57,093 bases of DNA from an uncultured Candidatus Saccharibacteria bacterium. Its GTDB lineage: Bacteria; Patescibacteriota; Saccharimonadia; Saccharimonadales; JAGQNJ01. Below the pieces are notes generated by a model, which did no database searches, was not told the DNA's origin, and worked only from the letters and a program-made list of their open reading frames with translations. Every line of letters starts with the position of its first letter. Within the stretch, counting starts at the first letter, position 1. Location of the stretch: the NCBI GenBank assembly GCA_964491925.1, contig CAZBGZ010000005.1, positions 1-57,093 on the forward strand, in the 5' to 3' direction. This document shows, one piece after another, positions 1-57,093 of the stretch. Made by a program: the position numbers and the translations under genes.

Positions 1-1
1 C

Positions 2-76
2 TGGCAGGGGCACGTGGAATCGAACCACGATCTAGGGTTTTGGAGACCCTTATACTAGCCGTTGTACTATGCCCCT
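2..76 (-). tRNA. tRNA-Trp (CCA)
   Basis: Reverse complement AGGGGCATAG...AGGGT-CTCCAAA-ACCCT...GGTTCGATTCC...TGCCCCTGCCA folds as a cloverleaf with anticodon CCA and an encoded 3' CCA. Confidence 0.95.
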
Positions 77-183
77 ATAAGAAATGCACATAGAAACTAG
101 ATATATAATACAGTATTTTATCCCTGTTTGTGTTCAAAAAGTCCAGTTTCTAAAATAATTGAGCCTAGTATACAATAGTAGCG

Positions 184-834
184 ATGGCAAAGATTAACTT
201 ATCAAAACCAATTTTATTAATTATGCATGGATTCCCCGGTTCTGGGAAAACGCACTTTGCAAGACAGCTCAGCGATTCAATAAGAGCTGCCCATATAAAC
301 AGCGATCGCATCAGAGGAGAGCTATTCGAAAAACCCGGATACGATACAGAAGAAAACCAGGTTGTCGAGCATTTAATGATGTACATGGCTGAAGAGTTTC
401 TGAGTCTTGGTGTTAGTGTTATATACGACAATGATGCTCTGGGCCCAAAACGCAGAAAACTACTAGAAGAATTGGCCAAAAGACATCATTCAGTACCCCT
501 TTTATTATGGTTCCAAATCGATCGTGATACAGCCTATCATAGAACAATCAAGCGAGACAGACGAAGAATTGATGATAAATACGCTCGCACCTACACTAAA
601 CAAAGTTTTGACGCATACATAACAAGTATGCAAAATCCAAAGTCAAGTGAAGAATACATAGTGCTCAGCGGGAAACACTCATTTCAAATGCAGCGCAGCG
701 CACTAGTGAAGCGTCTGTACGACCATAATCTTATTAGCGCAGATACCGCGTCTTCGAATGTAATAAAGCCTGGCATGGTGAATCTAGTCCCGGGTCGCGA
801 AGATTTATTACACAGAAACATCAGGATTCGCTAG
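184..834 (+). CDS. P-loop kinase, AAA_33/polynucleotide-kinase-like
   Basis: Walker A GFPGSGKT, INSDRIR, VIYD motifs. Confidence 0.8.
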   Translation: MAKINLSKPILLIMHGFPGSGKTHFARQLSDSIRAAHINSDRIRGELFEKPGYDTEENQVVEHLMMYMAEEFLSLGVSVIYDNDALGPKRRKLLEELAKRHHSVPLLLWFQIDRDTAYHRTIKRDRRRIDDKYARTYTKQSFDAYITSMQNPKSSEEYIVLSGKHSFQMQRSALVKRLYDHNLISADTASSNVIKPGMVNLVPGREDLLHRNIRIR

Positions 835-842
835 TACTATCT

Positions 843-1541
843 ATGCCTATTAGAATTCGGGAAGTTTCAGGTCTGGGGCCAGTTAGTTTTCAAAAACACA
901 AAAAATCGAGGTCTATAAAGCTACATATCCAGGGGAGTAAAATAAAAGTTACATTACCCTGTGGTGTACCCTATATTGTTGCAGAAAAGTACCTATTAAC
1001 AAAAAAAGATTGGGTCCTAAGAAATTTATTAAAAGAGGTTATTATAACGAACGGTAGTTATATTGGGAAAAACCATCAGATAGTTTTTTCAGACAAAACT
1101 ACGGACAAATTATCAACCAGGGTAACGTCAAACAAAATTATTGTATACAAGGGCGCCAATACTAATACTTCTTCAGCTGAGAATCAAAGCATTATCCGTT
1201 CGGCATGCGAGAGAGCCTTAAAAAAAGAAACACAAGAAATTATCCTACCAAGGCTACACGATATGGCTCTAGAAAACGGATTTTTTGTTAAAAATGTTTT
1301 TACAAAAAAACTCCGTAGTCGATGGGGGAGTTGTGACTCAAGTAAAAATATAACTCTTAATATCTTCTTATCACAACTGCCATGGAGACTTGTCGAGTAT
1401 GTTATTGTTCACGAACTTGCACATACAAAACATCTCAATCATAGTCCTACGTTCTGGCAAGAGGTTGAATCCGTTTTACCAGATTACAAACTCCTTCGCA
1501 AAGAGATTAAAGCATTTTCTCCAAATATTATTAACTCCTAA
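843..1541 (+). CDS. YgjP/M48-like zinc metalloprotease (DUF45)
   Basis: SRWGSC and YVIVHELAH..HLNHS..FW motifs. Confidence 0.9.
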   Translation: MPIRIREVSGLGPVSFQKHKKSRSIKLHIQGSKIKVTLPCGVPYIVAEKYLLTKKDWVLRNLLKEVIITNGSYIGKNHQIVFSDKTTDKLSTRVTSNKIIVYKGANTNTSSAENQSIIRSACERALKKETQEIILPRLHDMALENGFFVKNVFTKKLRSRWGSCDSSKNITLNIFLSQLPWRLVEYVIVHELAHTKHLNHSPTFWQEVESVLPDYKLLRKEIKAFSPNIINS

Positions 1542-1568
1542 TTAACGCTTATGGCATAATGTAGTTAT

Positions 1569-2678
1569 ATGCATCCAAAAGTTAAGAATCTAATCCCTCT
1601 ATCAAAAACCGCAGAGGTGGAACATGAACGCCTTACCAGTCTAATTAACAGTATGGGCGATGGTGTGATCGCAATTGATGAAAAACAAAAGATTGTGACT
1701 TATAACGGTGCGGCTCTTAACATACTTGATCTGAATAGTTCTATAAACGGAAAATCGTTGCCCGCAATCATGGAAATCATTGATAAAAATAATCAAAGTG
1801 TCGATTTGAAAAAGCTGATAGAAGCTGCTTCGACACCAACTTTCAGCAGAGATTATCGGCTACAATACCCTGACAAAAGCACAATTAACTTATATTTCAG
1901 TATAGCGCCAGTGCGCTTGGGTTACGGACAAAAAGGAGCACACGGACATGTAGTTCTTCTTCGCGATATTACCAGGGAGAAGTCTCTCGAAGAAGAACGG
2001 GATGAGTTCATAAGTGTGGTCAGTCACGAACTTCGCACCCCAATAGCTATTGCTGAGGGAAATATTAGCAATGCACAGATTGTTGCCAAGAAACAAGAGG
2101 ATTCAAAAGACATCAGTGATGCCTTAGAGAATGCTCACGACCAGATACTATTCTTAGGTGGGATGATAAACGACCTTTCTACACTTTCGAGAGCAGAAAG
2201 AGGAAAGCTAGCAGTGGATATTGAGGGGATTAATATACACAACCTGTTAAAAGGCTTGAAAAGCTTGTATAGACCTCAGGCCGTTGAAAAAAAACTAACA
2301 TTTAGCACGGAGATAGACCCAAAATTAGAGTTACTACAGTCTAGCCAACTCTATGTTCGCGAAATCTTGCAAAATTTTATCACAAACGCAATAAAATACA
2401 CTGAAAAAGGCGGTGTTACAATACGCGCCAAACAACACGAAAAAGGAGCAGAATTTACCGTTCAAGATACTGGCATTGGAATTAGCAAAGGCGATCAAGA
2501 AAAAGTTTTTGATAAGTTTTTTAGATCAGAAGATTACCGGACAAGAGAGAACACAGGTACTGGCCTGGGACTTTATGTAACTATGAAGTTGGCTAGATTA
2601 ATTCACGCAGAGATATCGATGGAAAGCGAGCTAGATAAAGGTTCTACGTTTAAAATAGTAATACCTAATTTGAAGTAG
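1569..2678 (+). CDS. Cytoplasmic PAS-domain sensor histidine kinase
   Basis: PAS-like N-terminus, H-box SHELRTP, N-box NAIKYT, G boxes DTGIGI and GTGLGL; no TM segment; no response regulator in the window. Confidence 0.92.
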   Translation: MHPKVKNLIPLSKTAEVEHERLTSLINSMGDGVIAIDEKQKIVTYNGAALNILDLNSSINGKSLPAIMEIIDKNNQSVDLKKLIEAASTPTFSRDYRLQYPDKSTINLYFSIAPVRLGYGQKGAHGHVVLLRDITREKSLEEERDEFISVVSHELRTPIAIAEGNISNAQIVAKKQEDSKDISDALENAHDQILFLGGMINDLSTLSRAERGKLAVDIEGINIHNLLKGLKSLYRPQAVEKKLTFSTEIDPKLELLQSSQLYVREILQNFITNAIKYTEKGGVTIRAKQHEKGAEFTVQDTGIGISKGDQEKVFDKFFRSEDYRTRENTGTGLGLYVTMKLARLIHAEISMESELDKGSTFKIVIPNLK

Positions 2679-2680
2679 TG

Positions 2681-2710
2681 TTGACTTTTATAAGCCACCT
2701 CTGGTACTAT
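2681..2710 (+). promoter_or_regulatory. Putative sigma70 promoter of secE-nusG
   Basis: TTGACT-18 nt-TACTAT. Confidence 0.55.
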
Positions 2711-2720
2711 TGACACAGCG

Positions 2721-2746
2721 ACACATACATAACGTATGTGTTTTTT
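2721..2746 (+). terminator. Intrinsic terminator-like hairpin in the secE leader
   Basis: ACACATAC-ATAAC-GTATGTGT followed by a T run. Confidence 0.55.
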
Positions 2747-2766
2747 AATTGGAGCATCTACTGACA

Positions 2767-3162
2767 ATGGCAAAAAAATCAGAAATAAAATCGTTTAAAC
2801 CGGCTAAAACCTTACGCCAGACTACGCAAGATATTTCTAGCAACAAAGGTAAAAGAATCATAAAACAGTCGGCAAAAAAAATTGCAACTCCATTTAAACA
2901 TGCTAAAACAATCGGGAAAAAAGAGTATTATTTACCCCTTCCAAAACACAAAGTAAGCACTTTTTTGAATAAAAAACGTCGGGTTACACCCAGCTATTTT
3001 AGAAGTAGCTGGAAAGAAGTTAAAGAAGTATCGTGGCCGGACAGAAAAACAACAGCGAAGTTAACTATGGCGGTATTAGCTTTTGCTACTGTTTTTGGGG
3101 TTGCCATCGCAATCGTTGATTATGGGCTAGACAAGATATTTAAGGCATTATTACTACAGTAA
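2767..3162 (+). CDS. secE: Preprotein translocase subunit SecE
   Basis: SWKEVKEVSWPDRK plus C-terminal TM helix; directly upstream of nusG; start placed at ATG 2767 after GGAG. Confidence 0.9.
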   Translation: MAKKSEIKSFKPAKTLRQTTQDISSNKGKRIIKQSAKKIATPFKHAKTIGKKEYYLPLPKHKVSTFLNKKRRVTPSYFRSSWKEVKEVSWPDRKTTAKLTMAVLAFATVFGVAIAIVDYGLDKIFKALLLQ

Positions 3163-3171
3163 AGGAAATAT

Positions 3172-3714
3172 ATGAGCAAACGATACGATACAACAAAACA
3201 CTGGTATGCTATTCATACTTATAGTGGCTACGAGGAAAAAGTGGCGGTCAGCATTAGACAACGTGCTGAAAGTCTAGACATGAATGACAAAATCTTTCAG
3301 GTGCTAGTCCCCAAAGAGAAGATGATCGAAGTAAAAAACGGCAAACGCAAGGTAGTAGAAAAACGAATTTTTCAAGGCTACGTACTAGTTGAGATGAAAT
3401 TGACTGAAGATGCTTGGTACATTGTACGAAATACCCCTAACGTAACGGGATTTGTAGGTACAGGCACTGATCCAACCCCGGTCTCCGATGACGAAATCGA
3501 CAAGATTTTGAAGCGAATGGGCAAAGAAGATCCGAAACATAAAATGGACTTCAACATCGGCGAAGTCGTGAATATCATAGATGGACCATTCAAGGGCTTT
3601 GACGGCACAATCAACGACCTAGATGCACAGAAGGGCAAGCTGAAAGTCCTGGTCAACATGTTTGGACGTGAAACCCCAGTAGAACTTGATAGCTTGCAAG
3701 TCAAACGCGTATAA
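3172..3714 (+). CDS. nusG: Transcription termination/antitermination factor NusG
   Basis: WYAIHTYSGYE, GYVLVEM, KOW motif GPFKGFDG, FGRETPVEL. Confidence 0.98.
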   Translation: MSKRYDTTKHWYAIHTYSGYEEKVAVSIRQRAESLDMNDKIFQVLVPKEKMIEVKNGKRKVVEKRIFQGYVLVEMKLTEDAWYIVRNTPNVTGFVGTGTDPTPVSDDEIDKILKRMGKEDPKHKMDFNIGEVVNIIDGPFKGFDGTINDLDAQKGKLKVLVNMFGRETPVELDSLQVKRV

Positions 3715-3715
3715 A

Positions 3716-3955
3716 ATGATGCCAACCTCCGCGCTTGAACAAACCACTAACCCTAATGTAATCGAGCTGCACGATGAGGTTATGCAAGCATTGAGTCAAA
3801 CACCCCCAGATGCTCACGAAATTGGTCGTTTAGCCGGAAGAGCTCTAGTGAGAATTGAGGGAGCATTGAGCGAGTCGGATAGAGTTGCCTACACGGATGT
3901 CTACTGGATTGCTGAAGAGTATCTGGGAGAGTTCCACACTAGACAACAGGGGTAA
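3716..3955 (+). CDS. Hypothetical small acidic protein
   Basis: ORF starts 2 nt after the nusG stop; no recognisable motif. Confidence 0.5.
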   Translation: MMPTSALEQTTNPNVIELHDEVMQALSQTPPDAHEIGRLAGRALVRIEGALSESDRVAYTDVYWIAEEYLGEFHTRQQG

Positions 3956-4053
3956 AGTGTAGTAAACTACTTTAGTTACACACATTAATCCCTCAACGCT
4001 TCTTAATGAGGGAGAATAAAAGGGAAATGAGCGGCCCGGCTAAAATGGATTCA

Positions 4054-4092
4054 ATTTTGTCGGCGCTACAAGAAAACCGTAGGTTTGTCTTA
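4054..4092 (+). repeat. Dispersed intergenic repeat, copy 1 (ATTTTGYCGGCG...GAAAACCGYAGGTTTGTCTTA)
   Basis: Near-identical inverted copy at 17168-17207; partial copy at 15989-16010. Confidence 0.7.
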
Positions 4093-4111
4093 TACCCTGA
4101 AAGGCAATATT

Positions 4112-4537
4112 ATGGCAGAAAAGAAAATTACTGCGAATCTTAAAATGAAAATTCCAGCCGGCAAAGCCAGCGCTGGACCACCAGTAGGCTCAACATTGGG
4201 CCAGTATGGTGTAAATATGATGGATTTTGTTACACCTTTTAACGAGCAAACTCGTGACATGAAAGGGATCGTAACCGCCCACATCGCAATATACGAAGAT
4301 CGGTCAATGAAGTTCCGTGTAGTTGCACGTCCTACAGACGACCTAATTCGAGAAAAGTTAGGCATCCAAAAGGGTTCGGGTAAACCAAACAGTGAGAAGC
4401 TAGAACAGAAACTAACTGATGCACAGCTGACAGAAATAGCCGAAGAAAAGATGCAAGATATGAACGCCGATGACATAGAAGCCGTTAAAAAAATGGTCGC
4501 CGGCACTGCCCGCAGCATGGGCGTGGAGATAGCGTAA
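4112..4537 (+). CDS. rplK: 50S ribosomal protein L11
   Basis: PAGKASAGPPVGSTLGQYGVN and GTARSMGV motifs. Confidence 0.97.
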   Translation: MAEKKITANLKMKIPAGKASAGPPVGSTLGQYGVNMMDFVTPFNEQTRDMKGIVTAHIAIYEDRSMKFRVVARPTDDLIREKLGIQKGSGKPNSEKLEQKLTDAQLTEIAEEKMQDMNADDIEAVKKMVAGTARSMGVEIA

Positions 4538-4543
4538 ATAACA

Positions 4544-4945
4544 ATGGCCCGTATATACACACCTTATCAACAGTCCATAGACGATAAGGAGGTTTACACA
4601 AACCTCATGCGTGATATGTACGATGCTATCACGGCTGCAAGAATGCTAAAGTCATTAGTCGAGGGCAACTTACCTCTCATGCTTGAAGCTTTAGCGGAAA
4701 TTGATACAGAGGAAGCGGCAGTGTGCACTGAAAATGTTATCAGTGCTCTAGGATCGGTAGCAGCATCAATAGAAGAGCTGGTTTCAAAGGGCCTATGTCC
4801 ACCAGAAGTTCTTGGCTCCGCCGAATCACTTGCGCCAGGAGCTGTAGAGGCTACAGACACTGCAATTGAACCCAAAGGGACTTTCGAAGTATATACAGGG
4901 TTTATTACTGGTGACAATAATCATGTTGGGCCTGGGTGCGATTAG
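4544..4945 (+). CDS. Hypothetical acidic protein between rplK and rplA
   Basis: 133-aa ORF filling the rplK-rplA gap; no motif recognised. Confidence 0.6.
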   Translation: MARIYTPYQQSIDDKEVYTNLMRDMYDAITAARMLKSLVEGNLPLMLEALAEIDTEEAAVCTENVISALGSVAASIEELVSKGLCPPEVLGSAESLAPGAVEATDTAIEPKGTFEVYTGFITGDNNHVGPGCD

Positions 4946-4960
4946 ATAATTAACTAAATT

Positions 4961-4993
4961 GTGGGAGGCGTCTAGAAACGCCGTTATTACCAC
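4961..4993 (+). promoter_or_regulatory. L1-binding autoregulatory RNA leader upstream of rplA
   Basis: GTGGGAGGCG-TCTAGAAA-CGCCGTTATTACCAC resembles the known L1 mRNA site (GUGGGAGG...CC...UACCAC) and lies right before the rplA RBS. Confidence 0.75.
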
Positions 4994-5006
4994 GAGGGAG
5001 AAAAAC

Positions 5007-5999
5007 ATGGCTGAAGCCAAGAAAACGACATCAAAGAAATCGGTAAAGAAAACGCCGGAAGAGGAGAAAGCTATTCTTGAATCTATTAAAAAAGCTGATG
5101 CTGAAATAGTTGAAAAGGAAGCCAAAGAAATCGTTGAAGAAGATAAAGCTGAAGTCGTAGTCAAAAAAGCCGGCAAACATAGCGCAAAAGCTATCAAAGA
5201 AGCAGGAGAAAAGGAAGCCAAAGAAGAAAGGAAGAAAACTTCAACAGCACAAACTCCAAAGGATGAAGTTTCGGCAGTCAAGAAAACCGTAAAGCCAACT
5301 CGAAGTCGCTTAGAACGTCGTAGCAAAGGTTACAAAAAAGTTGCCGAGTTAATCGAAAAAGATAAAGAGTATAACCTGGCTGAGGCAGTAGAACTAGCTC
5401 TAAAGACTAACAGCGTCAAATTTGATGCGGCAGTAGAACTACACGTTCGTTTGAATGTAGACCCTAAACATGCGGACCAAAACATTCGCGATAACGTTGT
5501 ATTGCCTGCTGGAACAGGAAAAACAGTCAGGGTGGCTGTATTCGCCGACGAAGACGATGTCAAAAAAGCGAAGGCAGCCGGTGCTGACATTGCTGGCGGA
5601 GAAGAGTTTTTGCAACAGTTAGACAACGGAGAAATCAACTTTGATGTTCTTGTAGCTACTCCAAAAGTTATGGCTAGATTAGGAAAATACGCCCGTATAT
5701 TGGGACCAAAAGGCCTGATGCCTAACCCAAAAAGTGGTACCGTAGCAGCCGATGTTGCGAAAGCCGTTAAAGAGGCGAAAGCCGGAAAAGTAGAGTACCG
5801 CGTCGACAGCACCGGAATCGTGCACCTAGGAATAGGTAAAGTTAGCTTCAAGGCTACTGATGTTATAACAAACGCTCAAGCAGTGCTATCAAGTATAAAG
5901 ACTGCAAAGCCCACATCTGTAAAAGGCCAATACGTCCAAAGTATCTACTTGACTACGACTATGGGACCTAGCGTCAAAATCCAACCATCTGAGTTATAA
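5007..5999 (+). CDS. rplA: 50S ribosomal protein L1 with ~100-aa Lys/Glu-rich N-terminal extension
   Basis: KFDAAVELHVRL, ILGPKGLMPNPKSGTV, TTMGPSVK; ATG 5007 follows GAGGGAG. Confidence 0.97.
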   Translation: MAEAKKTTSKKSVKKTPEEEKAILESIKKADAEIVEKEAKEIVEEDKAEVVVKKAGKHSAKAIKEAGEKEAKEERKKTSTAQTPKDEVSAVKKTVKPTRSRLERRSKGYKKVAELIEKDKEYNLAEAVELALKTNSVKFDAAVELHVRLNVDPKHADQNIRDNVVLPAGTGKTVRVAVFADEDDVKKAKAAGADIAGGEEFLQQLDNGEINFDVLVATPKVMARLGKYARILGPKGLMPNPKSGTVAADVAKAVKEAKAGKVEYRVDSTGIVHLGIGKVSFKATDVITNAQAVLSSIKTAKPTSVKGQYVQSIYLTTTMGPSVKIQPSEL

Positions 6000-6009
6000 T
6001 TACTCACAA

Positions 6010-6654
6010 ATGGCTCAAACAAAAGGACTAATAGTTGCGTTTGATGGACCTGATGGAGTTGGCAAGTCGACTCAGGTCGAGTTAACTGCTGCTTGGCTCC
6101 GTTCATTAGGCCACAAGGTGCATACTGCACGTGCATCTGGTGGGACGCCAATTGGAGAGGAACTACGCAAAGCCTCACTTTCTGATCACACCAGACCTGC
6201 TGAAGTTGATGTGTACATATCACTGGCTATGCATACAGCGCTTGGGCTAGATATTCAAAAACGTATCAGCAATGGTCAAATTTGCCTACTTGACCGTAGT
6301 CCACTAGCAATACTCGCCTACAATACAGCCGGCAGCCAATTAAAAGACCGATCGATGGGCTACGACGCCATGGATAAAATGCTCGCGCTCTGGGGTATAA
6401 ACGTTTTATTTTTATTTGAAGCAGACCAGCAAATCGTCAATGCCCGCCGTAAAGCAAGATTAGACAAACCGGCAGATTTTTACGAAAAGCAAAACTCTGC
6501 TTACCATGAACGTGTTAGGCAGGGCTATATGGAGGCAAAAGTCTTCCTAAACAAAAACCCTAGTCTAGCAGGGAGAGTAGTTGTCATTGATGCGGAACCA
6601 CCCGTTGACGAGATACAAAAAACAATCGAGAAACATCTTCAAAAGATGTTGTAA
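6010..6654 (+). CDS. tmk: Thymidylate kinase
   Basis: AFDGPDGVGKSTQ, GGTPIGEELR, LLDRS. Confidence 0.9.
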   Translation: MAQTKGLIVAFDGPDGVGKSTQVELTAAWLRSLGHKVHTARASGGTPIGEELRKASLSDHTRPAEVDVYISLAMHTALGLDIQKRISNGQICLLDRSPLAILAYNTAGSQLKDRSMGYDAMDKMLALWGINVLFLFEADQQIVNARRKARLDKPADFYEKQNSAYHERVRQGYMEAKVFLNKNPSLAGRVVVIDAEPPVDEIQKTIEKHLQKML

Positions 6655-6718
6655 TTAACATTTTCTGCTTGAGCTTACACCTGTAAAACCGTACAATATC
6701 TAATGAAAAGAGGGATTA

Positions 6719-7423
6719 GTGTCGGTATACAGCAATACACAAATAAAGCAAGCAATCCATTATGGGCATATTGTTTTTCACCCTTATAACGAAAAGCATA
6801 TTGCTGGTAGTAGTGTCGATGTGACACTTGGTCATTATTATTACAGAACAGAAAGAGCCAAAGACCACCCGATATACAACCCATTTGATGAAGCTGATGT
6901 TAAACGTTATTTTGAAGGCGCCTTGAAAGCAGTTTCCCAAAAAATTTGGTGCGATGAAAATGGGATAAAACCGCTGAAAGGAATTCCCCTTAACCATCCC
7001 GTAATCCCTATTCACCCGGGAGAGAGAATACTAGCTCACACACACGAGTTTATTGGCATAAAGGCACCAGGAACCAGCACGATGCAGGCAAGGAGCACAT
7101 GGGGCCGGAACGGGATTGCAGTATGCTTAGACGCGGGTTGGGGAGACCCAGGTTATATCAACCGTTGGACGATGGAAATCTATAACATGAACCAATACGA
7201 AACTGTACTTTTGCCGGTTGGTGAACGAATTGCCCAAATGGTTTTCTACGATACAGGGCCTGTGGACAGCGAATACAAGAAACTGAGCGGAAAATACCAG
7301 ACTGACGACAGCCTTGACCTAAATATGATCATTAAGAACTGGCGACCTGAACACATGCTGCCCCGCGCTTTTAATGACACGCGTTTGATGCCTCCTAAAA
7401 TTACCGGGCTAAAAGGAGACTAA
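6719..7423 (+). CDS. dcd: dCTP deaminase
   Basis: SSVDVTLG, LAHTHE, ARSTWGR, AGWGDPGY, TMEIYN, RIAQMVF. Confidence 0.93.
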   Translation: MSVYSNTQIKQAIHYGHIVFHPYNEKHIAGSSVDVTLGHYYYRTERAKDHPIYNPFDEADVKRYFEGALKAVSQKIWCDENGIKPLKGIPLNHPVIPIHPGERILAHTHEFIGIKAPGTSTMQARSTWGRNGIAVCLDAGWGDPGYINRWTMEIYNMNQYETVLLPVGERIAQMVFYDTGPVDSEYKKLSGKYQTDDSLDLNMIIKNWRPEHMLPRAFNDTRLMPPKITGLKGD

Positions 7424-7424
7424 T

Positions 7425-9773
7425 ATGAACCCGACTACAGATGTAGCGGGTGGGAGCGCAGAAAGACAAAGAAAGGGTGTTTTTTTGGTTATTGAAGGCA
7501 CGGATGGTTCTGGTAAAGGCACCCAATTTGATATGCTCAAAAAGCAACTAGTCGATGATGGTTACAATATTGCTTGTTTTGACTTTCCTCGTTATGATCA
7601 GCCGTCAAGTTTTTTCGTTCGAGAGTATTTGAACGGTAAGTATGGCACCGCTGATCAAGTCGGGCCATACACAGCATCGTTATTTTATGCGCTAGACAGG
7701 TACGAAACCGCTCAGGAGATCCAAGCAGCACTCGACGATGGAAAGATTGTGCTTGCGAATCGTTTTACCGGCTCAAACATGGCGCACCAGGGTACTAAGT
7801 TTTCAAACCCAGAAGAACGCCGCGGATATTTTATCTGGATAGACAACCTTGAATTTCAGATGTTAGGAATACCACGACCGAATATAAGTATAGTCCTACG
7901 GGTACCTGCTGAGACAGCCCAAAAACTAGTGGATAATAAAGAAACTCGAACGTACACCGATAAAAAACGTGATATTCATGAAGCGGATCTCGGCCATCTC
8001 AAAAGATCCGTCGAGGTCTACGATGATCTATGTGAGCTTTTTCCAAAAGATTTTACTAGGATTGACTGTGTGCGTGGTGGAAACCTTTTGGATATTGAAA
8101 CCATTAGCAAACTTATAAAGGAAAAAATAACCCCTATGTTGCCCCCAAAACAGAAGCCAAACCCCAAATCAAAAAAACCTGCTAAAAAAATCAATCCGTA
8201 CGTAAAAAAGACAGATTCTGGTTACGAGATTACGGAGGCTGGGCACCATCTCTTAGATTCCGCCATAACCAACACTACTGGGGATGTGTACGCATTCACA
8301 GGAGAAACCCTAACACCTGTTACGGCGGCGGCGGCAATGGCTAGGCTGTCGCGTCGTGGTGATGATATGCGAATAACGGTTTTAGACGAGTTTACTCAAG
8401 ATATGGGCAAGGATTCTAACCTGCTTCATAGAGTCATCACCGCGTATGGCGATGATTCGGTTCAGCAGTTAGTTGGTCAGCACATCGTGGTAGAGAACGC
8501 GTCTAACTTACTTACAAAGAAACTGGAGTGGGGCAGACTTGCGTCATATCTAGAGCAATCAACTAGATATATATTTTTTGACGAGAAAGACAAATATGGA
8601 AAATACAAATATTTTACGCCGCGTCAGTTTGACGATGCTACCACAAAACTATACGAAGAAAAGATTAACCGGATATTTGATCTATATTCCGAAATGGTAC
8701 ACAAATTAACTGATCATGTTCGTACAAACTCATCTGTACCAGAAAACGAGCGAGATGGTGCCTGGAAAGGCGCTACACGCGCCCAGGCCTGCGATGCAAT
8801 TAGGGCTGTTTTGCCAGTTGCTACAAAGGCTACTGTTGGTATTTTTGCCTCAGGCCAAGCGTTAGAGAGCCTGATTATGCACCTGCAGAGTGAAGAATTA
8901 CTTGAAATGCGTGATACCGGGGACAAAGTCCTTGCAGAGGCGCGGAAAGTTATTCCGGCTTTCCTGGAACGTGCTGATAAGCCTGACCGCGGAGGGGCAC
9001 TTATTGCCTATCGAGCAAATACTAGATCTGCCGTTCAAAAACTAGCCGAGTCCTATCTGCCAAAACATCATGACGTTGAATCCGAGGCTGTAAAACTGAC
9101 AGATTATTGGCCAAAGAACGAGCTTGACCTGGTCGCGGATATCTTGTACGAACACGGCAACACCTCGCTAGAGTCTATACGAAAAGAAGTGTTTAGCTGG
9201 CCATACGAACGCCGAGAAGAGGTCCTGAAAACCTACATGGGAGAGCGACTCAATAGACGTCATCGGCCTGGCAGAGCGCTCGAGAAGGCGCATTATAGTT
9301 GGGATTTAGTTTGCGACTATGGTATTTTCCGCGACTTACAACGACATAGAATAGTGGACGACCTAGAGTGGCAGCTGTTGACCCCTCGTTATGGATACGA
9401 AGTCCCGCCGCTCGTAGATGAAGCTGGCCTAACAGAACTATTTGAGGAGTGTTTTGACATCAGTCTAGGACTATACAGCGACCTGCAAGCGGCCGGATAC
9501 CACCTTGAGGCTCAATATGCGACGCTACTAGGCCATAAGATGCGCTGGAAAGTCACATATAACGCGAGAGAAGCATTCCACCTACACGAACTCCGCACTA
9601 GCCCCCAGGGTCATCCTGGATACCGCAAGCTAGTCCAGGAAATGCACGAAAAACTAGCCGAAGTACACCCGTTACTGGCTGAATCAATGAAGTTTGTGAA
9701 TCAAGGCGAAGACGAAGAACTAACCAGATTAGCCGCCGAACGCTATACCCAATACAAATTGAGCCAGTTATAA
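7425..9773 (+). CDS. thyX: Thymidylate kinase fused to tandem-domain FAD-dependent thymidylate synthase
   Basis: N-terminal IEGTDGSGKGTQ/ANRF kinase domain; C-terminal ThyX motifs EQSTRY, FRDLQRHR, LHELRT. Confidence 0.92.
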   Translation: MNPTTDVAGGSAERQRKGVFLVIEGTDGSGKGTQFDMLKKQLVDDGYNIACFDFPRYDQPSSFFVREYLNGKYGTADQVGPYTASLFYALDRYETAQEIQAALDDGKIVLANRFTGSNMAHQGTKFSNPEERRGYFIWIDNLEFQMLGIPRPNISIVLRVPAETAQKLVDNKETRTYTDKKRDIHEADLGHLKRSVEVYDDLCELFPKDFTRIDCVRGGNLLDIETISKLIKEKITPMLPPKQKPNPKSKKPAKKINPYVKKTDSGYEITEAGHHLLDSAITNTTGDVYAFTGETLTPVTAAAAMARLSRRGDDMRITVLDEFTQDMGKDSNLLHRVITAYGDDSVQQLVGQHIVVENASNLLTKKLEWGRLASYLEQSTRYIFFDEKDKYGKYKYFTPRQFDDATTKLYEEKINRIFDLYSEMVHKLTDHVRTNSSVPENERDGAWKGATRAQACDAIRAVLPVATKATVGIFASGQALESLIMHLQSEELLEMRDTGDKVLAEARKVIPAFLERADKPDRGGALIAYRANTRSAVQKLAESYLPKHHDVESEAVKLTDYWPKNELDLVADILYEHGNTSLESIRKEVFSWPYERREEVLKTYMGERLNRRHRPGRALEKAHYSWDLVCDYGIFRDLQRHRIVDDLEWQLLTPRYGYEVPPLVDEAGLTELFEECFDISLGLYSDLQAAGYHLEAQYATLLGHKMRWKVTYNAREAFHLHELRTSPQGHPGYRKLVQEMHEKLAEVHPLLAESMKFVNQGEDEELTRLAAERYTQYKLSQL

Positions 9774-9828
9774 GAACGGATTTGTTTTATCTATTGACTT
9801 ATATGTCGTTATCTGATAAAATATTAGT

Positions 9829-10605
9829 ATGAGTTCAACTGCACCTGTGCCGAACGAAGGCCCACAAGAGTTTTTAGGTCTGCCTCTTGATGCTGTGGCC
9901 CGGTTTGCGGGAACGGTAGAAACTGCGCAGCATGATGTGTCTTTTGCTATGAATTTGTACGACGTGCGGCACAGAATGCGCACAATTGCAGGATTGCCGG
10001 CCAGTCTAAATAAATTCGCAACCTACTTGGATGAGTTCGAAGATGATGTTGATGTTTTAGCCGGCATGAATCCAAAAGCTCAATTAACTTCTGAGGTTAC
10101 TCTGGTCTTAAGTGGCATAAGGCAAGAAACAGAGCGACGGTCTGCTAGTAGCCCTGCTACAGCAGAAACTGCAGCGGTTGGTATGGGCGCAGTGATGGGT
10201 TTGCTAGTTGAGAGACCTGATGTTACCCAGCAGAGACTTCCGCTACTTTCTCAACTCGTGATGCGACGGCTCCCAGACGACGAAAAGAGAATACCTTCAA
10301 ATGAGGTCCTAGCTTTAGCTGCGCCGGGCCTACTGAGCGTCCTATACGTGATGAGTGACAAGTCCGCAGCTAACAAGGCATTTACCCGAGAGGTCAGGAT
10401 GAATCCATCCCCAAGAGCTGGACTCGTGAGCTCCCCAGTCGGTGCAATCGGGGCGAGATTCGTAGGGAAGTCGGTCGAGAGACAATACCTGCACATTCTA
10501 GACCTACATGGTGTTGCAATTGCCACCACTTTTCACAATCTTTTGCCAACAGACGGCAAAAAGTTAAAGCAAGCTCACAGTGCCCTGCAAACATTTTTTG
10601 GTTAG
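9829..10605 (+). CDS. Hypothetical protein
   Basis: 258-aa ORF with its own promoter-like TTGACT(9794)-17-TAAAAT(9817) 6 nt before the ATG. Confidence 0.7.
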   Translation: MSSTAPVPNEGPQEFLGLPLDAVARFAGTVETAQHDVSFAMNLYDVRHRMRTIAGLPASLNKFATYLDEFEDDVDVLAGMNPKAQLTSEVTLVLSGIRQETERRSASSPATAETAAVGMGAVMGLLVERPDVTQQRLPLLSQLVMRRLPDDEKRIPSNEVLALAAPGLLSVLYVMSDKSAANKAFTREVRMNPSPRAGLVSSPVGAIGARFVGKSVERQYLHILDLHGVAIATTFHNLLPTDGKKLKQAHSALQTFFG

Positions 10606-10633
10606 ACATAGTTTTTAGAAATCTAGTGTCAAT

Positions 10634-10662
10634 TTGCAAACCGTTGAGTGGTGTGTTAACAT
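10634..10662 (+). promoter_or_regulatory. Putative sigma70 promoter of the leu leader and leuA-like gene
   Basis: TTGCAA-17 nt-TAACAT with extended TG. Confidence 0.6.
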
Positions 10663-10672
10663 TGTCGGCATA

Positions 10673-10747
10673 ATGAGTATTTATCAGATTCACCAGTTGC
10701 TGCTGCTAAGCCTACAAAGGCTGTGCTTCAACATGGTTGAAGCCTGA
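10673..10747 (+). CDS. Leucine-rich attenuator leader peptide MSIYQIHQLLLLSLQRLCFNMVEA
   Basis: 24 codons, with 4 consecutive Leu codons (TTG CTG CTG CTA) plus 2 more, upstream of a terminator and a LeuA-like gene. Confidence 0.85.
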   Translation: MSIYQIHQLLLLSLQRLCFNMVEA

Positions 10748-10776
10748 GCGAATATTCGCCTTAGCACAGCCCTACC

Positions 10777-10806
10777 AATCAGGCTTCACCGGAGCCTGAT
10801 TTTTTT
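10777..10806 (+). terminator. Attenuator terminator of the leu leader
   Basis: AATCAGGCT-TCACCGG-AGCCTGATT plus T run; the 5' arm has a perfect 10-nt alternative partner at 10738-10747. Confidence 0.88.
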
Positions 10807-10830
10807 AATTTAGAGAGGTAGTAGTAGCAA

Positions 10831-12375
10831 GTGAGTGTAATAGAACAAGATATTGATGTATTTGCGGTAGCAGAGCAAGACATGGCAGTAAACAGAGAAG
10901 CAGAGCGGCTTATTGAGAGTGCATTTGAGCACGGTCCGACCGACGTGAGAGTTATTGACATTGTTGACGTAACTCTTCGTGACGGACTTCAACAAGATGA
11001 CATTAAAAAAGGTGAGATACTGCCGTCCGGAAAACCAGAAGGATTATCTATAGAGGATAGAATAGGCATTTTTGACAACCTTATTGATACAGGCATAGAG
11101 ACTATAGAGGCTGGCCATTTTGGCAACCCCGAAGATCGTCCTTTCGGTAGGGCTTTAGTAAAACACATTAATTCAAAGTCTGCTGAGGGTGACGAACGAT
11201 ACAAAAAAGTAAAGATTCAGATGCTTGTTGGGGCTCAAAAAGATGGCATTGTTGAAGCCATAAAAGTTTTAGAAGGTTTTGATAAAGAGCGTGTCATTGT
11301 ACATGTTTACAATCGTATTTCCCCAGAGTTACTTGCATTGGCCAGCATTCAACCAAATACACCTACTAAGTCAGCTCAAGATCTATGTGATACAACATTA
11401 ATCGCATTACAGGCTGGTTTTCAACATTTTTCAGTATCGGGCGAAGGCGCCGTTGATCATACTCAAGATCCTAACATTGTGGCCGAATACCACAATCATG
11501 TGACAAGATTTCTTTTTGGACATGGAGCACGCTCTGTCAATGTCAATCTTGCCAACACTTTCGGCAGTTCGCCATACGGCTTATGGGACACAGAAGGTTT
11601 AGCGGACTTTAATACAACTGCGAAATCAGTAGCCGAAGAGTTTGAGGATGTAACTGTCACTACTAGTGTTCATGCCCATAACGACTCTGGGTCAGCCACC
11701 GAATTCAGTCTGGACGCCTTACATGCAGGTTTTGATAAAGTTGAAGGATCGATTATCGGCATGGGTGAGCGAGCAGGGAACACAGCAATTGTTGATGTCC
11801 TTGAGAGGCTTGCCGAAATGGCAACTATTGATTACGAAAACATTGAGAGATTTGTTCGCGAAGGGAACATACCCGAAGATATTTTCGCTACCCGTGCACT
11901 TAAAAAATCAATTTTTCGTGATAGATATGTCTCCAGTCATATGGCCTTTTCGCTTCCGACAATGTATGGGGCAGCAAAATCCGTTGGCGAAATTGCAGAG
12001 ACTCAGCGGTTTAATGAGACGTCTATTGGAAAAACTCGTTCATATGACGCTGGATCCGGGCCTCATGGGGAGGCAAATGCGAAATATGTCGAATCACCGA
12101 TGAGGCATCGCCTACTTGAAATTTACGGCCACATTGCCTCAATTCATGCACTCTTCGGTAACCCTTACGCACAAGCTATTGTCGATGTAGATATTGAAGG
12201 TATGAAGGCAGTTACTGTCGATAATCACGCCGGTGGCGGTAACACCCGTAAAGTACATGAGGGAAGGCTACAGCGAGCCCCAGAAGAAGAAGTTGATGCG
12301 CATATAGCGGTGGTAGATGCTCGTCATGCTGTCATATTGGCATTAATGTCTCATGACATGGCTTTCGCAGTCTGA
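10831..12375 (+). CDS. Divergent 2-isopropylmalate synthase-like DRE-TIM metallolyase lacking the C-terminal allosteric domain
   Basis: DVTLRDGLQ, IEAG, HAHNDSG, GMGERAGN, SGPH (cf. SGIH); Leu attenuator upstream. Confidence 0.82.
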   Translation: MSVIEQDIDVFAVAEQDMAVNREAERLIESAFEHGPTDVRVIDIVDVTLRDGLQQDDIKKGEILPSGKPEGLSIEDRIGIFDNLIDTGIETIEAGHFGNPEDRPFGRALVKHINSKSAEGDERYKKVKIQMLVGAQKDGIVEAIKVLEGFDKERVIVHVYNRISPELLALASIQPNTPTKSAQDLCDTTLIALQAGFQHFSVSGEGAVDHTQDPNIVAEYHNHVTRFLFGHGARSVNVNLANTFGSSPYGLWDTEGLADFNTTAKSVAEEFEDVTVTTSVHAHNDSGSATEFSLDALHAGFDKVEGSIIGMGERAGNTAIVDVLERLAEMATIDYENIERFVREGNIPEDIFATRALKKSIFRDRYVSSHMAFSLPTMYGAAKSVGEIAETQRFNETSIGKTRSYDAGSGPHGEANAKYVESPMRHRLLEIYGHIASIHALFGNPYAQAIVDVDIEGMKAVTVDNHAGGGNTRKVHEGRLQRAPEEEVDAHIAVVDARHAVILALMSHDMAFAV

Positions 12376-12378
12376 GCG

Positions 12379-12406
12379 TTGACAATACAACTCAAAGTAG
12401 TACCAT
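12379..12406 (+). promoter_or_regulatory. Putative sigma70 promoter of the ile leader and ridA-ilvA
   Basis: TTGACA-16 nt-TACCAT, 7 nt before the leader ATG. Confidence 0.65.
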
Positions 12407-12413
12407 TATTCGT

Positions 12414-12467
12414 ATGGCTCGAGGAATAATCAACATTATTATTGCGACCCCTAATCAGCGGGACTAG
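12414..12467 (+). CDS. Isoleucine-rich attenuator leader peptide MARGIINIIIATPNQRD
   Basis: 17 codons with 5 Ile in a 6-codon stretch, upstream of a terminator and ridA-ilvA. Confidence 0.85.
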   Translation: MARGIINIIIATPNQRD

Positions 12468-12487
12468 AGTTTTATATTGTCAAAAAT

Positions 12488-12515
12488 AAACCCCGCCCAT
12501 CCAAGCGGGGTTTTT
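12488..12515 (+). terminator. Attenuator terminator of the ile leader
   Basis: AAACCCCGC-CCATCCAA-GCGGGGTTT plus TT; GCGGG at 12458-12462 can compete for CCCGC. Confidence 0.85.
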
Positions 12516-12559
12516 AAATTAAACCGACCTTCGATAGTCTGAAGGTAAAGGAGAAATTA

Positions 12560-12943
12560 ATGTCAAATCAAGTAACATATGGACCATACAGCCCTATCGT
12601 GAAAAAGGGCGATTTTTACTTTATATCCGGGCATTTAGGTGTTGACGGGTCTTCGAAAGAGGCCCCAGAGACCATAAAAGAACAAACCAAGCTACTATTT
12701 AGTAACCTGTCCGAAACCTTGTCCACGCAAGGCTTGACGCTTGATGACATCGTAAAAACAACTATATTCTTGAAGAACGTCGATGATTTTTCAACTGTAA
12801 ATGAAATATATGTTACATATTTTAGTGAACCCCGTCCCGCCAGATCATGCATTGAAGCATCAAACCTACCCAAAGTCACCAGCAATAAAGTGCCAGTACT
12901 AATCGAGATAGAAGCTGTTGCCTACAAAAAGGAGAGCAAATGA
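12560..12943 (+). CDS. ridA: RidA/YjgF family enamine/imine deaminase
   Basis: GPYSP, FISGHLG, IVKTTIFL, PRPARS, LIEIEAVA. Confidence 0.93.
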   Translation: MSNQVTYGPYSPIVKKGDFYFISGHLGVDGSSKEAPETIKEQTKLLFSNLSETLSTQGLTLDDIVKTTIFLKNVDDFSTVNEIYVTYFSEPRPARSCIEASNLPKVTSNKVPVLIEIEAVAYKKESK

Positions 12944-14457
12944 GTAATGCAATCAATGAAACACTGTTAGCGAAGGTTTACGATGTTGCTACCGAAACTC
13001 CTCTAGAAAAAGCTACCAAACTGAGCCACGCAAACGGCTTTCCAATATACCTAAAAAGAGAAGACTTACAACCTGTGCATTCGTTCAAAATCAGGGGAGC
13101 ATACAATAAAATGGTGCATTTGAACGGCGCCAAGAAGAAAAAGGGTGTTATAGCTGCAAGCGCAGGGAACCATGCACAAGGCGTAGCTCTGAGCGCACAA
13201 AAACTTGGTATTTCTGCTACGATCGTTATGCCCAAAACCACTCCAAATATTAAGATTGACGCAGTTAAATCATACAACGCCGAAGTAATCCTCTGCGGAG
13301 ATAGCTATTCAGATGCCTACGATAAGTCTCAAGAACTAGTAAAACAAACAGGCAAAGCGTTTATTCACCCTTTTGATGATCCTTTAGTTATCGCTGGGCA
13401 GGGCACAGTTGGCCGGGAAATCATTGAGCAGCTACCTGATGTCACTCATATATTTGTGCCCGTTGGAGGCGGTGGACTTATTGCAGGAATCGCTCAGTTT
13501 ATCAAGCAACTAGATCCGAACATCAAGATAATTGGCGTAGAACCAAAGGATAGTAATGCCATGGGGCTGTCGTTAAAGGCTGGCAAGCGAGTACAACTAG
13601 ATCACGTCGGACTGTTTGCTGATGGGGTAGCAGTGAAAGAAGTTGGGGAAAATACCTTCAAGATATGCCAGAAATACGTTGACGAGGTAATTACTGTCAC
13701 CAATGATCAAATCTCTGCTGGGATCAAGGCGGTTTTTGAAGATACTAGAAACATCGTTGAGCCCGCTGGCGCCCTCGGCGTTGCTGGGGCGTCTAAGTAT
13801 TTTGCCGATGGCGGCATAAAAAACGCAACAGCGGTTGCTATATGTTCAGGTGCCAATATGTCGTTTGAACGTTTACAATATGTTGCTGAACGAACTCTGG
13901 TAGGAAGTGGCAAGGAAGCACTTTTTTCGGTAAAAATGCCCGAGCAGGCTGGTGCGCTAGAAAAATTCTGTTTGGAAGTTGTTAATGGGCACGCTATTAC
14001 CGAGTTTAGCTATCGGTTGAATAGTAGAGACCGTGCACATATATTCGTAGGCATTGGTCTGCAAGACAAAGCAGATAAGGAGAAGTTCATGGACAAAATG
14101 ACTTTAAAGAGCTACGAGTATGATGATTTGTCGTCTGACGAGATAGTAAAGAAGCACATTCGCCATATGATTGGTGGTGTGTCGGTACTTGCAAAAAATG
14201 AGCATTTTTACGAAGTATTGTTTCCGGAGCGAGCCGGTGCATTAACTGACTTTTTGCGCGTAGTCGCAAGGCGTTGGAATATTAGCACTTTTCACTACCG
14301 TGGCCAGGGTTCAGACACTGCAAATATTCTGGTTAGTTTTGAAACAACGGAGCCTAAGACGGTTGAGAACGACCTAAAGGCTTCTGGTTACGAATTCGAA
14401 AAATTGTCATCAAAAGCAATTGACGTTTTTTTAAAAAAATACACTAAAGACTATTGA
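12940..14457 (+). CDS. ilvA: Biosynthetic threonine ammonia-lyase (long form with regulatory domains)
   Basis: KREDLQPVHSFKIRGAYN, ASAGNHAQG, PVGGGGL, FADGVAV, SGANM; two C-terminal regulatory repeats (PEQAGAL, PERAGAL). Confidence 0.96.
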   Translation: MSNAINETLLAKVYDVATETPLEKATKLSHANGFPIYLKREDLQPVHSFKIRGAYNKMVHLNGAKKKKGVIAASAGNHAQGVALSAQKLGISATIVMPKTTPNIKIDAVKSYNAEVILCGDSYSDAYDKSQELVKQTGKAFIHPFDDPLVIAGQGTVGREIIEQLPDVTHIFVPVGGGGLIAGIAQFIKQLDPNIKIIGVEPKDSNAMGLSLKAGKRVQLDHVGLFADGVAVKEVGENTFKICQKYVDEVITVTNDQISAGIKAVFEDTRNIVEPAGALGVAGASKYFADGGIKNATAVAICSGANMSFERLQYVAERTLVGSGKEALFSVKMPEQAGALEKFCLEVVNGHAITEFSYRLNSRDRAHIFVGIGLQDKADKEKFMDKMTLKSYEYDDLSSDEIVKKHIRHMIGGVSVLAKNEHFYEVLFPERAGALTDFLRVVARRWNISTFHYRGQGSDTANILVSFETTEPKTVENDLKASGYEFEKLSSKAIDVFLKKYTKDY

Positions 14458-14488
14458 CTTTTTCTCTATTTATGCTAAAATCTTATTT

Positions 14489-15160
14489 ATGTTCAAAAGA
14501 AAGCAAATTGACTTTGAAATAGCGGCATCTCCCGAAGCCAGCAAACGCGCAGTACGACAACGCGCCAGAGAGTCGTATATGTCTCGTGCGTTATTTACTC
14601 TTGCGGGAGTCACGGTCGCAGGCATTGCGATGCTATCACTGTCAGACGATGTTGGTAACCGCACAATAGAGCCGATTGGAGGCCTTGATCCTAAAGGTGT
14701 GCTCGTTTTTGCAGGTCTATCTGAAGCTGCACTTGCTACCGGTGCAGTAGTTGAAAAACGCAGAGCAATCAATAGAATTAATGATATTGCAAGCAGCCAT
14801 ACAACTGCTCGATACCTCATCTCAGAAAATGCAAATATGAATACAGCCAGGCAACAATATGAGCATAGTAGCCATGGACACAAGAACGACCGTTCGCTAT
14901 TAGCCCAAGCCAAAGACGTAGCAGGACAAGCTATTAGCACGTCTGTAGAAATAATTACAGGAACAGTTGCCGCAGTCATAATGACCTCCGAAGCTCATGT
15001 CACACCGCAAGATGAGGTGGCTGCCAATCTCTTTCTTGCTGGTTATGTAATGACTACAGCTGTGACGGCCGCGGCAAATACTGGGGCAGTAGGCGAAGCA
15101 AGTCGTGAAGCAAACCATACAATAAACCTTGCAATAACCTCCGATCCCATCGCATCCTGA
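14489..15160 (+). CDS. Hypothetical Ala-rich membrane protein
   Basis: Several hydrophobic segments; promoter-like TTGACT-16-TAAAAT 7 nt before the ATG. Confidence 0.6.
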   Translation: MFKRKQIDFEIAASPEASKRAVRQRARESYMSRALFTLAGVTVAGIAMLSLSDDVGNRTIEPIGGLDPKGVLVFAGLSEAALATGAVVEKRRAINRINDIASSHTTARYLISENANMNTARQQYEHSSHGHKNDRSLLAQAKDVAGQAISTSVEIITGTVAAVIMTSEAHVTPQDEVAANLFLAGYVMTTAVTAAANTGAVGEASREANHTINLAITSDPIAS

Positions 15161-15197
15161 GCTACTTTCTCATAGATAAATTTGGTTTCATAACTTA

Positions 15198-15227
15198 TTG
15201 ACAGTGGGTAACCGTTTCTGCTACAAT
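15198..15227 (+). promoter_or_regulatory. Putative promoter of rplJ-rplL
   Basis: TTGACA-18 nt-TACAAT with extended TG. Confidence 0.7.
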
Positions 15228-15238
15228 TACTGGGTTAA

Positions 15239-15359
15239 TTACCGAAGACAGCGACGGGGAAACCTTAATAAAGTCGTCAAGGTACATAATAGTAATAGTC
15301 AACTTTTTTGTTACGTTTTTGTATAAAGTCTTTGGTAAAACAGCACCGAAGACTTTTTT
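15239..15359 (+). promoter_or_regulatory. L10 leader with terminator/antiterminator switch
   Basis: ACCGAAGACAGCGAC...TTAATAAAGTCGTCAAGGT resembles the L10(L12)4-binding leader; terminator AAAGTCTTTGGT...ACCGAAGACTTT-TTT at 15325-15359. Confidence 0.75.
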
Positions 15360-15443
15360 AGTCTTTTGAACCTTTACCCTAACCCAGGGTACAAGTTTGC
15401 ACATTTACAACCCAGGTCGAAATAATTAAACAGGAATCAACAT

Positions 15444-15974
15444 ATGGCTTTAACTAAGCAAGAAAAAGACGAAGTTGTTGCCTCTGTAGCCGATCTTTTG
15501 GCTAGCTCAAAGATTACGGTTGTTGCGCAGTACGAAGGTACAAGCGTAAAACAGCTACAAGAGCTAAGAAAAAATGCTAAAGAGACCGGGACAGTGGTAA
15601 AAGTAGTAAAAAACCGTTTGGTTCGCCAGGCAATCAGCACTACAGACCATTTGAAAGATGTAGACACAAGTGCCTTAAATGGTCAATTGCTATACGCTTT
15701 CAACTCGCAGGACGAGGTAGCCCCAGCACAATCATTAGCTTCGTTTGCTAAGAAAAATCCAACAATTCAATTTGTCGGAGCATTTTCTACAGACGGACAG
15801 TTTATGAGTGCAGATGACGTAAAGTATCTAGCACAACTACCTAGCAAAGATCAACTACGAGCACAGCTTGTTGGAACACTTGGCGCGCCACTCAGTGGAT
15901 TCGTCAACGTACTATCAGGAAACCTTCGTGGCGTACTAAATGTCATGAGCGCAAGAGCAGAAGCAATTCAATAA
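15444..15974 (+). CDS. rplJ: 50S ribosomal protein L10
   Basis: KVVKNRLV and LAQLPSKDQLRAQLVG motifs. Confidence 0.96.
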   Translation: MALTKQEKDEVVASVADLLASSKITVVAQYEGTSVKQLQELRKNAKETGTVVKVVKNRLVRQAISTTDHLKDVDTSALNGQLLYAFNSQDEVAPAQSLASFAKKNPTIQFVGAFSTDGQFMSADDVKYLAQLPSKDQLRAQLVGTLGAPLSGFVNVLSGNLRGVLNVMSARAEAIQ

Positions 15975-15988
15975 ATTAACTAATAGGG

Positions 15989-16010
15989 GAAAACCGTAGG
16001 TTTAGCCTTA
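15989..16010 (+). repeat. Partial copy of the dispersed repeat (GAAAACCGTAGGTTTAGCCTTA)
   Basis: 15-nt identity to 4072-4086. Confidence 0.6.
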
Positions 16011-16029
16011 ATTCTCAAAAGGAGATTGT

Positions 16030-16434
16030 ATGTCAGAAGAAAAGAAAACAGTAGAGACTCCAAAAGAGTTCGAAAAACTAGTTGCAGAACTGGACAAAAT
16101 GTCAGCTTTAGAAATTAGCAAGTTTGTTAAGTTTCTAGAAGAGTACTGGGGCGTTAGTGCCGCAGCACCAGCCGCAGCCGTAGCCGCAGCACCAGCTGAG
16201 GCAGCCGAAGCGGTTGAGGAAAAATCAGAATACGACGTTATTCTGAAAGAAGTTGGCGCGCAAAAAGTAGCGGTCATTAAAGCAGTCAAAGACATCACGG
16301 GTCTAGGCCTTGGTGAAGCAAAAGCTGTCGTTGACGGTGCACCAAAACCAGTGCTAGAAAAAGCCAAAAAAGAAGACGCTGATGCTGCCAAGAAAACCTT
16401 GGAAGACGCTGGCGCGACTGTTGAACTTTCCTAA
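16030..16434 (+). CDS. rplL: 50S ribosomal protein L7/L12
   Basis: [35 protein letters not shown]. Confidence 0.98.
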
Positions 16435-16489
16435 AGTTCAACAGAGCGCCCTGAGTCTATCAAAGGGCGCAACAGTAGAACTAGCTTAG
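16411..16489 (+). repeat. Palindromic element overlapping the rplL stop plus a duplicated rplL 3' end
   Basis: Inverted repeat 16411-16450, second hairpin GCGCCCT...AGGGCGC, then a second GATVELA* coding copy at 16466-16489. Confidence 0.7.
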
Positions 16490-16510
16490 TCATTGATTGA
16501 GTTATCGAAC

Positions 16511-16548
16511 AATAATACCGCTCCGAAGTACTGGAGTGGTATTATTTT
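16511..16548 (+). terminator. rplJL terminator
   Basis: AATAATACCGCTCC-GAAGTACT-GGAGTGGTATTATT-TT. Confidence 0.75.
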
Positions 16549-16555
16549 ATCCACA
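16547..16555 (+). promoter_or_regulatory. Consensus DnaA box TTATCCACA
   Basis: Perfect 9-mer just upstream of the promoter region preceding hyp-dnaX-dnaB; single copy, could be chance. Confidence 0.45.
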
Positions 16556-16646
16556 GGTAGGGGCTTGACCCTTTGACTAATGTTAGCAAGCATGATATTT
16601 TTATGTAAAGTGTATAGATAAACAAACACTGAGAGAAGACCAGATT

Positions 16647-17156
16647 ATGGCAGATGTATCAGATAAACAAATAAAAAGACTGAAAGTGCTTATTCAAGAG
16701 GCGGAGACCAGTCTAGCGGCAGCAAAAGAACTGTTAGTTAGTCTATTGGGTGACGATGATATGGCCCCAATCAAACCATCAGAAGACATCGCAGGCAAGA
16801 TTATCGAAGGCGTTTTTGACGGACAAAATATGGTTGGGTCAGATGGAAAAACATATCCCGTCCCAGCTAACTATGCCTCCAAATCAAAGCTCGTTCAGGG
16901 TGACATTCTTAAGCTGACGATTGCAGACGATGGGGCGTTTCTTTATAAGCAAATCGGGCCAATCCCCAGAGTCCAAAAAGTTGGCACATTAGTCATGGAA
17001 AATGGCCACTATTATGTTGATGTAGACAAGCAGAAATATCGAGTATTGCTTGCCAGCGTGACATACTTCAAGGCAAAACCAGGCGATCAAGTCAGCATAA
17101 ACGTGCCAGAAGACGACCAAACAGCCGAATGGGCAGCCCTAGAAGCCGCCCTCTAA
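16647..17156 (+). CDS. Conserved hypothetical protein (CPR-type)
   Basis: EGVFDGQNM..DGKTYPVPANYASKSKLV motif, recalled as common in CPR genomes. Confidence 0.8.
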   Translation: MADVSDKQIKRLKVLIQEAETSLAAAKELLVSLLGDDDMAPIKPSEDIAGKIIEGVFDGQNMVGSDGKTYPVPANYASKSKLVQGDILKLTIADDGAFLYKQIGPIPRVQKVGTLVMENGHYYVDVDKQKYRVLLASVTYFKAKPGDQVSINVPEDDQTAEWAALEAAL

Positions 17157-17167
17157 TGCCTAGTAAA

Positions 17168-17207
17168 TAAGACAAACCTGCGGTTTTTCTCTTTACGCCG
17201 GCAAAAT
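17168..17207 (-). repeat. Dispersed intergenic repeat, copy 2 (inverted)
   Basis: Reverse complement ATTTTGCCGGCGTAAAGAGAAAAACCGCAGGTTTGTCTTA aligns to 4054-4092. Confidence 0.7.
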
Positions 17208-17309
17208 GGTATACATTTTTTACCTGGTTGCTCTTTTCCCGTTAGCAACAAACGTATAGCATATTGCACAACGAAACTGACGTGCGGATTAGTCTATAAT
17301 AGATAGGCT

Positions 17310-18800
17310 ATGGGGCAGGCATTATATAGAAAGTATCGATCAAAAAAGTTGAGTGAAGTTATAGGACAAGATCATATAACAACAACGCTTAAAAACGCCT
17401 TGAAATCGGGGAAAATCAGTCATGCCTATCTATTTACGGGACCAAAAGGTGTTGGCAAGACAAGTGTTGCTCGTATCTTGGCTCATGAAATCAATAATCT
17501 TCCCTATGACGGCACCGCAGCAGAGCACATCGATATTATCGAGATAGACGCCGCCAGCAATCGTCGCATTGACGAGATTAGGGATTTACGCGACAAAGTA
17601 CGTTTGGCGCCTGTTGTGGCACCATTCAAAGTGTATATCATTGATGAAGTACATATGCTAACCAAAGAAGCCTTTAATGCACTGTTAAAAACTCTAGAAG
17701 AGCCTCCTGAACACGTGATTTTTATTTTAGCAACGACAGAAGTCCATAAACTACCGGAAACCATCATCAGCCGAACCCAGCATTACTCTTTCAAAGCTAT
17801 TGATGACTCGGATGCCATAAAACATCTAAAACAACTCGCTAAAAGCGAAAAAATAACAGTTGATGATGATGCACTCAAGCTGATAGCGCAATACAGTAAT
17901 GGTAGTTTTCGTGACAGTATTAGTCTGTTGGACCAGCTACGTAGTGCCGAAATAACAATTGACGAAGCGGTAGTCCGAAAATCCATCGGAATGCCCGAAC
18001 AAGAGTCCGTAGGTATGCTTTGGCGTGCTGTTGTCGACGGGAAGTATGAATCAGCTTTTGACTTATTAGAGAAATTTCAAGCAGAGGGCTACCAAGCCAG
18101 TATTATCTCGAAGCAACTTGCCAAGTTGGTTAGGTCTAGCCTGATATCGAAATCTTCGGGATTAGATGCTAATACAAAACTAACCTTACTGAAAAACTTG
18201 ATAGAAGTTCCTAGTGCTGGTAATCCGTATCAGTTTCTAGAATATGTACTAATGGAGGCTATGCTTAGTGACACTAATAAACTGGAATCTACTCCAACAT
18301 CGACTACAAGCAGTGATCCTGAGGTACCAAAAATCAAAGCAGAAAAGACAAAACCTGCAACAAATACTCCAGAAAAAAGTCCTACTTCAGAGAAAAAGAC
18401 CGCGCAGAAGCCTGACTTAATAGTTGACCCAAACTTTTCATTAAAAGACGCACTGGATAATGGCCTTTGGGATAATGTTCTGGCTAGTATTCGCGGCAAG
18501 CACAATACTCTCTACGGGATCGCCAGAATGGCGTACCCTACAACAGATGAGAACAAATTAGTCTTAGCTTTTGCATTTCCATTTCACCAACGACGCTGTA
18601 AGGAAAGCCGCAACCAAGAAATAATATCTGGCATAATAAAAGAAACAACTGGCCAGTCCGTTCAGATAAACTGTATCATAGATAAAAATGCCAAAAAAGA
18701 TCCCTCGCAAGCGTCAAATACCAAGCCGGCGAAGCCTTCGTCTGATACACTAGAGTCAATAACTAATGTTTTTGGTGGTGGGGAAGTACTGGAGCCATAA
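17310..18800 (+). CDS. dnaX: DNA polymerase III subunit gamma/tau
   Basis: LYRKYRS, GPKGVGKT, EIDAASN, IDEVHML, TIISR. Confidence 0.97.
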   Translation: MGQALYRKYRSKKLSEVIGQDHITTTLKNALKSGKISHAYLFTGPKGVGKTSVARILAHEINNLPYDGTAAEHIDIIEIDAASNRRIDEIRDLRDKVRLAPVVAPFKVYIIDEVHMLTKEAFNALLKTLEEPPEHVIFILATTEVHKLPETIISRTQHYSFKAIDDSDAIKHLKQLAKSEKITVDDDALKLIAQYSNGSFRDSISLLDQLRSAEITIDEAVVRKSIGMPEQESVGMLWRAVVDGKYESAFDLLEKFQAEGYQASIISKQLAKLVRSSLISKSSGLDANTKLTLLKNLIEVPSAGNPYQFLEYVLMEAMLSDTNKLESTPTSTTSSDPEVPKIKAEKTKPATNTPEKSPTSEKKTAQKPDLIVDPNFSLKDALDNGLWDNVLASIRGKHNTLYGIARMAYPTTDENKLVLAFAFPFHQRRCKESRNQEIISGIIKETTGQSVQINCIIDKNAKKDPSQASNTKPAKPSSDTLESITNVFGGGEVLEP

Positions 18801-18804
18801 TTCG

Positions 18805-20163
18805 ATGGACGACAAAACCCGAATCCCGCCACAAAATACGGATGCCGAAGCCAGCCTGCTAGGCGCTGTTCTAATTGATAGTGATGCAATTGTCAAAATT
18901 GCTGATCAATTGCAGCCACTCGATTTTTATGATGAACGTCATCAAAAGATATATGAGGCAATCAAGCAACTATATGACAAACACAGCCCTATTGATGTTC
19001 TGACACTAACAGATCAACTTCGCAATAATGGCCTTTTAGACATGGTCGGGGGGGCATCATACCTCAGTGAGCTTACTAATTACGTACCCACTGCGGCCCA
19101 CATAGAGCAATATTCTGGAATAGTATCTCAAAAAGCTTTAAGGCGAAAGCTAATCAAATCTAGTCAAAATATTGTAGCCCTAGGTTACGACGAAACCAAA
19201 AACCTACAGGAACTTATCGAAGAAGCGGAATCTCAACTTTTTGAAACTAGCCAGCGTTACGTTGGGCAAAATATCGTCAGTTTAGAAGAAATTCTGGGAG
19301 AAAGTTTTGACCGTTTAGACGAATTACACAAAGACAAAGGAAAGATCCGTGGCGTCCCCACTGGGTTTAAAGATTTGGACAATATGCTTGCGGGGTTGCA
19401 GCGTTCTGACTTGTTTATTCTAGCCGGGAGGCCATCGATGGGTAAAACCGCCCTAGCCCTAAATCTTGCGCACAATATTTCTATTAAAGCGGGCGAACCA
19501 GTTTTAGTTTTTAGCCTGGAAATGAGTAAAGAACAATTAGTTGACAGACTACTGGCTATGGAATCCGGAGTTGACGCATGGGCTCTGCGCACCGGTAATC
19601 TGAGTGATACCGATTTTGAAAAAATAGGTCACGCAATGGGTTCATTATCCGAAGCCCAGATGTTTATCGATGACACACCGGGTATAACCGTAAGTGATCT
19701 GCGCACAAAAGCCCGAAGGGAGGCACATCGCCGACCTATAGGGCTGATTATAGTCGATTATCTACAGCTGATGAGTGGGGGTAGCAAATACGGAGGTGAG
19801 GGCAATCGCGTACAAGAAATCTCAGAAATATCAAGGGGCTTAAAAGGAATCGCGCGCGAGTTAAACGTGCCGTTAATTGCCCTCAGCCAGTTGAGTCGAT
19901 CAGTTGAGAGTCGAAGTCCGCAGATACCCCAGCTCGCCGACCTACGCGAATCAGGGTCAATCGAGCAGGATGCCGATGTTGTAGCGTTCTTGTATCGAGA
20001 AGAGTATTATAACCCCGAGAGTGAGCGAAAAGGTATAACTGACATATATATCAAGAAACACCGTAACGGTCCGGTAGGTCAGGTTGAGCTATACTTTGAC
20101 AGAGAACGCCAGCGCTTCCGATCGCTTGATACCAAACACAACCAACCTTTCCAAAGCGACTAA
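18805..20163 (+). CDS. dnaB: Replicative DNA helicase
   Basis: GRPSMGKT, VDYLQLM, LSQLSR, DLRESGSIEQDAD, KHRNGP. Confidence 0.98.
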   Translation: MDDKTRIPPQNTDAEASLLGAVLIDSDAIVKIADQLQPLDFYDERHQKIYEAIKQLYDKHSPIDVLTLTDQLRNNGLLDMVGGASYLSELTNYVPTAAHIEQYSGIVSQKALRRKLIKSSQNIVALGYDETKNLQELIEEAESQLFETSQRYVGQNIVSLEEILGESFDRLDELHKDKGKIRGVPTGFKDLDNMLAGLQRSDLFILAGRPSMGKTALALNLAHNISIKAGEPVLVFSLEMSKEQLVDRLLAMESGVDAWALRTGNLSDTDFEKIGHAMGSLSEAQMFIDDTPGITVSDLRTKARREAHRRPIGLIIVDYLQLMSGGSKYGGEGNRVQEISEISRGLKGIARELNVPLIALSQLSRSVESRSPQIPQLADLRESGSIEQDADVVAFLYREEYYNPESERKGITDIYIKKHRNGPVGQVELYFDRERQRFRSLDTKHNQPFQSD

Positions 20164-20206
20164 AAGTTCGATAGTTGGATGCTATACTAATAAGAACACT
20201 ACGCAT

Positions 20207-21436
20207 ATGATGAATCTAAAAACAATAGTTTCCACGCGATGGCGAACAATCCTCACAGTCCTTGTTGGTGGGATATTAATAGGCGGTTTATTGTGGTTTC
20301 AGCTCGGCACTTTAACCAAAAGCGAGTTTGCCCCTATAGAGATAAGCACCCTACACCAGGCCGGGGCGACTGCTAGCTTCTTTAGTACTACATTTTATGC
20401 GTTCCATAGTTATGGTTTTCAGATATTGTTGGATAACAGCCTGTTCTTGCCACTAAAACTTCCTATATTTGTGCTGTCTCATCTAGGCGTTAACGATATC
20501 GTTGCACTACGTTCGGTGGCTTCTTTTTATGGCCTACTGAGCATTGTTATTATTTTCAGCTTGATGCGAAGACTATTCACTAAACGAATTGCCAACATCG
20601 GCACAATCCTCGTGCTTACATCCAGCTGGTTTTTGCAGTCATCCCGAATTATAAGTCCAGTTGTGATGTATCTGTTTAGCATGACCTTAATCTTGCTTAT
20701 CGTGGCACTTTTGAGAGTCAAAAAAAGACAAAAGTTAACAGCCACACTCATTACAGTCTGCTTGGCAAGTGTTGTCTACACGCCAGGGTTAATTGTACTT
20801 TTTCTGATGCTATTTTTCTGGCAGAGAAAAGATGCTTACCGAATTATTAAAAATATTCCAAAATGGTTTTTTATCGCACTTATACTCCTCTTCATTGTCC
20901 TAGTTTCGCCACTTTTTTACTCTATGATATACGGGAATCTAGGTATTGTCGCATATCTTGGTGCGCCGTCCGTGCTTGAACCAGTAGAGTGGTTAAAACG
21001 TCTAGCATTTATCCCGGTATACGTTTTTATTCGTGGACCATTAGAACCGACATTCAACGTGGCAAGATTACCAATAATGGACATGTTTAGCAGCGTTTTA
21101 TTGCTATTGGGGGGCTACTCTTACGTCACCAAGATAAAAGAGCAGAAATACACTAAGATAATATTGACTGTACTAATTTTTTCTTCAGGTTTTATCGCAT
21201 TAAACGGGCCACTACTGCTTCCACTACTGCTTCCTGTGATCTATCTTTTTGTAGCTATTGGCGTTGCGCTACTACTACAACAATGGTTTACTGTTTTCCC
21301 GAAGAACCCGTTAGCCAGAAGCCTTGGTGTAATACTATTATGTTTAGCTCTTGCGACAATTTCTTTCTATCACTGTAAACGCTATTTTATTGTTTGGCCG
21401 AATTCGCCGGCTACAAAAACCGTATTTAGAATATAA
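20207..21436 (+). CDS. Polytopic membrane protein, probable GT-C (family 39/ArnT-like) glycosyltransferase
   Basis: About 10 TM segments; ALRSVAS and WFLQSSR patterns. Confidence 0.6.
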   Translation: MMNLKTIVSTRWRTILTVLVGGILIGGLLWFQLGTLTKSEFAPIEISTLHQAGATASFFSTTFYAFHSYGFQILLDNSLFLPLKLPIFVLSHLGVNDIVALRSVASFYGLLSIVIIFSLMRRLFTKRIANIGTILVLTSSWFLQSSRIISPVVMYLFSMTLILLIVALLRVKKRQKLTATLITVCLASVVYTPGLIVLFLMLFFWQRKDAYRIIKNIPKWFFIALILLFIVLVSPLFYSMIYGNLGIVAYLGAPSVLEPVEWLKRLAFIPVYVFIRGPLEPTFNVARLPIMDMFSSVLLLLGGYSYVTKIKEQKYTKIILTVLIFSSGFIALNGPLLLPLLLPVIYLFVAIGVALLLQQWFTVFPKNPLARSLGVILLCLALATISFYHCKRYFIVWPNSPATKTVFRI

Positions 21437-21486
21437 CTTCGGTTTTTTTGATACAATATTAGCTGTAACAAAGGAGTTTTATTGAT

Positions 21487-21780
21487 ATGAGTAAGTTTGA
21501 TCAAGCTAAAATGCTATTAAAAGTTAAAAAGCTACAAAAAGAGTTGCAGAAGCAAGTAATCTCAGTCGAGGCTGGCGAAGGTGCTGTAACTGTTGAAATT
21601 ACCGGTGAACAGAAGATTAAAAAAATTCACATCGACCCAGAATATGTTGACCTGGATGATATTGGACAATTAGAGAATTGGGTAGAAGAAGCTGTTAAAG
21701 ATGCGATTGCTCAGAGCCAAAAGTTAGCAGCCGAGAAAATGCAGCCAATGATGGGCGCCCTCGGGGAACTAGGACTTTAA
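21487..21780 (+). CDS. YbaB/EbfC nucleoid-associated protein
   Basis: AGEGAVTVEITGEQKI; adjacent to recR. Confidence 0.92.
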   Translation: MSKFDQAKMLLKVKKLQKELQKQVISVEAGEGAVTVEITGEQKIKKIHIDPEYVDLDDIGQLENWVEEAVKDAIAQSQKLAAEKMQPMMGALGELGL

Positions 21781-21794
21781 ACAACAAAATCTAG

Positions 21795-22400
21795 ATGCAG
21801 ATCTTACCTCAAAGTCTATTATCAGCGATTGAAGCCTTGCGGCTACTTCCCGGTGTTGGTCCACGATCTGCAGAGAGATACGTGTACTATTTACTTCGGA
21901 CAGATCCACACAAAGCCTCAGAGATAGCAGAAAATATTAGCAAACTACACAACAGTGTTGGCTACTGTCAAAAAACGTTTGCGCTAGTCGAAAAGGGCCA
22001 AAAGTATTCTGATTTATATACTGACCCATCTAGAGACAAGACAACTGTCGCCGTAGTAGCTGAGCCATTTGACATTGTATCTCTAGAAAATACTCATCAG
22101 TATAAAGGAACTTATCACGTTTTGGGTGGCCTGGTATCACCGATAGACGGCGTTGGGCCTGATAATTTGCGTATTACAGAGTTAATAAAGAGAATTGATG
22201 ACGACAAAGTCGAAGAGATTATACTGGCGACCAATGCCAGCGTAGAAGGCGAGTCGACGGCGTTATACATACAACAACAAATTGGCGATAGAAAAGTCAA
22301 ACTCACTAGGCTTGCAAGGGGTTTGCCAATCGGCGTTGACCTAGAGTATGCTGATCAGATAACCCTAGGCAGAGCACTAGAAGGAAGACAAGCAGTATGA
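21795..22400 (+). CDS. recR: Recombination mediator RecR
   Basis: LPGVGPRSAER, YHVLGG, EIILATN..VEGESTA, LEYAD. Confidence 0.97.
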   Translation: MQILPQSLLSAIEALRLLPGVGPRSAERYVYYLLRTDPHKASEIAENISKLHNSVGYCQKTFALVEKGQKYSDLYTDPSRDKTTVAVVAEPFDIVSLENTHQYKGTYHVLGGLVSPIDGVGPDNLRITELIKRIDDDKVEEIILATNASVEGESTALYIQQQIGDRKVKLTRLARGLPIGVDLEYADQITLGRALEGRQAV

Positions 22401-23407
22401 AATACAAAGAAGGCGAAGATATATCCAATATATTAGAGGGGGCAAAACAGATCCTAATCATTCAAGCTAATAACCCCGACGGCGATAGCCTGGCCTCCTC
22501 TTTGGCTTTGGAGCAAATTTTGCATGACCTGGGCAAAGAGCCACACATGTATTGTGGGATGGGCATTCCAACCTATCTAAGGTATTTACCCGGATGGGAT
22601 AGAGTAGAGAAAGATATCCCCAATTCATTTGATGCTAGCATTATTGTCGACTGCAGCTCGCGCTCGCTGCTAGAATCTGCCGACAAGTCGGGTCAGCTAT
22701 CTTGGGTTGCATCAAAACCGACTATCATTATTGACCACCATGATGCCCCAAATACCATTGATTTTGCCAAAACTGTTCTAAATCGTCCTGATGCTGTGTC
22801 GACAGGCGAAGTTATCTACGAGCTCGCCAAACAGCTGGGGTGGGAACTAGCCTCAAATGCTCTTGATATGATTGCCATATCAATATTGGCTGATAGCTTA
22901 GGCCTGATGAGCCAAGGCACATCGGCCAGAAGCATACATATTATAGCCGAACTAGTCGAAAAAGGTGTTAATCTGGCAGAGCTCGACAATGCCAGGCGAG
23001 AACTAATGCGTAAAAGTGTAGATTTGGTTAGATACAAAGCCGACCTATTGAATAGGATTGAATATCACAATAACAACCGCATAGCGACGGTTGATATCCC
23101 ATGGAACGAAATTGAAAAATACAGTAATGCCTACAACCCATCGATGCTTGTCATAGATGACATGAGACTAACCGAAGGCACAGAGGTAGCGATTGCGTTC
23201 AAAGAATACAGAGATAAAAAAGTTACTGCTAAAATCCGAGCTAACTATGGACACCCAGTGGCCGGGAAGCTTGCTGAACACTTGGGTGGGGGTGGGCATC
23301 CGTACGCTGCGGGGTTCAAAATCCTCGACGGCCGACCACTGAGTGATATCAAGTCAGAATGTATAAAGTTGGCCAACGAACTGCTCGATCAAACCAAACA
23401 GGAATAA
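22397..23407 (+). CDS. DHH/DHHA1 phosphoesterase (NrnA-like)
   Basis: NPDGDS, IIDHH, GGGGHPYAAG. Confidence 0.9.
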   Translation: MKYKEGEDISNILEGAKQILIIQANNPDGDSLASSLALEQILHDLGKEPHMYCGMGIPTYLRYLPGWDRVEKDIPNSFDASIIVDCSSRSLLESADKSGQLSWVASKPTIIIDHHDAPNTIDFAKTVLNRPDAVSTGEVIYELAKQLGWELASNALDMIAISILADSLGLMSQGTSARSIHIIAELVEKGVNLAELDNARRELMRKSVDLVRYKADLLNRIEYHNNNRIATVDIPWNEIEKYSNAYNPSMLVIDDMRLTEGTEVAIAFKEYRDKKVTAKIRANYGHPVAGKLAEHLGGGGHPYAAGFKILDGRPLSDIKSECIKLANELLDQTKQE

Positions 23408-23413
23408 AATAAC

Positions 23414-24820
23414 ATGAAGCTATACAATACAATGGCCCGAAAAGTTGAAACTTTTCAACCCCAAAAAGACAACAAAGTTTCTTTTTACAGTTGCGGCCCA
23501 ACAGTCTATGACTATCCGCACATCGGCAACTGGTATACTTTTATTCGATACGATTTGCTTGCTCGCGCTCTTCGTACACAAGGCTTTGATGTCAATTGGG
23601 TTATGAACATAACTGATGTTGGGCATCTTGTTAGCGACGAAGATGAAGGTGAGGACAAGCTAGAAAAAGGGGCAAAGAGGGAAGGCACCACTGCTTGGGA
23701 CATTGCTAAAAAATACACTCAGTATTTCGAACAAGGCCTCGATAGACTAAATATAATCCAGCCCAACAAGCTTCCAAAAGCTACCGAGCACATAACAGAG
23801 CAGATAGAACTAATCCAAAAATTAGAAAAAAATGGTCACACCTACACTATCGATGACGGCGTGTACTTTGACACATCAACTTTTCCGGGATATGGCAAAT
23901 TGGCAAAACTAGACCTATCTGGGCAAAAAGAAGGCGCCAGGATAGCCACAAACGAACAGAAAAGAAATTCTAGCGACTTTGCGCTGTGGAAGTTTTCGCC
24001 AGAACTCGGTAAACGTGACATGGAGTGGGAAAGCCCCTGGGGTGTTGGTTTCCCAGGCTGGCACATAGAGTGCTCCGCGATGAGCATGAAGTATTTGGGT
24101 GAGACGCTTGATATTCACGGGGGTGGTATTGACCATATACCCGTCCATCATACTAACGAAATTGCACAGTCCGAAGGCGCGACAAGTAAGCCGTTCTCGA
24201 GATTCTGGTTTCATAGCTATTTCAATCTAGTAGATGGCAAAAAAATGTCAAAATCTGCTGGTAGTTTTATTACCTTGGAAGATATTGAAGCAAAAGGGTT
24301 CGACCTAATGGCGTTCAGAATCCTGGTTTTGCAGTCACACTACAGAACAGAAGCCCACTTCAGTTGGGAAAACCTAAAAGCAGCTCAAAATAGACTTAAA
24401 AATTTTAATGCTATGGCTGACTTGTATTGGAATGTAAATTTCTCAACCAATAATGATGAAGGTGATAATCTGCTTGAAACTACAAGAGCCTCGATAGAAC
24501 AGGCAATTAAGGATGATCTTAATACTCCTCAAGCACTTGCGGTATTAAGTACACTAGCATCGAACTTCAATCTAGGGAGTGTACGCATTCGTGATAGAGA
24601 GCAGTTGAAAAACCTACTAATTTGGGTCGACAGCGTTTTAGGGACAAAACTGAGTACACGAGTAGACATTTCCAAAGAGCAAAAAAATATTCTCAAAAAG
24701 AGACAAGCAGCAAAAACGGCAAAAGACTTTATATTATCAGATCAATTGCGAGACGAACTCCTGGAAAAAGGGCTAGAAATCAGAGACACAGATTACGGCC
24801 AAATTTGGTCTAGGATTTAG
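23414..24820 (+). CDS. cysS: Cysteine--tRNA ligase
   Basis: CGPTVY, HIGN, PGWHIECSAMS, KMSKS. Confidence 0.98.
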   Translation: MKLYNTMARKVETFQPQKDNKVSFYSCGPTVYDYPHIGNWYTFIRYDLLARALRTQGFDVNWVMNITDVGHLVSDEDEGEDKLEKGAKREGTTAWDIAKKYTQYFEQGLDRLNIIQPNKLPKATEHITEQIELIQKLEKNGHTYTIDDGVYFDTSTFPGYGKLAKLDLSGQKEGARIATNEQKRNSSDFALWKFSPELGKRDMEWESPWGVGFPGWHIECSAMSMKYLGETLDIHGGGIDHIPVHHTNEIAQSEGATSKPFSRFWFHSYFNLVDGKKMSKSAGSFITLEDIEAKGFDLMAFRILVLQSHYRTEAHFSWENLKAAQNRLKNFNAMADLYWNVNFSTNNDEGDNLLETTRASIEQAIKDDLNTPQALAVLSTLASNFNLGSVRIRDREQLKNLLIWVDSVLGTKLSTRVDISKEQKNILKKRQAAKTAKDFILSDQLRDELLEKGLEIRDTDYGQIWSRI

Positions 24821-25923
24821 GCTTCTGGTTTGATTTGTTTTTTCGGGTTAACGCTGAGCCGATCGCCGTAGTATTCCACAATCCAAACACGAATACAGCC
24901 AGCTAACGGGATGGCGACAAACGCACCTAGAATCCCACCGAAACCAATTCCTACTAATGCAGCGATAAATACCAAAAGTGGCGTTAGTTCGTTCTGTCTA
25001 GCTTGAATACCGGGCTGTATAGTGGCATTTTCTACCTGTTGATATATCAAGAAGAATACCGCCATTATCGCTGCCAATGGTAATGATGTAAATGCGCACA
25101 AGATTACTACGATTACCGCACCAATTGTTGCGCCGAACATCGGTATCAAGCTGGTCAAGGTAATAATTAATGCATAAACAACGGCGTTTATGGGTTTGCC
25201 TAGTAGCGTACTTGTAATTAGCAGCATAACAAGAGCAAGAGCACCGGCAATCAGAGCTATTATTAATTGTCCATTAACATAGCCGGTCACTACACGGTAC
25301 ATTTTTGTCATTACATGTTTTCGCTTTTTACTCTTTTCAGGATCTTGAGTTTGCCAAAACTTGTCCAACCACAAGGGCCCTTCTATCAACATCATAAAGG
25401 TCATTATCAAAACAGCTATTAGTGAAACAACCGCACCAATAATTGTATTTGCAGTAGTTACAACAGATCCACCTACGCCCTTTACATTATCGCGAAGGGT
25501 ATTTATAGCATCATCAACTTCACCCTCTAAATTATGAACTCTGATGAATCGCATAGGGGCACTGTCTTCAGATGTGTACTTCTCTACATTTTCGGGTATT
25601 GCTAATATGAACGATCGCGTTTGCCGAGCAAGAGGTGGGACTACCAGAATCAAAAATGATGTCAGAACTGTTAGTACAAATAAATATGCAACACCCGTTG
25701 CCCTTAATCGGCTTTTTGTACCCAGCTTTTTACCGATTCGACTGACAGCAGGGTTCAAAGATACAGCCAAGAAAAAACTAAGAAATATTAAAGTTAATGC
25801 ATGTGAAATTTTACTAACGAAAGCCAAAACTAGCAGCGTCACAACCACTATGACGACAACACGAATCACTGTTTTGTCGGAAAACTTAACGGTTATATTC
25901 TTGTTACCCAACATATACATCAA
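24817..25923 (-). CDS. AI-2E family transporter
   Basis: Multiple TM segments; YVNGQ, LIPMFG, YQQVEN, GAFVAIP. Confidence 0.9.
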   Translation of the reverse strand: MMYMLGNKNITVKFSDKTVIRVVVIVVVTLLVLAFVSKISHALTLIFLSFFLAVSLNPAVSRIGKKLGTKSRLRATGVAYLFVLTVLTSFLILVVPPLARQTRSFILAIPENVEKYTSEDSAPMRFIRVHNLEGEVDDAINTLRDNVKGVGGSVVTTANTIIGAVVSLIAVLIMTFMMLIEGPLWLDKFWQTQDPEKSKKRKHVMTKMYRVVTGYVNGQLIIALIAGALALVMLLITSTLLGKPINAVVYALIITLTSLIPMFGATIGAVIVVILCAFTSLPLAAIMAVFFLIYQQVENATIQPGIQARQNELTPLLVFIAALVGIGFGGILGAFVAIPLAGCIRVWIVEYYGDRLSVNPKKQIKPEA

Positions 25924-27047
25924 TTATGACGGTGTTTGTGTTTTTTGGCAACGGCACTAATATAGATCTCCTCTACTTTGTGTCCTACATGCGCTACATC
26001 GTACTGCATCACCAGCTCTGCCTGGGCATCGTGGACCTCTTTTGCATGTTTCTTATCGCCTAAGTAGAATTTTATTAGATCAGCCAAACCGCTGTGGTTG
26101 TGTGGGTCAAAAAGCGTCTGTGGCAAGGGCTCCATTACACTTGCATATCCAATATTATTTCCAGCCAGAACGACACCAGATCCGGCTGCCATGGCCTCTA
26201 TTAGAACAATACCGAAGCTTTCGCCGCCAGTAGACGGGTATACTGCCAAATCAGCCGAATTTAAAACTCTACGCTTTTTTTCTTCACTAACAAAACCCAA
26301 AAAGTTTATCTTTTTCGGGTTCCTTAAACTTTTGGCTAATTTTTTGTTCTTTTTTTCTTGTGGACCTGTACCGATAATAATTGCTTCAAAATCGACATCC
26401 TGGTCGTCTAGTACTTTTAGCGCATGGATAAAATGATGACATCCTTTTCTGGTGACCTGTCGACCAACAAATACGATTTTCGGGATAGCATTAGAATGAA
26501 ATGTCTTTGACCGAAATGTTTTCACCGAAACAACATTTGGGACTACCTGAGAATTCATTTTGAAAGCACGCTTACCTAATTCTTGTGCAGGGACAGAAAC
26601 GCTCATAACTTCGTCGAAAACTCGCAGAGTAGGCCTTAGAGCATAACCTAGTAAACGGTTAGCAAATTTTTCAAACCTAGAATATGGGGCTGTGTGAAAA
26701 GTTCCGACTATTACAGTGTTTTTTGGTGCTAATGAAATAACACGAGCGCCTAACATTGGACTGTATGGCATTTGAATATGCAACAGGTCAAACTGTTCTT
26801 TCGCTAACAAATTTTGAATTTTTCTTGGCGATGCGGGCAAACTTACAGAAACTACATTTCTGTTAAACTTCACTCTCAGCTGTTTACTGAAAGAATGTAT
26901 ATTCCGGACATCAGAACGCTTTGTTCGACCAACAATATAATGAACATCATGCCCCCTGGATTCCATCCATGCGCCCATCGTCATCACATACTGCTGGACT
27001 CCATCGCTGGTATCAAGGGTGTCGTCCAGAACATAGGCAATTTTCAT
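25920..27047 (-). CDS. GT4 glycosyltransferase (PimA-like)
   Basis: DGVQ, GTFH, FVGR..RKG, ESFGIVLIEAMAAG. Confidence 0.92.
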   Translation of the reverse strand: MKIAYVLDDTLDTSDGVQQYVMTMGAWMESRGHDVHYIVGRTKRSDVRNIHSFSKQLRVKFNRNVVSVSLPASPRKIQNLLAKEQFDLLHIQMPYSPMLGARVISLAPKNTVIVGTFHTAPYSRFEKFANRLLGYALRPTLRVFDEVMSVSVPAQELGKRAFKMNSQVVPNVVSVKTFRSKTFHSNAIPKIVFVGRQVTRKGCHHFIHALKVLDDQDVDFEAIIIGTGPQEKKNKKLAKSLRNPKKINFLGFVSEEKKRRVLNSADLAVYPSTGGESFGIVLIEAMAAGSGVVLAGNNIGYASVMEPLPQTLFDPHNHSGLADLIKFYLGDKKHAKEVHDAQAELVMQYDVAHVGHKVEEIYISAVAKKHKHRHN

Positions 27048-27050
27048 ATT

Positions 27051-28217
27051 TTATCCTTGTATCAGCTTCCGCATCGGCGGTTTTATATTTTTTGTTTTGT
27101 TGCTCCGTACTATTGCCTCATTATACGCTTTTTCATATTGGTCTGTAATCAACGAATAGTTAAACTGCTTTATGTAGTTTTTTGCCCATTTCTGCCAATC
27201 TTTTCGTAAATTCTCGTCGTAAAGGAAAGTTTCCAATTTCTCTGAAAAACTATTTATTTTCTTAGGGCTAACCAGTGATTTGGCGCCAACACCCTTCATC
27301 ACTGATGAATATCCTGGATTATCGCCGGCCACAACCGCCGCACCCATGGCAATTGCCTCAAGCAAAACTATACCGAAGCTCTCTCCGTAAAGGGCGGGCG
27401 AGCAAAACACATCAGACTGTGCTAGGGTGTCGATTTTTACTTTCTCTTCTACGTAGCCCAAAAATTTGACGTTAGGAATTTTTTTGTTAGCAACATATAG
27501 CTCTAGTTTTTGTCTATCTGGACCATCGCCAATTAACGCGAGTGTTACCTCTGGATGTCTAGAAACTAAAAGGGAGAAAGCCTTCAACAAGTAGATAACG
27601 CCCTTTCGTTTTTCTAGCCTTCCTACATAAACGATAGATTTTTTAGACGTCGATTGAATTCTTTTTTTATAGTTGTATTTGGACTGGTCAATACCATTAG
27701 CGATTATTAACGGTTTTTCCAGACTAAGTGATGTGATGTATTCACTTGCCGCATCTGAGACGGCAGTTAGAACATTCAAAGACTTTACTATTGATTTAGT
27801 GTAGGGAGTAATAACTTTTTCTATTGTTCTACTCATAAGAGTTTCTGGTAACTTTGCATGGAATGTCGCTACGTTTGCAGTACTGGACTTACTAAGAATT
27901 TGCCAACTCAATAGCGGCACCCACGGTTCATGAAAGTGTAAAATATCAAAATTATGCTCATGAAGTAGTCTGGTTAGGGCGTTAGAGTCAACATTTGCCG
28001 AAAGTTGTGCCGTTGTATGAAACGGCGACTTTACGTCAGCTGCAACCCCGACTAGAATTATGGATGAATCATAGCTAGCAGGGACTTCTCTTGGTTTTGG
28101 TGTAATTATAAATACTTTGTGGCCTCTTTTGGACAACTCATTTTTCAGCGCAAGAACACATTCTTGCACACCGCCTCCTTTGAATATGTTGTAGGGGCAA
28201 ATCAACCCAATCTTCAT
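27051..28217 (-). CDS. GT4 glycosyltransferase (PimA-like)
   Basis: CPY..GGGVQ, HFHEP, YVGRLEKRKG, ESFGIVLLEA. Confidence 0.92.
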   Translation of the reverse strand: MKIGLICPYNIFKGGGVQECVLALKNELSKRGHKVFIITPKPREVPASYDSSIILVGVAADVKSPFHTTAQLSANVDSNALTRLLHEHNFDILHFHEPWVPLLSWQILSKSSTANVATFHAKLPETLMSRTIEKVITPYTKSIVKSLNVLTAVSDAASEYITSLSLEKPLIIANGIDQSKYNYKKRIQSTSKKSIVYVGRLEKRKGVIYLLKAFSLLVSRHPEVTLALIGDGPDRQKLELYVANKKIPNVKFLGYVEEKVKIDTLAQSDVFCSPALYGESFGIVLLEAIAMGAAVVAGDNPGYSSVMKGVGAKSLVSPKKINSFSEKLETFLYDENLRKDWQKWAKNYIKQFNYSLITDQYEKAYNEAIVRSNKTKNIKPPMRKLIQG

Positions 28218-28253
28218 ACGCTTAGTATAGCATTTTACTTAACTATTTATTTC

Positions 28254-29192
28254 TTACAGGTGCTGGCGTTTATTAAGCAATATTTTTAGTTTTCTGGGGA
28301 TAAACACTGCTGCTTCCTCGGGTGTTGCTATTACAGTTGGAGCATGAACATGGACATTCAGCGGCATTTTTATAAAATCCTTATAAATCACACGCATGTG
28401 TTGTTCTATCATGTGATTATCAAAATATTGGTCACCATCGATGGCTACATGATAAATCTTTGTGTTGATTTTATGATTACACAGATTCAATCCTAGCATC
28501 TGAGACAAGGTGTAGTAATGGGTCCTGACATCGTTTTTTTGCCAAAGCTCAACCTCGAAATTAATTCGCTTTTTCTGGTCTTCTTCTGATTCGCCCTCTG
28601 GATTTAGTGCCTTAATCCTAAAATGAGTATAGAACCATCGAATAAAAAAAGGCTGCAATACCACATGTTTTATAAGCCAAGCAGGAACTGCACAAGACAA
28701 AAACGCTGTCACATATTTAAAGAATTTTATTTTTCGAGAAGGTGGTTTAAAGTCATCGTGATGAACAAAACCCGCAACACTGGCCAAGTCGTCCACCCGC
28801 TTGACTAGCTCTGGATATTTCTGAAGCATCCTTGTAACAATGGCAGAGCCTAGCGATATGGCAACTATGGTAAACCTTGTTTTCTTATATCTAAGTTTTA
28901 TGAAGGCAGCAAGATAGTCTGCCAAGGTATCAATATCTGGTTTTTTACCAATTTTATAGAAGCTAGTCATTCCGCCGAAACCGGGCATGTCTGGCACCGT
29001 TACGCCTCCGTATTTGTTAAATGCGCCCGCTAGCCCCCACATTCGCTCAAGGCTAGCATGGTGACCGTAAACAACAAGCATTTCCCTAGATTTCCCTTTG
29101 GGTGGTCTTAAAATCAACATTCTTCCATCCAGTCCATTCATGGATAATGGCTCAATATAATCTTCTGGGTTTTTTATCTGTTTTTTCGCCAT
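28254..29192 (-). CDS. Alpha/beta hydrolase fold protein
   Basis: PDMPGFGG; nucleophile elbow AISLG. Confidence 0.8.
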   Translation of the reverse strand: MAKKQIKNPEDYIEPLSMNGLDGRMLILRPPKGKSREMLVVYGHHASLERMWGLAGAFNKYGGVTVPDMPGFGGMTSFYKIGKKPDIDTLADYLAAFIKLRYKKTRFTIVAISLGSAIVTRMLQKYPELVKRVDDLASVAGFVHHDDFKPPSRKIKFFKYVTAFLSCAVPAWLIKHVVLQPFFIRWFYTHFRIKALNPEGESEEDQKKRINFEVELWQKNDVRTHYYTLSQMLGLNLCNHKINTKIYHVAIDGDQYFDNHMIEQHMRVIYKDFIKMPLNVHVHAPTVIATPEEAAVFIPRKLKILLNKRQHL

Positions 29193-29269
29193 AATTTGTT
29201 AGATACCAGTATAGACAAGCCAGAACGATCCAACAAGGATAAGCAATATTTTTGCTATAATGAAAGCAA

Positions 29270-29998
29270 ATGAAAAAAAAGAAAATTTTTGCATCGCTTG
29301 TATTATTTATTTTGGTATTTATTGGAATCCTTGCGTGGCGAACAAGAAATAATACTGAACCAACAACACAACTCAGCTCGTTTGATAAACGACAGTATTC
29401 CACCTCAAAACCCTCAAGTCTGTGGGTAGTCGTAAACAAACAAAGAGCTTTGCCCAGTGGATACCGACCAAAAACGCTTAGACAGCCTTCGGTCAAAGTT
29501 AGGATGAACGGCACACAGGAAATGCTACTGCGCGACGATGCGGCGAGTGCACTCGAAAAATTGATGAGCGACGCGAAAGACAAAGGCATGGACTTGATGC
29601 TGGTTAGTGGATACAGGTCTTATGTTTTACAAAAAGCAGTATATGAAAGAAACGTATCCGAACAGGGAAGAGAAGATGCTGACAAGACTAGTGCCCGACC
29701 TGGCCACAGCGAACATCAAACCGGGCTTGCTGCTGATTTGGGGAAATCTACAGGCAATTGCGAACTACAAACATGTTTTGGTTACAGCAAAGAGGGCAAA
29801 TGGTTAGCAAAAAATGCCCAAAACTACGGATTCATAATTCGATATCAAGATGGCAAGCAATCTGTTGTCGGCTACAGCTATGAGCCCTGGCACGTACGTT
29901 TTGTGGGGAAGGGACTATCGCGGGAAATATATAAAAACAAAACAACCATGGAAGAATTCTTTAACCTACCCGACGCCAGAGACTATTTGACTCAGTGA
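29270..29998 (+). CDS. M15B D-alanyl-D-alanine carboxypeptidase (VanY-like)
   Basis: N-terminal anchor, SGYRSY, PGHSEHQTGLA, YEPWH. Confidence 0.93.
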   Translation: MKKKKIFASLVLFILVFIGILAWRTRNNTEPTTQLSSFDKRQYSTSKPSSLWVVVNKQRALPSGYRPKTLRQPSVKVRMNGTQEMLLRDDAASALEKLMSDAKDKGMDLMLVSGYRSYVLQKAVYERNVSEQGREDADKTSARPGHSEHQTGLAADLGKSTGNCELQTCFGYSKEGKWLAKNAQNYGFIIRYQDGKQSVVGYSYEPWHVRFVGKGLSREIYKNKTTMEEFFNLPDARDYLTQ

Positions 29999-30044
29999 TA
30001 TTGAACTCTCATAAAGTCTTGATTCGGGATATACCTTGGTTAAA

Positions 30045-30944
30045 CTATTGGACTAGTTGGCCGACACCGACCCACACGTATTCCCATGGCTCGGGTTCTG
30101 GACCTTGCTCGTCAGTATTCTCTGGGTAGCTAGGAATCCAGCCCGCCCGCTTAGCCTTGTCATAATTATTGGCTTTTAGCCATTTGTAGCAATCTGTATA
30201 CTCAAATGCTCTCCCGACGCCATCATCACAGATAAGATCAACCGTGTAGCCCGTATGATGCCTAGAGTAGCCTGGAGGTGCCGTCATACCCAATACCTTA
30301 ACTACAGTTGCATCTGCATTGCCCGAAGCAATAGCATTCACATTAGCTCCAGTAGCATTTAGCCTGGACAGGAATAAGTCTCGCTGTAGATCTATAGAGC
30401 GATATCCAGAGTTAAGTGCCAATGGAACATGGTCTTTTTTAGCCAAACCTTTCAGCACTAGCCACGCGGTGTATGCCTTTGGTTGTAACAGATCGTCTTC
30501 TTTGACGTTTGGAGCGTTCGTTTTTACGATTGGTAACACGGGCACATTACGCAGAGTATAGCCTCGACTCTCTGCAATCGTGCGTATCCTAGAGTCGGCA
30601 GCAGAATTGCTTGTTATTTTAGGTAGGTCTTGGATCGGCTGAGTATTAGGATAGGCAATAGATTCGTAAAGACGTTGAAACTGATCACCTGCAAAATATT
30701 TGAAACCTACATCGCGGGCACCAGCAACCTTATTGAGTTCGGATACGGTACTAGCCGCCGCTATACCCGTGTTGGGCTTTTGCCTCAGAGCCGTTTCTCG
30801 ATAATTATTTGCTAAAAACAAAAATCCAAAGGCAACAATAATAAGCCCCAGAAGAACCGCTAATGTTCGTTTGGGATTCTTGCGATGGTTCTTTTTTTTC
30901 GTTGTATGTCTTCTATGGATAGATGTAGGTTCTATAACTCGCAT
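30045..30944 (-). CDS. M15 family D,D-carboxypeptidase-like protein
   Basis: SGYRS, PPGYSRHHTG; EPWE in place of the usual EPWH. Confidence 0.85.
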   Translation of the reverse strand: MRVIEPTSIHRRHTTKKKNHRKNPKRTLAVLLGLIIVAFGFLFLANNYRETALRQKPNTGIAAASTVSELNKVAGARDVGFKYFAGDQFQRLYESIAYPNTQPIQDLPKITSNSAADSRIRTIAESRGYTLRNVPVLPIVKTNAPNVKEDDLLQPKAYTAWLVLKGLAKKDHVPLALNSGYRSIDLQRDLFLSRLNATGANVNAIASGNADATVVKVLGMTAPPGYSRHHTGYTVDLICDDGVGRAFEYTDCYKWLKANNYDKAKRAGWIPSYPENTDEQGPEPEPWEYVWVGVGQLVQ

Positions 30945-31115
30945 ATGAATAACATTATACGACGATTGTTGTGATATTTGTATATTAAGGAGTAATAAGC
31001 TACAATTTGACCTGTTATTCGGATAAAATATCCGAGTGAATTCGTTGCATTAGAGTTAAGTATTTGCATCGTTCAAATTTGTGAGACCGTTCGCAAATTT
31101 TAGAGGAGATGGCTT

Positions 31116-31175
31116 GCTAATGTCGCCAGTAGTGCCGAGCAAACTTGTTTTGTCGGCGATACGGCAACATTAGCA
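31116..31175 (+). repeat. Long imperfect hairpin upstream of tRNA-Gln
   Basis: TGCTAATGTCGCC...GCCGA-GCAAACTTGTTTTG-TCGGC...GGCAACATTAGCA. Confidence 0.55.
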
Positions 31176-31189
31176 TTACACATCGACGA

Positions 31190-31264
31190 TGGGGCGTGGC
31201 CAAGTGGTAAGGCACCAGTTTTTGGTACTGGCATTCGGGGGTTCGAATCCCTCCGCCCCAGCCA
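31190..31264 (+). tRNA. tRNA-Gln (TTG)
   Basis: TGGGGCG...CCAGT-TTTTGGT-ACTGG...GGTTCGAATCC...CGCCCCAGCCA. Confidence 0.96.
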
Positions 31265-31353
31265 ATATAGATTCGAACCGAAGTCAAAGATGTATTTTTG
31301 CTTTCGACAATTTATTATATTATGGTTAGAGTACAATTATAAGGATTAAGTAG

Positions 31354-31854
31354 GTGAGTAGTAGCACAAGAATTAGTTTAGAAGTAATAGATGAGCGTCC
31401 CAAACACGTGTCGTACTCGCATAAAATGAATCCTGCTTTCAGAACTCACACATCACCCTGGGGTAGCCATCAAAGTGGAGGCAGCGCGGGCAGCTTTAGG
31501 GCACATTCATTGGATGTAGTTGAGTCACTCTGTGAAGCTGATATTCCTGGGAGCAACCTAATACTTAACCATAGGAGCCCACATTCAATCGGGTCTGACA
31601 GTTTCGGCAATGCTATGAGCCATATATTAGCCATTCGAATATATGAGGTTGAACCAGATATGCTCGAGATTGTTACCTATCCAAATGGCATAGAACTACA
31701 AGAGGGGATCTTCCCGAGTAGCATTGGAATTGAGCCTGATTGTCAGTGGCAAATTAGTGTACCCCTTTATAGTGTACCGCTTTATGGTAATGGCCTAGTA
31801 ACGGTCAGCTTATGTCCAGAAGGGGCGTTTGCAGAAACACAGCCTGCCTCATAG
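31354..31854 (+). CDS. Hypothetical protein
   Basis: 166-aa ORF between tRNA-Gln and a degenerate copy of its 3' end; no motif recognised. Confidence 0.5.
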   Translation: MSSSTRISLEVIDERPKHVSYSHKMNPAFRTHTSPWGSHQSGGSAGSFRAHSLDVVESLCEADIPGSNLILNHRSPHSIGSDSFGNAMSHILAIRIYEVEPDMLEIVTYPNGIELQEGIFPSSIGIEPDCQWQISVPLYSVPLYGNGLVTVSLCPEGAFAETQPAS

Positions 31855-31864
31855 TCTGGGGCAA

Positions 31865-31889
31865 GGTTCGAGACCACGCCGCTCAGCCA
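31865..31889 (+). repeat. Degenerate copy of the tRNA-Gln 3' end (att-like scar)
   Basis: GGTTCGAGACCACGCCGCTCAGCCA vs GGTTCGAATCCCTCCGCCCCAGCCA, 17/25 identical ungapped. Confidence 0.5.
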
Positions 31890-32094
31890 GGGTTAACACA
31901 ACATATTTCGGGGCTATATCAACGGCATAGAGTCTCAATTATTAGAGCTGAGCGACTTTCGCAATAGTACACCAGACCTACACTCGGGGGATATTTTTCA
32001 TACACAAACTTGCATTCTGAATACCTAGTTTGCGGAGAAGGATCTTCGTTCTCTAGACTATGGCTGCCCTGAAGCAAAAAATATGCAATTACTA

Positions 32095-32123
32095 TTGTAA
32101 TTTATAATAATCTGTGTTATAGT
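32095..32123 (+). promoter_or_regulatory. Putative promoter for a leaderless transcript of the fusion-HAM1 operon
   Basis: TTGTAA-17 nt-TATAGT, 6 nt before the GTG start. Confidence 0.6.
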
Positions 32124-32129
32124 ATCCCA

Positions 32130-34682
32130 GTGAAAAGTTCTGAACTCGATTTTACGATTGATCGCTTTCCTGGCGTACCCGATGTGGCGGACATTGAGCC
32201 TATTGCCACTATTGTTGATATGGCGTCTGATTTTCGTGAAACGGTTGAACCGGCTTGGAGCAAGAGGACTGCGCACCCCAGCGCTCAAGAAGCAGCAGGA
32301 CCCTATATGGCTGAAGGTCAATGCGCGGTAACCATGCACCTTTTTCGTTCGATATTAGAAGAGCAATGTCCCGGTATTGATGCTAGAAACATGATCGGAG
32401 ATGTATTTGATAGAGGCGGAAAACCCTACACCACAAATCATGTATGGACCGAGGTAGAAACGGTCGGCGGTCGTACGTTAATAGTTGATCTTACTCCCGA
32501 CCAGAATGATGATCCGGATGATTTAACGCCAAAAATGCTAATTGGTTTTAGTGACGAACTAGAACAAAAAGGATATGTTTATTCGCCAAGAGAAATCGAT
32601 GAATCACCTGATTCTAACCCAAATCTAGGCCCTCGTTACGAAATCCTTCGTCAAAGATATCAAAGAGTCCAAACGCGCAGATCTTACTATGATCAACTAG
32701 CCAAGCAAAATATATATATAGTTGGCGGTGTTGCAACCGGTAAATCGGAATTGGCTAAAAACTTAGAAACTACTTTCCCCCATAAGTTCGTGGTTGATGT
32801 TGGGAATCTTTTCCGCGTCATCACAAAATCTATTCTCGAAGCAACAGAAGGATCGAAGCATTATATAAGTGGAGAACTCGTAGAACAGGTTCTGGGAGGT
32901 GATGTCGACGCCACAGATAGTTTTATCGGTCTATTGAGCAGAAAAACATCTTCATTACGCCAAACTTTAGCAGAAATAGACATTGTCGAACAGGACGGCT
33001 TAAGAAGAATGACTCGAAACGGAGAGGATGTCGAATCAGGAATTGAAACTGCTGAGATCGAATCATTAGTGCCCCTCGTTGCGGGGGTTCAAAGCGTGCG
33101 CCGTGTGGTATGGGACTGGATTGATAAAAACGCTAGCGAGAAAGATGGTTTGATTTTAACGGGGCATAGTCTGACCGACATAGACACCACCAAATTCACA
33201 GTCATACCTCTAAGGGCTTCCCCAGATGTTGTTGCCAAAAGAGCACTAGAGCGCACTAGGAGCCCCGGAACATCGCTGCATGTAGCGTCGGAACGAATAA
33301 AAAATCGTAACCAAAACGACCGTTTATTTATCACCGATGGTATTCTTGATTATCTAGGCATCGAGGCAATTGAAACAGATGGGCTAACTCAACGTGGTGT
33401 CGCGCTTGCCGCGCTTCTAAGATTTGCACGGGCAGCAAAAAATTCGGTAGAAATTCAAGCCTTGCAAGCTGAGATATCTGTCCCTAGAGCCGAATTTCAG
33501 TGGGGAGTAAACGGTCTAGTATCTGGCATACGCACAGTTGGCCAAGAAATTTTTGAATCGATAGTCGCAGACGAACGGCTGATTGATCCAGAGAATACGC
33601 CGACAGAATTTGATCTTTCGGTGCAAACAATGATTCAGTTGTGTGGCTATGAAGCGGACAGGATATGGCTAGGTGATGCTTCGATAGTCGCTGACTCAGT
33701 AGCTTTAATCAATGATGGAAAAGGTGATGAAGCCAACCAATTATTAAGTAAAGCCCTGCAGTCAGGGGACATATACTTAAATACCGAACTTGTTAGAGAA
33801 ATAGCGCTTGGGCAAATACAACGCATTAAAGAGTTCACTGCGGCACACTACAATAACGAATTTTATCTCCCAAAATTCGCTGATCCTAAAACTTCACCTT
33901 TCGACCACCCTAATCCAGAAGTGACATCAAAAGGAAGAGAAATAGTCACTTTAGATAACGGAGAACGAGAAATTGTCATCCACGAAAGATACTCCGGAAA
34001 AAGAATCGTGCTAAAACGAACGCAACCGGAAATAAGTAAAGCATATGCGAAAGGTTTACATTATTTACATGTTGGACGCGATGATGAATATAAAGCATAT
34101 GGAGCATACCTAGAAGGAGAACAATTCCCATTTGCTTGGGTGTCGTATTCACCCGTAGATCGCTCTTACAAAAAAGAAATGTTGCAATTCTTTGGCGTTG
34201 AACCTCATAGAATGCTAGAGATGACTCGTGCCTGGAACGCTAGTTGGTCACCTAAAAACTCTATGAGTTTACTTTTTTCGTTTGCTCACAGCGAACTGCA
34301 GGAGGATTTCCAGCGTGGTGTGGATAGAAAAGAACGCGACAAACCCCTAGCAGGCATTCTCACAGCGATTAACCCAAACCTCGGATTCAGAGCCAATGCA
34401 TTTAACGGCGTAGATTTTGGCATAATTGGGCTAAAACCAGCAGGATTTACTTATTTTGTTGATGAATCTGGAGAGACCAGCTATATGTCTCGTCGTGCAA
34501 TAGCCAAGAAGCTGGGTGTGCCAGAAAGTGAACTAGAATCTGATCCACGATTTACACGTAACAAAGTGCCTCTTTTACCAACCAACGAAATGGCGGTATT
34601 CTTTCGTGGCACTAAACGTTATCAACTTCCTGGACCAATCTACAGGATCCCCGACAACGCATATGTAGAATCTAAATCATGA
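32130..34682 (+). CDS. Multidomain protein: YunG-like Cys-His-Asp domain + cytidylate-kinase-like domain + Mom-like GNAT domain
   Basis: N-terminal AWS..GQCAVT..NHVW..IVDLTPDQ..RYEILRQR; middle IVGGVATGKS, DVGNLFRVIT, NGEDV, LRASPDVVAKR; C-terminal LHYLH, LEMTRAW..SPKNSMS, TAINPNLGF. Confidence 0.7.
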   Translation: MKSSELDFTIDRFPGVPDVADIEPIATIVDMASDFRETVEPAWSKRTAHPSAQEAAGPYMAEGQCAVTMHLFRSILEEQCPGIDARNMIGDVFDRGGKPYTTNHVWTEVETVGGRTLIVDLTPDQNDDPDDLTPKMLIGFSDELEQKGYVYSPREIDESPDSNPNLGPRYEILRQRYQRVQTRRSYYDQLAKQNIYIVGGVATGKSELAKNLETTFPHKFVVDVGNLFRVITKSILEATEGSKHYISGELVEQVLGGDVDATDSFIGLLSRKTSSLRQTLAEIDIVEQDGLRRMTRNGEDVESGIETAEIESLVPLVAGVQSVRRVVWDWIDKNASEKDGLILTGHSLTDIDTTKFTVIPLRASPDVVAKRALERTRSPGTSLHVASERIKNRNQNDRLFITDGILDYLGIEAIETDGLTQRGVALAALLRFARAAKNSVEIQALQAEISVPRAEFQWGVNGLVSGIRTVGQEIFESIVADERLIDPENTPTEFDLSVQTMIQLCGYEADRIWLGDASIVADSVALINDGKGDEANQLLSKALQSGDIYLNTELVREIALGQIQRIKEFTAAHYNNEFYLPKFADPKTSPFDHPNPEVTSKGREIVTLDNGEREIVIHERYSGKRIVLKRTQPEISKAYAKGLHYLHVGRDDEYKAYGAYLEGEQFPFAWVSYSPVDRSYKKEMLQFFGVEPHRMLEMTRAWNASWSPKNSMSLLFSFAHSELQEDFQRGVDRKERDKPLAGILTAINPNLGFRANAFNGVDFGIIGLKPAGFTYFVDESGETSYMSRRAIAKKLGVPESELESDPRFTRNKVPLLPTNEMAVFFRGTKRYQLPGPIYRIPDNAYVESKS

Positions 34683-35284
34683 AAATTTTAATTGCAACAA
34701 ATAATCACACTAAGTTTAATCTCGTTGCTAGACTGCTCAAGGAAACTCCTTTTAAAGAATACGACTTCGTGTGCCCGGCTGATTTAGGATTTAACTTGAA
34801 TGTTCGAGAAAAAGGTTCACTTCAGAACCGCGCGCTGACAAAGGCCGGACAGGCTCGGGAGCTGGTAAAAAAAATGGAGGTTACAGACGATATTGCTTAT
34901 TTCGTCGGGATAGATGATGGGATTCGTTTTGTTCAAGACAAAACGACCCATTCTGATAGCAAAAAGGCAACCGATCGCATACTTAAAAGAGAAAATGTAC
35001 ATATCGGTGACAGTATTACCATAGTTCGTGCTTTCGGATTCGTAGATCAAAAAGGCAATTCATTGTCCTGTATTACTAGAGTCCCTATGACCTACATAGG
35101 AAACCCAAATAATATAGAGAGAAAAGAAGGAGCATACCCTCTAGAATATGTCCTTTCCTACGAACACCAACAGAAGCCGATCAACCAGTTGAGCCAAGAT
35201 CATAAAAACATACAAAATCAAAAATATATGCTAAAAAACATCAGTAAAACCATCAACGAATTCTTAAACCTGAAACAGCTATAA
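34679..35284 (+). CDS. Divergent HAM1/ITPase (RdgB)-fold nucleotide pyrophosphatase-like protein
   Basis: ILIATNNHTK, EKGSLQNRALTKA, VGIDDG; ATGA overlap with the upstream gene; lacks the canonical GFGYDP and SHR motifs. Confidence 0.75.
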   Translation: MKILIATNNHTKFNLVARLLKETPFKEYDFVCPADLGFNLNVREKGSLQNRALTKAGQARELVKKMEVTDDIAYFVGIDDGIRFVQDKTTHSDSKKATDRILKRENVHIGDSITIVRAFGFVDQKGNSLSCITRVPMTYIGNPNNIERKEGAYPLEYVLSYEHQQKPINQLSQDHKNIQNQKYMLKNISKTINEFLNLKQL

Positions 35285-35296
35285 ATAAAATATTGA

Positions 35297-35401
35297 TTGG
35301 CTGTCCTAAAAACTATTGTAGGCACGGTGCACGGCACAAAAGTGCTAAAAAATGGTGATAAAGTCGTCCTGGACCTTGTCAAAGGTGAAGTCAACAAATG
35401 A
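35297..35401 (+). pseudogene. C-terminal remnant of a PEP-utilising enzyme mobile (phospho-His swivelling) domain
   Basis: Translates LAVLKTIVGTVHGTKVLKNGDKVVLDLVKGEVNK*, matching the family tail (.PCIVGT..ATKVLKDGD.V.VD...G.V); preceded in frame by TGA. Confidence 0.6.
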
Positions 35402-35525
35402 TAAATTTTTGCAACAGGAGAGTATAATAATAGGCAGAAGAGCTTCGAACCTTTCTTGAACAGAAAGGAGGAAAAGCGAAAGAACCGTTCAATGCTCCTC
35501 ATCTAAAAGATAAGGAGATTTTGTT

Positions 35526-35924
35526 ATGAGTAAAAGTAATAATGATGGATCGGGCTGGCTTGGTTGGGTTGGTTTTGCTAGCATCATGTTGCTGCTAATG
35601 GGGTCATTCAGCTTACTAGCGGGCTTTGTCGCTCTGTTTAAAGACACTGTCGTTTATGGGGCCAGTGGGGTAACCTGGGTTCTTAGTTACACACAGTGGG
35701 GCTGGATTCACATACTAGCAGGAGTTTTAGCTATACTAGCGGCTACTAGCCTTGCCTCAGGGCATATGTACGGGCGCATAATTGCAATAATGGTTGCTCT
35801 GTTAAGCGCATTAGTTAACATGGCGTTCATACCAGTTTATCCATTTTGGTCAATTATGGTGATAGTGATTGACGTGATGGTTGTATATGCAGTTGCTGTA
35901 CATGCTGGTGAACTAAAAGAATAA
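35526..35924 (+). CDS. Small 4-TM membrane protein (type common in Actinobacteria)
   Basis: GWVGFASIM, WGWIHI, FIPVYPFWS. Confidence 0.8.
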   Translation: MSKSNNDGSGWLGWVGFASIMLLLMGSFSLLAGFVALFKDTVVYGASGVTWVLSYTQWGWIHILAGVLAILAATSLASGHMYGRIIAIMVALLSALVNMAFIPVYPFWSIMVIVIDVMVVYAVAVHAGELKE

Positions 35925-35943
35925 TATAACCGCTAATAAAAAC

Positions 35944-35991
35944 TAACAAGAAGCCAGATCGGTAAATATAACCCGAATCTGACTTCTGTTA
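35944..35991. terminator. Probable bidirectional terminator hairpin between convergent genes
   Basis: AGAAGCCAGAT..GG...CC..ATCTGACTTCT imperfect inverted repeat. Confidence 0.5.
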
Positions 35992-36007
35992 ATTAGTGGT
36001 AGCTGTA

Positions 36008-36661
36008 CTAAAGTACTACTACTGTGTTGTCGCTAAGCAAGTGGTTTTCAACTGTGTTTCCAGAGTCGATTACGTTACCATTGCCTGAGCCTACAGTGTT
36101 TCCGCTGATGTTGTTAACGGTTGAGGTGGTGTTAGTTGTATTGTTTGTGTTGTTGGTTGTGGTGCTAGAATTGCCGTTTCCGTTGTGAGAATTCACATCA
36201 ACGTCTACATCGACTTCGACTTCAGTGTCGTTATAGCTATCCTTAGTGTTAAAACTATGGTCGTATGTTGTTGTGTTGATATTATTAGTTGTTGTGTTGT
36301 TTTCAGTTTGACTTTGGTTAACTGTGCTAGAGGCAACGTAACCGTATAGCCCTGACGCTACTGATGAAGCACCAGTTGCGCTTGAAGAAGCAGATGCTGA
36401 CGAATCTGATGAATCGCCGCTTTTAGCTGAACTTGCGGCAGGTGCTGAGCAACTGGCACCGCTGGCTACCGCGTATGGAGCTGGGTTTTGATTAACATTG
36501 GCGCTCTGGCTTGCAAAAGTTGCTGCGGACGCCATTTGTGCTGATATTAGTTTGTTAGCAACATATAGTGCAATAGGCACTGCTACTAAAATAGCGACGA
36601 TTGTAGAGACAAATGTCGCCATCATGTTTGATTTCATTTGATAATATTGTTGTTGTACCAT
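36008..36661 (-). CDS. Membrane-anchored Ser/Asn/Thr-rich low-complexity protein
   Basis: N-terminal TM segment, Ser/Ala linker, NTT/SGN/DV repeats; AGGAGG RBS. Confidence 0.75.
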   Translation of the reverse strand: MVQQQYYQMKSNMMATFVSTIVAILVAVPIALYVANKLISAQMASAATFASQSANVNQNPAPYAVASGASCSAPAASSAKSGDSSDSSASASSSATGASSVASGLYGYVASSTVNQSQTENNTTTNNINTTTYDHSFNTKDSYNDTEVEVDVDVDVNSHNGNGNSSTTTNNTNNTTNTTSTVNNISGNTVGSGNGNVIDSGNTVENHLLSDNTVVVL

Positions 36662-36867
36662 GGCTGGTATCCTCCTAGTTAGTTAAATATCCCTCTCACT
36701 TACTGTTTCAGCCTAACGCTGGCCATATACAGGCGTCAATTGCTTATGCTTTAATTAATGTCGTAGAATTGTCATCATTGCAAAAAAGTTATTATGCTAA
36801 TAAAAATGTTAATGTTTTATTTACTTATTGTTGCCTCAATTTAACTTTGCAGAGTAGAATAATATCA

Positions 36868-37473
36868 ATGAGAAAAAAAGCTAGAATTAACTTAGACAAT
36901 GCTTATCCATGGATTTTAACTGTTTGCGCTAGCATCGGATTACTAGCCGCCTTTGTACTAACGCTTGAGAAAATTGCTTTACTAAAAGACCCTGGGCACC
37001 ACCTATCGTGCAGCTTAAACCCAGTACTCAGCTGTGGATCAATCATAGGGTCTCCAGAGGCATCAGCATTTGGGTTTCCCAATACACTCATAGGCTTGGC
37101 TAGTTTTGCAGTAGTCGTGACGATTGGGATAGGAATACTAGCGGGCGCGTCCTATAAGCGGTGGTTTTGGAGGGGGCTGCAAGCAGGATCAGTATTTGGG
37201 ATACTTTTTGTTCACTGGTTGATTTCAGAGAGTTTATACGAAATAGGAGCACTGTGTATTTATTGTATGGTAGTCTGGTCAATTACTTGGCCAATATTTT
37301 GGTATACAACGTTATATAACCTACGCAATGGCCACATCCCAACACCGAAAAGACTCGAGCGCCTAGTTGATTTTGCCCAACGGCATCACGCCGACATACT
37401 CGTCGCATGGTATGTGTTAATTATTGGCTTGATATTACAGAACTTTTGGTACTACTGGAGTACTCTAATCTAG
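36868..37473 (+). CDS. Vitamin K epoxide reductase (VKOR) family disulfide-forming protein
   Basis: SCSLNPVLSC, FGFPN, ALCIYC. Confidence 0.93.
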   Translation: MRKKARINLDNAYPWILTVCASIGLLAAFVLTLEKIALLKDPGHHLSCSLNPVLSCGSIIGSPEASAFGFPNTLIGLASFAVVVTIGIGILAGASYKRWFWRGLQAGSVFGILFVHWLISESLYEIGALCIYCMVVWSITWPIFWYTTLYNLRNGHIPTPKRLERLVDFAQRHHADILVAWYVLIIGLILQNFWYYWSTLI

Positions 37474-37487
37474 CCCCAAACATTGTA

Positions 37488-37665
37488 TTAAGCTTTCCCC
37501 CCTTGGTGACATACCATATTGTTACCCCTGGTTAGCCCTGCTCCGTGTTCGTTGAAGCACATCTTAAATCTTATTTGCTTATATATTGGCAGACCTACTG
37601 CAATCGACGCTAAAACAAGTGCGCAGACTACTAGTTTAGATTTTTGCGATAGTTTTTTTGATCAT
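37488..37665 (-). pseudogene. Small membrane-anchored protein interrupted by a frameshift in an A7 tract
   Basis: ATG ATC A7 CTA...; removing one A gives 58 aa MIKKLSQKSKLVVCALVLASIAVGLPIYKQ...CHQGGKA. Confidence 0.4.
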
Positions 37666-37677
37666 TAACAACAATAC

Positions 37678-38160
37678 TTACTTCTTCTTGCTAGTTCCTT
37701 TGAACTGGCTTCGTACTTGGAAAATAAAGTACAAACTAATAACTAGCCCGACTAAATTCCAGAAGAGTGTATAAATAGCACCAGCACTTATGTAGGACAA
37801 CGCGTAAAGAGCACAGTACCCAAAATATGCCAGCTCGCTGTAAAATATTAGATCCCAACCACGCGCTTCTTTATTTTTTAGTTTAGGAACAGCCATACCT
37901 ATGACAACCAAGTAGGCTATCAAAGCTAAAAACGATATCCATGCAAAAAACATATACTTTGTCGCGCCCACGACAGTAGCAAATGTTGATACAAAACCAA
38001 GTATGGTTAGCAAACTTAATGCTCCAAAAATTCCCAAAACTAGGCCGATTAGCGCAAAAATCCACGCATACTCGGCGATCCATTTCCGGGCTTTTTCTGG
38101 CAGTTGAAAGGGCGCTTTTGTTACTAGCACTTCATTTAGTTTATTTTCGAGATTTTCCAT
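37678..38160 (-). CDS. Hypothetical 4-TM membrane protein
   Basis: KAPFQLP..WI and GWDLIFY..LYFIFQVRS patterns; GGAGG RBS. Confidence 0.8.
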   Translation of the reverse strand: MENLENKLNEVLVTKAPFQLPEKARKWIAEYAWIFALIGLVLGIFGALSLLTILGFVSTFATVVGATKYMFFAWISFLALIAYLVVIGMAVPKLKNKEARGWDLIFYSELAYFGYCALYALSYISAGAIYTLFWNLVGLVISLYFIFQVRSQFKGTSKKK

Positions 38161-38239
38161 CTAATTCCCTCCGAAGCTTAAGTTATTTACTATAAATATA
38201 CTCTCCTTATTTAAACGTAGCAACGGATAACAAGGTACA

Positions 38240-41200
38240 ATGTATTTATTGATGACAGAGTTTGAAATACAATTTAGTCTACTGAACCAGGAACAGAGAA
38301 AAGCAGTAGAACAGACAGAGGGGCCAGTCCTGGTTATCGCTGGACCAGGAACTGGCAAGACTCAGCTGCTAAGCACTAGAGCAGCCTATATTCTACAAAA
38401 TACTGATGCTAGTGCCCACAATATCCTTTGCCTGACCTATACAGAGTCGGGTGCTTTTGCTATGCGTCAGCGTCTGGTAAACATTATTGGTCAAAAAGCT
38501 TATAACATAACCATTAGTACTTACCATGCTTTCGGTAGCGAGCTAATAAACAGATTTCCAGAGCAGTTTTCAAATACTAACGAGATGTCGGCGGTAGACG
38601 ATCTGGGGATGCACAGCATTTTATCAAAAATTATTAACAAACTACCGTACGATAATCCATTAAAAAAGAGCGAGTTTTATATAAACGACATTATCGGCTC
38701 GATTGGTGACTTCAAAAAAGCCCTATTAACTCCTGCTGACCTTCGATATATAGCTAAATCTAATCTGAAATTTATTGATTCTGCATCAAAGTTAACAAAA
38801 AAACACTTGGCAACTGTTTCGCGTATAGACAAAAAGTCAATAAGTGCTTTCGAAAAGCTTGCGGCTGATACGGCAAGAATCAGTGCAAAAGAAGAGCTTC
38901 CGAACACTAAAAGCATGCAAAATCTATGGCAAGAGCAGCTTGAAAAAGCAATAGAGAACGTTTATGAGTCCGGGAAGACAACACCAATTACAGATTGGAA
39001 AAATATTTGGTTAGAGAAAGATAATAATGGGATTTTTATTCCTTCAGGCAAAAATACTGCGAATAAACTACTGGCATTGTCTGGAATTTACGAGTCATAT
39101 TTGGCAGAACTACAGAAACAAGCACTCTACGACTATGACGACATGATTCTGCAAGCCATAGAAGGCTTAAAATCGAACAAAGGCTTACGATATACCCTTC
39201 AGGAACAATATCTGTACATAATGTTAGACGAATTTCAGGATACTAATGGAGCCCAGTTAGAGCTAGTTAGGCTATTAACTGATAGCCCTGTTTACGAAGG
39301 GAGGCCAAACATCCTGGCCGTTGGGGATGATGATCAAGCAATTTTCAGCTTTCAAGGATCTGACTACTCGCACATGGCCACCTTCGTTCATATATACAGG
39401 GACCCGACTGTTATAACTCTAACTAAAAATTACCGTTCACATTCTGACATTTTGCACACAGCGCACAATGTAAGCACGCAAATAGAAGAACGTCTCCACC
39501 ACAAAATGGATGGGATAAACAAGTTTTTGACGGCTGAAAATAAAGACCTGCCATCACACGCCGATATTGAGAGACACGAGTTCAAGAGCGATGTGGCACA
39601 ATTCGCCTGGGTCACTAAGGAGATAACAGACCTTATCAAAAATGGAACCAGCCCAGACGAAATAGCAATAATAGCTCCAAAACACAAGTACTTGGAGCCG
39701 ATAGTACCGTATCTAGCAAAAGCCGGAGTGCCCGTTAGGTACGAGAAAAGGGAAAACATATTGAACGACCCAGCGATACTTCAGGTTATTCGAATGAGTC
39801 AGCTAATTAGTGCTGTAAAATCTGGCAACACCAAAATCGCTGATGGTATCTGGCCCGAGATTCTTAGTTATGACTTTTGGGAAATTCCAACTGAGGAAAT
39901 TTGGAAGCTATCCTGGGAGGCGAGAGAATCAAAAAGCAGCTGGATAGATATAATAATGTCAAAAGATACCCTAAAGCCTATTGGTCTATTTTTTATGCGT
40001 CTAGGGAACATTTCGGCTAATGAAATGTTGGAGTCAATAATGGATTACCTGATAGGGACAACGCCAATAAGCTTTCACGAAAAAGGAATTTCTGACTATA
40101 CGTGTCCCTATTTCCAATATTATTTTGGCGATAAAATGCAAGTATCCAAACAGAGAGATTTTTGGAACTTGCTGTCTAATTTGACAGTTTTACGTCAGCA
40201 CCTACGTGCACACCGTGGATCATCTGGTAGACAATTGTATATAGATGATTTTATTAATTTTGTTGACGAACATGTCGAAGCAGATATAAAAATTTTGAAC
40301 ACCAGTCCATACCACGAATCCGCTCAAGCCGTTCAGATTATGACCGTCTATAAATCCAAAGGGTTAGAGTTTCAGACTGTGTTTATGCTAGCCTGTATTG
40401 ATGAAGCATGGGGGAGTAAATCATCAGCTAGAACTGCTAAGGTTCCTTTACCAGTTAATTTGGCGCATATAAGATATAGTGGAGCGACTGACGATGAAAA
40501 ACTTCGCTTGTTATTCGTAGCAATTACAAGAGCAAAACACAGCCTGTTTATGACAAGTTATACAAATACATATGCCAACCGACCAACCTCTCGCATCAAG
40601 TTCTTCGATGAAATTGAACGTGAGGGGAAACCTTCTAGCGGTATTCTCCCCACAAGGTACCAGGAAGTACATTTGACAGACTCTGGCTTGCCCAGCATCG
40701 ATGACCTATCAACTTACTGGACGGATCGACACCTAGAACTTTCTCAAGATGTCAGGTTTAGAGATTTACTGGCACCAAGGCTAGAGCGTTACCAGTTAGC
40801 GCCAACTAACCTGAATTCTTTTACTGATTTAGTCTATGGCGGCCCTAAAGAGTTTTTTCTAAATACGCTATTGCGTTTTCCCACCGCGCCGACACCAGCA
40901 GGCGAGTTTGGTGATGCTGTGCACGCAACGATCGAATGGCTGCATATACAATTAACGTCGACTGGTCAATTACCGAATTTGCCCAAAACCAACGAACACT
41001 TCTATGTGGAATTATCAAAAAGAAACCTAAGCGATACAAGCTTTGAACTAATGAAAGACAGGGGTGAAAAATGCTTTCAAGCATTCTTAGCGCAAAAGTC
41101 TGATACTTTCAGACCTGATGATTTGCACGAAATTGACTTTAGGAAGGAGGGCGTTTTGTTAGGCCCTGCGCATTTAACAGGGAAAATAGACAAAATGATT

Positions 41201-41575
41201 ATTGATAAGCCGAGTAAAACTATTGCTATAATTGATTTCAAAACTGGCTCATCCTACAAAGCCTGGAAAGCTAACGACCCTAAACTACACAAATACAAAC
41301 AGCAGCTATACATGTACAAACTACTGGTCGAAGGTTCTTATACATATGCCGACTACACTGTGAAAGATGCGTATTTACAGTTCGTGGAACCAAACGATGA
41401 TGGCCAAATAGTTGACTTGCATTTGGTTTTAGATAGCTATGAGCTGAAACGAACGAGAGACCTAGCAATTGCTGTTTGGAAGCGGATACAAAAACTCGAT
41501 TTACCCGATGTTACTAAATATGAGAAAACCATGAAGGGAATAAGATCCTTCGAAGATGATCTAATAAAAAGTTAA
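38240..41575 (+). CDS. UvrD-family helicase fused to a C-terminal PD-(D/E)XK nuclease (AdnAB/AddA-like)
   Basis: AGPGTGKT, DEFQD, VGDDDQAIF, NYRS, KSKGLEF, VAITRA; C-terminal GKIDK..IIDFKT..QL.MY. Confidence 0.93.
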   Translation: MYLLMTEFEIQFSLLNQEQRKAVEQTEGPVLVIAGPGTGKTQLLSTRAAYILQNTDASAHNILCLTYTESGAFAMRQRLVNIIGQKAYNITISTYHAFGSELINRFPEQFSNTNEMSAVDDLGMHSILSKIINKLPYDNPLKKSEFYINDIIGSIGDFKKALLTPADLRYIAKSNLKFIDSASKLTKKHLATVSRIDKKSISAFEKLAADTARISAKEELPNTKSMQNLWQEQLEKAIENVYESGKTTPITDWKNIWLEKDNNGIFIPSGKNTANKLLALSGIYESYLAELQKQALYDYDDMILQAIEGLKSNKGLRYTLQEQYLYIMLDEFQDTNGAQLELVRLLTDSPVYEGRPNILAVGDDDQAIFSFQGSDYSHMATFVHIYRDPTVITLTKNYRSHSDILHTAHNVSTQIEERLHHKMDGINKFLTAENKDLPSHADIERHEFKSDVAQFAWVTKEITDLIKNGTSPDEIAIIAPKHKYLEPIVPYLAKAGVPVRYEKRENILNDPAILQVIRMSQLISAVKSGNTKIADGIWPEILSYDFWEIPTEEIWKLSWEARESKSSWIDIIMSKDTLKPIGLFFMRLGNISANEMLESIMDYLIGTTPISFHEKGISDYTCPYFQYYFGDKMQVSKQRDFWNLLSNLTVLRQHLRAHRGSSGRQLYIDDFINFVDEHVEADIKILNTSPYHESAQAVQIMTVYKSKGLEFQTVFMLACIDEAWGSKSSARTAKVPLPVNLAHIRYSGATDDEKLRLLFVAITRAKHSLFMTSYTNTYANRPTSRIKFFDEIEREGKPSSGILPTRYQEVHLTDSGLPSIDDLSTYWTDRHLELSQDVRFRDLLAPRLERYQLAPTNLNSFTDLVYGGPKEFFLNTLLRFPTAPTPAGEFGDAVHATIEWLHIQLTSTGQLPNLPKTNEHFYVELSKRNLSDTSFELMKDRGEKCFQAFLAQKSDTFRPDDLHEIDFRKEGVLLGPAHLTGKIDKMIIDKPSKTIAIIDFKTGSSYKAWKANDPKLHKYKQQLYMYKLLVEGSYTYADYTVKDAYLQFVEPNDDGQIVDLHLVLDSYELKRTRDLAIAVWKRIQKLDLPDVTKYEKTMKGIRSFEDDLIKS

Positions 41576-41585
41576 GAACTAGGAT

Positions 41586-42300
41586 CTACTTTTTCTTTTT
41601 TGATGACGAGGACTTTTTCGTTACTGTCTTTTTTGAAACTGCTGTTCTTGACGAGCTATTCATAACAAAGACAGAGCTAGGCTGACTTGCGAAAAGCAGA
41701 GAATACAGATTCATACCAACGAGGCCACCTAAAACTGGGCCAACAACGTAAGCAATGCTCCATGATTGTACTCCTAGAGCAGCTGCTGGGTTTAGAATAC
41801 CGTTCGATGCAACGCCTGACACAATAATACCGACTGCCAAAGAGCCACCGATTGCTGATGCTAATTTCCCACCATCGTATTTGTTAAATACTGCGGCAGC
41901 TATTCCAAAAGTGAAGATCATTGTTCCGACTATTTCGGCTACCATAACCTGCCATTTAAAAGTTGGGCCTGCAATATTTTGAATGTCACCAGCAGACAGG
42001 TATACATAAAGCTTGTATGTTGCTGCTGCACCGACGAACTGTGCTGCTATGTAAGCAGCTGCCTTTAGGTGGCTGATTTTTTTAATTGACCATAACCCGA
42101 CCGTAACGGCTGGGTTGACGTGTGCACCAGAAGTCAATCCAATCGATAAAACCAATACAGACATGGTCAGCCCTACACCTAAAGCGACGAAATATGGCAC
42201 ACCCACTGCAGATCTCGATACCGCTAATATACTAAAAGTCAAGATCGCCGTGCCAAGAGCTTCGGCTACAACTACTGATAAATTCTTACGAGAAAACATA
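41586..42300 (-). CDS. MIP/aquaporin family channel
   Basis: SGAHVNPAVT and ILNPAAA motifs; start chosen at MFSRK after AAGGGA. Confidence 0.92.
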
Positions 42301-42363
42301 CTTATTAATCCCTTCATTAGTTTTGATTCTATATTAGTATAACCCAAAGTTGCAGGCAAGTGG

Positions 42364-42794
42364 CTATTGATTGCGCCTTCGACGTCGTTTTAACTCAGAG
42401 ACCTTTAGCCTAACCGCACTGCGATCTAACAAACTCTGAGCTTTGTCAAGTGATACTTGATCTTTCGCTGTGCGCTTCAGCTCTAGAGCTTCTTGATGAG
42501 CCTTCTCAGCCTCTATTTCGTTGATCTCGTCTGCAGTATCTGCTTCATCAACCAATACCCGGATACCGTTATCAGCAATCTCGATAACACCCCCATTAGT
42601 AGCATAGGTCGTCATTAAATCATCTGGATCGTTGGCTTTTTTGCGAACGTTTATTATCCCAGGAACGGCAATGCTAATCAGTGGCATATGATGCTGAAAA
42701 ACAGCAATAATACCTTGCGGGGTCGGCAGAAGTACCTCGTGCGCCTCGCTGGCAAATTTGGTCCCGTTTAGTGTTACTAGCTCAAAATGTATCA

Positions 42795-42795
<1 letters not shown>
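42364..42795 (-). CDS. atpC: ATP synthase epsilon subunit
   Basis: HHMPLIS and NGGVIEI motifs; operon position. Confidence 0.93.
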
Positions 42796-44189
<1,394 letters not shown>

Positions 44190-44223
44190 TTAATTCTTTC
44201 GTTGATATATAAATGCATGTTGG

Positions 44224-45093
44224 TCATTTCATGGCCTCCGCTCCGCCGGTTATTTCTGCTAATTCCTGGGTTATAGCTGACTGTCTAGCAGTGTTAAACG
44301 CCAATGTTAAATCCTCTACTAGGTCATTAGCATTATCAGTGGCATTTTTCATAGCCATCATACGCATTGATTGTTCGCTAGCCTGTGACTCGAAAAAAGC
44401 CTGGGTCAAGTTAGCTTCTATTAGGCGCATGGTGACATTTTCTAAAACTGCTTGCACTGATGGTTCAAATTCAGCTGATTCTAGGTCATTGGATATCGGA
44501 ACTTCGCTGTATGCAGCAGGAAGCAAACGATCAGACCGTACAACCTGACTGATACTAGATTTGAAGTCGGTATACAAAATATCCACCACATCAACTTCTC
44601 TATTTGTATATTTGTCAGTAACTGTTGTTAATATAGGCCGAATATCATTTGGGGTAGGGTGTTCTGGGAATTCTCGGTAAACTGCGATGACCTCTATATC
44701 ATCAAACCTAGTGATAAACTGAGCGGCTTGTTTACCAACAACGATGACTTGGCTTTTAATCCTAGCTATTTTGTCGGCCTGCAATTCTTTGGCTAGTTGC
44801 CTCAGAACATTGCTGTTATACGCACCGGCTAGACCACGGTCGCTGGTTATTGCAATGTGCAATCTTGTTTTAATGACTTTTCGGGTTGCGAACAGCGGGT
44901 GTTTTTCTACGTCTGTTAGTTCACGAAGACGAGTTAGAATCTGGCTCGCTAGGTTACGGTAATCTCGAGAACGAAAGGCATTTTCTTGGGCCTTACGCAT
45001 TTTGCTAGCCGAAACTAGCTCCATTGCCTTAGTAATCTGCTTGGTGTTCTTTACACTAGTAATCCGCCGTTTAAGCTGGGTAGTATTAGCCAT
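44224..45093 (-). CDS. atpG: ATP synthase gamma subunit
   Basis: [29 protein letters not shown]. Confidence 0.98.
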
Positions 45094-46621
45094 TAACTGT
45101 GTATTCCTTGGCTATTTCTTTGGCTGACTTCAGGATTGCTTGCATGGTTTTTTCATCTGGTTTATCACCTTTATCTAGTGCTTCCATGGTTTTCTTATGC
45201 GCTGATCGTAGATTATTTAATAGAGCATCCTGGGCTTTCTTGATACTTTCAACGGGGACCTTGTCAAATGCACCTTCATTAGCTGCTAATAAAGTTGCGG
45301 TTTGTTGCCAAACAGAAAGTGGGGAATACTGCGGTTGTTTCAAAAGTTCTGTTAAGCGCTGGCCGCGTTCGATACTTTGTTTTGTTTCCGGATCTAGGTC
45401 AGTAGAGAATTGGCTAAAGGCCGCAAGCTCACGAAACTGAGCCAAGGACAACCGAAGGTTGCCGGCTACGCTCTTTACGGCTTTTGTCTGAGCGCTACCA
45501 CCCACACGAGACACTGACAGCCCTACCGAAATAGCTGGCCTAATACCTTGATAAAACAGACTAGTTTCTAAGAAAATCTGCCCGTCGGTAATCGAAATAA
45601 CGTTAGTGGGGATGTAGGCGCTAATATCTCCTGCCTGAGTCTCGATGATTGGCAAGGCAGTCAAACTACCGCCACCCAGAGCATCACTCATTTTTGCAGA
45701 ACGTTCTAAAAGTCGAGAGTGGAGATAGAAAACATCACCTGGATAAGCTTCACGGCCTGGTGGGCGTCGCAATAATAGCGACATTTGTCTGTATGCAGTA
45801 GCATGCTTCGAAAGATCGTCATAAATAATCAGTGCGTGCTGGCCGTTATCTCGAAAATATTCACCCATAGCTGTACCAGAATATGGTGCTAAATATTGCA
45901 AACTGGCAGGGTCAGAAGCTGATGTAGCAACAATAATTGATTGATCCATAACTCCTTCGCGCTTTAGTCTTTCTGCAAGGCGAGCAACTTTTGATAATTT
46001 TTGACCAATTGCAACATAGATGTTAATAACACCCGTGCCTTGTCTGTGTTGGTTTATCATAGTGTCCACGGCTACGGCTGTTTTACCAGTCTGGCGGTCA
46101 CCGATAATTAATTCTCGCTGCCCACGACCGATTGGGACCATTGCGTCAATAGACATTAGGCCCGTCATGAGTGGTTCATGTACTCCTTTGCGGTCTAGTA
46201 CCCCTGGGGCAGTTTTTTCGATAGCACCAGTGGATTTTGCTTTTATAGGTCCACGATTGTCTAGCGGGTTACCGAGAGGGTCAACCACTCGGCCTATTAG
46301 TTCTGGCCCTACGGGTACCTCTAGAATCTTTCCGGTGAGTCGAACTTTCGCGCCAGCACGAATGTTTGTATCATCGCCCAAAATTACAGCACCGATTTCG
46401 TCTTCCATAAGGTTCAACGCAAAGGCCGAGACCTTATTACCATCGATGCCATCAATCTCGATCATCTCTGAATATCCAGTGTTATAAAGACCATAAATCC
46501 AAGCCACACCGTCACCAATACGTGTTACAACACCAACTTTTTCGACGTCAGGGCTGGTTTTCAGAGCATCAATAGCTGCCTTGATATCACTTGATAATTC
46601 TTTTACGCTCATATCTTTCAT
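45086..46621 (-). CDS. atpA: ATP synthase alpha subunit
   Basis: [29 protein letters not shown]. Confidence 0.99.
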
Positions 46622-47001
46622 TAAACTTTTACTCCTTTTAGCCGATTCAATCGGTTGCGTACGGTTAGATCTAACTGTTTTTCGCTAGTCTCCAACCGAA
46701 CACCACCGAGCATTTCGGGATCTATTACTTCATTAGTAATTGTGTTTTTAGCTCCAAACAGGGCACATATAGCTTTCTTGGCTTCATCATTAAGCTTGAA
46801 AGCACTTGTTGCAGTAACCTCAACTGAACCGCTCTTTGCTTCGCGCTGTCTCATAACTTCGCGCATTATTGCATCTAGCTCGCCCGACCGACGATTTTGG
46901 ACTAAATAAGATGCTAACATCTCGCTGATACGTCTTGCAGAATGTTTTTCACTCATGTACATAACAGCTCTGGCAATGTCTTTTCGTGTCGGCGTACTCA
47001 T
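46621..47001 (-). CDS. atpH: ATP synthase delta subunit (short form)
   Basis: [19 protein letters not shown]; operon position. Confidence 0.9.
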
Positions 47002-47546
47002 GCGCGACCACCGACCTTAGCGAAGGCCCTTTTGATTAGAGATTCGTCTTTTTTAGCATCTAGTTTCTCGGATATGATCACTTCTGTTGCTTCTGCAACA
47101 AGGTTGCGCATCTCGTGTTCGAGTTCTTTTCTAGAATGTTCTATATCGGCATCAATTTTTGCATGAGCATCAGCTAGTAAAGCATCTGCTTTGCGTAATG
47201 CGGATTCTTCGGCCGCTTTTATTATTTCGCCAGACTCTTTTTGTCCGTCAGCAATTATTTTATCCGCCTGAACTCGAGCTTTTTGAAGTACTGACTCGAA
47301 CTTTTCATCAAGTTTTTCTTTTTCTAATTCCATTTCGCGGCCCAGTCTAATGCCGTCATCAATAGTTTTTCGACGCTTTTCTAGTGTTGCTACTATTTTC
47401 TCTAATGCGAACTTTTTGATAATAAAAAACAGGATCAGAAATGTAACTGCCTGAGCAAGAATCGCCAATGCATCAATGCCAAGTGCTCCAATACCTTTGG
47501 TTTCTTCCGCCGCTCCAAAACTGGTAAATAAACTAAAAATTTCCAT
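46998..47546 (-). CDS. atpF: ATP synthase b subunit
   Basis: Single TM segment (QAVTFLIL) followed by a long charged coiled coil; operon position. Confidence 0.93.
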   Translation of the reverse strand: MEIFSLFTSFGAAEETKGIGALGIDALAILAQAVTFLILFFIIKKFALEKIVATLEKRRKTIDDGIRLGREMELEKEKLDEKFESVLQKARVQADKIIADGQKESGEIIKAAEESALRKADALLADAHAKIDADIEHSRKELEHEMRNLVAEATEVIISEKLDAKKDESLIKRAFAKVGGRA

Positions 47547-47678
47547 CTTCTCCTCTTATTATCTTATCAGACATCTGTTATAGTCTGTAAATTTTTTCTC
47601 TCGCTGAGCTGGGGTAATTTATATAAGTACAGTACCCATTTGTATTTTCCAGTTCCGCATCTCGTAAGTAGCGTTTAG

Positions 47679-47777
47679 CTTTAGTGGGCTGCGCGGCGGG
47701 GTCGAGAAACGCAAGTCCGGCGTATTTAATGATACGTCGCAAGCGTATCGCAGGCCCCGACAAAGCAGCCCGCAAAG
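47679..47777. repeat. GC-rich nested palindromic element between atpE and atpF
   Basis: Outer GGGCTGC/GCAGCCC, inner CGGGGTC/GGCCCCG, core CGGCGTAT-TTAATG-ATACGTCG. Confidence 0.65.
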
Positions 47778-47783
47778 ATAACG

Positions 47784-48038
47784 CTACGAAAGTAGGAAAG
47801 CGCCTAGCAGGAATGCTAGCAACGCCGTAACTTCGATCATCGCAGCGATAATGATGATCTGACTAGCTGCTTTTCCCGCTTCTGGGTTTCGACCCAAAGC
47901 TTTCATGTAGCTAGACCCAACCCAACCCAAACCAAACGCCGCTGTACCCAAGGCAATGCCGAGCATTATGCCTTTAGCAACGATCGGGGTGTCGCTAGCT
48001 GCTGCTTCAGCAGCAAATGTTGTTAATTGTGGAACCAT
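47784..48038 (-). CDS. atpE: ATP synthase c subunit
   Basis: GRNPEA loop; AMIE carries the ion-binding Glu. Confidence 0.95.
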   Translation of the reverse strand: MVPQLTTFAAEAAASDTPIVAKGIMLGIALGTAAFGLGWVGSSYMKALGRNPEAGKAASQIIIIAAMIEVTALLAFLLGAFLLS

Positions 48039-48106
48039 TTTTTCTCCTTGCCGTGACTTCGTTAAAACGAAAACCCGGACTTAAATTTTACCTTTATTCT
48101 TGTTCC

Positions 48107-48967
48107 TCACGACGCAGATGCACCTTCGACCTTTTTAGATGTATCAGTTAAGTCATGATTCTTGTCATTGTGGCCATGGTCATCTGAGTGGGATATAGCC
48201 AAACTTAGGTAAGTAGCGGCTAGAACAGCAAAAACGTACGCCTGTATGCCGGCAACAAGTAGTTCAAACAGAATAATTGGGATTACAGCCAGTGGCGTCC
48301 GACCGTGGGAAACAATCAGGGAAGTAAACACCGCGATTAAAATCTCGCCAACGGCAGTATTTAAGAATAACCTAAGGCTGAGGCTTAATATACGCGTCAA
48401 CTCTCCAAAAACTTCTAGAATACCGATAAAAAAGTTAATGGGGTTGAAAGGCTTATCGCTAAAATAGTGTTGAATGTGCTTCTTTCCACCTTGCTCTTTT
48501 ATCGACAGATACTGAACTAGCAAGATTGCAGTTACAGATAGTGCAATTGTGCCATTTAGATCGGCAGTAAAGGCACGGAAAAGTGGGACTGCCCCCTCGG
48601 CGCTGTTGTAGGAAAGTGCAGGGCCAGCCCAGGGGAAAATACCGAGAATATTATTGAAAATAATGAATATGAAAAATGTGCCAAAAATTGGGGCGAATTT
48701 GACAGCCCGTTTTCGGGAACCAAAAGCTCCTTCGAGCAAGCCGATAATGAATTCTGTAATCATTTCAATAAACTGGGAAAAACCCTTTCGAGGCTCAACC
48801 TTTATTTTCTTTGCGGCGATGACCATTACTAATGCTATGAAAACCGAAGTAATCACCCCATAAAGGATAGAATTAGTAACCGTTAGTGGGCCTATGTCGA
48901 ACAAAGGCTCGGCCTTTAGACTGACGTGCAAATCTGAATTTGCGAAAAAATTAAGTAGACCTAGCAA
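48107..48967 (-). CDS. atpB: ATP synthase a subunit
   Basis: TADLN, SLSLRLFLN, IQAYVF. Confidence 0.96.
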   Translation of the reverse strand: MLGLLNFFANSDLHVSLKAEPLFDIGPLTVTNSILYGVITSVFIALVMVIAAKKIKVEPRKGFSQFIEMITEFIIGLLEGAFGSRKRAVKFAPIFGTFFIFIIFNNILGIFPWAGPALSYNSAEGAVPLFRAFTADLNGTIALSVTAILLVQYLSIKEQGGKKHIQHYFSDKPFNPINFFIGILEVFGELTRILSLSLRLFLNTAVGEILIAVFTSLIVSHGRTPLAVIPIILFELLVAGIQAYVFAVLAATYLSLAISHSDDHGHNDKNHDLTDTSKKVEGASAS

Positions 48968-49124
48968 GATACAACCCCCTGGGCCAAAACAAAATTAAAA
49001 CCGTGCGTCGATGTTTTTTCGGCGTATTTACTCATTTACTGACATTAGTATATACAACATCACCCCTGTCCGCAAGACGTATTTATAACGACAGTTAATG
49101 CCGCATGCATGGTATAATAAAGTT

Positions 49125-49307
49125 ATGGAAATTTTCGCACATGTTGTTGGGGAGCACCAGATTGACAACCCTTTAAGGCTAGTTATGCATCTGGCGACTA
49201 GCTGGGTCATAATTTTGGCAGTTCCATTTCTGATTGGAATATGTGGCGCTTACTTTATCATCAAAAACAAGCTCAAGGTCGCAAGACAAGAAAAGAGGAA
49301 AGAATGA
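49125..49307 (+). CDS. Small single-TM protein
   Basis: TATAAT 6 nt upstream; ATGA overlap with the glutaredoxin gene. Confidence 0.55.
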   Translation: MEIFAHVVGEHQIDNPLRLVMHLATSWVIILAVPFLIGICGAYFIIKNKLKVARQEKRKE

Positions 49308-49531
49308 TAACCGTTTATACAACCCCGACCTGTGTTTTTTGTAAGGCAGTCAAACAATACTTAAAAGACAAAAAAGTCGAATTCAAAGAGAAGGACCTAA
49401 CCCAGGACCAAGAGTCAGCAAAATGGGTTTACGAGAACACCGGGCAAATGGCTGTACCTGTGACCGTGATAAATGACACTATTATTGTTGGTTTTGATCG
49501 CCCGCAGATTGACGCGGCACTAGCTAACTAA
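49304..49531 (+). CDS. Glutaredoxin-like protein (NrdH/YruB type)
   Basis: VYTTPTCVFC, GQMAVPV, IVGFD. Confidence 0.92.
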   Translation: MITVYTTPTCVFCKAVKQYLKDKKVEFKEKDLTQDQESAKWVYENTGQMAVPVTVINDTIIVGFDRPQIDAALAN

Positions 49532-50137
49532 TCGTAACCCAGAAAAAGCCACACCGGTTTCTTCCAGTTGGAAACATGCTTGTACTACGGAGTATGCTGT
49601 CAAATCTTCGCCGTCTATATTGACAACAGCCGATACACCAGGCTCGTTTGGCTTCGCAAGCTTTAGATGCTTGGCGGTACTATCAAAGCTTCTCATGGGG
49701 TTTGTACGCCAGGCATTATCCTTGCCAGAATAAAAACCCTCTTTGTCTAATACGGCTAATCTGCTATAGGCAACCGTTTCGTCGCAATCAACATTAAAAG
49801 TAACAACTTTGACATTTGCACGTATTACCTGGGCAAGATGCTTTGTTCTCGACGCTGCGTTGCTAAACATGACTTCTTCTAGTACCACACTTGCTCCCGT
49901 TCCTAGGTCAAATAGTGCGTCATGCACCAGCTCACTTCTTAGCTCATCCGAGGGAATTTTTTGGTTATCAACAGTCATTTCTCTTCTATATTCTTCGCCA
50001 TTAACCGCAACGACTTGATCTTCTACGAACTGTTCTCTGAGCTCAGTAGAGAAATCTGGCCGCAAACTGCCTGGTAAGCCACAAAAAACAAACAGTGTCG
50101 GTCTGGGTATATAGAGTTTGGCTTCGGGGTTTGTCAT
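49520..50137 (-). CDS. Degenerate AAA_33-like kinase fold protein
   Basis: LFVFCGLPGSLRP (Walker A without GKS/T), ASVVLE, N..SR pattern. Confidence 0.55.
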   Translation of the reverse strand: MTNPEAKLYIPRPTLFVFCGLPGSLRPDFSTELREQFVEDQVVAVNGEEYRREMTVDNQKIPSDELRSELVHDALFDLGTGASVVLEEVMFSNAASRTKHLAQVIRANVKVVTFNVDCDETVAYSRLAVLDKEGFYSGKDNAWRTNPMRSFDSTAKHLKLAKPNEPGVSAVVNIDGEDLTAYSVVQACFQLEETGVAFSGLRLVS

Positions 50138-50235
50138 AAATTTACTTACTTTATCGACATAATACTGTATTTTTGTTGTTATAACGAATCGGTGTCGTAA
50201 GAAAATATTGATTTTGCTTCACTACGATTCTTTCG

Positions 50236-50823
50236 ATGTACAATAGTGTCATGGTTTTCGATGATTACAAGCAAAAAGATGCCGTTTGCATAGTCTATAC
50301 CGGCGAGGGGAAAGGGAAGACTAGTGCCAGTATGGGGCTGATGACAAGGGCGCTTGGCACTGGCTGGAAAGTAGCTTTTATTCAGTTCATAAAGACGTGG
50401 GACGTCGGCGAACACAACTTTATTCACAAAATTCAACCCTTATTTAAAGATGATTTGTACTTCTACAAGGGCGGCAAAGGTTTTTATAATGCGCCCGATG
50501 GCCTGGGCGAAGAAGGCGTAACAGAAGAAGACCACAAACAGGCAGCCAAAGAAACCTTCAATGAAGCGTACAAGGCTGCAACGAGCGGTCAGTTCCAGCT
50601 CGTTATTTGCGACGAAATTAATAATGCCGTAAATAACGGCTTGCTTGAGGTAAAGCAGTTGGAGAAATTGATAAAAGATCGTGATTCTAAAACCAGCCTA
50701 TGCCTAACGGGACGAAATTTTCCAGAAAAACTGATCCCGTTTGCTGACATCGCCACAAACATGACAAAAATCAGACATCATTTCGATGATAAATACCTAG
50801 CCAACAAAGGCATAGATTACTGA
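50236..50823 (+). CDS. Cob(I)alamin adenosyltransferase (BtuR/CobO family)
   Basis: YTGEGKGKTSA, IQFIK, ICDEI, LTGR, KGIDY. Confidence 0.92.
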   Translation: MYNSVMVFDDYKQKDAVCIVYTGEGKGKTSASMGLMTRALGTGWKVAFIQFIKTWDVGEHNFIHKIQPLFKDDLYFYKGGKGFYNAPDGLGEEGVTEEDHKQAAKETFNEAYKAATSGQFQLVICDEINNAVNNGLLEVKQLEKLIKDRDSKTSLCLTGRNFPEKLIPFADIATNMTKIRHHFDDKYLANKGIDY

Positions 50824-51493
50824 GGGCCCAGATTCGTGGCCAGCAACGCCATCTTGGCAAGCTCTGCAGATGAACGTTGATCTTCAATATTTCTAGTGCC
50901 CTCAGCAAGAGCTAAGACGTCATAAACATTCGCATGACCTCGCCAATTTTCAAAACCAGGCGCAATATTTGTACTAGCAAGAACATCTTGTTCTCTGTCT
51001 ATATATTTGCGCTCTAATTCGTCAAACAAATGCACCTGATAATGATCTGTTTCTAAACCTGTTGACAGAATGAGCATGTCATTAGGAACAAAGTCCGAAT
51101 CATGAAAGTCATGTTGACAAGGGACGCACGAATGAAGCGTTGGTGAACGAACTTCGGTAATTTCTTCGATTCCATCGATATCCTGGTTAGACACGAGCAC
51201 GATTCCGAGTATAATACCTCTTGTTTTTTTACAACACCTAATATTTTCTTTTCTGCGCAAATCTTTTCTTTTACTCCACGTTTAACGTTCCCTCGGGCCG
51301 GCTTGGTTATAGAGTTTTCCTCAAGATCAATGACAAATGCCGCACATCCAACCCTGACATCACGGTAGCTATAGCTCTTATTGGGGTCTCGGACAACAGC
51401 CCGAGCATCTTCTAACATATCAGGCACACTCTCAATAAACCTTTTGTAAGGGTCAAACTCTGGATTATCAGAAAACCTTCTGCTATCAGCCAT
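50817..51493 (-). pseudogene. Cytidine deaminase-like gene split by a frameshift in an A7 tract
   Basis: First frame SYSYRDVRVGCA..GN..KICAE; second frame TLHSCVPC; one extra A at 51224-51230 joins them into 225 aa. Confidence 0.75.
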
Positions 51494-51576
51494 TATTAAA
51501 TAATACAATGTTATTGCTGATTTTACAATATTCAAAGGTTTGCCAGTATAGTCACGAACAAGTACTCTATTTGTAT

Positions 51577-52089
51577 ATGAACAAGCCAACACTTTATTTG
51601 ATGTTAGGGTATCCCGGCGCAGGCAAGACGACTGCAGCGGAACACATTGCTCGATTGACGGGTGCTGTACTCTTGACCTCTGATAAAATTCGGCTAGAAC
51701 TGTTTCCTAACCCGACATTTTCACCAGAAGAGCATGCCAAACTATACGCTGCCATAGACCGACGAACAGAACAACTATTACAAGGCGGATCGAGTGTCAT
51801 TTACGACGCCAACCTAAATAGGTATGGACACCGTAAGGAAAAATATAATATTTGTGACAAAACAAATGCAAAACCAAAGCTAATATGGCGGCAAACACCT
51901 CGCGAGATCGCTAAAGTCCGCGCAACAGATGAAACGCGCTATCATTTGATACCCTCGAACGAGACCGCGGAACATATGTTCGAACGAATTGCCGGGATAA
52001 TTGAACCGCCTAGAGATGACGAGCATGCCATTGTGCTGTCTGGTGAAGATGTCACTGAGCAAGATATAAAAACAGCTCTTGGGCTATAG
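51577..52089 (+). CDS. P-loop kinase, AAA_33-like (paralogue of 184..834)
   Basis: GYPGAGKT, SDKIRLELF, SVIYDAN. Confidence 0.85.
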   Translation: MNKPTLYLMLGYPGAGKTTAAEHIARLTGAVLLTSDKIRLELFPNPTFSPEEHAKLYAAIDRRTEQLLQGGSSVIYDANLNRYGHRKEKYNICDKTNAKPKLIWRQTPREIAKVRATDETRYHLIPSNETAEHMFERIAGIIEPPRDDEHAIVLSGEDVTEQDIKTALGL

Positions 52090-52094
52090 ACCAG

Positions 52095-52661
52095 ATGACC
52101 AAACGACAAACAAAGAAACTAATTAATTTGGTTTTATCTATTTTGGTGTTGCTAGTAGGAACCATTATTGCCAGGAACGCTGAGGTCCAGGCGCCAGTTG
52201 CATTGCAAGCCGGAACCTACCGCGTTGCAAAATTCGATGACGGCGACACGATCGTTGTTGACATGAACGGCAAGAACGAAACAATTCGTTTTATTGGAGT
52301 TGATACCCCTGAAACACACGACCCACGCAAAGCCGTACAGTGTTTTGGCAAAGACGCTGCTGATTTTACAAAAAACCTAATTGGCAACAACCTCGTTCGG
52401 CTTGAGGCTGACCCGACAAATACCAATCGAGATCGTTACAACAGGCTTCTGAGGTACGTTTATTTGCCAGATGGTACTTTGATAAATGCCGAGATTATTA
52501 GGCAAGGCTATGGCTTTGCCTACCTTAGCTTTCCGTCACAAAAATCTGAAAAATTCAGGCAACTACAAACAGAAGCCAGAGAAGCTAACCGCGGGCTCTG
52601 GAGTGGCTGCGAACCGATCAAGAATAAATATGGTGGCTATACATCAAACGACGCAAAGTAG
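52095..52661 (+). CDS. Thermonuclease (SNase) family protein
   Basis: DGDT, IRFIGVDTPE, DRYNRLLRYV, RGLW. Confidence 0.95.
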   Translation: MTKRQTKKLINLVLSILVLLVGTIIARNAEVQAPVALQAGTYRVAKFDDGDTIVVDMNGKNETIRFIGVDTPETHDPRKAVQCFGKDAADFTKNLIGNNLVRLEADPTNTNRDRYNRLLRYVYLPDGTLINAEIIRQGYGFAYLSFPSQKSEKFRQLQTEAREANRGLWSGCEPIKNKYGGYTSNDAK

Positions 52662-52665
52662 TGTC

Positions 52666-53520
52666 CTAGCGCATTGGCTGAACGCGAATTTCGGGTTCTT
52701 CTCGTAGTTTTTTAAATGATAGTTGTTTTGTTTCTGGGTCGTAAGCCCGCTTTACTAGCTTTACGCCGAATTGACCTGCCAACACAAACACTATGGGTAG
52801 AGTCACAGCTGGGCTCTGTATACCATGGATAGCGTAGGTGTTTTTGTGGACTTTTAGATATTTGATCATTTCCAGGGTTGGATCATTAATCCGCCTAGAG
52901 GAAGTCATAGCCGTTAGATGTGGGTCGAAAGCCACCCGAAAACCGGCTTGATCTAGATGGATTGCGATGTCAACGTCCTCATGAATATCCTTGCGTGTAC
53001 ACATACCGTCTTTAATAGCTTCCCAGGCTTCTCGACGCATCGCCATATTACTACCGAACAGGAATACAGCATCGTCACGAGCACCTATATGCCACGTAGC
53101 CCTGCGGATATTTTTATCAAAGAAAAGCCCTATTTTCTCGCCCGGCGCATCATGAAAACCAACTGGTCCACTAACAGCGGATATTTTTTTATTTTTTAAC
53201 TTTTTCTGTATATCGTGAACCCAGGTTTTAGGTAAATGGGTGTCTGCGTCAATTCTACCTATAATCTGTCCCTTAGATACGTTAAATCCCTTGGTTCGAA
53301 CCGCCAAAACACCCGGCATGCTTTCGTGAACCAGCTTCACGAATGGGAAAGACTTTGCGATTTTTACAGAATTATCCGTCGAGTTGTTATCTACAACAAT
53401 CACCTCGAATGGTTTAACAGTTTGGTTTTTTATCGATTCTAAACAATCTCCCAGGTAGTTCTCTTCATTGAAAACTGGTATAACTATAGATACAGAAAGT
53501 GCTTGTGTTTTTTTTAACAT
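52666..53520 (-). CDS. GT2 glycosyltransferase
   Basis: SIVIPVFNEE, VVDNNSTD, RIDADT, HEDVD. Confidence 0.93.
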   Translation of the reverse strand: MLKKTQALSVSIVIPVFNEENYLGDCLESIKNQTVKPFEVIVVDNNSTDNSVKIAKSFPFVKLVHESMPGVLAVRTKGFNVSKGQIIGRIDADTHLPKTWVHDIQKKLKNKKISAVSGPVGFHDAPGEKIGLFFDKNIRRATWHIGARDDAVFLFGSNMAMRREAWEAIKDGMCTRKDIHEDVDIAIHLDQAGFRVAFDPHLTAMTSSRRINDPTLEMIKYLKVHKNTYAIHGIQSPAVTLPIVFVLAGQFGVKLVKRAYDPETKQLSFKKLREEPEIRVQPMR

Positions 53521-53541
53521 ATTCTAACTGATAGTAACAAA

Positions 53542-54777
53542 ATGAGTACGAAGCGCAAAAAGATATACACCAACAAGAAAAAAACCCCTATCAAAAAAGC
53601 TGGGGTGGTTAAAGCAAGCCCTCTGACAAAAAGTATCATAAAACAAACTGCTCCTCATGCTAAAAAAGTTAAGCATTGGTACCTTCGCAGACGGTTATGG
53701 CAAAAAATTGGTATTTGGGCTTCTATTTTTATCTTTTTGATCATCAGCAGTATGTATGGAATTGCACGCTGGTACATCGCCAAACACTCGCACGAACCGC
53801 TAACAATAGGGGCAACTTTTATCCCAGACTATGCTCGCTACTACGACCTAGATCCAAAGGAGACCATGCAGGCTATGATAGATGACCTAGGCATGCGACG
53901 ATTTAGGCTAGTTAGCTATTGGGATGATATCGAGGAAAAGCCGGGTCATTATGATTTCCGCGAGCTAGACTGGCAGTTCAAAAAGGTAGAAGACGCCGGC
54001 GGGACAGTCAGCCTCGCTATTGGGCTACGTCAACCGCGCTGGCCAGAATGTCATTGGCCCGATTGGGCAAAAAACGAGCCCAAATCCAAGTGGAGCCAAG
54101 ATATCAAAACAGTCATGGGGAAGGTGATTGACCGGTACAAAAATAGCCCTGCTCTAGAAAGTTATCAATTAGAGAACGAATATTTTCTAGACGTTTTTGG
54201 TGACTGCCCGGATCACAGTCGAGAGAGGCTTGTCGATGAATATGATTATGTGAAGTCAAAAGATCCTGAAAAACCAGTGATAGTTACCCGTAGCAACAAT
54301 GCCACCCCTAGCTGGCCGGTTGGGACGCCTCGTCCGGACATGAACGGGGCTTCTATATATAAAAGGGTTTGGGACAGAACGGTTACTAAAAGATACTTCG
54401 AATATCCGTTGCCAGCGTGGTATTACGCCTTTCTGGCTGGTGGGGCAGAGCTAACCACTGGTAACAATACGATAATTCACGAAATGCAAACCGAGGCTTG
54501 GCCACCAACAGCCATGAAAAAAACCAGCATCGAGGAACAGGACAAATCACTACCGTCAGATAAACTGGACGATCGGATACAGTACGGCGTCGACACTGGA
54601 ATGAAAACTATAGACTTGTGGGGAGTGGAATGGTGGTACTGGCGAAAAATGAAATTGGGAGATTCTAGTCTATGGGACGCCGGAAAAGCCAAGATTTTTC
54701 AATTAACTAATTCTGAAAAACAATGCCCTGGTTATTATGCAGCGCCGTCGGACTCTCGGTCAAAAAGTCCTTGCTAA
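53542..54777 (+). CDS. Membrane-anchored clan GH-A glycoside hydrolase (beta-galactosidase-like)
   Basis: YWDDIE..PGHYDF..LDW, QLENE, HEMQTE, LWGVEWW. Confidence 0.8.
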   Translation: MSTKRKKIYTNKKKTPIKKAGVVKASPLTKSIIKQTAPHAKKVKHWYLRRRLWQKIGIWASIFIFLIISSMYGIARWYIAKHSHEPLTIGATFIPDYARYYDLDPKETMQAMIDDLGMRRFRLVSYWDDIEEKPGHYDFRELDWQFKKVEDAGGTVSLAIGLRQPRWPECHWPDWAKNEPKSKWSQDIKTVMGKVIDRYKNSPALESYQLENEYFLDVFGDCPDHSRERLVDEYDYVKSKDPEKPVIVTRSNNATPSWPVGTPRPDMNGASIYKRVWDRTVTKRYFEYPLPAWYYAFLAGGAELTTGNNTIIHEMQTEAWPPTAMKKTSIEEQDKSLPSDKLDDRIQYGVDTGMKTIDLWGVEWWYWRKMKLGDSSLWDAGKAKIFQLTNSEKQCPGYYAAPSDSRSKSPC

Positions 54778-54781
54778 AAAC

Positions 54782-55777
54782 CTAGAGAGCTGCGGTTTGT
54801 AGTGCGCCGGCAGCAGCACGCGCAACATTGTCAAATACCGAGTGATCTCCGGTTTGGGTTTGGGTATCGATTATTCCACCTGGCCTTAATTTACTAAATG
54901 CTTTTTCCGGGAAAACACTCGAATCTTCCATTCTAACAACCAGAATTAGTGGAGCATTTTCTGTAGTTCTTAGTGATTCTAGCTGCTCAACAGTGCGATC
55001 AGTACCAAACCCACGCATAAGCGCAAGATTCCCAAGAGGGTCTGTTTTCCACCAAGAGACGACTCGATCTGATGCATCCTTTTTATGTATCTTCTCGGCC
55101 AGGGTAAGGTCAGCAACATCGATGCCTCTTGCCTCCCTAAGAGCGGAGGAGTGGCTTTTCATGACATTGTCAAAAAGCTGATTACCGGAACGTGCGAAAG
55201 CTAGCCCAACCAAAACACCCCTTGCCAAAACTCGCGCTGGCTCGAAAACACCCATTCTTTCTACATGTGGAAATACAAAATTTTCATTATTAAGAGATTG
55301 CCACACAGCCTCGACCTCTACATCAGCCGCTTCTGAAAAACCCGATAGCTCGAATTCTTGGTCATCACTAATATCTAAATCTTCTGCGACAACTGCAAGT
55401 CGCTCGGCTAGCGGCAGAAAACTGCCGTGGGAAATCTGGCGTCGCTGTCCTCTATCAAAACGTTGACTGGCAGGGTCATACTGCTGGGCAACAACCAATG
55501 CAGTATCACTACCGAGTGCTATGTGCTGTGCCTTACCGCGGATTAGCTGAGAGTCATCATCAAGAGTTGTACTGTAAGGAACTGATGTTAAATGTATTCG
55601 TTCTGCTTCTCTGACGTTTCCAAAAACCACATATGGGGCCTGTGTGCCATCAGGGGCATCGACAAACTGCGTGGTTGGTAAGTATAAATCTTCAGCAGAG
55701 GCATTCTGGAAACCCGCTTCAAATAAAGCTTCTGCAGCCTGAATCCTAAACGAAAACTCGTCGTGAGTCATAATCAC
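54782..55777 (-). CDS. Hypothetical protein, possible divergent alpha/beta hydrolase
   Basis: LSGFSEAA elbow-like motif, DSSV, GDHS. Confidence 0.55.
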   Translation of the reverse strand: MIMTHDEFSFRIQAAEALFEAGFQNASAEDLYLPTTQFVDAPDGTQAPYVVFGNVREAERIHLTSVPYSTTLDDDSQLIRGKAQHIALGSDTALVVAQQYDPASQRFDRGQRRQISHGSFLPLAERLAVVAEDLDISDDQEFELSGFSEAADVEVEAVWQSLNNENFVFPHVERMGVFEPARVLARGVLVGLAFARSGNQLFDNVMKSHSSALREARGIDVADLTLAEKIHKKDASDRVVSWWKTDPLGNLALMRGFGTDRTVEQLESLRTTENAPLILVVRMEDSSVFPEKAFSKLRPGGIIDTQTQTGDHSVFDNVARAAAGALQTAAL

Positions 55778-55836
55778 AAGATTATAGCAGGAATAATTGA
55801 TTTTGTCCAGTTATGCTTATCCGGTACAATAGGGAT

Positions 55837-56301
55837 GTGAAGAAGAAAAAGTCTACACCCGGTCGTATTCTAAATCGTCGCGCAAAGTTTGATTATCAGC
55901 TGGGCGATAGTTTTGTCGTGGGCATAGTTTTGAACGGTCGCGAGACAAAATCCCTGCGACAAGGGCATGCGCACCTGCGCGGAGCATATGTCACAGTCAA
56001 AGAGGATGAACTTTGGCTTACAAATGCCACTATTGCTAGTGGCAAGACTTTTGTCATACCCGAAGAAGAGCAAACCCAGGCACGCAAACTTCTCGCACAT
56101 CGCAAAGAAATTGAAACAATGTTAAAGGCGAAACAGCAGGGGAATACTCTGGTTCCGACGGAATTCTTAACTGGGTCTAGGCATATAAAACTGCGCGTTA
56201 ACATAGGACGAGGCAAAAAGCGCTATGATAAGCGCAATACTATTAAACAGCGCGATCAAATGCGCGACGCTAATGCTGATATGAAACGAGCCAAGTCTTG
56301 A
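55837..56301 (+). CDS. smpB: SsrA-binding protein SmpB
   Basis: NRRAKFDY, GRETKSLR, RKLLAHRKEI, GKKRYDKR; GTG start 6 nt after TACAAT. Confidence 0.96.
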   Translation: MKKKKSTPGRILNRRAKFDYQLGDSFVVGIVLNGRETKSLRQGHAHLRGAYVTVKEDELWLTNATIASGKTFVIPEEEQTQARKLLAHRKEIETMLKAKQQGNTLVPTEFLTGSRHIKLRVNIGRGKKRYDKRNTIKQRDQMRDANADMKRAKS

Positions 56302-56816
56302 GCGGAAGAGAAAAGGTAATTCTTGTAGACAAACAAGACAACGTTATTGGCGCAAAATGGCGTGACGAGCTAACGGATACTGACTGTTGGCGAATATCTT
56401 GTATTTGGATCACCAATTCTAAGGGGGAAGCCCTACTCCAAAAACGCTCAATGAGTAAAAGCGTCGACCCGGGGCTCTGGATAGCAGGCGCCTCTGGCAC
56501 TGTCGAGTGGGGTGATGACTACGCGCAGACTGCCCTAAAAGAAGCCGAGGAAGAAATTGGTCTATCAGGCCACAAAATAACCCCAACTAACAAGGTCCTT
56601 TACAGGTCTAGTTTTGGCTGGCGTCAGTGTCAAGGCTTTACAACTGTTTGTGATTGGTCAATAGAAAAATTTGTAATTCAAAAAGAAGAAGTATCGCAAA
56701 TAGAGTGGGCTAACTTAAGTCAGCTAATAAAAGAGTTTTTGGGCAAAGAAAAGCCAAGCAGAAAATACCCCAAATCACTAGCGAAACTATACCTAGAGAT
56801 GTTCAATCTAGTCTAA
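56298..56816 (+). CDS. NUDIX hydrolase (IDI-like)
   Basis: LLQKRS..K..DPGLW; Nudix box GTVEWGDDYAQTALKEAEEEIG. Confidence 0.9.
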   Translation: MSGREKVILVDKQDNVIGAKWRDELTDTDCWRISCIWITNSKGEALLQKRSMSKSVDPGLWIAGASGTVEWGDDYAQTALKEAEEEIGLSGHKITPTNKVLYRSSFGWRQCQGFTTVCDWSIEKFVIQKEEVSQIEWANLSQLIKEFLGKEKPSRKYPKSLAKLYLEMFNLV

Positions 56817-56819
56817 ATA

Positions 56820-56848
56820 TTTACATTTACAGAGTAAATCGTTAGAAT
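56820..56848 (+). promoter_or_regulatory. Putative tRNA-Asn promoter
   Basis: TTTACA-17 nt-TAGAAT. Confidence 0.6.
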
Positions 56849-56872
56849 GAGCAAGTTAATCAATCTTAATAT

Positions 56873-56947
56873 TCCCGGGTAGCTCAATGGTGGAGCAAGA
56901 AGCTGTTAACTTCGAGGTTGCCGGTTCGAGTCCGGCCCCGGGAGCCA
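56873..56947 (+). tRNA. tRNA-Asn (GTT)
   Basis: TCCCGGGTAGCTCAA...GAAG-CTGTTAA-CTTC...GGTTCGAGTCC..CCCGGGAGCCA. Confidence 0.96.
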
Positions 56948-57050
56948 GAGCAAGCAGAGAAAAGCACAGACCAGGTTCCTAGACCTGTCTCCAACTTCTC
57001 TCCTTGCTCAGCCAAGAAAGATATGTGCTGATTACAAGGCACAAATGTTG

Positions 57051-57075
57051 GAACCGTCCGAAAGGGCGGTTCTTT
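57051..57075 (+). terminator. Terminator downstream of tRNA-Asn
   Basis: GAACCGTCC-GAAA-GGGCGGTTC-TTT. Confidence 0.7.
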
Positions 57076-57093
57076 CGTAGCCACCTCTGTTAT

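Follow-up and report, generated by a model that had tools for sequence, protein, structure and literature searches.

Prokaryotic viperins with linked nucleotide kinases are radical-SAM enzymes that act on the sugar and yield an antiviral analogue, and in the pre-replicative base substitution of phages (T4 hmC type) a single pathway unites a modifier with an NMP kinase, an NTP pyrophosphatase and an enzyme that cuts DNA. The locus described here resembles the former in tying a nucleotide-modifying enzyme to an NMP kinase, although the viperin systems are not known to have a HAM1, glycosylase or amidase arm, and it differs from the latter in its Mom-type GNAT modifier, its cellular hosts and an Nth-like glycosylase as the DNA enzyme. 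In the Kongming system (KomABC), a deaminase works with a kinase of the phage, a HAM1 that is dead because His replaces Asp, and a SIR2 effector (bioRxiv 10.1101/2024.12.20.629578). The present locus likewise combines a putative base-changing enzyme with NMP phosphorylation and a protein of the HAM1 fold, but its kinase is built in, its HAM1 seems to be active and to have a new base pocket, and a SIR2 was not seen. The Mom protein of phage Mu is a DNA adenine N6 aminoacyltransferase, the donor of which was recently demonstrated to be Gly-tRNA (PMC13219725).

The locus lies in a window of 57,093 nucleotides, which is the whole stretch of DNA analysed, and comprises the following features:

31190-31264, + strand: tRNA-Gln(TTG), at the border of a variable cargo site and outside the unit
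31354-31854: unannotated ORF of 166 aa between tRNA-Gln and the two-gene unit
32095-32123, + strand: promoter-like site TTGTAA-17-TATAGT, its 3' end 6 bases before the GTG start
32130-34682, + strand: 850-aa fusion of a YunG-like domain, a Cmk-like kinase, a helical linker and a Mom-like GNAT; GTG start, predicted model with mean pLDDT 84.7
32202-32684, + strand: YunG-like domain, aa 25-185, with C65, H104 and D120; optional within the family
32691-33455, + strand: predicted NMP kinase of the Cmk fold, aa 188-442; retains K205 of the P-loop and the arginines of the NMP site, has TGHS instead of DGRD
33456-33926, + strand: conserved helical region, aa 443-599, N-terminal to the Mom-like domain
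33927-34646, + strand: Mom-like GNAT, aa 600-839; H644, Y645, R700 and S713 correspond to Mu Mom H58, Y59, R111 and S124
34679-35284, + strand: gene 2, predicted divergent HAM1-fold NTP pyrophosphatase of 201 aa, translationally coupled to the fusion

The coordinates of the two ORFs bear out the two-gene unit with an ATGA overlap given in the preliminary description, and all the motifs quoted there were found in the 850-aa protein. The unit had also been placed next to tRNA-Gln, which is indeed nearby but separated from it by the 166-aa ORF, and had been credited with its own promoter. A promoter-like site is present and, ending so close to the GTG, would produce a leaderless mRNA; such sites are not above chance in the region, however (9 found versus 10.9 expected). 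Twenty homologues of the fusion were found. The reading preferred here, at somewhat less than an even chance, is that this rare accessory unit builds a non-canonical nucleotide and controls its level.

Domains and their active sites

The C-terminal domain had been proposed to be a Mom-family GNAT, and the predicted model agrees with this, matching Mu Mom (8BV8) with a Foldseek E-value of 3.3e-6 and a VIA Z of 15.2 (rmsd 3.6, 199 residues aligned), compared with Z 10.9 for the best non-Mom GNAT. At the sequence level the identity is about 11%, and the Pfam Mom profile (PF25680) scores the 850-aa protein at 14.3 bits (E 0.033) against a curated cut-off of 27.1, which several relatives exceed, e.g. 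with 37.5 and 68.6 bits. Among 173 domains, the equivalents of Mu Mom H58, Y59, R111 and S124 are found in 159, 158, 172 and 166, respectively, so that the family keeps four of the seven Mu Mom active-site residues listed in PMC13219725. D149 is replaced by Asn in 167 of the 173 domains and R151 in 136; here N748 and N750 stand in for these two residues, both needed by Mu Mom, and Y159 is replaced by Phe. In the Mu Mom model, as given in PMC13219725, D149 and R151 lie around the flipped dA, so their replacement makes an acceptor other than dA plausible. The insertion after the GNAT core with which Mu Mom binds DNA is kept together with a conserved Arg-Arg, which fits a DNA substrate and counts against a free nucleotide as the acceptor.

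The Mom-like domain further differs from Mu Mom in the additional helical region and in the fusion to the kinase and YunG-like domains. The helical region (aa 443-599) has no family match, and a counterpart is also found in relatives lacking the kinase; 114 of the 173 domains were scored as Mom-only, some of these being fragments, and many relatives are thus without a kinase domain.

The resemblance of the second domain to cytidylate kinase was confirmed by a Pfam Cytidylate_kin match with an E-value of 9e-11 (aa 197-418) and a VIA Z of 19.0 to the Cmk fold (rmsd 3.4, 215 residues aligned). In the 44 of 46 sequences that were aligned, K18 is kept in 43, D35 in 44, R41 in 43, R110 in 42, R158 in 43, R181 in 43 and D185 in 38, while R131 is changed in 44, D132 and R188 in 43 each, and S36 is hydrophobic in 27; here S36, R131, D132 and R188 are V, H, S and F. 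The cytosine contacts of Cmk are S36, R110 and D132 (PMC3603445). R131 and R188 are essential in the Yersinia Cmk yet altered in the fused kinase, which therefore could be inactive or merely bind a nucleotide. We take S36 and D132 to recognize the base as in Cmk, and the change of D132 would presumably suit a uracil-type base as well.

Gene 2 has the HAM1/ITPase fold previously assigned to it (Foldseek E 4.6e-10) and possesses the triphosphate-site residues T8, N10, K13, E41 and K53, with T8, N10, K13 and K53 present in 19/19 sequences. The motifs FGYDP and SHR, which we take to be the purine-recognition motifs of HAM1/RdgB, occur in 0/19. The D79-D80 pair in GIDDG is invariant (19/19) and lies on the strand that follows the helix of K55; MAFFT does not place it on RdgB D68/D69, the equivalence being drawn from motif and topology, by which gene 2 appears to keep its catalytic Asp.

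A Kongming-like signalling role, in which the modified nucleotide would be a second messenger and HAM1 a sensor turning on the Cys-His-Asp or the Mom domain as effector, could draw on the tight translational coupling of HAM1 to the fusion and on the correlated divergence of the HAM1 and Mom domains (Mantel rho 0.56, 0/5000 permutations, 16 loci), for which shared descent alone suffices. The sensor function suggested for gene 2 in the preliminary description is nonetheless unsupported because the Asp-Asp, by the equivalence just given, is invariant where KomB and other defensive HAM1s have His, and no SIR2 effector was seen: neither the SIR2 effector KomC nor the deaminase KomA was found among the flanking genes of the window or the recurring neighbour families. 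Since, in addition, most HAM1-bearing loci are without YunG and NUDIX or YjjX takes the place of HAM1 in other loci, such signalling is most improbable.

The N-terminal domain is predicted to be a cysteine amidase or acyl hydrolase. The proposed Cys-His-Asp triad stands, being kept in 34, 35 and 35 of 37 domains, respectively, while the YunG family match (PF24585) is weak, with 14.3 bits here (E 0.046) and 24.6 bits (E 3e-5) in the relative P0131 against a cut-off of 27. In the predicted model, the Cys is at the start of a helix and the His and Asp are on adjacent strands, which fits a papain/transglutaminase-type topology, and a Mom+YunG relative is automatically named “transglutaminase-like” in the Atlas; a search by sequence gave no hit for this domain, and there was none among the top-ranked matches of the full-length model, neither of which is informative about its fold. 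The position of the domain varies: it is N-terminal here, C-terminal of the Mom-like domains in another clade, and joined to a glycosylase in P0283. Mutual exclusion of YunG and the glycosylase, which fitted the loci collected and 0/12 contig-length matches judged by eye, was rejected as a rule because of the latter fusion.

Partner genes and genomic context

Among 28 non-redundant loci of the gene, the same HAM1 subfamily follows it in 16, in line with the co-occurrence expected from the preliminary description. In 12 of the 28, which form a sister subclade, it is followed by an Nth-like glycosylase, a third partner that was not visible in the preliminary description; these loci are not independent, since all belong to one subclade. 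The glycosylase keeps Nth K120, D138 and the four Cys, with Arg replacing Q41, and the present genome gave not a single HhH-GPD match. Of the 12 loci without this HAM1, 6 have an NTPase of the NUDIX or YjjX type within two genes, NDK is present at three loci, and a thymidylate-synthase-like gene adjoins two. At L048, a more distant locus, a Mom-like gene stands in line with a different HAM1 and with an AAA_17 kinase encoded separately, and at L001 and L006, both with ample flanks, all of the partners are missing.

The kinase, HAM1 and glycosylase share folds and, in the case of HAM1 apparently, catalytic residues with the housekeeping Cmk (TIGR00017), RdgB/ITPase (TIGR00042) and Nth, but score far under the cut-offs (40.9 bits against 135.55 for the fusion with the TIGR00017 equivalog, 22.6 against 145.35 for gene 2 with TIGR00042) and have altered base-recognition residues. 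Several host genomes contain housekeeping cmk, HAM1 and nth copies elsewhere than in the unit, ruling out housekeeping replacement there; in two Dojkabacteria assemblies the fused kinase is the only kinase copy seen. The altered pockets, the kept catalytic residues and, where checked, the presence of separate housekeeping copies together point to a unit that handles a non-canonical nucleotide, and the earlier idea of a modified-nucleotide system is strengthened to this extent.

The glycosylase also bears on whether the Mom-like domain, like Mu Mom, modifies DNA directly to protect or mark the genome while the other parts process nucleotides from DNA turnover. The full-length Mom fold with its DNA-binding insertion would suit this, a glycosylase partner implies that the modified base gets into DNA, and momylation systems exist in bacterial genomes (PMC7824862). 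The REase-fused Mom proteins of that work have a nuclease, however, and no restriction nuclease is linked here; the kinase and NDK would recycle the modified base to random positions, the glycosylase would erase the mark, and D149 and R151 are replaced. Direct modification is therefore considered unlikely, though a serious alternative.

The defence scan covered 148 of the 204 listed neighbours, and in raw counts only two of the 148 were credible defence genes, namely a cytosine methyltransferase (L014) and JetD (L016), the other matches (ABC, TatD or NUDIX) looking generic. A defence island was thus rejected, and the anti-phage role raised previously has little support from context. The PADLOC 2.0 profiles gave no real match for the fusion or gene 2, and for the glycosylase the sole match was to an HhH profile of 221 positions that bears the label REase_II. 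No match to the fusion or the glycosylase was found in viral contigs and none to the Mom-like domain in the phage and plasmid collections searched, viral structure matches being distant Mom-type domains only, so that, in contrast to Mu Mom, this clade is one of cellular genomes, and a viral or plasmid origin was rejected. An integrative element with an att repeat was likewise dismissed, as no second tRNA-Gln end lies near the unit.

Phage-style base substitution, in which the modified nucleotide would replace the normal one and HAM1 would destroy the canonical triphosphate (amounting to dNTP depletion in a cell), is suggested by the presumably T4-type layout of modifier, NMP kinase, NTP pyrophosphatase and DNA-cutting enzyme and by the thymidylate-synthase-like neighbours. 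It is very improbable in view of the lack of viral copies in those collections, an Nth-like pocket that is presumably suited to abnormal bases, and the improbability of genome-wide replacement in a cell.

The unit is very patchy, occurring in 5/401 genomes of the phylum, and most named hosts are small-genome bacteria (0.9-1.7 Mb). Such hosts are likely nucleotide scavengers, which would accord with a cassette for the detoxification or salvage of foreign modified nucleotides or nucleoside antibiotics, where acylation and phosphorylation inactivate or recycle the compound, HAM1 cleans the pool and the glycosylase repairs DNA; three of its five components serve removal, there is no effector and the defence context is scant. 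The patchy spread argues against this, as do the Mom-type catalytic residues, implying a dedicated transfer reaction, and the NDK neighbours, suggesting triphosphate synthesis, making the cassette quite unlikely.

A candidate nucleotide pathway and its meaning

If the unit does build and control a non-canonical nucleotide, as preferred here, the Mom-like domain would transfer an amino acid from a charged tRNA to an exocyclic base amine, most likely N4 of the cytosine in (d)CMP, a choice made because of the kinase ancestry and the presumed roles of S36 and D132. The fused kinase, with its altered cytosine pocket, would phosphorylate the product, which would be raised to the triphosphate by an NDK, either that of the host or a neighbouring one. 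HAM1 would return the modified triphosphate to the monophosphate level by hydrolysis, the YunG domain would strip the acyl group and, in the sister subclade, the glycosylase would excise the modified base from DNA. The likely purpose would be conflict, with the analogue acting as a poison of DNA synthesis in invaders or competitors and the removal arms shielding the cell itself. It is a tentative suggestion, possible but more doubtful than the general reading, that a cellular Mom-type clade aminoacylates a free nucleotide such as dCMP at N4 with charged tRNA, and that the kinase, pyrophosphatase, amidase and glycosylase turn the product into a poison, kept under control, that acts on the synthesis of foreign DNA; such a weapon based on modified nucleotides would belong to a new class and involve a natural nucleotide that is itself new.

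The literature searched did not yield a description of such an architecture, although related Mom neighbourhoods may have been touched on by Iyer et al. (2009, 2013). Gene context and residues provisionally suggest a new modified-nucleotide pathway, and the two-gene form found here is small and amenable to direct testing. That Mom-type proteins of a cellular clade are accompanied by a kinase, a pyrophosphatase, a glycosylase and an amidase-like domain, with altered base pockets, leads to the prediction of a natural nucleotide not yet described and of enzymes specific for it, and would give the YunG domains, as well as a glycosylase subfamily of 161 clusters, their first functional lead.

Genomic setting of the two-gene unit

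The unit comprises a gene for a fusion protein with YunG-like, Cmk-like kinase, helical and Mom-like GNAT regions, followed by a HAM1-fold gene (gene 2), and lies on contig C5, the window, of a 1.11-Mb genome which is 96% complete:

32130-34682, + strand, ORF of the 850-aa fusion protein
34679-35284, + strand, ORF of the 201-aa gene 2 protein, with an ATGA overlap with the fusion ORF

The unit is accessory cargo. It begins about 870 bases downstream of tRNA-Gln, with GC and GC3 similar to the flanks, and the segment following this tRNA in relatives ranges from <2 kb to ~13 kb and holds unrelated cargo (13 regions). When 30 relatives, including genome G410, were searched with nine candidates scored per genome, the unit's DNA had no match among the matches listed; a protein-profile search of the phylum matched 5 of 401 genomes, the window's own counted. 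Two convergent VanY-type D-Ala-D-Ala carboxypeptidase genes directly upstream of tRNA-Gln (29270-30944) are kept in relatives, and the 166-aa ORF between the tRNA and the unit (31354-31854, + strand) is matchless in Pfam, NCBIfam, PHROG and PADLOC and has no paralogue in the genome. One same-order relative (L073, G431:C3) carries a type I restriction-modification set directly after the matching tRNA, the cargo in other relatives being mostly not defence-like.

Neither gene of the unit matches PADLOC, and no such system was found described in a literature search whose reach did not extend to Iyer 2009 and 2013. PMC7824862 reports fusions of Mom to restriction-type nucleases and states that bacterial genomes contain momylation systems, citing those two works. 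The unit is real and conserved, and apparently undescribed before.

Domains of the fusion protein and gene 2

The AlphaFold model of the 850-aa protein has a mean pLDDT of 84.7. Its residues 600-839 superpose on Mu Mom (Z 15.2, rmsd 3.6, 199 aligned), which was also the top GNAT in an unbiased structure search of 48,161 chains (Z 14.7; next GNAT 10.9). Mu Mom moves glycine from Gly-tRNA onto adenine N6 of dsDNA, and the residues named for it are H58, Y59, R111, S124, D149, R151 and Y159 (PMC13219725). Among 173 domains of the clade, H58 is kept in 159, Y59 in 158, R111 in 172 and S124 in 166, and D149 is replaced by Asn in 167, R151 by Asn in 136 and Y159 by Phe in 137, the equivalences being concordant with hhalign; with the first four kept and the last three replaced, this is therefore a distinct Mom clade. 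It is likely still a transferase, as predicted from these residues, and its site is altered at the place where the flipped base sits in Mom's model. Scanned in full with HMMER, the family gave 672 cluster representatives at E 0.001 and 80 at 1e-30. Elsewhere, a DUF3768 domain is fused to a Mom-like domain adjoining a serine recombinase (L006:10016-10993), and a distant Mom-like domain in L049 (G021:C101:1-1585) precedes a C-terminal domain resembling CYTH triphosphatase by eye, a possible transferase-phosphatase pair. A cluster with the Druantia DruA family (PF14236) occurs, at low TM-score, among structural neighbours of Mom-like proteins (Atlas structure matches of P0171).

The region of residues 188-442 corresponds in structure to CMP kinases (Z 19.0, rmsd 3.4). 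In the alignment to E. coli Cmk, covering 44 of 46 sequences with near-duplicates retained and two distant fusions unaligned, K18, D35, R41, R110, R158 and R181 are kept in 42-44 kinases and D185 in 38, DGRD (129-132) becomes TGH[N/S/T], and 43 of them no longer have R188. In Cmk, S36 and D132 presumably face the cytosine 4-amino group. Given the roles reported in PMC3603445 (S36, R110 and D132 as cytosine contacts; R110, R131 and R188 essential), the DGRD change and the R188 loss mean that this is not an ordinary CMP kinase; strong conservation at the ATP site, and in part at the NMP site, suggests activity on an altered pyrimidine nucleotide. One subclade (L005:9434-13662, L025:4918-9058, P0018, P0047, P0049, P0054, P0057) has lost the kinase P-loop and carries SNLH or CNLH in place of HYLH, two of its loci lying opposite an operon with a YjjX NTPase, a thymidylate-synthase-like gene and PfkB.

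The YunG-like triad is kept in most of 37 related domains, near-copies among them (C65 in 34, H104 in 35, D120 in 35). In a separate clade the domain is fused to the C-terminal side of Mom-like domains, and in protein P0283 it precedes the partner Nth-like glycosylase; these three distinct fusion types tie it to the system, in which it is optional and in some members degenerate (P0009, L024). We infer an amidase stripping an acyl group; an acyl relay is a possible alternative role.

For gene 2, HAM1/ITPase proteins rank first in Foldseek (E 4.6e-10). T7, N9, K12, E44, K55, D79 and D80 are invariant in 19 sequences and correspond to the RdgB triphosphate site, although MAFFT did not align D79/D80 with D68/D69; FGYDP and SHR are missing from all 19. 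Gene 2 appears to encode an active pyrophosphatase whose base pocket is new. A second HAM1 gene lies elsewhere in the genome. The preliminary description, whose anatomy of the unit proved correct, had also considered a sensor of the Kongming type, which finds no support: gene 2 looks unlike KomB, in which His replaces the catalytic Asp (bioRxiv 10.1101/2024.12.20.629578).

Neighbourhoods and partner genes

The 39 related loci (18 from genomes, 21 from metagenomes; 40 including the window) come from Patescibacteria, gut Clostridia and Bacilli, Streptomyces, Ktedonobacterales and others, often adjoining integrases or resolvases. In 27 of the 40 loci a gene 2-type HAM1 comes after the fusion or Mom-like gene, and a glycosylase does so in 21 (16 and 12 of 28 after merging at 90% identity); the distance from the Mom-like gene to HAM1 ranges from -62 to +47 bases over 16 loci. 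Three of the 12 loci lacking this HAM1 end <400 bases downstream, and six have a NUDIX (L002, L003, L019/20) or YjjX-type NTPase gene (L005, L025, L038), accompanied in two by thymidylate-synthase-like and PfkB genes. The glycosylase resembles Nth (hhalign 99.2%): K120, D138 and four Cys are kept, and SLRTTLE replaces SAQATD. Its subfamily has 161 clusters at E 1e-40. According to FastTree, glycosylase loci form one subclade and the window belongs to another; the window's 96% complete assembly has no HhH-GPD match.

An NDK adjoins the unit in L004/26, L024 and L019/20, and L002, L003 and L023 have a look-alike, by eye, of a nucleotidyltransferase-NDK fusion with no Pfam match. Among more distant clades, kinase, HAM1 and Mom-like genes are consecutive in L048, L047 has a divergent HAM1, and L046, L078 and L039 have none of these partners. 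Separate canonical copies of cmk, HAM1 and HhH-GPD occur in two, three and four of five genomes, respectively; the window's genome has no canonical Cmk apart from the fusion and a weak match on C2.

In Streptomyces (L002:6667-20067) the Mom-like gene lies amid NUDIX, APH kinase, Sua5, LOG-type and HAM1 genes and others resembling a xanthine-dehydrogenase set, perhaps a cluster for a nucleoside natural product. In L004:2917-10812 the unit is surrounded by nucleotide-handling genes, namely those for a nucleoside phosphorylase, a His phosphatase, a pyrophosphatase, MazG, Maf, a GNAT and NDK. In L014 a queuosine-salvage family gene (1668-2615) lies upstream of a three-gene unit, with a cytosine methyltransferase and an unknown partner (8438-10469) downstream of that unit plus PfkB.

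Putative mechanism and role

Every partner acts on nucleotides or abnormal bases, and in each of them catalysis is kept and base recognition changed; the simplest reading is a single non-canonical nucleotide. That the system handles such a nucleotide is probable, and the modified-nucleotide idea put forward earlier is strengthened. The fusion to an NMP kinase and the NDKs nearby favour a free non-canonical mononucleotide that would be made first and then phosphorylated; this forward synthesis is proposed tentatively, at slightly less than an even chance, and any one named base would be more doubtful still. Removal could proceed through HAM1 at the triphosphate, YunG at the base and the glycosylase at the DNA level.

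The defence context of the unit is weak, with two credible defence-like neighbours of 148 scanned, and comparison of the fusion and glycosylase with viral contigs, and of the Mom-like domain with phages and plasmids, turned up no phage or plasmid copy. Viperin-kinase systems offer an analogue, and this analogy, together with the patchy mobile spread, suggests that the unit may have a role in conflict.
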